Source: Escherichia coli
GTDB taxonomy: Bacteria > Pseudomonadota > Gammaproteobacteria > Enterobacterales > Enterobacteriaceae
Length of the DNA stretch: 19,380 bases
Strand: one strand, 5' to 3'
NCBI RefSeq assembly: GCF_003334355.1
Contig: NZ_QOWP01000048.1
Part shown: in pieces, positions 1 through 19,380 of the stretch
How positions within the stretch are numbered: the stretch's first letter is position 1
Layout: each line of letters starts with the position of its first letter
Made by a program: the position numbers and the translations under genes
The notes under the pieces: generated by a model
What the model saw: the letters and a program-made list of their open reading frames with translations, nothing else
What the model was told of the DNA's origin: nothing
The model's database searches: none

Positions 1-77
1 ATCTGATGGAAATGGAAGCCACGCAAGCACCTTAAAATCACCATCATACACTAAATCAGTAAGTTGGCAGCATTACC
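1..77 (-). mobile_element. IS1-family insertion sequence, terminal fragment (insA-proximal end, iso-IS1-like variant); element continues left of the window
   Basis: Reverse complement of 1-77 reads GGTAATGCTGCCAACTTACTGATTTAGTGTATGATGGTG...GTGGCTTCCATTTCCATCAGAT, i.e. an IS1 terminal inverted repeat followed by the GTG start and first codons of InsA (VASISI). Roughly 10 mismatches to the IS1 copy at 19203-19380, so a different isoform. Terminus at base 77. Confidence 0.85.
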
Positions 78-336
78 AAATTTTAATTACACTTAAGGTG
101 TATATTTTCTATGCAAGCCATCAATTAAAGAGGTGTAATGTGCTGATGACTATTTGTAATCGTTATACATTCTGACCTGGAGTCAGAAGGTATTTCTCTG
201 TCTGTGTATTCGCAGGCAGTGTGGTTGATTACATGAAATTCAGTACATTTGTCCTTCTCGCCTGCCTTTCGTCATTACCGACGGTATTGAATTTCGTTTT
301 CCCCATTGGGGTTCTCCGGACAAGGAGTTGTTTGTT

Positions 337-1569
337 ATGCCACGTTTTTTTGCCCGCCATGCCGCCACGCTGTTTTTCCCGATGGCGTTGATTTTGTATG
401 ACTTTGCTGCGTATCTGTCGACGGACCTGATCCAGCCAGGGATCATTAATGTGGTCCGTGATTTTAATGCCGATGTCAGTCTGGCCCCGGCTGCCGTCAG
501 TCTCTATCTCGCTGGAGGCATGGCATTGCAGTGGCTGCTGGGGCCGCTTTCCGACAGGGTTGGCCGCAGGCCGGTGCTGATTACCGGGGCGCTAATATTT
601 ACCCTTGCCTGCGCTGCGACAATGTTCACAACGTCTATGACACAGTTTCTTATCGCGCGTGCAATTCAGGGCACCAGTATCTGTTTTATTGCCACCGTTG
701 GTTATGTCACGGTGCAGGAGGCGTTCGGACAGACAAAAGGGATCAAGTTGATGGCGATTATCACCTCCATCGTACTGATTGCGCCGATTATTGGCCCGCT
801 TTCCGGCGCAGCTCTGATGCACTTTGTGCACTGGAAAGTCCTTTTTGCCATCATTGCGGTTATGGGTTTTATCTCATTTGTTGGCTTACTGCTGGCGATG
901 CCAGAGACGGTGAAGCGCGGCGCGGTTCCATTTAGCGCCAAAAGCGTCTTGCGCGATTTTCGTAATGTCTTTTGCAATCGGCTGTTCCTCTTTGGCGCAG
1001 CAACCATCTCTTTAAGCTATATCCCCATGATGAGTTGGGTGGCTGTCTCGCCGGTGATCCTGATCGACGCGGGCGGCTTAACAACTTCGCAGTTCGCCTG
1101 GACACAGGTTCCGGTGTTCGGCGCGGTGATTGTCGCGAATGCCATCGTGGCGCGTTTCGTTAAAGATCCGACCGAACCGCGCTTTATCTGGCGTGCCGTA
1201 CCCCTTCAACTGGTTGGCCTCGCGCTGTTGATTATCGGCAATCTGCTGTCACCGCACGTCTGGCTGTGGTCGGTGCTGGGCACCAGTCTGTATGCTTTCG
1301 GGATTGGTTTGATTTTCCCGACCTTATTCCGCTTTACGCTGTTTTCCAATAACTTACCGAAAGGGACCGTCTCCGCATCGCTGAATATGGTGATCCTGAT
1401 GGTGATGTCTGTCTCGGTCGAAATCGGCCGCTGGCTGTGGTTTAACAGCGGTCGCTTGCCGTTTCATCTGTTAGCCGTTGTGGCAGGCGTTATCGTCGTT
1501 TTCACCCTGGCCGGATTGCTTAATCGCGTGCGCCAACATCAGGCTGCCGAGCTGGCGGAGGAGCGGTGA
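337..1569 (+). CDS. mdtM: MFS multidrug efflux transporter MdtM (410 aa)
   Basis: 413-aa ORF 328-1569. AAGGAG at 322-327 with ATG at 337 (9-nt spacer), so the TTG at 328 is rejected. Multiple hydrophobic helices and the MFS motif-A-like [11 protein letters not shown]. Sequence recognised as E. coli MdtM/YjiO. Confidence 0.9.
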
Positions 1570-1609
1570 TTTTTGCGCGATCCTGCCGTCAGGCTCTATT
1601 CTTAACATT

Positions 1610-2890
1610 ATGAATAAACTCATTGAACTCAGACGCGCCAAAATGTTGGCGCTCTCTTTACTGCTTATCGCCGCTGCTACCTTTGTCGTTACGCTGTTTT
1701 TGCCGCCCAATTTTTGGGTGAGCGGCGTGAAGGCGATTGCTGAAGCGGCGATGGTCGGCGCGCTGGCGGACTGGTTTGCGGTGGTGGCGCTGTTTCGCCG
1801 CGTGCCGATTCCGATCATTTCTCGTCATACGGCGATTATTCCGCGTAATAAAGACCGGATTGGCGAAAATCTCGGCCAGTTCGTGCAGGAAAAATTTCTC
1901 GATACCCAATCGCTGGTGGCATTGATTCGACGTCACGAACCGGCGTTGTTGATTGGCAACTGGTTTAGTCAGCCAGAAAACGCCCGCCGCGTTGGTCAGC
2001 ATCTGTTGCAGATCATGAGCGGTTTTCTTGAACTAACCGATGATGCGCGTATTCAGCGCCTGCTTAAGCGCGCGGTCCACCGGGCGATTGATAAAGTCGA
2101 TCTTTCTGGCACCAGTGCGTTGATGCTGGAGAGTATGACTAAAAACGATCGTCATCAGGTGCTGCTGGATACGCTGATCGCACAGTTGATCGCCCTTCTC
2201 CAGCGCGATAAATCGCGCAAGTTTATTGCCCAGCAAATTGTTCGCTGGCTGGAGAGCGAGCATCCACTGAAAGCCAAAATTTTGCCCACTGAATGGCTGG
2301 GCGAACATAGCGCGGAGTTGGTTTCTGACGCGGTGAATTCTTTGCTTGATGATATCAGCCGCGATCGTGCGCATCAGATCCGCCATGCGTTTGATCGCGC
2401 TACCTTCGCCCTGATCGAGAAACTGAAAAACGATCCGGAAATGGCGGCGCGAGCCGATGCCGTAAAAAGCTATCTGAAAGAAGATGAAGCTTTTAACCGC
2501 TATCTCAGTGAATTGTGGGGGGATTTACGGGAATGGCTGAAAGCGGATATCAACAGTGAAGATTCTCGTGTGAAAGAACGTATCGCGCGGGCTGGTCAAT
2601 GGTTTGGCGAAACGTTAATTGCCGATGATGCCTTGCGGGCGTCGTTAAATGGTCATCTGGAACAAGCCGCACACCGCATTGCGCCTGAGTTTTCCGCATT
2701 CCTGACTCGCCATATCAGCGACACGGTAAAAAGCTGGGACGCACGGAACATGTCGCGGCAAATCGAGTTAAATATCGGCAAAGATCTCCAGTTTATCCGT
2801 GTCAACGGTACGCTGGTTGGCGGTTGTATTGGACTTATTTTGTATTTGCTGTCGCAGCTCCCGGCCTTGTTCCCCCTCGGCAATTTATAG
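1610..2890 (+). CDS. yjiN: DUF445-family inner membrane protein YjiN (426 aa)
   Basis: In-frame ATG at 1610 inside ORF 1478-2890 gives 426 aa, the length recalled for K-12 YjiN. N-terminal transmembrane segment ([19 protein letters not shown]) then a long charged helical region. Confidence 0.85.
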
Positions 2891-3005
2891 AAATCCATGA
2901 AAAACTAAGTGGCTAACCGCGAGAGAGATCAAATAAACCACACTAAAAGAATGGTAATAATGTGGCCTCTTTTCATTATCTCCCGTGGTACGGGGAAGGA
3001 AAATC

Positions 3006-6113
<3,108 letters not shown>

Positions 6114-6180
6114 CAGGCTGGCATGTTTCACCTTTTTGTTATTAACTTGTTAACAACAAAAATGACAAACAAGGTTAAAC

Positions 6181-7359
6181 ATGCCTTCGCCCTCGCATCC
6201 CGTAGAACGCTTTTCTTTCAGCACCGCGCTTTTCGGGATGCTGGTTCTGACCTTAGGTATGGGTTTAGGCCGCTTCCTTTATACGCCTATGTTGCCCGTC
6301 ATGATGGCGGAAGGATCGTTTTCATTTAGCCAGCTCTCGTGGATTGCCAGCGGCAACTATGCGGGGTATCTGGCTGGCAGTCTGCTATTTTCGTTTGGCG
6401 CATTTCACCAGCCATCGCGCCTGCGCCCATTTCTGTTGGCTTCTGCCCTGGCGAGCGGGTTGTTGATCCTCGCAATGGCATGGTTGCTGCCATTTATTCT
6501 GGTGTTATTGATTCGCGTCCTGGCGGGTGTCGCCAGCGCCGGTATGCTGATTTTTGGTTCGACGCTGATTATGCAGCACACGCGCCATCCTTTTGTGCTG
6601 GCAGCTTTGTTTTCTGGCGTTGGCATTGGCATCGCACTGGGCAATGAATATGTTCTGGCAGGCCTGCATTTTGACCTCTCCTCGCAAACGTTATGGCAAG
6701 GCGCCGGGGCGCTTTCTGGCATGATGCTGATTGCACTTACGCTTTTAATGCCCTCGAAAAAACACGCCATCACACCAATGCCATTGGCAAAAACGGAGCA
6801 ACAGATAATGAGCTGGTGGTTACTGGCTATTCTGTACGGCCTGGCGGGATTTGGTTATATCATCGTCGCGACTTACCTGCCGCTCATGGCGAAAGATGCA
6901 GGCTCACCATTGTTAACCGCCCATCTCTGGACGTTAGTCGGCTTATCAATTGTGCCTGGTTGCTTTGGCTGGCTATGGGCAGCAAAACGTTGGTGGGCTT
7001 TGCCCTGCCTGACGGCGAATTTGCTGGTGCAGGCTATCTGTGTGCTGCTTACTCTCGCCAGCGACTCGCCTCTCTTGCTTATCATCAGCAGTCTTGGTTT
7101 TGGCGGTACCTTTATGGGCACGACATCTCTGGTGATGACTATCGCCCGCCAACTGAGCGTACCGGGAAATCTCAATCTTTTAGGCTTTGTGACGCTCATT
7201 TACGGCATTGGACAAATCCTCGGCCCGGCGCTGACCAGTATGCTCGGCAATGGAACATCGGCGCTTGCCGGCGCCACTCTCTGCGGCGCGGCGGCGTTGT
7301 TTATTGCTGCGCTTATCAGCACAGTACAATTATTTAAGCTGCAAGTGGTCACTTCATGA
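6181..7359 (+). CDS. yjiJ: MFS-like inner membrane transporter YjiJ (392 aa)
   Basis: 392-aa ORF, highly hydrophobic with many predicted helices. AAGG at 6171-6174 upstream of ATG 6181. Recognised as YjiJ. Confidence 0.85.
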
Positions 7360-7371
7360 GGAGTGTTTCCC

Positions 7372-7926
7372 TTACCACTCAAGAAATTCGACCGCAACCG
7401 TTGATGTCAGCCAGACCCCGTTTTCCGCTTGCCAGAAAGGGAGGCCTCGTTTCGCCATTTCCTGTGCTTTGACGGTTAAAATAACCGGCGATCCGTGTCT
7501 TGCTCCCACTTTGCGTGCCGTTGCTTCATCAGCAGAGAGATGTACGTAGTGACGCTCACCTGCAATCAGCCCCTGTTTTTTTATCTCGTCAAGGAAACGG
7601 CTTGCCGTACCGTGGTAGAGAAACTGTGGCGGTGTTTTTTCGGCAAAGGAAATAGCGACCTGCGAAGTCGAATGCCCCTGAACCGCGCGGATGCACCTAC
7701 CATCACTGGAATAACTAAAACGCTTTTTATCGCTGGTGGCAACCACGGTATCCAGCAATGCACGGGTTAACCGCTTGCCCGCTTTTTGGGCACAAAGTAT
7801 GAGCTTATCGATATCCGCCCATCCTTCACGGTCCAGTACGATACCAATCGCCTCCGGTTTGTGTCGGAGGACAAAACTTAAAAACTTGCTCGTATCCGCC
7901 AGCTCTTTTTCGTTGTACTTTGCCAT
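7372..7926 (-). CDS. kptA: RNA 2'-phosphotransferase KptA (Tpt1 family), 184 aa
   Basis: 184-aa ORF on the minus strand with Tpt1-like segments ([23 protein letters not shown]). AGGGA lies about 10 nt upstream of the ATG on the minus strand. Confidence 0.9.
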
Positions 7927-8175
7927 CGCGTTTTCGTCCCTGGATTATCTGTTTTTTATTTACTATGTCATTGTCACTGGGTTTATGAATTTTCTGCAAC
8001 TCAATCCTGCGTAGAACCTTTTCCACACAGCGTAATTTTACCGCTATGCAAAAAACGCATAGTCAGAAACATACTTGCATTTTCCCCATACCCACATGGC
8101 TGATAAGGTTTTTCAGCTCCAGGAATTTTCCTGGCTCAAGCAACACACAAACACAAAAAAACAATGGGGATTGTT

Positions 8176-8859
8176 ATGACACAACAAGGGGATGCTGTAG
8201 CCGGGGAGCTGGCGACAGAAAAAGTGGGCATTAAAGGGTATCTGGCTTTTTTTCTCACCATAATCTTTTTTTCCGGTGTTTTTTCCGGGACAGACAGTTG
8301 GTGGCGCGTTTTTGATTTTTCCGTTCTGAACGGATCGTTTGGGCAACTGCCTGGTGCGAACGGAGCCACCACCTCGTTTCGCGGCGCGGGTGGCGCGGGG
8401 GCTAAAGATGGCTTTCTCTTTGCGCTGGAGCTGGCACCGTCAGTCATTCTCTCTCTGGGGATTATTTCAATTACCGATGGTCTTGGCGGATTACGCGCCG
8501 CGCAGCAGTTAATGACGCCAGTGCTAAAACCGTTGTTGGGCATTCCAGGGATCTGCTCGCTGGCGCTGATCGCTAACCTGCAAAACACCGATGCCGCCGC
8601 AGGTATGACCAAAGAGCTGGCGCAGGAAGGTGAAATTACCGAACGCGATAAAGTGATTTTCGCCGCATATCAAACCAGCGGTAGCGCCATTATCACCAAC
8701 TACTTCTCTTCCGGCGTCGCGGTGTTTGCCTTTCTGGGCACGTCCGTAATCGTACCTTTAGCAGTCATCCTGGTGTTTAAATTTGTCGGAGCCAACATTT
8801 TGCGCGTCTGGCTTAACTTCGAAGAACGTCGCAACCCAACGCAAGGAGCGCAAGCATGA
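8176..8859 (+). CDS. yjiH: Inner membrane protein YjiH (nucleoside-recognition/Gate-domain, SpmA-like), 227 aa
   Basis: Second in-frame ATG (8176) is preceded by GGGGA; ATG 8164 has no SD. Hydrophobic membrane protein. Confidence 0.85.
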   Translation: MTQQGDAVAGELATEKVGIKGYLAFFLTIIFFSGVFSGTDSWWRVFDFSVLNGSFGQLPGANGATTSFRGAGGAGAKDGFLFALELAPSVILSLGIISITDGLGGLRAAQQLMTPVLKPLLGIPGICSLALIANLQNTDAAAGMTKELAQEGEITERDKVIFAAYQTSGSAIITNYFSSGVAVFAFLGTSVIVPLAVILVFKFVGANILRVWLNFEERRNPTQGAQA

Positions 8860-9317
8860 CAACTCAGGTCCGCAAAAACATCATGGATATGTTTATCGAT
8901 GGTGCGCGCCGTGGCTTTACTATCGCCACGACCAACCTGCTGCCAAACGTGGTGATGGCGTTTGTCATCATTCAGGCGCTGAAAATTACCGGCCTGCTCG
9001 ACTGGGTGGGGCATATCTGTGAACCCGTAATGGCGCTGTGGGGATTACCCGGTGAAGCGGCAACCGTCCTTTTAGCCGCATTAATGAGTATGGGTGGCGC
9101 AGTCGGTGTTGCCGCCAGTCTGGCAACCGCTGGCGCATTAACCGGTCACGATGTCACCGTTTTACTGCCCGCGATGTATTTAATGGGCAACCCGGTGCAA
9201 AATGTCGGTCGCTGCCTGGGGACAGCCGAAGTGAATGCCAAATATTACCCGCATATCATTACGGTCTGCGTGATTAACGCATTGCTGTCGATCTGGGTTA
9301 TGCAGCTTATTGTTTAA
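8856..9317 (+). CDS. yjiG: Inner membrane protein YjiG (nucleoside-recognition-domain, SpmB-like), 153 aa
   Basis: ATG overlaps the yjiH stop (ATGA at 8856-8859), implying translational coupling. Hydrophobic, glycine-rich helices. Confidence 0.85.
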   Translation: MTTQVRKNIMDMFIDGARRGFTIATTNLLPNVVMAFVIIQALKITGLLDWVGHICEPVMALWGLPGEAATVLLAALMSMGGAVGVAASLATAGALTGHDVTVLLPAMYLMGNPVQNVGRCLGTAEVNAKYYPHIITVCVINALLSIWVMQLIV

Positions 9318-9329
9318 CAAGGAGTTACC

Positions 9330-10502
9330 ATGATTGATTATACCGCAGCCGGTTTTACCCTGCTGCAGGGAGCGCATTTGTATGCGCCGGAAGATCGGGG
9401 AATTTGCGATGTCCTCGTCGCTAACGGCAAAATTATCGCCGTTGCCAGTAATATCCCTTCTGACATTGTACCGGACTGCACGGTTGTCGATCTCAGCGGG
9501 CAGATCCTCTGCCCAGGTTTTATTGATCAACACGTCCATTTGATTGGCGGTGGCGGCGAAGCAGGTCCCACGACGCGCACGCCGGAAGTGGCGTTAAGTC
9601 GTCTGACGGAAGCAGGCGTCACGTCAGTGGTTGGTCTGCTGGGCACCGACTCTATCTCTCGCCACCCGGAATCCCTGCTCGCCAAGACCCGTGCGCTCAA
9701 TGAAGAAGGCATCAGCGCCTGGATGCTGACCGGCGCTTATCATGTCCCTTCCCGCACTATTACGGGTTCCGTGGAAAAAGACGTGGCGATTATCGATCGC
9801 GTGATTGGCGTGAAATGCGCCATCTCTGATCACCGTTCTGCCGCACCGGACGTTTATCACCTGGCTAATATGGCGGCGGAATCCCGCGTTGGCGGTTTGC
9901 TCGGCGGTAAACCTGGCGTCACCGTGTTCCACATGGGCGACAGCAAAAAGGCGTTACAGCCTGTCTATGACCTGCTGGAAAACTGCGATGTGCCGATTAG
10001 CAAGTTGCTGCCGACCCACGTTAACCGCAACGTTCCGTTGTTTGAGCAGGCGCTGGAGTTCGCGCGCAAAGGCGGCACCATCGATATCACCAGCAGCATT
10101 GACGAACCAGTCGCCCCTGCCGAAGGTATTGCCCGCGCCGTTCAGGCGGGTATTCCGCTGGCACGCGTCACCCTCAGCTCCGACGGCAACGGTAGCCAGC
10201 CGTTCTTCGATGACGAAGGGAATTTAACCCATATCGGTGTTGCCGGTTTTGAAACGTTGCTGGAAACCGTGCAGGTGCTGGTCAAAGATTATGATTTCAG
10301 TATCAGCGATGCCCTGCGCCCGCTCACCAGTAGCGTAGCCGGTTTCCTTAACCTGAGCGGGAAAGGCGAAATTCTGCCAGGCAATGACGCAGACTTACTG
10401 GTCATGACGCCAGAATTACGCATTGAGCAGGTATACGCTCGCGGCAAGCTGATGGTCAAAGACGGCAAAGCCTGCGTGAAAGGAACGTTTGAAACGGCAT
10501 AA
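9330..10502 (+). CDS. iadA: Isoaspartyl dipeptidase IadA (amidohydrolase superfamily), 390 aa
   Basis: AAGGAG 6 nt upstream of ATG 9330. Metal-binding HxH motif in FIDQHVHLIGGGGE. Recognised as IadA. Confidence 0.9.
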   Translation: MIDYTAAGFTLLQGAHLYAPEDRGICDVLVANGKIIAVASNIPSDIVPDCTVVDLSGQILCPGFIDQHVHLIGGGGEAGPTTRTPEVALSRLTEAGVTSVVGLLGTDSISRHPESLLAKTRALNEEGISAWMLTGAYHVPSRTITGSVEKDVAIIDRVIGVKCAISDHRSAAPDVYHLANMAAESRVGGLLGGKPGVTVFHMGDSKKALQPVYDLLENCDVPISKLLPTHVNRNVPLFEQALEFARKGGTIDITSSIDEPVAPAEGIARAVQAGIPLARVTLSSDGNGSQPFFDDEGNLTHIGVAGFETLLETVQVLVKDYDFSISDALRPLTSSVAGFLNLSGKGEILPGNDADLLVMTPELRIEQVYARGKLMVKDGKACVKGTFETA

Positions 10503-10507
10503 ACGGT

Positions 10508-10554
10508 TGTCAGCCGCCCGAATGGACGTAGAATGCCCGCAAGGGCGGCTGACA
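10508..10554. promoter_or_regulatory. Perfect 12-bp inverted repeat (TGTCAGCCGCCC ... GGGCGGCTGACA) with 23-nt loop in the iadA-hypT spacer; possible terminator or processing/regulatory structure
   Basis: Read directly: arms at 10508-10519 and 10543-10554 are exact reverse complements. Begins 6 nt after the iadA stop and ends 13 nt before the hypT ATG. No U-tract follows. Confidence 0.5.
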
Positions 10555-10566
10555 GAGTAAAACGTA

Positions 10567-11478
10567 ATGGATGACTGTGGTGCGGTTTTGCATAATATTG
10601 AAACTAAATGGCTTTATGATTTTCTGACCCTGGAAAAATGCCGCAATTTTTCCCAGGCAGCAGTCAGTCGCAACGTCTCGCAACCGGCATTCAGCCGCCG
10701 CATCCGTGCGCTGGAACAGGCGATTGGCGTTGAATTGTTTAACCGCCAGGTGACGCCGCTGCAACTCTCGGAACAAGGTAAAATATTCCATTCGCAGATC
10801 CGCCATCTGTTGCAACAGTTAGAGAGCAACCTTGCAGAACTCCGTGGTGGCAGCGATTACGCGCAACGCAAAATTAAAATAGCCGCTGCACACTCTCTTT
10901 CCCTCGGGCTGTTACCGTCCATTATCAGCCAGATGCCGCCGCTCTTTACCTGGGCAATTGAAGCTATTGATGTCGATGAAGCGGTCGATAAACTGCGTGA
11001 AGGGCAAAGTGACTGTATTTTTTCCTTTCACGACGAAGATTTGCTGGAAGCGCCGTTTGACCACATTCGCTTATTTGAATCTCAATTGTTCCCCGTTTGC
11101 GCCAGTGACGAACACGGAGAAGCACTTTTTAACCTCGCGCAGCCACACTTTCCGTTACTGAATTACAGCCGCAACTCCTACATGGGGCGATTGATTAATC
11201 GCACCCTGACGCGCCACAGTGAGTTAAGTTTCAGCACCTTTTTTGTCTCTTCGATGAGCGAGCTTTTAAAGCAGGTTGCCCTCGACGGCTGTGGGATTGC
11301 CTGGCTACCGGAATACGCCATCCAACAAGAAATTCGCAGCGGGCAGCTCGTTGTACTGAATCGGGACGAACTGGTGATCCCGATTCAGGCCTATGCATAC
11401 CGGATGAATACCCGCATGAATCCAGTTGCCGAACGCTTCTGGCGTGAACTGCGCGAGCTGGAGATTGTGCTTAGCTGA
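10567..11478 (+). CDS. hypT: LysR-family hypochlorite-responsive transcriptional regulator HypT (YjiE), 303 aa
   Basis: N-terminal LysR helix-turn-helix ([39 protein letters not shown]). 303-aa ORF recognised as HypT. Confidence 0.9.
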
Positions 11479-11863
11479 CATTCTCCAGCGTCGCACTGCG
11501 CCAACCGCCATTATCCCAGACCAGATCAAACGTTAGCGATTCATCGTCGTGATACAGCATTATCTCAAGGCTGATCGCCAGAGTGTGGCAGTACGCTTCT
11601 TTCAAATTAACCTGCAACGCCGCAATCCGTGGCTCATGAAATAACAGTGCAGAACGCAGCTGACGGCAATACCAGCTCTGGAGATGTTTGTCGCTCGGGT
11701 TATGCACTTGCCACTCGGGCATGCCTGAAACAAGTAATGACGGTAATGCCGAATGAGGAGAATTAAAAAGAGTGAGGAGATCGCTGCATACTGATTTACG
11801 CAGCGGTGACGTTTTATTGCCTGAAATTTCAGGTAAAACAGCCTGAAGTGATTGGCGCATCAT
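11471..11863 (-). CDS. iraD: Anti-adaptor protein IraD (YjiD), inhibitor of RssB-mediated RpoS degradation, 130 aa
   Basis: Minus-strand ORF 11471-11872; starting at the 4th codon ([15 protein letters not shown]) gives 130 aa as recalled for IraD. The 3' end overlaps the hypT 3' end by 8 bp (convergent). Confidence 0.85.
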
Positions 11864-11879
11864 TTTGCGCACTCCTGAC

Positions 11880-19380: not shown

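Follow-up and report, generated by a model that had tools for sequence, protein, structure and literature searches.

An IS1 end at the putative promoter of the efflux gene mdtM in Escherichia coli and the conserved ytiE leader that follows it

IS1 upstream of mdtM and the DNA missing beside it

The DNA analyzed here (the window) is a stretch of 19,380 nucleotides from contig NZ_QOWP01000048.1 of the E. coli assembly GCF_003334355.1. It opens within an IS1 element, and its first 77 bases as displayed, ...CACTAAATCAGTAAGTTGGCAGCATTACC, are the left inverted repeat (IRL) and the start of insA in reverse complement, with the tip of the element (...AAGTTGGCAGCATTACC) at base 77. The IRL is the end of IS1 which faces mdtM, so that insA and the promoter of IS1 itself are directed away from mdtM. 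The original prediction had an IS1-like end at base 77, the start of mdtM at base 337 and a spacer of 259 bp between them, with all of which the sequence and the position of the ATG in RefSeq agree. In genomes that match the window at 100% over 700 bp, the RefSeq labels beneath the match are "IS1 family transposase" and "mdtM". The product of the gene, MdtM, is an export pump for chloramphenicol, quaternary ammonium compounds and bile salts which also aids alkaline pH homeostasis (PMC3668916, PMC4235344, PMC6599122). The features which frame the locus are as follows.

1 to 77, minus strand: IRL with the first part of insA, from a degenerate element of IS1F type (sequence, annotation of strain NCTC86, identity to IS1F copies)
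77/78, no strand: junction of IS1 and chromosome (alignment to K-12, ATCC 8739 and 2013C-3492, spacer counts)
337 to 1569, plus strand: intact mdtM, 410 codons and stop (list of open reading frames, RefSeq annotation in identical genomes)

In strain NCTC86 (L001, 11311-12077) the complete IS1 copy measures 767 bp; strains 300709 and W5-6 have it at 768 bp. The ends of the copy, GGTAATGACTCCAACTTACTGAT... and ...ATCAGTAAGTTGGCAGCATTACC, are those of an IS1 of ~768 bp with imperfect terminal repeats (GGTRATG...CCAACTTACTGAT), and the NCTC86 copy is 99% identical to IS1F-type copies versus ~90% to IS1A. An intact insA/insB' pair with programmed -1 frameshift was absent from NCTC86, 300709 and W5-6; in all three RefSeq annotates a pseudogene, worded either as "frameshifted; internal stop" or as "programmed frameshift; internal stop". 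This copy is a fossil and not an active element; in K-12, copies of the IS1F type transpose poorly or not at all (PMC12428005). Genomes carrying the allele of the window show between 12 and 40 IS1 matches per record.

Comparison with the IS-free genomes of K-12, ATCC 8739 and 2013C-3492 showed that the divergent rpnD-mdtM intergenic region spans 466-478 bp and that homology of the window to all three begins exactly at 77/78. The intergenic region has thus lost ~206-219 bp, together with all DNA farther upstream, which bears out the earlier claim that the native upstream region of mdtM had been cut. No target-site duplication of 8-9 bp was found, the left flank being ...CGCTGTCG and the right flank AAATTTTA, nor is one seen in the flanks written as ...CCTCGCTGTCG and AAATTTTAA.... 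On the other side of the NCTC86 IS1 lies the brnT-brnA toxin-antitoxin pair adjoining yjiA. Relatives that share this brnTA flank and lack the IS have genes for an Mrr-like endonuclease, hsdM, hsdS, hsdR, symE, yjiS, yjiR and rpnD before mdtM, and the left flank of IS1 stops 14 bp short of the endonuclease gene. Arithmetic combining the maps of the brnTA flank with ATCC 8739 puts the block absent from the IS1 allele at ~11.3 kb.

The missing target duplication and the ~11 kb which separate the two flanks in IS-free relatives rule out a simple insertion of IS1. IS1-associated deletions, after which direct repeats are usually absent (PMC9330008), are recognized by a single IS1 that lacks a target duplication and is joined to distant DNA, and the immigration control region to which these genes belong is known as a plastic and dispensable restriction island (PMC4444293). 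The ~11-kb block, comprising the endonuclease gene, hsdMSR, symE, yjiS, yjiR and rpnD together with half of the rpnD-mdtM intergenic region, was lost through such a deletion, for which intramolecular transposition and recombination of one IS1 copy with another are both candidate routes. The event resembles the adjacent deletions and the deletions by IS-IS recombination described for the immigration control region, in that one IS copy is left, the target duplication is missing, one flank is unchanged while the other is fused to distant DNA, and a hypervariable, dispensable restriction island is lost. It differs in that the endpoint at mdtM falls within a promoter spacer, with a potential regulatory effect on a neighboring core gene. 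Our search of the literature on the immigration control region, IS1 and mdtM found no description of this junction allele. A separate arrangement is seen in strain 720632 (NZ_CP025842.1, 2397638-2405563), where the brnT-IS1 and IS1-mdtM junctions are ~7 kb apart and in opposite orientation, from which two copies of IS1 and an inversion linked to IS1 are deduced for the mdtM locus.

The ytiE leader of mdtM

Bases 78 to 336, which the original prediction had taken for a truncated spacer, are for the most part not upstream regulatory DNA and instead form an intact, conserved and transcribed 5' leader with a translated upstream open reading frame (uORF), ytiE. The following elements were recognized in it, all of them on the plus strand.

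130 to 175: Shine-Dalgarno sequence GAGGTG (130-135) and uORF ytiE, GTG at 140 to TGA at 175, MLMTICNRYTF (K-12 annotation, literature)
165 to 193: hairpin 1, AUACAUUCUGAC / GUCAGAAGGUAU (inverted repeat, four pairs with compensatory changes)
198 to 219: hairpin 2, CUGUCUGUG / CGCAGGCAG (two compensatory pairs, 98% of cells paired)
226 to 249: nearly invariant block TTGATTACATGAAATTCAGTACAT (alignments, pair counts)
270 to 295: hairpin 3, CGTC...GACG (270-283), then GTATTGAATTTC (284-295) (inverted repeat, pair counts)
314 to 327: hairpin CUCC-N6-GGAG sequestering the Shine-Dalgarno sequence of mdtM (folding, ~92% of cells paired)

RefSeq annotates the 11-codon ytiE (b4823) in the leader of K-12, where it corresponds to bases 140-175 of the window once an 11-nt indel is allowed for. 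The uORF was found by Ribo-RET and Ribo-Api profiling; a ytiE-nLuc fusion gave strong activity in cells grown in LB, and a western blot showed the tagged peptide (bioRxiv 10.1101/2021.07.02.450978). Conservation was assessed on mdtM loci gathered from 50 species, with leader alignments of 21-22 sequences evaluated by RNAalifold and by explicit pair counts. The region upstream of mdtM could be aligned in Salmonella arizonae and diarizonae, in many Citrobacter species and in Yokenella, and a uORF of equal length and position is present in four genera; in Salmonella and Citrobacter it reads ML[IMN][VTI][TIL]CNR[YH]xF*, in Yokenella MLNTARNHNTF*. This conservation can be attributed largely to RNA pairing rather than to the peptide. 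In Citrobacter gillenii (L005, ~2900-3000) the TACACT promoter element discussed below and the Shine-Dalgarno hairpin are kept and ytiE with the structured core is deleted internally; in Klebsiella, Trabulsiella and Kosakonia (L020, L023, L036, L048) mdtM directly follows a yjiN-like gene and has no ytiE leader.

Hairpin 1 consists of TTCTGAC-N5-GTCAGAA and a lower stem, carries the stop codon of ytiE in its 5' arm and covaries across genera. The small palindrome which had been pointed out in the spacer does exist as part of this hairpin, but its 5-bp arms taken alone are not above chance, being found in 67% of dinucleotide shuffles of the region. A reading of hairpin 1 as a plain intrinsic terminator was rejected, the U-tract being present in E. 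coli only. Pairs with compensatory changes also occur in hairpin 3 (270-283). The nearly invariant block can pair in two directions: upstream with the start of ytiE (138-146 with 240-248) and with its codons 6-8 (155-162 with 226-233) in two long-range helices, or alternatively, through its bases 235-246, downstream with 284-295. In the 22 sequences 98-99% of the pairs form for either alternative, and each shows a single compensatory change, found in Yokenella only; covariation from this single lineage is suggestive of the predicted long-range helices. At the end of the leader the GGAG of the mdtM Shine-Dalgarno hairpin had an unpaired probability of at most 0.2 in all species tested, and it stayed sequestered in thermodynamic folds in which ytiE was masked to imitate its occupancy by ribosomes.

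Two open reading frames that overlap the block, one of 56 amino acids (221-391) and one from the ATG at 234 (MKFST...), were considered as a lipoprotein-like small gene and discarded: frame and length shift (15 to 52 amino acids) and the nucleotides are invariant. Since frame and length vary with the 11-nt indel and with the species while the nucleotides do not, the constraint appears to act at the level of RNA. The MKFST... frame (234-391) starts within the invariant block, its first five to eight codons are identical in nucleotide sequence in all genera, its length is 15, 18, 22 or 52 amino acids, and it has no clear Shine-Dalgarno sequence; its conservation probably reflects the RNA constraint, a second uORF being the alternative. 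As to the indel itself, the sequence at 248/249 in K-12, Salmonella and Citrobacter is TTGCAGTCTCG or one close to it, and the 11-nt insert extends the helix which pairs with the Shine-Dalgarno sequence of ytiE. Among mdtM-bearing E. coli ~3,214 have the short form (~80%, the allele of the window included) and ~815 the long form, independently of IS1.

Short leader peptides control a number of transporter and resistance genes, as in mdtU-mdtJI, toiL-topAI, ermCL and the cat/cmlA leaders. The ytiE-mdtM arrangement shares with them a short translated reading frame in a long structured leader, a stop codon lying in a hairpin, mutually exclusive helices and a sequestered Shine-Dalgarno sequence; like the attenuators of this class, it combines a translated uORF with conserved, mutually exclusive structures over that uORF. 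It differs from them in that folds with ytiE masked did not open the Shine-Dalgarno sequence of mdtM and in that conservation of the uORF is explicable largely by RNA pairing. Resemblance of hairpin 1 to a terminator is confined to E. coli. An Rfam scan of bases 1-700 of the window at a permissive E-value gave two snoRNA matches at chance level (E ~2), and a literature search on mdtM with uORF, leader or ribosome stalling returned no report. As a regulatory element the ytiE leader is undescribed, and it is more novel than the IS1 junction.

Alleles of the mdtM 5' region in complete genomes

Of 5,426 complete E. coli genomes, 448 (8%) have the exact right junction (window bases 20-140), which must therefore be a real, inherited allele. 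It is nearly clonal, many genomes showing 100% identity across 700 bp, and the intactness of mdtM in it is for this reason weak evidence of selection. The native promoter region was found in 3,562 complete genomes. In a further ~690 only the rpnD-proximal 50-70 bp are left, rpnD adjoins yjiN, and mdtM and its leader are gone; both mdtM-less genomes that were inspected (L057 and L058, ~4923-5108) carry an IS26/aph(3'')-Ib/aph(6)-Id resistance island just 3' of yjiN.

The left junction, between the brnT flank and IS1, occurs in 1,113 genomes, more than twice the count of the right one. The difference is accounted for by a sister allele in ~670 genomes, among them 300709 and W5-6, where the same IS1 (99% identical) with the same left flank is followed by a yghW'-'mdtM fusion. 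Between IS1 and mdtM stand 96 bp from the 3' end of yghX, the intergenic region that separates yghX from yghW, and ~18 codons of yghW (L060 and L061, 7889-8160), and yghW joins mdtM in frame at a CATGCCG microhomology near mdtM codon 7. This fusion allele has lost the native promoter, ytiE and the entire leader, in place of which stand the promoter and ribosome binding site of yghW; the native yghX-yghW locus is kept elsewhere in the same genomes. The 262-bp yghX-yghW piece was accordingly found at 6,093 places in 5,423 genomes, i.e., in ~670 duplicated copies, which agrees with 1,113 minus 448. MdtM of the fusion allele is 98% identical from residue 6 on, and this ~2% difference between the downstream haplotypes at the protein level suggests recombination with IS1 as a breakpoint.

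Taken over complete RefSeq assemblies, among which clinical clones are over-represented, the 5' region of mdtM is native in ~66%, carries the putative IS1 hybrid promoter in 8% and the IS1-yghW'-'mdtM fusion in ~12%, and the gene is absent in ~13%. In the lineages without the island two separate reconstructions of the mdtM 5' region have thus taken place, one with the ytiE leader kept and one with the leader discarded.

The putative promoter at the junction

Translation of ytiE in LB-grown K-12 means that an active promoter exists upstream of position 130. Neither mdtM nor ytiE has a transcription start among the entries listed in the supplements of Adams 2021, Ettwiller 2016, Kim 2012 and Cho 2014, and the candidates described here come from conservation and from a promoter scan.

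43 to 70, minus strand: promoter-like site of IS1 itself, CTGCCA-16-TATGAT, reading into insA (promoter scan)
64 to 69, plus strand: outward -35-like hexamer TTGGCA within the IRL (promoter scan)
88 to 93, plus strand: TACACT, -10 hexamer of the putative ytiE-mdtM promoter (cross-genus position; retained)
88 to 104, no strand: inverted repeat TACAC-TTAAG-GTGTA over the -10, holding the predicted SlyA site (sequence)

When the full rpnD-mdtM intergenic region of K-12 was used as query, homology with Salmonella and Citrobacter began ~16 bp left of the point where IS1 is joined and extended as far as mdtM. These 16 bp include TTGATT, and TACACT (88-93) lies 16 bp beyond it. The sole promoter-like element with a fixed position in all native sequences is TTGATT-N16-TACACT or a close variant of it (TTGAYT or TTTAAT, N16-17, and TACACT, with GACACT or TAAACT in a few Citrobacter), at a constant distance to the Shine-Dalgarno sequence of ytiE. 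This arrangement is found in Escherichia, Salmonella, Citrobacter, Yokenella and Intestinirhabdus. Yokenella and Intestinirhabdus retain the hexamers and their spacing, and the spacer sequence of Yokenella is unrelated; hexamers and spacing which are kept while the sequence between them differs are the pattern of a working -35/-10 pair. We infer that TACACT, which fits the -10 consensus at only four of six positions, serves as the -10. An E. coli-only element, TTTACA-16-GATATT, is located 48 bp farther upstream and could be the main native promoter; it is removed in the IS1 allele. The inverted repeat TACAC-TTAAG-GTGTA (88-102) is conserved in Escherichia, Salmonella and the C. amalonaticus/sedlakii group, is not found in the C. 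freundii group, and may be an operator. The only published binding prediction for the region is a SlyA site, TATACACCTTAA, which accompanied an EMSA of SlyA on a 400-bp fragment from upstream of mdtM which spans all of these candidate elements (PMC5797941); this site corresponds to window bases 93-104 on the other strand and is retained in the IS1 allele.

The junction falls within the 16-bp promoter spacer, 6 bp 3' of where the native -35 would end. The cut does not lie 260 bp away from the regulatory elements and instead separates the conserved -35, TTGATT, which is lost, from the -10, which is kept with all elements downstream of it. The broader suggestion that the IS end may rewire mdtM gains ground at the level of sequence, with the junction inside the putative core promoter and TTGGCA 18 bp from the -10, but its further point that operator sites may have been removed is weakened by the retained SlyA site.

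The inverted repeats of IS1 carry an outward -35 which forms a hybrid promoter with a -10 at the right distance, and documented cases are those of bla TEM-1, acrEF and afaA (PMC8764528, PMC9330008). The outcome depends on geometry, as shown by IS1 insertions upstream of genes in ST131 where afaA was strongly up, osmB down and ugd unchanged (PMC8764528). At mdtM, TTGGCA, the identity of which as the outward -35 box of IS1 is read from the sequence here, ends 8 nt from the tip of the element and 18 bp from TACACT, with which it makes nine of 12 consensus matches; the pair is the only plus-strand match near the junction in our promoter scan. TTGGCA matches the -35 consensus at five of six positions versus four of six for TTGATT, and a crude PWM built on consensus frequencies scored the hybrid TTGGCA-18-TACACT at 9.4 bits versus 7.7 for the native TTGATT-16-TACACT. 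On these grounds we lean towards the reading that the IS1 end forms a hybrid promoter which substitutes for the native promoter of mdtM. The right-hand endpoint of the deletion would lie inside the ytiE-mdtM core promoter and would have removed the native -35 and everything upstream of it; the IRL would then place its outward TTGGCA 18 bp from the retained TACACT, and the resulting promoter would most likely sustain transcription of ytiE-mdtM, with an output similar to that of the native promoter or departing from it to some extent. The base pairs of TTGGCA are also those of the -35 of the weak, divergent promoter of IS1 and lie within the repeat bound by InsA. This promoter, PIS1, overlaps the IRL partly and is repressed by InsA, which binds the inverted repeats (PMC12428005). 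From this overlap we infer that the hybrid, if it fires, is probably open to interference by InsA and by the back-to-back promoter of IS1 on the same base pairs.

It is rather unlikely, in our judgment, that the deletion instead crippled the promoter, so that ytiE-mdtM is transcribed poorly or not at all and this is tolerated as mdtM is dispensable. Several observations could be read in this way: both the native -35 and the upstream candidate TTTACA-16-GATATT are gone, the hybrid has a weak -10 and a suboptimal spacer of 18 bp, InsA from other IS1 copies binds the IRL and would cover TTGGCA (PMC12428005), the ~690 complete genomes devoid of mdtM and its leader would fit with dispensability, and the foreign promoter fused to mdtM in ~670 genomes is readable as a repair of lost expression. 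The greater likeness of TTGGCA than of TTGATT to the -35 consensus and the score of the crude PWM point the other way, as do the working IS1 hybrids of such geometry and the intactness of mdtM, ytiE and the leader in the allele.

Still less probable is that the IS1 end is a neutral bystander, with a promoter wholly to the right of base 78 and expression essentially unchanged. Such a promoter could use the -10-like TATATT at 101-106, 8 bp 3' of TACACT, with an activator or with no -35 at all. TATATT matches the consensus at five of six positions, is invariant in Escherichia, Salmonella and the C. amalonaticus/sedlakii group and stands beside the retained SlyA site, and the conservation to the left of the junction extends over only ~16 bp. 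TATATT however has no -35 partner (bases 78-83 are AAATTT) and no TGn extension, and it is degraded in Yokenella and in the C. freundii group, while TACACT and the -35 that pairs with it are kept at a constant distance. Even were TATATT used, the junction would lie at about -36, near enough to change contacts with an UP element or an activator. Read-through from within or beyond IS1, antisense to insA or from the side of brnT, we regard as very improbable. Plus-strand sites (TTGCCA-17-AAAAAT, TTGGAA-16-AATAAT and TTGCCA-18-GATTAT) do occur in the brnT-IS1 spacer and in IS1, at about the rate of shuffled sequence, but they are matches at the level of consensus only, six having been found on both strands where 2.5 ± 1.4 were expected. 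To our knowledge no strong, complete promoter that reads out of IS1 has been reported, and what the literature gives to the element is the contribution of a -35 only (PMC8764528).

If the IS1 hybrid reading is correct, the junction belongs to a family with known precedents, with which it shares the distance of 16-18 bp between a -35 in the IS1 repeat and a -10 in the flanking DNA, as in acrEF, bla TEM-1/TEM-6 and afaA; acrEF, like mdtM, codes for an efflux pump. It differs from these in that the -10 of mdtM is the conserved hexamer of the gene itself rather than a fortuitous one, so that the IS would replace an existing -35. The copy at mdtM also came with an ~11-kb deletion, and it is an old and defective element of IS1F type which is present in 8% of complete genomes and was not selected in the laboratory; the activity of its hybrid promoter is predicted from sequence. 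Fusion promoters of this kind generated by IS1 were reportedly described by Prentki et al. 1986. The IS1-mdtM promoter junction would be a fresh example of this well-known mechanism, and alleles of the ytiE leader in which it is either kept or removed occur naturally.

As a tentative extension, it is conceivable that the leader acts as a translation-sensing riboregulator, in which ribosome traffic on ytiE would pick the helix that forms and so set expression of the pump, and that ~20% of E. coli genomes have been rewired in two ways by one copy of IS1. In this speculative scheme the first type (A), represented by the window, would have undergone a swap of the -35, giving a possibly InsA-responsive hybrid with the switch kept, and the second (B) would have received a fusion to the yghW promoter and ribosome binding site with the switch discarded.

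The regulation of mdtM is almost unstudied, and the present analysis supplies for it a candidate core promoter and a conserved leader with a uORF. Resistance calls which list mdtM as "present" conceal very different regulatory contexts. Should the hybrid promoter prove active and sensitive to InsA, efflux expression would be tied to the IS1 load of the genome, and if the riboregulator reading is true, types A and B would amount to a comparison, set up by nature in major lineages of E. coli, of mdtM "with switch" and "without switch".

Follow-up and report, generated by a model that had tools for sequence, protein, structure and literature searches.

What is the role, if any, of a short palindrome that lies between two co-oriented genes of the Escherichia coli chromosome, directly upstream of yjiJ? 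The stretch of DNA analyzed here (the window; 19,380 nucleotides of contig NZ_QOWP01000048.1) is a segment of the E. coli chromosome that carries, in order, yjiN, yjiM, yjiL, ytiA, yjiK, yjiJ, kptA, yjiH, yjiG, iadA, hypT, iraD, uxuRBA, gntP, and fimH. Within it, yjiK, which encodes an SdiA-regulated-domain protein, ends at position 6113 with a TAA stop codon (6111-6113), and yjiJ (6181-7359), which encodes an MFS transporter of the YbfB/YjiJ type, begins at an ATG (6181-6183) preceded by the Shine-Dalgarno (SD) sequence AAGG (6171-6174), all on the plus strand; kptA follows yjiJ on the minus strand. The frame of yjiK is open from an ATG at 5142 (5142-5252, plus strand; 323 aa), overlapping the end of ytiA, and RefSeq places the start at about 5253 (286 aa); the shorter form is favored because the part of the O157 and Citrobacter proteins that can be aligned starts no earlier than residue 38. 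The palindrome falls within the 67-bp spacer that separates yjiK from yjiJ, a spacer whose sequence in the window is 100% identical to that of CFT073-type genomes. Of 5426 E. coli genomes, 5377 have this spacer exactly once, which rules out a repeated or mobile element of the ERIC or REP kind.

The original prediction described a palindrome with extended T5/A5 arms and suggested either an operator or a weak terminator after yjiK. The letters are as it gave them, namely TTGTTAACAA at 6147-6156, TTTTTGTT at 6133-6140, and AACAAAAA at 6155-6162, but the arms are not concentric with the palindrome (the outer T5/A5 arms are centered at 6147.5 and the inner 10-bp palindrome at 6151.5), so they form no single extended palindrome. 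The palindrome ends 15 nt upstream of the yjiJ SD, its center lying about 20 nt upstream, and the 30-mer folded alone gives a weak hairpin (-4.1 kcal/mol, z = -1.3). Perfect 10-bp palindromes number 12 in the window against 23.4 +/- 4.8 in 100 dinucleotide-preserving shuffles; this one is not beyond chance and is unremarkable. What does exceed chance is the direct repeat TGTTA-N6-TGTTA, the score of the site against an ArcA matrix, and a hairpin spanning the spacer. The observation was real, and the palindrome per se is incidental.

A direct-repeat ArcA-P box upstream of yjiJ

ArcA is an oxygen-responsive regulator that receives its phosphate from ArcB when oxygen is absent or scarce and the quinone pool is reduced. 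Two ArcA-P molecules, arranged head to tail, bind direct repeats, and the outcome is mostly repression of transcription. The ArcA box has been defined as an 18-bp sequence containing two direct-repeat (DR) elements 11 bp apart, center to center (Park et al., 2013, PMC3798270). A sequence of this form, TTGTTATTAACTTGTTAA, occupies 6136-6153 on the plus strand, its two direct repeats likewise 11 bp apart from center to center; the published 21-mer runs on to 6156. The motif TGTTA-N6-TGTTA spans 6137-6152, with TGTTA cores at 6137-6141 and 6148-6152, and occurs once in the window where 0.02 occurrences are expected. DR1, TTGTTATTAA (6136-6145, plus strand), is rated at 10.87 bits, and DR2, which is the 10-bp palindrome itself (TTGTTAACAA, 6147-6156, plus strand), at 11.69 bits (PMC3798270, Table S4).

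A weight matrix was built from 115 published ArcA boxes (PMC3798270, Table S3), the yjiJ site not being among them. Against this matrix 6136-6153 scored 20.3 bits, the maximum for the window and about 5 bits above the runner-up; only five of the 115 training boxes, which range from 9.6 to 21.9 bits with a median of 16.0, outscore it, and of 100 shuffled windows of 19.4 kb only 2 contain any site of 20 bits or more. The runners-up were a reverse-strand box overlapping the site (15.1 bits) and then a match at iraD (14.2 bits). The latter, ATGTATTTGATATGTTAT, is an independent match at the 5' end of iraD (12243-12260, minus strand), and a further match of 9.5 bits lies just upstream of it (12294-12311). 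No third DR element was seen by eye at 11 bp to either side of the E. coli yjiJ box, the nearest sequence, ATGTTTC (6123-6129), being 13 bp off.

The feature is in fact already known: it is the ArcA-P box mapped upstream of yjiJ in 2013 (PMC3798270). Table S1 of that study lists an ArcA ChIP-seq region for yjiJ with peaks at 4560669 and 4560714, enriched 2.8-fold in both replicates, and a minus-strand ArcA-P box of 20.3 bits at 4560740. Table S4 gives the site as 4560723-4560743, minus strand, TTGTTATTAACTTGTTAACAA, which is identical to 6136-6156 of the window letter for letter; across the box the K-12 sequence and the window do not differ. That ArcA occupies this site in vivo in anaerobic K-12 has been shown (PMC3798270). 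The enrichment is low for so strong a motif, and this speaks against an ArcA-P operator here, as does the size of the expression response. Table S8 groups yjiJ with operons, 31 in all, that are poorly expressed and have an ArcA region upstream; the yjiJ entry reads "no TSS" and records neither a Fur nor an H-NS peak. Its log2 expression on anaerobic microarrays was 6.61 in the wild type and 7.35 in the arcA deletion, against an expression cut-off of 8 (PMC3798270). Because the change of about 1.7-fold fell below the authors' expression threshold, yjiJ was not counted as regulated (PMC3798270). The direction of the change is that expected for repression, both values lying below the cut-off.

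The site resembles other E. coli ArcA-P boxes (e.g., those of icdA, lpdA, and rutR, atgttattaatctgttaa) in its two TGTTA repeats, their 11-bp spacing, and the A/T-rich spacer between them, in being occupied by ArcA in anaerobic ChIP-seq, and in lying directly upstream of the start codon of its gene (PMC3798270); its 18-bp score falls in the top 5% of the verified boxes. It departs from ArcA-P boxes at large in its low occupancy and in having only two DR elements, and from classical promoter-region ArcA sites in sitting in a 67-bp spacer between co-oriented genes. Sites of the OmpR/PhoB family, such as the PhoB box with its 7-bp repeats and 11-bp period, share the architecture of tandem direct repeats one helical turn apart, the PhoB repeat being CTGTCAT where the ArcA repeat at yjiJ is TGTTA. 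In this family a dimer of phosphorylated winged-helix proteins occupies the tandem repeats in head-to-tail arrangement. This mode of binding is also discussed by Park et al. (PMC3798270).

We consider it very probable that the palindrome forms the DR2 element of an ArcA-P operator built of two direct repeats, TTGTTATTAAC-TTGTTAACAA (6136-6156), through which ArcA-P would lower yjiJ transcription. Counted from the yjiJ start codon, the operator extends from 45 to 25 bp upstream, and it reads on the same strand as the gene. An ArcA-P dimer would sit head to tail on the two TGTTA repeats, which are one helical turn apart; once bound, it would reduce transcription of yjiJ, whether by covering a weak, yjiJ-specific promoter overlapping the box or by impeding read-through from yjiK. 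The dyad symmetry of TTGTTAACAA would then be a by-product of the DR2 sequence and not a recognition feature.

Any such promoter would be a poor match to the consensus. A sigma-70 scan at 9/12 or better found no match in the spacer, and in a relaxed scan the best two candidates, both at only 8/12, overlap the ArcA box; this too counts against the proposed operator. The first pairs a -35 TTGTTA (6136-6141) with a -10 AAAAAT (6158-6163) across 16 bp, and the second pairs CTGGCA (6118) with TATTAA (6140-6145), again across 16 bp, with a possible extended -10 (TG, 6137-6138) inside DR1; both are on the plus strand. The supplements of a SMRT-Cappable-seq study hold no entries for yjiJ, yjiK, or yjiL, a negative that is uninformative.

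Conservation of the box

Loci around yjiJ homologues were collected from 44 genome assemblies by a protein-based scan, together with seven look-ups by exact protein. The yjiK-yjiJ pair was found in Escherichia, in Citrobacter sedlakii, C. amalonaticus, and C. farmeri, and in Intestinirhabdus. When 15 Escherichia and Citrobacter spacers were aligned, the sole invariant block was TTGTTA..AA.TTGTTA; outside it, invariance was confined to the stop codon, the ATG, a single G in the SD, and two isolated bases. By this alignment, conservation follows a direct repeat of 11-bp period and not a dyad. The orthologous boxes score 20.3 bits in eight Escherichia alleles, 19.0 in locus L051, 23.0 in C. sedlakii, and 18.3-21.5 in C. 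amalonaticus and C. farmeri. The spacer of Intestinirhabdus alba lacks a good box (best 13.0 bits), a point against the ArcA assignment.

ArcA-like boxes also accompany yjiJ in other gene contexts. The E. fergusonii gene follows an aminotransferase gene and has, 55 bp ahead of its ATG, a 22.5-bit box followed 11 bp later by a third DR, while the homologues of the C. freundii group, Salmonella, Kluyvera, and Pseudocitrobacter have a box of 14-17.7 bits on the opposite strand at about -70, in a strongly conserved upstream block. These occurrences indicate that the association goes with yjiJ rather than with yjiK, which favors a yjiJ-specific operator, although in most species lacking yjiK the box is weaker and on the opposite strand, which weighs against it.

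The upstream block shared by homologues without yjiK (loci L007, L010, L011, L013-L016, L018-L028, L030, L032, L036, L038, L041, and L043) extends from about -95 to -40 relative to the yjiJ start and reads TTTTATT(T/A)ACTTTTTATTATCATTT...GTAATATAACAAT. Its minus strand contains the ArcA-like box ATGATAATAAAAAGTTAA (14-17.7 bits), and the remainder includes an ATTATC (Fur-like) hexamer and another TTGTTAT. Homologues at 56-58% identity have a divergently transcribed upstream gene (start ATGAACAGTACC), a putative LysR-type regulator from its N-terminal sequence. Within E. coli, a divergent allele of the yjiK-yjiJ pair, with about 81% identity over 501 bases but an identical ArcA box, is found in about 595 of 5344 genomes, those of O157:H7 and O145 strains; in O157:H7 strain F8492 (locus L001, 2372-4460) this allele is flanked by espX6 and a frameshifted iatD and not by yjiML and kptA.

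Alternative readings of the spacer

Among the alternatives to an ArcA-P operator, the one best sustained concerns the RNA: a hairpin that, alone or beside the ArcA site, would pair the SD and AUG, so that yjiJ would be poorly translated from read-through mRNA. We regard this as a serious possibility, somewhat short of an even chance. It is compatible with an ArcA operator and does not exclude one, the 5' arm consisting of an anti-SD CCUU together with ArcA-box sequence. The hairpin is a prediction only, and it takes in the entire yjiK-yjiJ spacer (6120-6185, plus strand), its main stem beginning 6 nt after the yjiK stop codon. Folding of 6105-6200 yields -32 kcal/mol (z = -7.1), and none of 200 shuffles folds as well; K-12 gives -25 kcal/mol (z = -4.5) and the O157 allele -18 kcal/mol (z = -2.2). 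A repeat finder likewise describes the spacer as a long imperfect inverted repeat, with arms at 6124-6146/6149-6171 (I1) and 6120-6137/6168-6185 (I2).

The predicted structure, on the plus strand, has a lower stem (6120-6128 with 6177-6185 and 6130-6134 with 6171-6175), a middle stem (6135-6143 with 6161-6169), and an apical stem (6147-6151 with 6155-6159). It pairs GGCAUGUUU with AAACAUGCC, the latter containing the start codon, so that the AUG (6181-6183) lies opposite CAU (6122-6124), and it pairs ACCUU with AAGGU, setting the SD AAGG (6171-6174) opposite CCUU (6131-6134); DR1 pairs with AAUGACAAA. At 37 C the predicted unpaired probability is 0.02 for the SD and 0.00 for the AUG.

Comparative data give the hairpin partial support. 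In 13 of 14 spacers the region from -15 to +3 is predicted to be unpaired with a probability of 0.13-0.26; shuffling the upstream part raises this to 0.37-0.60, and no more than 3% of shuffles give so low a value. Locus L055 is the case in which occlusion of the ribosome-binding region is not significant. If the RNA starts inside the ArcA box, the value rises to 0.44-0.87, and yjiJ orthologues without yjiK upstream have no consistent occlusion of the ribosome-binding site (RBS), as the hairpin reading would have it. The Citrobacter spacers, 11-13 nt longer and of differing sequence, still pair UACCCAUU with AAUGGGUA (SD) and GCC with GGC beside the AUG. RNAalifold run on a MAFFT alignment found no consensus structure, since indels put the 3' arms of Escherichia and Citrobacter out of register; therefore only the gap-free lower stem and per-sequence accessibility were tested. 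In the lower stem 76% of alignment cells are paired, against 24-41% with the partner slid, and five pairs are changed on both sides (13 cells), values reached in none of 500 shuffles. The changes are U-A to C-G (twice in Citrobacter and once in O157), G-C to A-U in L051, and G-C to U-A in C. sedlakii; they come from few lineages and so are not independent.

Other observations count against the hairpin. The upper stem is in a different register in Escherichia and Citrobacter, and a search of 5800-6500 against Rfam 15 gave no covariance-model match at E <= 1. An RNA thermometer of the fourU-like type was ruled out, the predicted unpaired probability of the SD staying at 0.01-0.03 across 25-45 C. 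Classical termination-coupled unmasking was likewise not predicted, a ribosome at the yjiK stop codon freeing the AUG in part (0.47) and the SD not at all (0.02). Compared with known RBS-sequestering intercistronic hairpins, the spacer is alike in that the predicted stable stem spans the downstream SD and AUG and starts a few nucleotides past the upstream stop codon, and in that compensatory changes, drawn from few lineages, may maintain the pairing; it is unlike them in that a ribosome terminating at yjiK is predicted to leave the yjiJ SD paired and in that the 5' arm doubles as a DNA operator. A predicted RBS-masking hairpin that shares the sequence of the operator appears to be new and would be a modest addition.

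Two further sequence features surround the yjiJ start. The leader AACAACAAAAAUGACAAAC (6152-6170, plus strand) is an A-rich run of A-A-N/A-R-N triplets whose sequence is not conserved in O157; runs of this type can be bound by Hfq, through its distal face, or by ribosomal protein S1. Codons 5-20 of yjiJ contain a perfect 8-bp, G+C-rich inverted repeat, GCATCCCG (6195-6202) and CGGGATGC (6234-6241), on the plus strand with 31 nt between the arms, and the stretch CGCATCCCGTAGAACG is kept even in the 81%-identical O157 allele, while the codons before it vary.

The two levels could also be joined. As DNA, the 21 bp would be the ArcA-P operator of a weak internal yjiJ promoter and, as read-through RNA, the 5' arm of a hairpin hiding the SD and AUG, so that only ArcA-gated internal starts would be translatable. 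This combined model is, in our estimate, unlikely. If it held, the sources of read-through would include a reported sigma-70 promoter upstream of yjiK and a sigma-54 site inside yjiK, and transcription of the upstream yjiMLK genes would not carry over into production of the transporter, which would be made only with ArcA inactive. The intragenic sigma-54 motif, ACGGCAAAGAAATTGCA (site IS54), was reported by Bonocora et al. (2015; PMC4591121). In the window it lies at 5398-5414 on the plus strand, in sense orientation and 767 bp upstream of yjiJ, and if active it would yield read-through RNA containing the hairpin.

A palindromic operator, in which a dimeric helix-turn-helix regulator would recognize TTGTT/AACAA, was the implicit model of the original prediction. 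A perfect 10-bp dyad is present in most E. coli alleles and also creates the overlapping ArcA-like box of 15.1 bits in the opposite orientation (TTGTTGTTAACAAGTTAA, 6142-6159, minus strand), both of which would suit such a regulator; that reverse-strand box is probably incidental because it depends on the AACAA half, which is not conserved. This right half reads AACTC in O157, ACTCA in L051, AACAT in L039, and ACTCT, ACCAT, or ACCCT in Citrobacter, whereas neither the left half nor the repeat upstream of it varies; the window, K-12, and the O157:H7 allele agree fully over the left part, TTTTTGTTATTAACTTGTTAAC, and the A5 arm is not conserved in the O157 allele, L051, or Citrobacter. With 10-bp palindromes also commoner in shuffled sequence than in the window, we judge a dyad operator very improbable. 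Comparison across genomes, then, upholds the two TTGTTA cores, invariant in all 15 spacers, and not the right half of the palindrome; and the idea of an operator stands to the extent that a ChIP-seq-supported ArcA-P site has been published here (PMC3798270), the relevant symmetry being that of a direct repeat and not of a palindrome.

Intrinsic termination of yjiK transcripts, the other function first proposed, is scarcely credible: a hairpin does follow the yjiK stop codon directly, but the stem of the local 30-mer is A/U-rich and as weak as noted above, it is followed by an A-run, no U-tract comes after either this small hairpin (AAAAAUG after 6159) or the large one (CUUCGCCC after 6185), the latter ending inside the yjiJ coding sequence, a terminator scan lists nothing from 5755 to 6441, and neither yjiK nor yjiJ appears in the Term-seq supplementary files searched (Adams, 2021), a negative of little weight.

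Significance of the yjiJ site

As an ArcA-P operator, the yjiJ site adds nothing to the published map of the ArcA regulon, and the gene it precedes is a poorly expressed transporter. The case illustrates that what looks like a palindrome in an A/T-rich spacer can be one half of a direct-repeat site for a response regulator. The spacer is also a compact candidate for one sequence serving as both a DNA operator and the anti-RBS arm of an RNA. The link between ArcA and yjiJ is conserved across Enterobacteriaceae in differing gene contexts, which argues that the weak K-12 ChIP peak reflects a real regulatory connection and hints that the substrate of YjiJ may be relevant to aerobic or respiratory metabolism.

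Follow-up and report, generated by a model that had tools for sequence, protein, structure and literature searches.

The tail-to-tail junction of yjiJ and kptA in Escherichia coli is a real, ordinary and already known arrangement, the genes, their orientation and their spacing being present in every E. coli annotation. It was analysed here in a stretch of 19,380 nucleotides from contig NZ_QOWP01000048.1 (RefSeq assembly GCF_003334355.1), the whole of which is referred to as the window. In all likelihood, the junction is an ordinary and probably ancestral meeting of two unrelated genes, and the overlap of their transcripts through read-through is a by-product of a compact layout that has been tolerated. 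A preliminary description of this DNA had named the two genes, given their coordinates and counted 12 bp between the stop codons, all of which proved exact when compared with the sequence, the list of open reading frames (ORFs), the RefSeq annotation of K-12 and the profile matches (Table 1). The layout in the RefSeq annotation of K-12 EMG2 (locus L001) is identical, yjiJ occupying 6082-7260 and kptA 7273-7827 there, and the gene order of the window is mdtM-yjiN-yjiM-yjiL-ytiA-yjiK-yjiJ / kptA / yjiH-yjiG-iadA-hypT / iraD. The spacer of K-12 reads GGGAAGTTTCCC, and in the alignments the length of the spacer is constant in Escherichia while its sequence is variable.

Table 1. Features at and around the yjiJ-kptA junction, in coordinates of the window.
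Feature	Position	Strand	Description	Basis
yjiJ coding sequence	6181..7359	+	392 aa; TGA stop at 7357-7359	ORF list; RefSeq K-12 layout
kptA coding sequence	7372..7926	-	184 aa; TAA stop at 7374-7372 (TTA on the + strand)	ORF list
Spacer GGAGTGTTTCCC	7360..7371	.	12 bp separating both stop codons	Sequence; alignments
Imperfect inverted repeat over the spacer and both stop codons	7345..7395	.	Stems interrupted; includes the terminal codons of yjiJ and kptA	
Best + strand terminator-like candidate (yjiJ read-through)	7609..7640	+	dG -8.8, UUUUUU after; ~275 nt into kptA, antisense	Prediction
Best - strand terminator-like candidate	near 6762	-	dG ~-10, then U6; ~610 nt into yjiJ, antisense	Custom scan
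C-rich, G-poor yjiJ read-through RNA	7360..7437	+	C/G 1.56 in the first 78 nt; rut-like	C/G profile
Sigma-70-like promoter match upstream of kptA	7944..7971	-	ATGACA, 16 nt, GATAAT; 10/12	Consensus scan, predicted only
Homology breakpoint between the tight-junction and iatD-island types	7373..7374	.	blastn resumes at 7374-7376	blastn; alignment; census query position 306

The spacing between yjiJ and kptA is no tighter than chance would give. In a sample made up of three arbitrary 50-kb stretches (150 kb) of the K-12 EMG2 annotation, from which all 20 convergent neighbouring pairs were taken, five pairs either overlap or lie at most 12 bp apart, namely yibT-mtlR (11 bp), ynjF-ynjE (8 bp), yiaV-yiaU (-4), ynjH-nudG (-35) and ves-cho (-41). 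The window itself contains another such case, given that hypT (10567-11478, + strand) and iraD (11471-11863, - strand) overlap by 8 nt.

The identities of the two genes were assessed through profile and structural matches. The NCBIfam equivalog NF002012 covers KptA in full (residues 1-184 of 184) and scores 427.1 bits, the cut-off being 233, while Pfam PF01885 covers residues 10-175 (3.8e-47), its model ending at residue 175. The Runella Tpt1 of PDB entry 7kw8 aligns to KptA at 4.7e-44, and in this alignment the catalytic tetrad R21, H22, R69 and R125, which is intact in the translated kptA ORF, is placed against R16, H17, R64 and R119 of the Runella enzyme. The KptA of E. coli was reportedly studied earlier by Spinelli, Steiger and Sawaya et al. 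These four residues are essential in the E. coli enzyme according to Sawaya et al. (2005), in the account of that work cited in PMC6097658. Its sequence marks KptA as a true member of the Tpt1 enzymes, and the copy in the window is 98-100% identical to the KptA of other E. coli. YjiJ, in turn, matches Pfam PF06779 (MFS_4, YbfB-type transporter) at 1.8e-140 over residues 23-380, which covers positions 1-363 of the 364 of the model. A link of the locus with defence systems was considered and dropped, as the PADLOC defence models returned no match for KptA, YjiJ, YjiK, YjiH or YjiG. The locus is also found in damaged forms, such as in IAI39, where both yjiJ and kptA are annotated as pseudogenes, in strain 26_141088, where kptA is frameshifted, and in CAVP773, where an IS30 lies at the locus, and this frequent inactivation fits with kptA being dispensable.

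The tight junction is the prevalent form of the locus: of 5426 complete E. coli genomes, 4743 matched a 121-nt probe across the junction over at least 80% of its length. K-12, IAI39, a B2 strain and RM9245 all have a gap of exactly 12 bp, and a gap of 12 nt is likewise found in L010 (Escherichia sp. MOD1-EC7003) and L011 (labelled E. coli), which are ~90% identical to the window and have spacers that differ from that of the window at about half of their positions. In L017, a metagenomic relative that is syntenic with positions 3364-11459 of the window at 79.5% nucleotide identity, and which has a KptA 74% identical and no iatD, the ORFs of kptA and of the yjiJ homologue share 4 nt (TTAG). Given the overlap in this relative of ~80% identity and the 12-nt gap of L010 and L011, the tail-to-tail tightness is probably ancestral, a reading that draws on a KptA search of genome contigs with at least three loci among the matches listed and with thin sampling of outgroups. 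An additional candidate outgroup, the metagenome-assembled 'Escherichia sp.' L022 (KptA 84%), was set aside as a low-quality E. coli assembly of 96% identity.

More distant homologues of KptA, with identities of up to ~66-70%, were found in the Budviciaceae, Superficieibacter, Erwinia persicina and beta-proteobacteria. The neighbours of kptA are unrelated in those examined (Superficieibacter, Leminorella and Erwinia persicina), and the pairing with yjiJ is therefore limited to the Escherichia neighbourhood, rather than being a property of kptA.

A second form of the locus, in which yjiJ and kptA are separated by an iatD island, was found in 624 genomes (~11% of the 5426), beside a comparison count of 626 genomes in the 80-90% identity band. 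Between the two genes lie iatD, an inverse-autotransporter gene of 5.2 kb, and, in addition, a strong hairpin together with a REP-like palindrome. The hairpin, which lies behind iatD (positions 12727-12757 of locus L002), has a perfect stem of 13 bp, a folding energy of -22.6 kcal/mol (z -6.3) and is bidirectional. The breakpoint of homology between the two forms coincides with the stop codon of kptA, and to the left of this point the window has nothing in common with the iatD-type strains up to the divergent allele of yjiJ. Since the yjiK-yjiJ block of the iatD-type strains reaches just 80.6% identity with the window, compared with 95-97% for its flanks, the yjiK-yjiJ/iatD block was probably imported whole, rather than lost from the type represented by the window.

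Given the different DNA downstream of kptA in the different types of locus, the extreme C-terminus of KptA also varies, ending in ...EFLEW* in the window type (184 aa), and in ...EFLE* (183 aa), ...EFLECPEKRAD* (190 aa) or ...EFLEWSFMPTGVQKQ* (194 aa) in others. The variable residues of these tails sit beyond the end of the Pfam model. The junction thus marks where a replaceable block ends on the right, a block that carries iatD and a strong terminator in ~11% of E. coli, and the iatD-type strains, O157:H7 being one example, provide natural uncoupled controls for any effect of a 3' overlap on the expression of kptA or yjiJ.

With regard to transcription, both strands were searched at and around the junction with the consensus scan and with a custom scan for hairpins and U-tracts, neither of which detected an intrinsic terminator of canonical type, and the six terminator-like sites of the consensus scan, against 4.2 expected, include none between yjiJ and kptA. 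With no intrinsic terminator between the genes for either of them, each RNA polymerase would be expected to pass its own stop codon and to go on transcribing through the 3' end of its partner. There, the 3' ends of the mRNAs might be formed by Rho, which we infer for yjiJ, at weak internal sites made up of a hairpin and a U-tract (see Table 1 for the best candidates), or by exonucleolytic trimming. The base composition of the yjiJ read-through RNA would suit termination by Rho; over roughly 300 nt, the C/G ratio of the kptA read-through RNA is ~1. The resulting mRNAs would carry complementary 3' tails, as is the case in about three quarters of the convergent operons of E. coli, for which Conway et al. 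(2014) described overlaps in 276 of 370, with a mean of 286 nt and complementary 3' ends (PMC4161252). The extent of the overlap and the mode of termination at yjiJ and kptA stand as predictions.

The overlap is most likely a by-product of the compact layout of the genome rather than a dedicated regulatory device, and the spacer and both C-termini change freely. The constraint on the junction was assessed through the number of variable sites per 30-nt bin, at the level of E. coli and at the level of the genus. No bins of the region vary more than those spanning 7340-7399, which have 5/30 and 4/30 variable sites in E. coli and 21/30 and 13/30 in the genus. The constraint on the junction is relaxed, rather than heightened, and nothing points to a constrained cis element. 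An RNA element hidden at the overlapping 3' ends was also considered and rejected, given the position of the most variable bins at the junction and the result of the Rfam search, which returned zero matches at the gathering score over the whole window.

The overlap of the yjiJ and kptA transcripts itself, which is taken here from the literature, is very likely and already catalogued. In the ExcludonFinder study (Sanmartin et al., NAR 2025, PMC12288877), kptA-yjiJ is listed in Table 1 among 165 convergent excludons of MG1655, the call requiring an overlap of the transcript boundaries, as defined by coverage, in 50% or more of the 58 RNA-seq sets for MG1655. With a gap of 12 bp, such a call is almost automatic and silent on the extent or the importance of the overlap. 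The claim that the transcripts must overlap or end inside the partner gene is in part supported, by the lack of a canonical terminator at the junction and by the presence of the pair in this list. The same study found overlapping TransTermHP terminators in 146 of the 165 excludons (PMC12288877), and the Term-seq supplements of Adams et al. (2021) list no entry for kptA or yjiJ. As for the antisense interference between the two genes that had been put forward, it is a pure possibility, which nothing in the analysis suggests.

One unlikely alternative is that the pair is a selected excludon, in which the 3' overlap has been kept for the mutually exclusive expression of yjiJ and kptA through transcriptional interference and/or cleavage of the duplex by RNase III, which would couple the states of the transporter and the RNA 2'-phosphotransferase. 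The listing of kptA-yjiJ as a convergent excludon would agree with this, as would the higher synteny of excludon pairs in general (PMC12288877) and the persistence of the tightness over ~20% nucleotide divergence, from an overlap of 4 nt to a fixed gap of 12 nt in Escherichia. However, variability in the region peaks at the very junction that would be under selection, the two genes are set apart by 5.6 kb and a strong hairpin in 624 genomes, and the genes themselves are found inactivated, both of them in IAI39 and kptA in other strains. In addition, homologues of KptA occur elsewhere without yjiJ as a neighbour, an MFS_4 transporter is not known to be functionally connected with Tpt1, and the listing is nearly automatic with so short a gap, while validation with p19 dsRNA was not feasible for convergent excludons (PMC12288877). 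If the selected overlap were true, the conditions that induce yjiJ would mark a state in which KptA is off, which would offer a handle on the physiological role of the bacterial enzyme. It is more doubtful still that the contact has been kept as a selected excludon since before the ~20% divergence, with the strains carrying the iatD island as its natural uncoupled variants.

On the other hand, the two transcripts may be ended or stabilised by the inverted repeat that spans the junction, acting as a compact bidirectional terminator and limiting the overlap to only ~20-40 nt, although this is very improbable. The preliminary description had stated that there is no room for a terminator hairpin between the genes, which is true of the 12-bp spacer but not of the junction as a whole, where this weak dyad lies. 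The dyad folds at -15.5 kcal/mol on the + strand (z -2.6), better than most shuffles (3 of 200 fold as well), and at -14.2 kcal/mol on the - strand (z -1.8), and in K-12 the two stop codons and the spacer form an 8-bp near-palindrome, TGAGGGAA-GT-TTCCCTTA. Against a terminator, the U-tract beside the dyad is absent on both strands, so that it does not qualify as a bidirectional terminator, its stems are interrupted, and the consensus scan sees in it only a 6-pair stem with a poor tail. The K-12 version is, moreover, weaker on the + strand (-12.9, z -1.6; -15.5 on the - strand), and about half of the positions of the spacer differ in L010 and L011. As it lacks a U-tract and is not conserved, the dyad does not rescue separate termination.

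The least probable reading is that the 12-bp junction is a scar left by the loss of iatD, the terminator and the REP-like element in the E. coli lineage, which would account for the break in homology exactly at the kptA stop codon, for the strong hairpin and the REP-like palindrome at that place in the iatD-type strains and for the resemblance of the KptA tail CPEKRAD (strain E04) to the WPEKN of L017, but which was dropped given the identical 12-nt gaps of L010 and L011 and the 4-nt ORF overlap of L017, a fully syntenic outgroup without iatD, while the contrast in identity between the yjiK-yjiJ block and its flanks speaks for the import of a foreign block rather than a simple deletion. Two smaller proposals on the spacer were also rejected, one of them being that it is a relic of the codons of an ancestral KptA tail (WPEK...), for which the likeness of GGGAAA to GAGAAA/GAAAAA is too weak, and the other a template switch at a quasi-palindrome as the source of three adjacent substitutions (GGAGTG versus GGGAAG), positions at which the outgroups disagree.

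The geometry of the junction, the lack of a canonical terminator, and the distribution and variability of the layout are shown by the analysis, whereas the non-regulatory status of the overlap is what we infer. The junction matters little in itself, and the modest added value is comparative, namely that the arrangement is probably ancestral and unconstrained. The question that matters is the natural substrate of E. coli KptA, which the geometry of the junction makes no more tractable. In vitro, the enzyme strips internal 2'-phosphates from RNA, and it complements yeast tpt1 (PMC6097658). One archaeal KptA is an eraser of 2'-phospho-U47 (Up47) in tRNA, and when this modification is heterologously installed in E. 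coli it is also erased by the KptA of E. coli (PMC9095486); 5'-phosphate ends, in addition, are ADP-ribosylated by enzymes of the Tpt1 family (PMC12678800). Given this, the description of the substrate of bacterial KptA as unresolved still holds for E. coli but needs to be updated with the erasure of Up47 and the ADP-ribosylation of 5'-phosphates.

When compared with known systems, yjiJ-kptA shares with the convergent excludons (PMC12288877, PMC4161252) its orientation, short gap, lack of an intervening terminator and, as reported for MG1655, overlapping RNA-seq coverage, with no feature to distinguish it from them, and all five of the tight pairs of the K-12 sample are also found in Table 1 of ExcludonFinder. 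With respect to the inverse-autotransporter locus iatD described by Goh et al. 2019 (PMC6714894), iatD, when present, lies at this same position between yjiJ and kptA, whereas the window, without iatD, represents the majority, island-free type. Finally, the KptA of the window shares with the NAD+-dependent RNA 2'-phosphotransferases of the Tpt1/KptA/TRPT1 family (PF01885) a full-length equivalog match and the catalytic tetrad, and thus has the same enzyme core, with the extreme C-terminus alone differing among the lineages of E. coli.

The convergent genes yjiJ and kptA, separated by 12 bp in the window, are parted in 624 of the 5426 E. coli genomes by an island in which the 5.2-kb inverse-autotransporter gene iatD is accompanied by a strong hairpin plus a REP-like palindrome. 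In many cases iatD is a pseudogene or is interrupted by IS3. The homology between the iatD type and the window ends at the kptA stop codon, and the C-terminus of KptA is itself variable, with proteins of 183, 184, 190 or 194 aa. The iatD-type strains also carry espX6, in the order ytiA-espX6-yjiK (2720-4903 in L002, the locus of strain 26_141088).

When compared with these strains, the yjiK-yjiJ segment of the window (5277-7343) is only 80.6% identical, and the flanks reach 95-97%. On this comparison of sequences, the segment is a deeply diverged allelic block that recombination has probably exchanged. Within this block, the yjiK gene contains a perfect match to the sigma-54 binding motif ACGGCAAAGAAATTGCA. 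The match corresponds to site IS54 in Bonocora et al. 2015 (PMC4591121) and might serve yjiJ as an internal promoter.

Features of the window and of the iatD-type comparison loci (window coordinates unless a locus is named)
Feature	Position	Strand	Remark
yjiJ-kptA junction, window and iatD-type loci	window 7360-7374; L002 7258-12865; L003 1-5980; L007 1-3968; L008 1-3998
Sigma-54 binding motif, exact copy	5398-5414	+	within yjiK, 767 bp upstream of yjiJ
-10-like hexamer GATTAT, yjiH-directed match	7943-7948	+	consensus match
-10-like hexamer GATAAT, kptA promoter match	7949-7944	-	consensus match
hypT	10567-11478	+
iraD	11471-11863	-
yjiC longest ORF	12646-13224	+	192 aa vs 276 aa in K-12

Two alleles of the spacer were found, GGAGTG and GGGAAG, which differ at three neighboring bases (window 7362-7364; 7263-7265 in L001, the K-12 EMG2 locus), and in the K-12 allele the stop codons and the spacer form the near-palindrome TGAGGGAA-GT-TTCCCTTA. 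No direction for this change could be derived from the outgroups compared. In a metagenomic enterobacterial relative (L017), which is 79.5% identical in nucleotide sequence and keeps the window's gene order across yjiM-hypT, kptA overlaps the yjiJ homologue by 4 nt (TTAG, at 4564-4567), with a KptA C-terminus reading ...EFLDWPEKN. In two loci approximately 90% identical to the window, the junction is retained and the genes have decayed: most of yjiJ is deleted and kptA is truncated in Escherichia sp. MOD1-EC7003 (L010, 8001-8333), and kptA has an internal deletion in a record titled E. coli (L011, 8148-8206).

Natural isolates have also inactivated kptA repeatedly, through frameshifts in IAI39, where yjiJ has an internal stop, and in strain 26_141088 (L002 12866-13208), and CAVP773 has an IS30 element at the locus, a pattern which is consistent with a dispensable kptA. 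Upstream of kptA, the two -10-like hexamers overlap at 7943-7949, and could be back-to-back overlapping divergent promoters, as candidates based on consensus matches only. Further along the window, the longest yjiC ORF is missing the first 37 and last 47 residues of its K-12 counterpart, so the gene looks disrupted in this strain.

Finally, hypT and iraD constitute a second convergent pair within the window, and their 8-nt overlap (11471-11478) makes this arrangement tighter than the yjiJ/kptA junction.

Follow-up and report, generated by a model that had tools for sequence, protein, structure and literature searches.

Comparative analysis argues that the inverted repeat CTATGC-N7-GCATAG, located between the divergent genes kptA and yjiH of Escherichia coli, is very probably a genuine protein-binding operator, and that its binder is probably a transcription regulator of the HypT family. 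The original prediction had proposed the repeat as a candidate operator of the yjiHG-iadA operon. This proposal is supported by the conservation of the repeat among genomes, by its recurrence at other promoters, and by the fixed layout of which it forms part. The same prediction had left the regulator unknown. HypT is the probable candidate, given that the layout recurs beside HypT-family genes and that hypT itself follows iadA.

The inverted repeat in its genomic context

The window (the whole stretch of 19,380 nucleotides analyzed here) is an E. coli chromosomal segment with the gene order mdtM-yjiN-yjiM-yjiL-ytiA-yjiK-yjiJ, kptA (minus strand), yjiH-yjiG-iadA-hypT (plus strand), iraD, and the uxu genes (Table 1). 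The gene context first described for the repeat was right: kptA and yjiH diverge from a shared spacer of 249 bp (positions 7927 to 8175). hypT is the fourth gene downstream of the site on the same strand; it starts 64 bp past the end of iadA, lies 2.5 kb downstream, and is not divergent from its proposed target. The best sigma-70-like promoter of the spacer lies on the minus strand at positions 7944 to 7971 (ATGACA-16-GATAAT, scoring 10/12), faces kptA, and is likely the kptA promoter, independent of the dyad. In one sequenced strain, E. coli O157:H7 6535WT, the annotation makes kptA a frameshifted pseudogene, and the operator is intact. The annotated hypT of this strain has 855 bp versus 912 bp in K-12, with about 19 codons missing from the 5′ end, so that the DNA-binding domain of its product may be incomplete at the start.

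Table 1 Positions of the proposed operator, the yjiH promoter and leader, and the flanking genes in the window
Feature	Positions	Strand	Basis or remark
kptA	7372-7926	-	Annotation
Inverted repeat: CTATGC (8044-8049), AAAAAAC (8050-8056), GCATAG (8057-8062)	8044-8062	.	Sequence
13-nt linker and third half-site TGCATTT (8076-8082; GCAT at 8077-8080)	8063-8082	+	Spacing fixed
Extended -10, TG-a-TAAGGT	8101-8109	+	Inferred core promoter of yjiHG-iadA
Transcription start, A8115 or G8116	8115-8116	+	Inferred; 6 to 7 nt past the -10
Stem-loop CCAGGAA-TT-TTCCTGG	8119-8134	+	About +4 to +19 of the inferred mRNA
CA-rich unstructured leader	8143-8164	+	Tract kept in orthologues
SD GGGGA	8166-8170	+	Followed by the yjiH ATG at 8176
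yjiH	8176-8859	+	Annotation; Gate-domain membrane protein (Pfam)
yjiG	8856-9317	+	Annotation; Gate-domain membrane protein (Pfam)
iadA	9330-10502	+	Annotation; isoaspartyl dipeptidase
yjiH-yjiG-iadA	8176-10502	+	Proposed target operon
hypT (yjiE/qseD)	10567-11478	+	Annotation; LysR-type regulator (PF00126 + PF03466); proposed operator binder

The repeat itself was confirmed in its coordinates, its letters, and its perfect 6-bp arms. In the source strain the arms stop at 6 bp, where G8043 stands opposite T8063; a C at position 8063 extends them to 7 bp (GCTATGC/GCATAGC) in MG1655, O157:H7, and three further E. coli strains that were sampled. Judged from this single sequence alone, the repeat is not significant: the spacer contains four perfect 6-bp-arm inverted repeats (gaps of 0 to 15) versus 1.37 ± 1.5 expected from 1,000 dinucleotide shuffles of the spacer, and 9.4% of the shuffles reach four. 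TATGC-N7-GCATA with two or fewer mismatches occurs 8 times in the window versus 10.4 times in shuffles, and a search for further copies of the dyad in the window at this tolerance, for example at the hypT promoter, returned only chance-level matches. The repeat is considered non-random because it is conserved among genomes and recurs in other promoters.

Conservation of the site upstream of yjiH

The spacer was found in 5,390 of 5,426 complete E. coli genomes. Positions 8041 to 8112 are at least 95% identical in 5,380 of 5,383 E. coli genomes, whereas the kptA-side part (7927 to 8040) is only 90 to 95% identical in 2,841 of 5,352; the dyad is invariant among the sampled strains. Outside E. coli, a YjiH scan using one genome per species yielded 68 loci, 16 of which are true orthologues (L002 to L017, from Escherichia species, the Citrobacter amalonaticus group, Salmonella arizonae/diarizonae, Pluralibacter, Entomohabitans, and Hafnia). 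ATGC-N7-GCAT followed by TGCATTT was present in all 16 orthologous loci and also in S. enterica and Serratia. Conservation in orthologous spacers had been named at the outset as a check on the repeat, and the core upstream of yjiH proved invariant across seven genera (Escherichia, Citrobacter, Salmonella, Pluralibacter, Entomohabitans, Hafnia, and Serratia).

The alignment of the orthologous upstream regions begins exactly at the repeat; the DNA beyond it is unrelated, and the neighboring genes vary (kptA, yjiJ, and others). Within the site, the 7-nt spacer drifts (AAGAAAC, ATGAAAC, AGGAAAC, and, in flipped form, GTTTTTT in Hafnia), and the outer arm bases also vary. The core, comprising ATGC at 8046 to 8049 and GCAT at 8057 to 8060 with its dyad center at 8053, is invariant in 19 to 20 of the 20 sites compared at yjiH and racemase promoters. 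A third GCAT, described below, is present in 20 of 20, and the flanking T's are nearly as constant. In these alignments, a constant core with drifting spacer and flanks is as expected of a protein-bound dyad and unlike neutral sequence.

A fixed promoter layout links the repeat to a putative extended -10 element

The repeat is the left part of a fixed layout of about 65 bp that comprises the dyad, a third GCAT half-site, and an extended -10 element. Its order is ATGC-N7-GCAT, 15 nt, TGCATTT, 18 nt, and TGnTA (TGaTAAGGT in the window), with the third GCAT exactly 20 bp downstream of the right-arm GCAT. A usable -35 hexamer is absent 16 to 18 bp upstream of TAAGGT, where the sequence reads TTTCCC, and a generic sigma-70 scan passed over this promoter because the -35 is lacking. 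TTGCAT was considered as the -35 of TAAGGT and rejected because the 23-nt gap is too long; we therefore took TGCATTT to be a regulator half-site over the -35 position and the extended -10 to be the core promoter. Counted from the inferred -10, the dyad center would lie at about -63, TGCATTT at about -40 to -34, and the third GCAT at -39 to -36. A sigma-54 promoter, with its GG-N10-GC spacing of the -24/-12 elements, was rejected as well: TTGCAT at 8075 to 8080 has no GG 12 nt upstream (8065 to 8066 is AG), and the (A)GCACG...TTGC spacing of relatives exceeds the required one by 4 nt.

In published start-site data, no experimental start was found for the proximal yjiH promoter. ROSE reported an in vitro E-sigma70 start at MG1655 position 4,561,366 (about 7490 in the window), listed as "yjiH, potentially repressed by Fis." This start maps inside the 3′ part of kptA, antisense to that gene and 686 bp ahead of the yjiH start codon, and so is not the proximal yjiH promoter. 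In a table derived from RegulonDB, yjiHG-iadA has no transcription factor entry, and the operon is in the Crl/sigma-S set (PMC6469107); an RpoD-holoenzyme SELEX table gives a site between iadA and yjiG without promoter hexamers (PMC3946193). The missing entry and the SELEX site without hexamers are weakly consistent with an activator-dependent yjiHG-iadA promoter. E. coli 88-3493 carries, at window positions 8086 to 8105, a 20-bp tandem duplication of ATACCCACATGGCTGATAAG that doubles most of the -10 region and puts one copy 20 bp (two helical turns) farther from the operator.

Downstream of the inferred start, a hairpin occupies the same leader position in 12 of 12 sequences folded (the window and 11 orthologues; z of -1.5 to -4.9), and its stems differ in sequence (CAGGCC/GGCCTG, TGGGTT/GACCCA, GGCGG/CCGCC, and GCGGC/GCCGC). 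Structures were folded sequence by sequence; RNAalifold gave none, MAFFT having misaligned the hairpins. These observations suggest a 5′-terminal mRNA stem-loop, possibly with a role in stability. The CA-rich tract noted with the original prediction (ACACACAAACACAAAAAAACAA in the window) does stand just before the SD, but "next to" the repeat was a loose description, as the two are 80 bp apart. This part of the leader consists of A and C only, with ARN-like repeats, and is conserved in the form CAACAAAC-ACACATCATCAAAAAAAT in orthologues; it may serve to enhance translation or as a target of Hfq/sRNA.

The same layout recurs at aspartate racemase promoters

The composite site was also detected upstream of Asp/Glu-racemase genes that stand beside a HypT-family gene, facing the racemase in every such promoter examined. 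At least nine genera have the aspartate-racemase(-dcuA) operon next to a HypT-family LysR gene. Salmonella enterica and Serratia fonticola carry an Asp/Glu-racemase gene downstream of hypT and convergent with it; Edwardsiella tarda has no yjiHG-iadA and carries hypT with a convergent racemase-dcuA operon. Eight contexts are divergent (Providencia, Citrobacter, an E. coli island, E. albertii, Mannheimia, Pectobacterium, Limnobaculum, and Mesocricetibacter); in these the regulator is a HypT-family protein (54 to 61% identity), and the site lies in the shared intergenic region.

The racemase composites have the same 13-nt linker as yjiH in surroundings that are otherwise unrelated. In most of the yjiH and racemase promoters, TGnTA follows at 24 to 26 nt from the start of TGCATTT; exceptions are Edwardsiella site 1 and the hypT-proximal Mannheimia site, where it is weak or absent. 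Mannheimia haemolytica (L078, 5951 to 5992) and E. tarda (L073, 9181 to 9351) have two composite sites each. In Mannheimia, the second of these directly adjoins the regulator's start codon, which suggests autoregulation.

Exact matches to the 13 bases of the composite numbered 27 versus approximately 0.02 expected in the 1.16 Mb of strands scanned, and all 27 fell within yjiH or racemase promoters. A 42-column weight matrix was built only from eight racemase sites. With this matrix, the yjiH site (8044 to 8085) scored 26.3 bits, the top value on both strands of the window; held-out racemase promoters scored 27 to 41 bits, and evidently random matches reached about 18 bits. The second-best match in the window (11927 to 11968; 19.3 bits; TGATGCTCATTTTCCATAG...TTCATT) falls where idlP, encoding the leader peptide of iraD, begins; this match faces away from iraD and scores only just above the random background.

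The composite site co-occurs with hypT

All 14 loci having hypT after iadA carry the composite site, as opposed to 0 of 52 YjiH-homologue loci without hypT (paralogous yjiHG-iadA clusters included), but these counts come mostly from one orthologous lineage and are not independent events, so that independent support is given by the racemase promoters. In Mixta, counted among the 52, the -10 block is kept, and the dyad and hypT are both absent. The paralogous yjiH-yjiG(-iadA) clusters (L018 to L040, L056, and L069), found in Citrobacter, Enterobacter, Kluyvera, Superficieibacter, and Chimaeribacter, share 67 to 76% YjiH identity. They are without hypT, and their upstream DNA is wholly different; they must therefore be regulated differently.

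E. albertii NBRC 107761 departs from this arrangement: hypT is gone after iadA and is replaced by unrelated DNA (L004, 5336 to 6244), the hairpin that follows iadA is kept, and the yjiH operator is 100% intact. Elsewhere in the species, a HypT paralogue of 58% identity is divergent from racemase-dcuA and has a composite site of its own (L087). Given its presence in the species, this paralogue may plausibly cross-regulate the yjiH operator of NBRC 107761. [quoted passage not shown]

The 64-bp gap between iadA and hypT contains a hairpin (10507 to 10555) with a 13-bp stem, TTGTCAGCCGCCC...GGGCGGCTGACAG, a folding energy of -30.8 kcal/mol, and no T-run. It is kept in Citrobacter, Pluralibacter, Salmonella, and E. 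albertii, and an equally long stem is formed from different sequences in Hafnia and Serratia. The hairpin may set the level of hypT relative to the operon, acting as an intercistronic attenuator or through RNA stability.

Alternative explanations for the repeat

We considered whether the site could instead be the operator of another regulator encoded elsewhere, for example one responsive to aspartate or nitrogen, with the proximity of hypT being coincidental. Such a reading would accommodate the position of hypT in the window, not divergent from yjiH but 2.5 kb downstream on the same strand and behind a strong hairpin; the retention of the site without an adjacent hypT in E. albertii NBRC 107761; and the published HypT footprints, which look different from ATGC-N7-GCAT. 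However, the sole regulator gene that accompanies the motif, across 10 or more genera, two target operons, and mobile islands, is a HypT-family LysR gene, and the eight classical divergent arrangements put the site in the intergenic region between regulator and racemase. We know of no E. coli factor with this motif. The NsrR motif is ATGC-N9-GCAT, and those of OxyR, MntR, PurR, NtrC, MarA, and IscR likewise misfit in spacing or orientation. We regard a regulator encoded elsewhere as unlikely.

It is less probable still that the site also, or instead, serves kptA through bidirectional control of the divergent pair. The site does lie in the shared spacer, and the sigma-70-like kptA promoter (7971 to 7944, minus strand) is about 80 to 100 bp from the dyad. 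Yet the site stays with yjiH where kptA is not the neighbor, as in Escherichia sp. MOD1-EC7003, E. albertii, E. whittamii, Citrobacter, Salmonella, Hafnia, and Serratia (loci L003, L004, and L014 among others). The composite is also directional, its half-site and -10 facing yjiH, and the kptA side of the spacer is the less conserved one. Because the site persists without kptA as neighbor, the link of the repeat to kptA is, on this comparison, incidental.

A chance palindrome with no dedicated binder, in a promoter conserved for other reasons, would be in keeping with the roughly 1.4 repeats with 6-bp arms expected per spacer in a single sequence. This explanation is highly improbable, given that the core is invariant despite changing spacer and flanks (the Hafnia flip included) and that the dyad recurs in otherwise unrelated racemase promoters, where a composite found 27 times was hardly expected once in the DNA scanned. 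We give equally little credence to a nucleic-acid hairpin acting as a terminator or insulator of the upstream gene or as a leader RNA structure: the strand does fold to a 7-bp hairpin (-8 to -10 kcal/mol), and Citrobacter yjiJ ends about 50 nt upstream of the repeat, but the stem is followed by TCAGAAAC with no T-run, a terminator scan of 7850 to 8250 called no terminator-like site, an Rfam 15 scan of 7300 to 8900 at E ≤ 1 gave nothing credible (the sole match was Bacteroides-1 at 21.7 bits versus a gathering score of 43, E = 0.74), the stem stands upstream of the conserved -10, and the 20-bp phase of the third half-site and the fixed distance to the -10 are features of a protein site in DNA.

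A proposed model for HypT-family control of yjiHG-iadA

For these reasons we favor a HypT-family operator. The dyad ATGC-N7-GCAT within 8044 to 8062 would be the high-affinity recognition site (RBS) of a LysR-type regulator, centered at about -63. A weaker activation site (ABS), of which TGCATTT is the conserved half, would lie two helical turns downstream over the missing -35. HypT, or a family paralogue whose DNA-binding domain is the same, would occupy 8044 to 8062 together with approximately 8066 to 8082 as a tetramer. The bound regulator would then control RNA polymerase at the extended -10 (TGaTAAGGT) that drives yjiH-yjiG-iadA, and in other bacteria an operator of the same design would control the aspartate racemase(-DcuA) operon that adjoins a HypT-family gene. 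We consider this full two-site mechanism likely at yjiHG-iadA, leaving the sign of regulation aside. Activation is more likely than repression at the yjiH promoter because the promoter lacks a -35.

Several properties of the locus fit such a model. The established LysR-type pattern combines a T-N11-A dyad, as the strong site near -65, with a second, degenerate site over -35 to -45. The core contains T-N11-A (T8047...A8059). The two-site layout is putative: the third GCAT lies 20 bp past the right arm in 20 of 20 sites, but the positions of about -63 and -40 depend on the inferred start. A cognate LysR gene is encoded at the same locus, 64 bp after iadA in the window and divergently at the racemase promoters in eight contexts. 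To our knowledge, no described LysR-type motif matches the ATGC/GCAT half-site.

The conserved regulon of the family looks like one for uptake and salvage of damaged or unusual aspartate, in the form of β-aspartyl dipeptides and D-aspartate. IadA hydrolyzes β-aspartyl dipeptides, and the spontaneous succinimide damage that yields isoaspartyl residues also yields D-aspartyl residues; this common origin makes the inferred family regulon coherent. We tentatively suggest, as a possibility held with somewhat less than even confidence, that aspartate salvage (YjiH/YjiG with IadA; racemase with a DcuA-type carrier) is the primary regulon of HypT, exerted through the 40-bp operator ATGC-N7-GCAT-N15-TGCATTT. 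In that case, the response of iron and sulfur genes to HOCl would be a secondary or low-affinity effect, or methionine oxidation by HOCl would couple protein damage to salvage.

If the model holds, its consequences reach beyond this promoter. HypT, despite structural and biochemical work, has to date been without a clear DNA motif and has shown only weak, approximately 2-fold effects on its targets; a conserved, high-information operator next to its own gene cluster provides a well-delimited piece of DNA on which binding can be studied. yjiHG-iadA, an operon without a regulator entry, becomes a candidate for the first direct HypT target. Salvage of β-aspartyl dipeptides and of D-aspartate is suggested as the theme of the family, and substrates are suggested for the uncharacterized membrane proteins YjiH and YjiG. 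The D-aspartate module on the SRL island of Shigella gains a likely regulator. The assignment would also tie the "bleach-sensing" HypT to genes that salvage damaged aspartate.

Comparison with known systems

HypT (YjiE, QseD) has been described as a hypochlorite-specific regulator under which methionine and cysteine genes go up and iron-uptake genes go down, with effects in Salmonella that are about 2-fold and seen with HOCl only (PMC6397515). In E. coli, gel shifts were obtained with 6 µM HypT and hypT-promoter DNA (PMC3792123). DNase I footprints of Salmonella HypT at fhuA cover TTACGTTATCATTCA and AACCCTTCCTTTTCA, which are 102 nt apart and were called pseudopalindromic (PMC6397515); neither sequence contains the ATGC-N7-GCAT core. 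The published sites and the one proposed here thus share the protein family and a pseudopalindromic character. They differ in their core and in their targets, which in the published work are iron uptake and methionine and cysteine genes; yjiHG-iadA and the racemase operon are not among the genes tested. Our literature search found no paper linking HypT with yjiH, iadA, or racemase and no yjiHG-iadA expression data in hypT mutants. The element is thus of an ordinary kind, a LysR-type operator, and its assignment to HypT is apparently unreported.

The closest parallel to the racemase operons is the pathogenicity island SRL of Shigella flexneri, in which orf7 (LysR), orf8 (aspartate racemase), and orf9 (DcuA) form a module that was found by experiment to permit D-aspartate metabolism; that study left the orf7 regulator and its site aside (PMC6980539). 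This is the same three-gene module as in the loci L077 and L087, and the published primers match L077 at 18 of 18 bases for orf9 and 15 of 17 for orf8. Like the yjiH locus, the SRL module has the same composite site, here in the intergenic region, but its regulator is a HypT paralogue and its target is racemase-dcuA rather than yjiHG-iadA.

Unlike typical LysR-type loci, the window has its regulator gene, hypT, downstream of the target on the same strand and not divergent from it. In other respects the arrangement is close to that of the LysR-type operators of OxyR, CbnR, BenM/CatM, AtzR, MetR, and CysB. It shares with them an interrupted T-N11-A dyad, a putative second, degenerate site about two helical turns downstream over a poor -35, and a regulator gene of the same cluster, which is divergent in most members of the HypT family.

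Follow-up and report, generated by a model that had tools for sequence, protein, structure and literature searches.

A conserved inverted repeat between iadA and hypT of Escherichia coli is probably an RNA stem-loop and holds a predicted hypT promoter

Introduction

An intrinsic (Rho-independent) terminator is a GC-rich hairpin that ends a transcription unit, with a loop of 3-8 nucleotides and a U-tract, and the RNA polymerase of Escherichia coli terminates poorly when the U-tract is missing. Stable GC-rich stems lacking a U-tract are found just past stop codons in the REP/BIME sequences and the other U-less 3' stem-loops (e.g. the malE-malF REP), which lie between two genes of the same strand and whose pairing is conserved; the hairpins left after the trimming of Rho-terminated transcripts are of this U-less, 3'-protective kind. 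An ordinary sigma-70 promoter consists of two hexamers 16-18 nucleotides apart and needs no complementarity between its -35 hexamer and the first transcribed bases, and the autoregulatory operator of a LysR-type transcriptional regulator (compare the HypT sites at fhuA), with its T-N11-A dyad, overlaps the promoter of the regulator gene.

The inverted repeat analysed here, located between iadA and hypT of E. coli, resembles each of these systems in part. It shares with an intrinsic terminator the GC-rich hairpin at the end of a transcription unit, but it has no U-tract on either strand, a loop of 23 nucleotides instead of 3-8 and, in the Term-seq tables examined, no mapped 3' end. Like the REP and U-less 3' stem-loops it is a stable GC-rich stem without a U-tract, just past a stop codon, between two same-strand genes and with conserved pairing; it differs from REP/BIME sequences by its single copy per genome, its large structured loop and the predicted promoter inside the hairpin. 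This candidate promoter, TTGTCA-16-TAGAAT, has the conserved spacing of an ordinary sigma-70 promoter, except that its -35 hexamer and the first bases predicted to be transcribed are mutually complementary. The repeat also overlaps the putative promoter of a LysR-type regulator gene, as an autoregulatory operator would, HypT binds a fragment of the region in vitro (PMC3792123), and its core spacing is near the 25-30 nucleotides proposed for the reduced HypT tetramer (PMC6397515). Unlike such an operator, it has neither a T-N11-A dyad nor similarity to the HypT footprints, its arms differ between genera while the recognition helix is near-constant, and its inner positions covary like those of a nucleic-acid helix.

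To our knowledge, HypT is one of only three HOCl-specific regulators known in E. coli and Salmonella. Gebendorfer 2012 and Drazic 2013 PNAS reportedly define a hypT promoter fragment of 158 bp. In EMSA with 20 nM DNA, 6 uM HypT shifted a "hypT promoter" fragment of this length, the site not being localised (PMC3792123). Jo et al. proposed, from docking of the reduced StHypT tetramer, two motifs 25-30 nucleotides apart, and the level of hypT mRNA in Salmonella was unchanged by HOCl (PMC6397515). The unit upstream of hypT is given in RegulonDB-derived tables as yjiHG-iadA, dependent on sigma-S/Crl and excluding hypT (PMC3946193, PMC6469107). A limited literature search yielded no published mapping of the hypT promoter, no report of post-transcriptional control of hypT and no description of the iadA-hypT element, which is apparently undescribed so far.

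Results

Position and predicted fold of the inverted repeat

The DNA analysed (hereafter the window) is a stretch of 19,380 nucleotides of the E. coli chromosome, and the genes of the region are yjiH, yjiG, iadA, hypT, and iraD. The initial annotation, made from the sequence alone, had reported a perfect 12-bp inverted repeat with a 23-nucleotide loop in the spacer between iadA and hypT; its coordinates, the 64-nucleotide length of the spacer and the 13-nucleotide gap before hypT were all correct, and the two gene names agreed with the RefSeq annotation under the blastn match. The spacer extends from the end of the iadA open reading frame (9330-10502) to the start of hypT (10567), on the same strand. 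The two arms, of 12 nucleotides each, are 100% complementary and 23 nucleotides apart, and the right arm ends 13 nucleotides before the A of the hypT ATG. The features are the following.

10500..10502, + strand: iadA stop codon TAA, 5 nucleotides before the left arm; iadA is annotated in the RefSeq relatives
10508..10519, + strand: left arm TGTCAGCCGCCC, which with T10507 gives a 13-pair stem; its outer 9 nucleotides, TGTCAGCCG, are invariant in 19 orthologous sequences
10523..10539, + strand: upper hairpin, in which a 3x3 internal loop is followed by pairing of TGG (10523-10525) with CCG (10537-10539)
10527-10529 with 10533-10535, + strand: CGU/AUG mini-helix capping the upper hairpin, from the fold and the alignment
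10543..10554, + strand: right arm GGGCGGCTGACA (plus G10555), the outer part of which, CGGCTGACA, is nearly invariant; about +3 to +14 of the predicted hypT transcript
10553..10557, + strand: Shine-Dalgarno-like CAGAG, which abuts and overlaps the right arm at its 3' end and precedes the ATG by 9 nucleotides; CAGGA or CAGGT in relatives
10567..11478, + strand: hypT (yjiE/qseD) coding sequence for a LysR-type regulator, from the open reading frame and RefSeq annotation

The inverted repeat was confirmed to be real and non-random: it was the sole perfect inverted repeat of at least 12 bp (loop 3-60) in the window, and dinucleotide shuffles of the window (n=60) contained a mean of 0.03 such repeats per window. 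A U10507-G10555 wobble forms the 13th pair of the stem, and the complete E. coli helix has 13 + 3 + 3 pairs, broken by internal loops. The predicted RNA folds of the + strand (-30.8 kcal/mol, z = -4.1) and of the - strand (-31.0 kcal/mol, z = -4.7) were each equalled by 0 of 200 shuffles. No further copies of the arms (two mismatches or fewer) were found in the window beyond chance, and cmscan of positions 9800-11200 against Rfam, with E up to 10, gave two chance-level matches, both outside the repeat.

A possible pairing of the right arm (10544-10552) with TCAGCCGCC (10691-10699) in hypT, a 9-nucleotide perfect match, was rejected as not conserved, since this stretch encodes the FSRR of the recognition helix and its synonymous sites vary freely in relatives. 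The loop (10520-10535) contains a direct repeat, GAATG-N6-GAATG, with a period of 11 nucleotides, which is kept as (G/C)AATG...(G/A)AATG in all 19 relatives; the -10 hexamer described below accounts for the second copy only.

Two other repeats were seen in the window. The first (14393-14426) consists of ACTGGTCAACCAAA and TTTGATTGACCAGT, 14 nucleotides long, 93% complementary and separated by a 6-nucleotide spacer; its offset from locus L001 places it between uxuB and uxuR, in the intergenic region that on the minus strand immediately follows uxuB and precedes uxuR, and its role could be that of a terminator or of an operator of the GntR type (UxuR/ExuR). The second (11356-11388) is a perfect 11-nucleotide inverted repeat, CTGAATCGGGA-11-TCCCGATTCAG, within the 3' end of hypT; read on the minus strand, it is situated about 85 nucleotides past the stop codon of iraD, which overlaps the end of hypT, and our scan found no T-run and called no terminator there.

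Distribution and conservation of the element

The results of our blastn searches (11-nucleotide words) showed that the element is present in 5390 of 5426 complete E. coli genomes, always at the iadA-hypT junction, with a median of one place per genome and a maximum of two. This single place per genome ruled out a REP-like dispersed repeat, and the element has no obvious resemblance to what we take to be the REP consensus. We then scanned for HypT in one genome per species, which gave 73 loci, and added 11 further loci through relatives of HypT. Apart from these extra loci, iadA was directly upstream of hypT only in L002-L016 of the 73 (Escherichia, Citrobacter, Salmonella, Pluralibacter, Entomohabitans, and Hafnia), and no comparable repeat was found at the scanned loci where the hypT homologue is not preceded by iadA.

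Comparison of the 49-nucleotide element of E. coli with those of Salmonella, Citrobacter, Pluralibacter, and the metagenomic relatives showed 78-92% identity, while the third-codon positions of the flanking hypT and iadA genes were 34-57% identical in the same cross-genus comparison. These identities indicate that the element is under purifying selection. In the alignment of 19 distinct sequences, TTGTCAGCCG, AATG, CGTA-AAT, and CGGCTGACAG were invariant or nearly so; the outer 9-10 bp of the arms were sequence-invariant across genera, and the right arm was conserved as much as the left one. Rare single G-to-A variants occur in the right arm among E. coli strains. Two such changes recur independently in E. 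coli (L089 and L090), S. diarizonae, and P. lignolyticus (L008 and L078), the first resulting in GGGCGACTGACA and the second in GGGCGGCTAACA; on the + strand both introduce a C-A mismatch, which would be a G-U pair on the - strand.

Some E. coli strains also differ in hypT itself. In TUM1881 (L091), a 7-nucleotide duplication (ATGGATG ATGGATG, window 10567-10575) shifts the annotated start codon, and the coding sequence is unannotated under the match in several other strains (H15, H22, and H28); hypT may be a pseudogene or truncated in such strains, as is presumably the case of qseD in EHEC.

The iadA-hypT spacer of more distant lineages carries other arms. Hafnia and a relative have the unrelated arms CTGTTGTCGC-44/42-GCGACAACAG (z = -3.8 and -5.7), and Serratia fonticola has GTGGTTATT-16-AATAACCAC, also unrelated (z = -3.5). 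A structure persists in this spacer where its sequence differs. In Entomohabitans, TAGAAT is kept and the stem is mostly lost (z = 0.19); at least one lineage can thus do without the hairpin. The GC-rich inverted repeats around a TATAAT in Edwardsiella were all taken as chance, two of the three folds doing no better than their shuffles (z = -0.4 and -0.7) and that of E. hoshinae being borderline (z = -2.6; 1 of 200 shuffles).

Three further observations concern these loci. In L081, a metagenomic relative with 74% identity in HypT, the spacer is 180 nucleotides long (1321-1500) and keeps TTGTCAGCCG, which pairs locally in a short-loop hairpin (GUCAG.CCGGGCUC....); a -10-like TATAAAAT is found about 60 nucleotides further downstream and hypT seems to start with TTG, such that promoter and hairpin are apparently un-nested in this lineage, to judge from its sequence. 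In Salmonella (L076, 1383-1440; L008/L009), about 55 additional nucleotides between the iadA stop codon and the repeat contain a second hairpin (CCCGC...CUGAAAGAGGAUGGG), and the fold of the whole spacer reaches -58.5 kcal/mol (z = -4.8). The convergent gene after hypT is iraD in E. coli and a gene of the Asp/Glu racemase family (PF01177) in Salmonella, Pluralibacter, S. fonticola, and the metagenomic relatives (L076-L087).

Covariation in the stem

When the 18 pairs of the helix were examined in the 19 sequences, 85.7% of the cells were paired, compared with 28-41% when the 3' partners were slid. Double changes were present in 5 of the 18 pairs (22 cells), and the covariation score of the alignment was not attained in any of 500 column shuffles; compensatory changes were likewise seen in a count on the first 15 sequences. 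The variants were CG/UA/UG at pair 10, CG/UA/AU at pair 11, CG/UA at pair 12, GC/CG/GU at pair 13, and GC/CG/AU at pair 18, and RNAalifold predicted the same stem together with a small upper helix. The inner three to four pairs of the stem change together, being CCC/GGG in Escherichia and Salmonella, TTC/GAG in one Citrobacter group, TGT/AGA in C. amalonaticus, TCC/GGA in Pluralibacter and L084, and CAC/GTG in L080 and L083. The length of the perfect stem varies from 12 bp in E. coli to 13 in L084, 14 in L080, 15 in Salmonella, and 18 in L083, where a loop of 11 nucleotides and 18-19 continuous pairs give -38.7 kcal/mol (z = -9.9). The outer 9 pairs (9-10 bp) never covary.

The compensatory changes are of the sort expected from a structured RNA element, in a helix whose outer 9 pairs never vary, and they indicate that the repeat is under selection for base pairing. 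The invariance of the outer arms fits a sequence-specific recognition as well as it fits a left arm fixed by the -35 hexamer and a right arm fixed by pairing. The wobble evidence is mixed and picks neither an RNA strand nor DNA: the U-G pairs of Citrobacter and Pluralibacter fit RNA of the + strand, while RNA of the - strand would turn the C-A mismatches of S. diarizonae, P. lignolyticus, and two E. coli strains into G-U pairs.

In E. coli, template-switch mutagenesis is well known to act on quasi-palindromes, producing "compensatory" changes in one step and lengthening perfect palindromes. The repeat could accordingly be a functionless quasi-palindrome around a working promoter, in which not selection but replication errors templated by the hairpin (template switching) maintain and lengthen the complementarity. 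A perfect stem of 18 bp, as in L083, is what template switching would yield, and uncompensated single mismatches in E. coli strains, together with the nearly lost stem of Entomohabitans, also fit this explanation. Replication errors would not, however, explain why the right arm is conserved like the left one when only the left one overlaps a promoter hexamer, why the conservation of the element is far above that of neutral sites, or why unrelated inverted repeats fill the same spacer in Hafnia and S. fonticola, and we find this origin quite improbable.

A predicted promoter nested in the repeat

Our promoter scan of positions 10200-10800 found exactly one sigma-70-like site, with 10 of 12 matches (0.3 expected in shuffles), and this site is inside the repeat. 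No minus-strand promoter was found within the repeat by the same scan. The predicted elements are listed below.

10507..10512, + strand: -35-like TTGTCA, overlapping the first half of the left arm; invariant in 19 sequences
10529..10534, + strand: -10-like TAGAAT, situated in the apical loop; every relative has TAGAAT or TAAAAT
10541..10542, + strand: predicted hypT transcription start (A), placed by promoter geometry 7-8 nucleotides after the -10 hexamer

The initial annotation had missed the chief feature of the anatomy, this conserved sigma-70-like promoter, with its -35 hexamer in the left arm and its -10 hexamer in the loop. The hexamers of TTGTCA-16-TAGAAT have the 16-18 nucleotide separation expected of a candidate sigma-70 promoter, and this distance was 16 nucleotides in 19 of 19 orthologous sequences. 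In the alignment, indels were present only after the -10 hexamer (one extra base in C. amalonaticus and two in L080); fixed hexamers at a fixed spacing, with indels only past the -10, are the pattern predicted for a working promoter. By coordinate conversion, the predicted start corresponds to 4558315/4558314 of MG1655 (minus strand) and is one to two bases before the right arm. A transcript that starts at the right arm lacks the left arm, so hypT's own transcript would form no hairpin. The available parts of the supplementary tables of four E. coli transcription start site studies and of one Salmonella promoter study hold no iadA or hypT entry that would give the primary 5' end of hypT.

The masking of the Shine-Dalgarno sequence in read-through RNA was rejected as a general mechanism, as its accessibility (-14 to -7, partition function) was not consistently lower in the read-through than in the promoter-proximal RNA (0.59 and 0.47 in E. 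coli, 0.68 and 0.53 in Salmonella, 0.13 and 0.44 in C. amalonaticus, respectively).

The stem could instead be a hairpin of the hypT 5' UTR, controlling stability, processing or translation, if the real start were upstream, in iadA or at the yjiH promoter, and the hexamers were incidental. The covariation supports an RNA structure, and in all lineages, Hafnia included, the stem ends at the Shine-Dalgarno-like CAGAG/CAGGA, 9-11 nucleotides before the ATG. Interrupted helices of about 19 pairs are of the general kind cut by RNase III, and the helix of the repeat resembles such substrates by analogy. A loop would not, however, require the invariant TTGTCA, TA(G/A)AAT and 16-nucleotide spacing that a promoter would; moreover, there is no second promoter-like site in 10200-10800 and the accessibilities given above do not differ consistently between the two RNAs. 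We regard a hypT leader hairpin as distinctly unlikely.

Absence of a canonical terminator

The observation, already made in the initial annotation, that the repeat has no U-tract and is not a canonical intrinsic terminator was upheld: neither strand has a T-run and the loop is 23 nucleotides long. The scan of 10200-10800 found no terminator-like sites on either strand, the stem being followed by AGAGTAAAACG on the + strand and by ACCGTTTATG on the - strand, and an intrinsic terminator was ruled out on both strands by the missing T-run and by the loop of 23 instead of 3-8 nucleotides.

An unconventional terminator or attenuator, a hairpin that stops or pauses the polymerase coming from iadA, limits read-through and shields the hypT promoter from interference, would agree with a stable GC-rich hairpin located directly after a stop codon and between two annotated transcription units. 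It is nevertheless very improbable: neither strand has a T-run after the stem, the sequence that follows it on the 3' side is neither conserved nor U-rich in relatives, and termination in E. coli is poor without a U-tract. The full Term-seq tables of Adams et al. 2021 likewise contain no 3' end at iadA, hypT or 45583xx, for an operon that was perhaps poorly expressed there.

The repeat as a possible HypT binding site

The proposal of the initial annotation that the palindrome is a LysR autoregulatory site for HypT was disfavoured by our results, as there is no T-N11-A dyad, the arms vary while the recognition helix is near-constant, and the spacing is variable. The region 10480-10580 contained no T-N11-A box symmetric at 9 or more of its 13 positions, and the best matches to the two fhuA footprints of HypT, TTACGTTATCATTCA and AACCCTTCCTTTTCA, were 9 of 15 and 10 of 15, respectively, which is within background. 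E. coli and Hafnia share the HypT recognition helix SQPAFSRRI, of which S. fonticola has one residue changed; the Edwardsiella helix reads SQSAFSRRI. The arms did not track this helix: with a near-identical helix they are unrelated (Hafnia and S. fonticola) or absent. The spacing of the conserved cores is 29-31 bp, and the Hafnia arms are 42-44 bp apart.

A protein operator on duplex DNA, in which the arms are inverted half-sites and a symmetric regulator clamps the promoter of hypT between -35 and +14, whether this regulator is HypT (as an autoregulating LTTR tetramer) or some other factor, would explain the invariance of the outer 9-10 bp across genera, as base-specific contacts would produce it. 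It would also agree with the shift of the 158-bp fragment by HypT (PMC3792123) and with the distance between the invariant cores, 29-31 nucleotides compared with 25-30 from the docking of the tetramer (PMC6397515). A protein bound to the cores would, however, have no need of the inner positions, which keep their complementarity through double changes; neither is the core spacing fixed, given the Hafnia arms, and arms unrelated to those of E. coli accompany the same or a one-residue-different recognition helix in Hafnia and S. fonticola. The missing dyad, the background level of footprint similarity, the EMSA done at 6 uM protein for 20 nM DNA with no localised site, and the unresponsiveness of Salmonella hypT mRNA to HOCl also argue against an operator, which we consider unlikely.

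Discussion

The inverted repeat is probably an RNA stem-loop that marks the end of the iadA message, rather than a terminator or a HypT binding site. Pairing needs both arms in one RNA, so that only transcripts reading through the iadA stop codon can pair; the selected pairing, the presence of no more than one of the two arms in the predicted hypT transcript and the restriction of the element to loci with iadA together point to an RNA stem-loop in iadA read-through. Among the functions put forward in the initial annotation, an RNA stability or boundary element is the best-supported class because compensatory changes keep the pairing, the function itself being one that we infer. A stable, GC-rich and U-less hairpin right after a stop codon has the anatomy of a 3'-protective or intercistronic stabiliser and not that of a terminator.

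Our best reading, which we hold tentatively, is that the core promoter of hypT is wrapped in a stem which forms only in the yjiHG-iadA read-through RNA and which protects or bounds that message. The hypT gene would be transcribed from the nested sigma-70 promoter, with a start near A10541 and a 5' UTR of about 26 nucleotides that contains the right arm only. Transcripts of yjiHG-iadA that extend past the iadA stop codon would carry both arms and form, 5 nucleotides after the stop codon, a stem-loop of about -31 kcal/mol. This stem-loop would block 3'-to-5' exonucleases, and in doing so define and stabilise the 3' end of yjiHG-iadA in the manner of REP-type and U-less hairpins; it would also delimit this message from that of hypT, which would be promoted separately. 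The Term-seq tables of Adams et al. 2021, which have no entry for iadA or hypT, lend this reading no support. We infer the transcription start, the existence of the read-through RNA and its stabilisation from the sequence comparisons.

A further possibility, which we consider doubtful, is a switch by transcript origin, in which the read-through RNA folds and is cut, trimmed or unproductive for hypT, while the RNA from the nested promoter is hairpin-free and translatable.

The analysis supplies a concrete predicted hypT promoter, with a -35 hexamer at 10507-10512, a -10 hexamer at 10529-10534 and a start near 4558315 of the MG1655 minus strand. That the palindrome would be a selected structure rather than a HypT box bears on the reading of EMSAs performed with "hypT promoter DNA". 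The element is real, conserved and probably functional, and it belongs to an ordinary kind, combining a promoter with an intergenic stem-loop, the unusual detail being the nesting of the promoter in the hairpin. If the nesting does not separate the two messages, the element would be a routine conserved intergenic stem-loop; if it truly separates those of yjiHG-iadA and hypT, it would be a compact insulation of tandem genes without a canonical terminator. Should the switch by transcript origin be true, a single sequence of 47 nucleotides would close one message and open the following one, shielding the level of the HOCl sensor from the adjacent operon, in an architecture that would have been kept, or re-invented with unrelated arms, in Hafnia and Serratia.

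Follow-up and report, generated by a model that had tools for sequence, protein, structure and literature searches.

The overlapping 3' ends of hypT and iraD in Escherichia coli: a probable by-product of rearrangement at the variable GimA junction

In the Escherichia coli sequence analyzed here, the genes hypT and iraD run towards each other and share the last bases of their coding sequences. Such an arrangement raises the question of whether the overlap is a device that couples the expression of two genes or a trace of how the locus was put together. The analysis was based on a stretch of 19,380 nucleotides (GCF_003334355.1 NZ_QOWP01000048.1), referred to as the window, which matches E. coli Nissle 1917 with 100% identity across the 1701 bases compared. 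The genes and their overlap are as follows.

10567..11478, plus strand: coding sequence of hypT, a LysR-family hypochlorite-response regulator of 303 amino acids ending ...ELEIVLS-TGA (ORF list, RefSeq, NCBIfam).
11471..11863, minus strand: coding sequence of iraD, an RssB anti-adaptor, 130-amino-acid 'A' allele (ORF list, RefSeq, NCBIfam).
11471..11478, both strands: the 8-bp overlap of the two coding sequences at their 3' ends, TTAGCTGA.

An earlier note on this DNA had placed the end of hypT on the plus strand at 11478 and that of iraD on the minus strand at 11471, with 8 bp shared, and these positions proved exact in the open reading frames, the RefSeq annotation and the NCBIfam matches. 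The TGA stop of hypT occupies 11476-11478 and the TAA stop of iraD is the TTA at 11471-11473 read on the minus strand. Each stop codon lies inside the last codons of the partner gene, and the claim that stop and last codons overlap on opposite strands is borne out by both reading frames. The RefSeq coding sequences of hypT and iraD in Nissle 1917 have the same two ends. HypT matched the NCBIfam model NF007488 with 696.5 bits (cut-off 301 bits) over residues 1-303 of 303, and IraD matched NF010726 with 300.7 bits (cut-off 198 bits) over residues 1-130 of 130. The notion that one stop had been misplaced in the annotation, and that there is hence no true overlap, has a negligible chance of being right, as the stops are fixed by the reading frames and the matches of both products to full-length curated family models extend to the last residue; with both ORF frames ending at these positions, an annotation artefact was ruled out. 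Opposite strands, shared 3' bases and two full-length genes characterize the pair as a short convergent overlap of coding sequences. The description of both products as stress-response regulators agrees with the RefSeq and NCBIfam product names, and IraD is documented as an antiadapter that shields RpoS from RssB/ClpXP (Park 2017, PMC5574718).

The junction between yjiD (iraD) and yjiE (hypT) is the published GimA locus, for which Homeier et al. 2010 (PMC2878320) give three patterns, namely GimA-positive, GimA remnant and GimA-negative. The window has the GimA-negative pattern, with iraD and hypT adjacent and with ptsP/pptE and ibeA sequence absent at the junction; K-12 MG1655 is also assigned to this pattern in that paper. 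A 201-nt query across the junction was used in a census of 5426 complete E. coli genomes, the E. coli representative genome being missing from our HypT scan of species-representative genomes, and the contiguous overlapping GimA-negative junction was found in 4880 of them. A ptsP-like 3' end stands between hypT and iraD in 512 of the 5426 genomes (9.4%), of which 247 carry ibeA, i.e. the complete ~20-kb GimA island, and about 265 carry a 372-bp ptsP (pptE) remnant. The genes do not overlap in either group, 0.4-20 kb plus a strong hairpin lying between them. The gene order in GimA-positive strains is hypT-nhaC(ibeT)-ibeA...dhaKL-ptsP-iraD (annotated examples APEC O1, VTB96937v and 702/18), and remnant strains have hypT, a 372-bp 'putative PEP-binding protein' pseudogene and iraD (examples 2014C-3338 and 3059). 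The 8-mer TTAGCTGA and an annotated 8-bp overlap were present in eight diverse E. coli, and the 8-mer was invariant in nine GimA-negative E. coli sequences.

Our census agrees in kind with Homeier et al. (PMC2878320), with the same flanking genes and the same three states; CFT073 and 536 are given there as strains of the remnant type. The remnant is given there as 342 bp (ORF), compared with the 372-bp RefSeq pseudogene. The paper is silent on the overlap of the coding sequences, on an IraD that is three residues longer and on a junction palindrome in the GimA-negative state. As a separate observation, the GimA remnant looks like the product of a deletion between direct repeats of CTGCAGAA, of which the first lies 9-16 nt 3' of the hypT stop and the second inside ptsP/pptE (locus records L078, 3090-3130; L075, in ptsP ~370 nt before the stop; L077 and L079, 3100-3125); this origin was not found in the passages of PMC2878320 consulted.

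Comparison of the junctions between these states defined two further features.

11471..11482, minus strand: the 3' extension of IraD-A, 12 nt (Asn128-Val-Ser plus TAA), from the junction alignment and the ungapped comparison of IraD-A with IraD-B.
11482..11483, no strand: the haplotype breakpoint; the sequence to its left is common to GimA-negative and GimA-positive strains, and to its right lies iraD-A here and GimA (ibeT/nhaC side) in GimA-positive strains.

In the junction alignment, the hypT tail GTG CTT AGC TGA followed by CATT is common to GimA-positive and GimA-negative strains up to 11482, after which they diverge, and matches to the contiguity query end at query position 103, i.e. window position 11482. 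The extension at 11471-11482 is the reverse complement of the last two codons of hypT, its stop and CATT, and GimA-positive strains carry the same stretch beside hypT without iraD. The iraD of GimA-positive and remnant strains is a 127-amino-acid allele (IraD-B, ...WHRTMPQ*) with its own stop. A hairpin AACGCGATACG...CGTATCGCGTT follows it in a 47-bp spacer (-25/-27 kcal/mol, z -3.6/-3.2), and folding and alignment found this native hairpin to be absent from the window junction. IraD-A (130 amino acids) equals IraD-B (127 amino acids) plus Asn-Val-Ser without a gap, the B stop falling on Asn128, and NCBI has separate 130- and 127-amino-acid IraD models. Because the 12 extra bases of iraD-A are hypT flank common to GimA-positive strains, the overlap has the appearance of read-through that followed a rearrangement.

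The two alleles are 79% identical in DNA (~21% difference), compared with 95-98% for the iadA, hypT and uxuR flanks of the same strains. The proteins are ~77% identical (by tblastn, with the B-like iraD of E1V33, an Escherichia sp., and of E. whittamii as targets), and the iraD of these two hardly differs from the B allele. For reference, the iraD-A compared occupies 11471-11863 of the window and the iraD-B copies occupy 3525-3908 of locus record L078 and 12419-12802 of L075. The GimA-negative haplotype comprises iraD-A, idlP, ytiD and yjiC, and the region upstream of iraD (11864-12645) has only 33% G+C, compared with 51% for the window. The divergence of the alleles suggests an old polymorphism or an import of the A haplotype. 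Since iraD-A and iraD-B are ~21% apart and the flanks 2-5%, the GimA-negative haplotype may be an imported block that was already overlapping, rather than the product of a deletion in situ.

We consider it likely that the 8-bp overlap, which marks the GimA-negative allele of a variable junction, is a structural by-product of rearrangement rather than a regulatory device. A deletion or recombination with its breakpoint at 11482/11483 would have taken away the stop and terminator of iraD itself, leaving the iraD frame open as far as its next stop, which lies 8 nt inside hypT. The new junction would happen to form a 42-nt imperfect palindrome that includes both stop codons, and the hairpin could form in both mRNAs after the ribosomes leave. 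It would most likely serve as a pause, termination or 3'-end-protecting element without a U-tract, the mRNAs overlapping by roughly 50 nt. Where hypT transcription continued past the hairpin, Rho would probably terminate it on the C-rich untranslated RNA, and cross-talk between hypT and iraD would be expected to be weak.

An origin of this type has many parallels. Huvet and Stumpf (2014, PMC4161906) counted 75 convergent overlapping gene pairs in one E. coli genome and ascribed them to movement of stop codons. Like those, the hypT-iraD pair lies on opposite strands and shares a few 3' bases, one partner being extended to a stop inside the other; unlike that class, the stop shift at hypT-iraD is tied to a specific breakpoint, 11482/11483, and non-overlapping alleles still circulate in the species. 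The hypT-iraD overlap is thus unexceptional within a common class, and is best accounted for by how its locus evolved. What is mildly new is the model of its origin, the palindrome at the junction and the distinct 21-bp overlap of E. whittamii. Another tight convergent pair in the window is yjiJ (plus strand, ending at 7359) and kptA (minus strand, ending at 7372), with a 12-nt spacer (7360-7371); the last 140 nt of yjiJ (7221-7331) give some of the window's most stable 71-nt folds on both strands.

The structure at the junction and the sequence that follows hypT are described by two features.

11453..11494, no strand: imperfect palindrome of 42 nt with both stop codons apical (repeat search, folding).
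11479..11578, plus strand: C-rich, G-poor untranslated RNA 3' of the hypT stop (C 0.31-0.35, G 0.19, C/G 1.9).

The arms of the palindrome lie at 11457-11468 and 11478-11489 (11 of 12 positions paired), flanked by an outer GCGA (11453-56) and TCGC (11491-94), with G11490 bulged. HypT and IraD have similar ends (...LEIVLS* and ...LENVS*) because both hairpin arms are coding. A 71-nt fold at the junction reached -32.7 kcal/mol on the plus strand and -34.6 kcal/mol on the minus strand (z -3.2/-3.4). After correction for G+C it ranked 14 (plus) and 6 (minus) among 3862 windows, alongside intergenic terminator regions, and about 10 places of comparable structure occur in the 19 kb. Allele variants of the hairpin range from -26 to -35 kcal/mol. 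The hypT end gives -13/-10 kcal/mol in GimA-positive strains and -11/-15 kcal/mol in E. whittamii, the strong hairpin being specific to the GimA-negative state. Analysis of alleles revealed that the stem is kept in most, and that O157:H7 and 08-00022 break one central pair, with no compensation, through synonymous changes of iraD Leu126 from CTG to CTT or CTC at a cost of 3-7 kcal/mol; these uncompensated changes argue against strong selection on the hairpin. Relative to the junction of Escherichia sp. MOD1-EC7003, that of E. coli has two changes (CCGGAA to CTGGAG) by which wobbles or mismatches become Watson-Crick pairs. A quasi-palindrome template switch that perfected the hairpin was considered and found unsupportable, only two changes being specific to the iraD-A junction and their direction being unclear.

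A scan for canonical terminators from 10300 to 12700 returned no terminator-like site. Runs of five or more T are absent within 600 nt 3' of the hairpin on the plus strand, and the sole run on the minus strand is distant (10638). With neither a U-tract nor a terminator-like site, the hairpin fails the test for a canonical intrinsic terminator. An Rfam scan of 10300-12700 gave nothing relevant and one chance-level snoRNA match. Among the entries listed from the Term-seq of Adams 2021, iraD, hypT, yjiE, idlP and coordinates beginning with 45550-45553 were absent save for unrelated 455530 entries, which is weak negative evidence; by extrapolation from the HusR site, the junction falls at about 4.5552 Mb in MG1655. 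A putative role of the hairpin in termination or in protection of 3' ends is plausible. The C-rich, G-poor composition of 11479-11578 means that Rho could end hypT read-through there, and this stretch is a plausible Rho-loading region.

Other members of the genus extend the range of states at the 3' end of hypT. Among the species-representative genomes scanned for HypT, iraD was found to adjoin hypT only in Escherichia. The overlap measures 21 bp in E. whittamii, where HypT and IraD both have other tails and the hairpin is missing; in Escherichia sp. E1V33 the genes are 426 bp apart, with a remnant between them and no overlap. In MOD1-EC7003 (locus record L002, 3900-3990), iraD is cut to codons 107-128 beside hypT with TTAGCTGA retained, and uxuR-like sequence, as judged by eye, appears shortly after the iraD remnant; the reading of TTCCGGCG in this strain as a vestige of the ptsP remnant was dropped, as a homologue of the iraD-B 3' end explains it equally well. 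In Citrobacter, Salmonella, Pluralibacter, Entomohabitans and Hafnia, hypT converges with an amino-acid racemase of the CuyB/Asp-racemase family (NCBIfam CuyB-like, 225-228 bits; locus records L005-L016, at about 3877-3917), either at a spacing of +4 to +7 nt or with overlaps of 16 bp (Entomohabitans) and 18 bp (Hafnia). At its C-terminus HypT varies strongly, with unrelated tails across these genera. Unrelated partners at tight or overlapping spacing indicate that such convergent junctions arose repeatedly at the hypT 3' end. A 605-bp contig filed under 'Bacillus coahuilensis m4-4' (NZ_ABFU01000118.1) carries the E. coli hypT end (100%), iraD (98.5%) and the 8-bp overlap, and almost certainly represents E. 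coli DNA contaminating that assembly.

The direction of the change might also be the reverse, the overlap being ancestral in E. coli, GimA having been inserted at 11482/11483 and the 3' end or the whole allele of iraD having been replaced later. This order of events would suit the fact that the overlapping state is by far the commonest, the GimA-negative pattern occurring in all phylogroups except part of B2 (PMC2878320), and CATT at both GimA ends is readable as a target duplication. We regard it as unlikely all the same, because iraD-A does not resume at the right end of GimA, where an intact and divergent iraD-B follows instead, equipped with a stop and a hairpin of its own, and because iraD-B-like alleles with the remnant exist in Escherichia outside E. 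coli (E1V33, E. whittamii); moreover, GimA is without mobility genes, and Homeier et al. argue that it was present ancestrally and has undergone reductive evolution (PMC2878320). A further alternative concerns not the order of events but what has kept their product: the palindrome and overlap could be a compact bidirectional terminator without a U-tract, the overlap being retained by selection since the hairpin is needed at both 3' ends. A stability like that of intergenic terminator regions (ranks 14 and 6 of 3862), folding on both strands, the restriction of the hairpin to the GimA-negative junction and the better pairing given by CCGGAA to CTGGAG relative to MOD1-EC7003 are all in line with it. 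The bidirectional terminators of Ju et al. 2019 (e.g. ynaJ-uspE), as presented in bioRxiv 10.1101/2022.10.23.513370, need an RNA hairpin yet look unlike intrinsic terminators, and resemble this junction in being a convergent pair with a hairpin at the meeting point on both strands and no U-tract; they differ in having mapped overlapping 3' ends and intergenic spacers, whereas the hypT-iraD hairpin is wholly coding and known from sequence. Both arms being coding sequence weighs against such selection, and the 5' arm is invariant even where the 3' arm is missing, so that it is kept for HypT or by descent and not for pairing. Synonymous polymorphisms in large lineages break a stem pair uncompensated, and the hairpin was found by inspecting this very spot, in a window with about 10 comparable places. 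A selected terminator is accordingly possible but doubtful in our judgment. That the overlapping state reaches 90% might in principle be due to selection instead of history.

Whether the overlap matters for expression also depends on where the two genes are controlled, for which the following features are relevant.

11860..11943, minus strand: idlP (ORF27), the 27-amino-acid leader peptide of iraD and site of CsrA control (annotation, translation, PMC5574718).
12059-12202, minus strand: ytiD, a small upstream ORF (annotation).
12199-12249, minus strand: an ORF of 16 amino acids (annotation).
10507..10534, plus strand: the best sigma-70-like match in the iadA-hypT spacer, TTGTCA-16-TAGAAT, 10 of 12 positions, a consensus match only.

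The start of iraD is ambiguous between the annotated ATG at 11863 (130 amino acids) and an upstream GTG at 11872 (133 amino acids). This in-frame GTG (11863-11872, MRK-MMRQ...) lies three codons 5' of the ATG, within idlP, and the 3' overlap is unaffected by the choice. The 16-amino-acid ORF at 12199-12249 is presumably the equivalent of ytiC, judging by its position. In a study of AZT, ytiC is described as cotranscribed with iraD (PMC11228462), which we infer to take place from the distal promoter P1. The stop of idlP and the start of iraD overlap as ATGA at 11860-11863 on the minus strand, the translational-coupling arrangement of Park et al. 2017; with the hypT overlap, iraD is thus overlapped at both ends. 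Control of iraD is known at its 5' side, through promoters P1 and P2, ppGpp and CsrA acting via the leader peptide IdlP (PMC5574718); DnaA and SspA (cited in PMC11228462) and HusR (PMC12844172) control it too. The reported HusR (YnfL) site between ytiD and idlP, CCGCTAGTATATTCTG at 12096-12111, is unchanged in this B2 strain. Further upstream, the DUF2686 gene at 12571-13321 (yjiC in K-12) is a frameshifted pseudogene in the Nissle 1917 annotation.

The earlier note had further proposed that the transcripts of the two genes must overlap, and that this could couple their expression through collision or antisense effects; induction of one gene would then lower the other. Its premise of an obligatory transcript overlap stands, since both mRNAs necessarily enter the partner coding sequence by 8 nt or more, and go further in practice, no intrinsic terminator-like site lying in 10300-12700. 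Head-on collision of RNA polymerases is documented at convergent pairs (bioRxiv 10.1101/2022.10.23.513370), and after AZT iraD rises 14-fold and the upstream ORFs up to 260-fold (PMC11228462), which makes strong antisense transcription into hypT conceivable. There is a precedent in E. coli in the 3' coding sequence of arfA and the 3' UTR of mscL (PMC10070815), likewise two stress-related genes placed tail-to-tail with complementary 3' regions, where deletion of arfA changed mscL mRNA more than two-fold. The co-localization of mscL and arfA is enriched in Enterobacteriaceae, however, whereas adjacency of hypT and iraD was found only in Escherichia among the genomes scanned and is polymorphic within E. 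coli. A conserved arrangement of hypT with iraD was not what our comparison found: 9.4% of E. coli genomes (512 of 5426) keep both genes yet separated, the overlap is 21 bp in E. whittamii, a 426-bp spacer replaces it in E1V33, and a racemase takes the place of iraD in other genera. Fusions of iraD'-'lacZ that span just nt -498 to +20 of iraD, and so do not include the junction, reproduced the control by P1/P2, ppGpp and CsrA (PMC5574718). Within the literature that could be searched, nothing relevant linked hypT/yjiE with iraD expression or antisense transcription. Moreover, HypT is said, in work attributed to Drazic et al. 2013, to be switched on post-translationally by methionine oxidation, and on that account modest changes in its mRNA may matter little. 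Overlapping convergent transcripts occur in 276 of 370 convergent E. coli operons, with a mean of 286 nt (PMC4161252), and are routine whether or not the coding sequences overlap; the overlap of the coding sequences is in itself no evidence for coupling. Overall, coupling through the overlap is improbable. A more specific form of it, in which loss of GimA made a bidirectional terminator without a U-tract, so that hypT and iraD limit each other by collision in ~90% of strains and GimA-positive and remnant strains escape, is speculative and very improbable. If true, it would provide a natural allelic series for interference by convergent transcription between two stress pathways. With iraD and the ORFs upstream of it induced 14- to 260-fold, AZT treatment is where an effect on hypT would be sought.

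For an overlap that is probably a by-product of rearrangement, the consequences are in part practical. Adding a C-terminal tag or a cassette to hypT or iraD at its native 3' end alters the other gene; an iraD-3xFLAG-Km strain has been built at the native 3' end (Park 2017, PMC5574718), and the promoters of such cassettes would be expected to read antisense into the partner gene. Typing for GimA also distinguishes a change at the C-terminus of IraD, 130 or 127 amino acids. If the hairpin acts as a bidirectional terminator, GimA-negative and remnant strains would be ready material for tests of convergent interference. The scientific weight of the finding is small, as it adds one more short convergent overlap, with an origin that can be read from natural alleles. 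It offers a clean, datable example of how convergent overlaps originate, through a stop codon lost at a rearrangement junction, in a species where non-overlapping alleles persist and whose sister species has a second, separate overlap.
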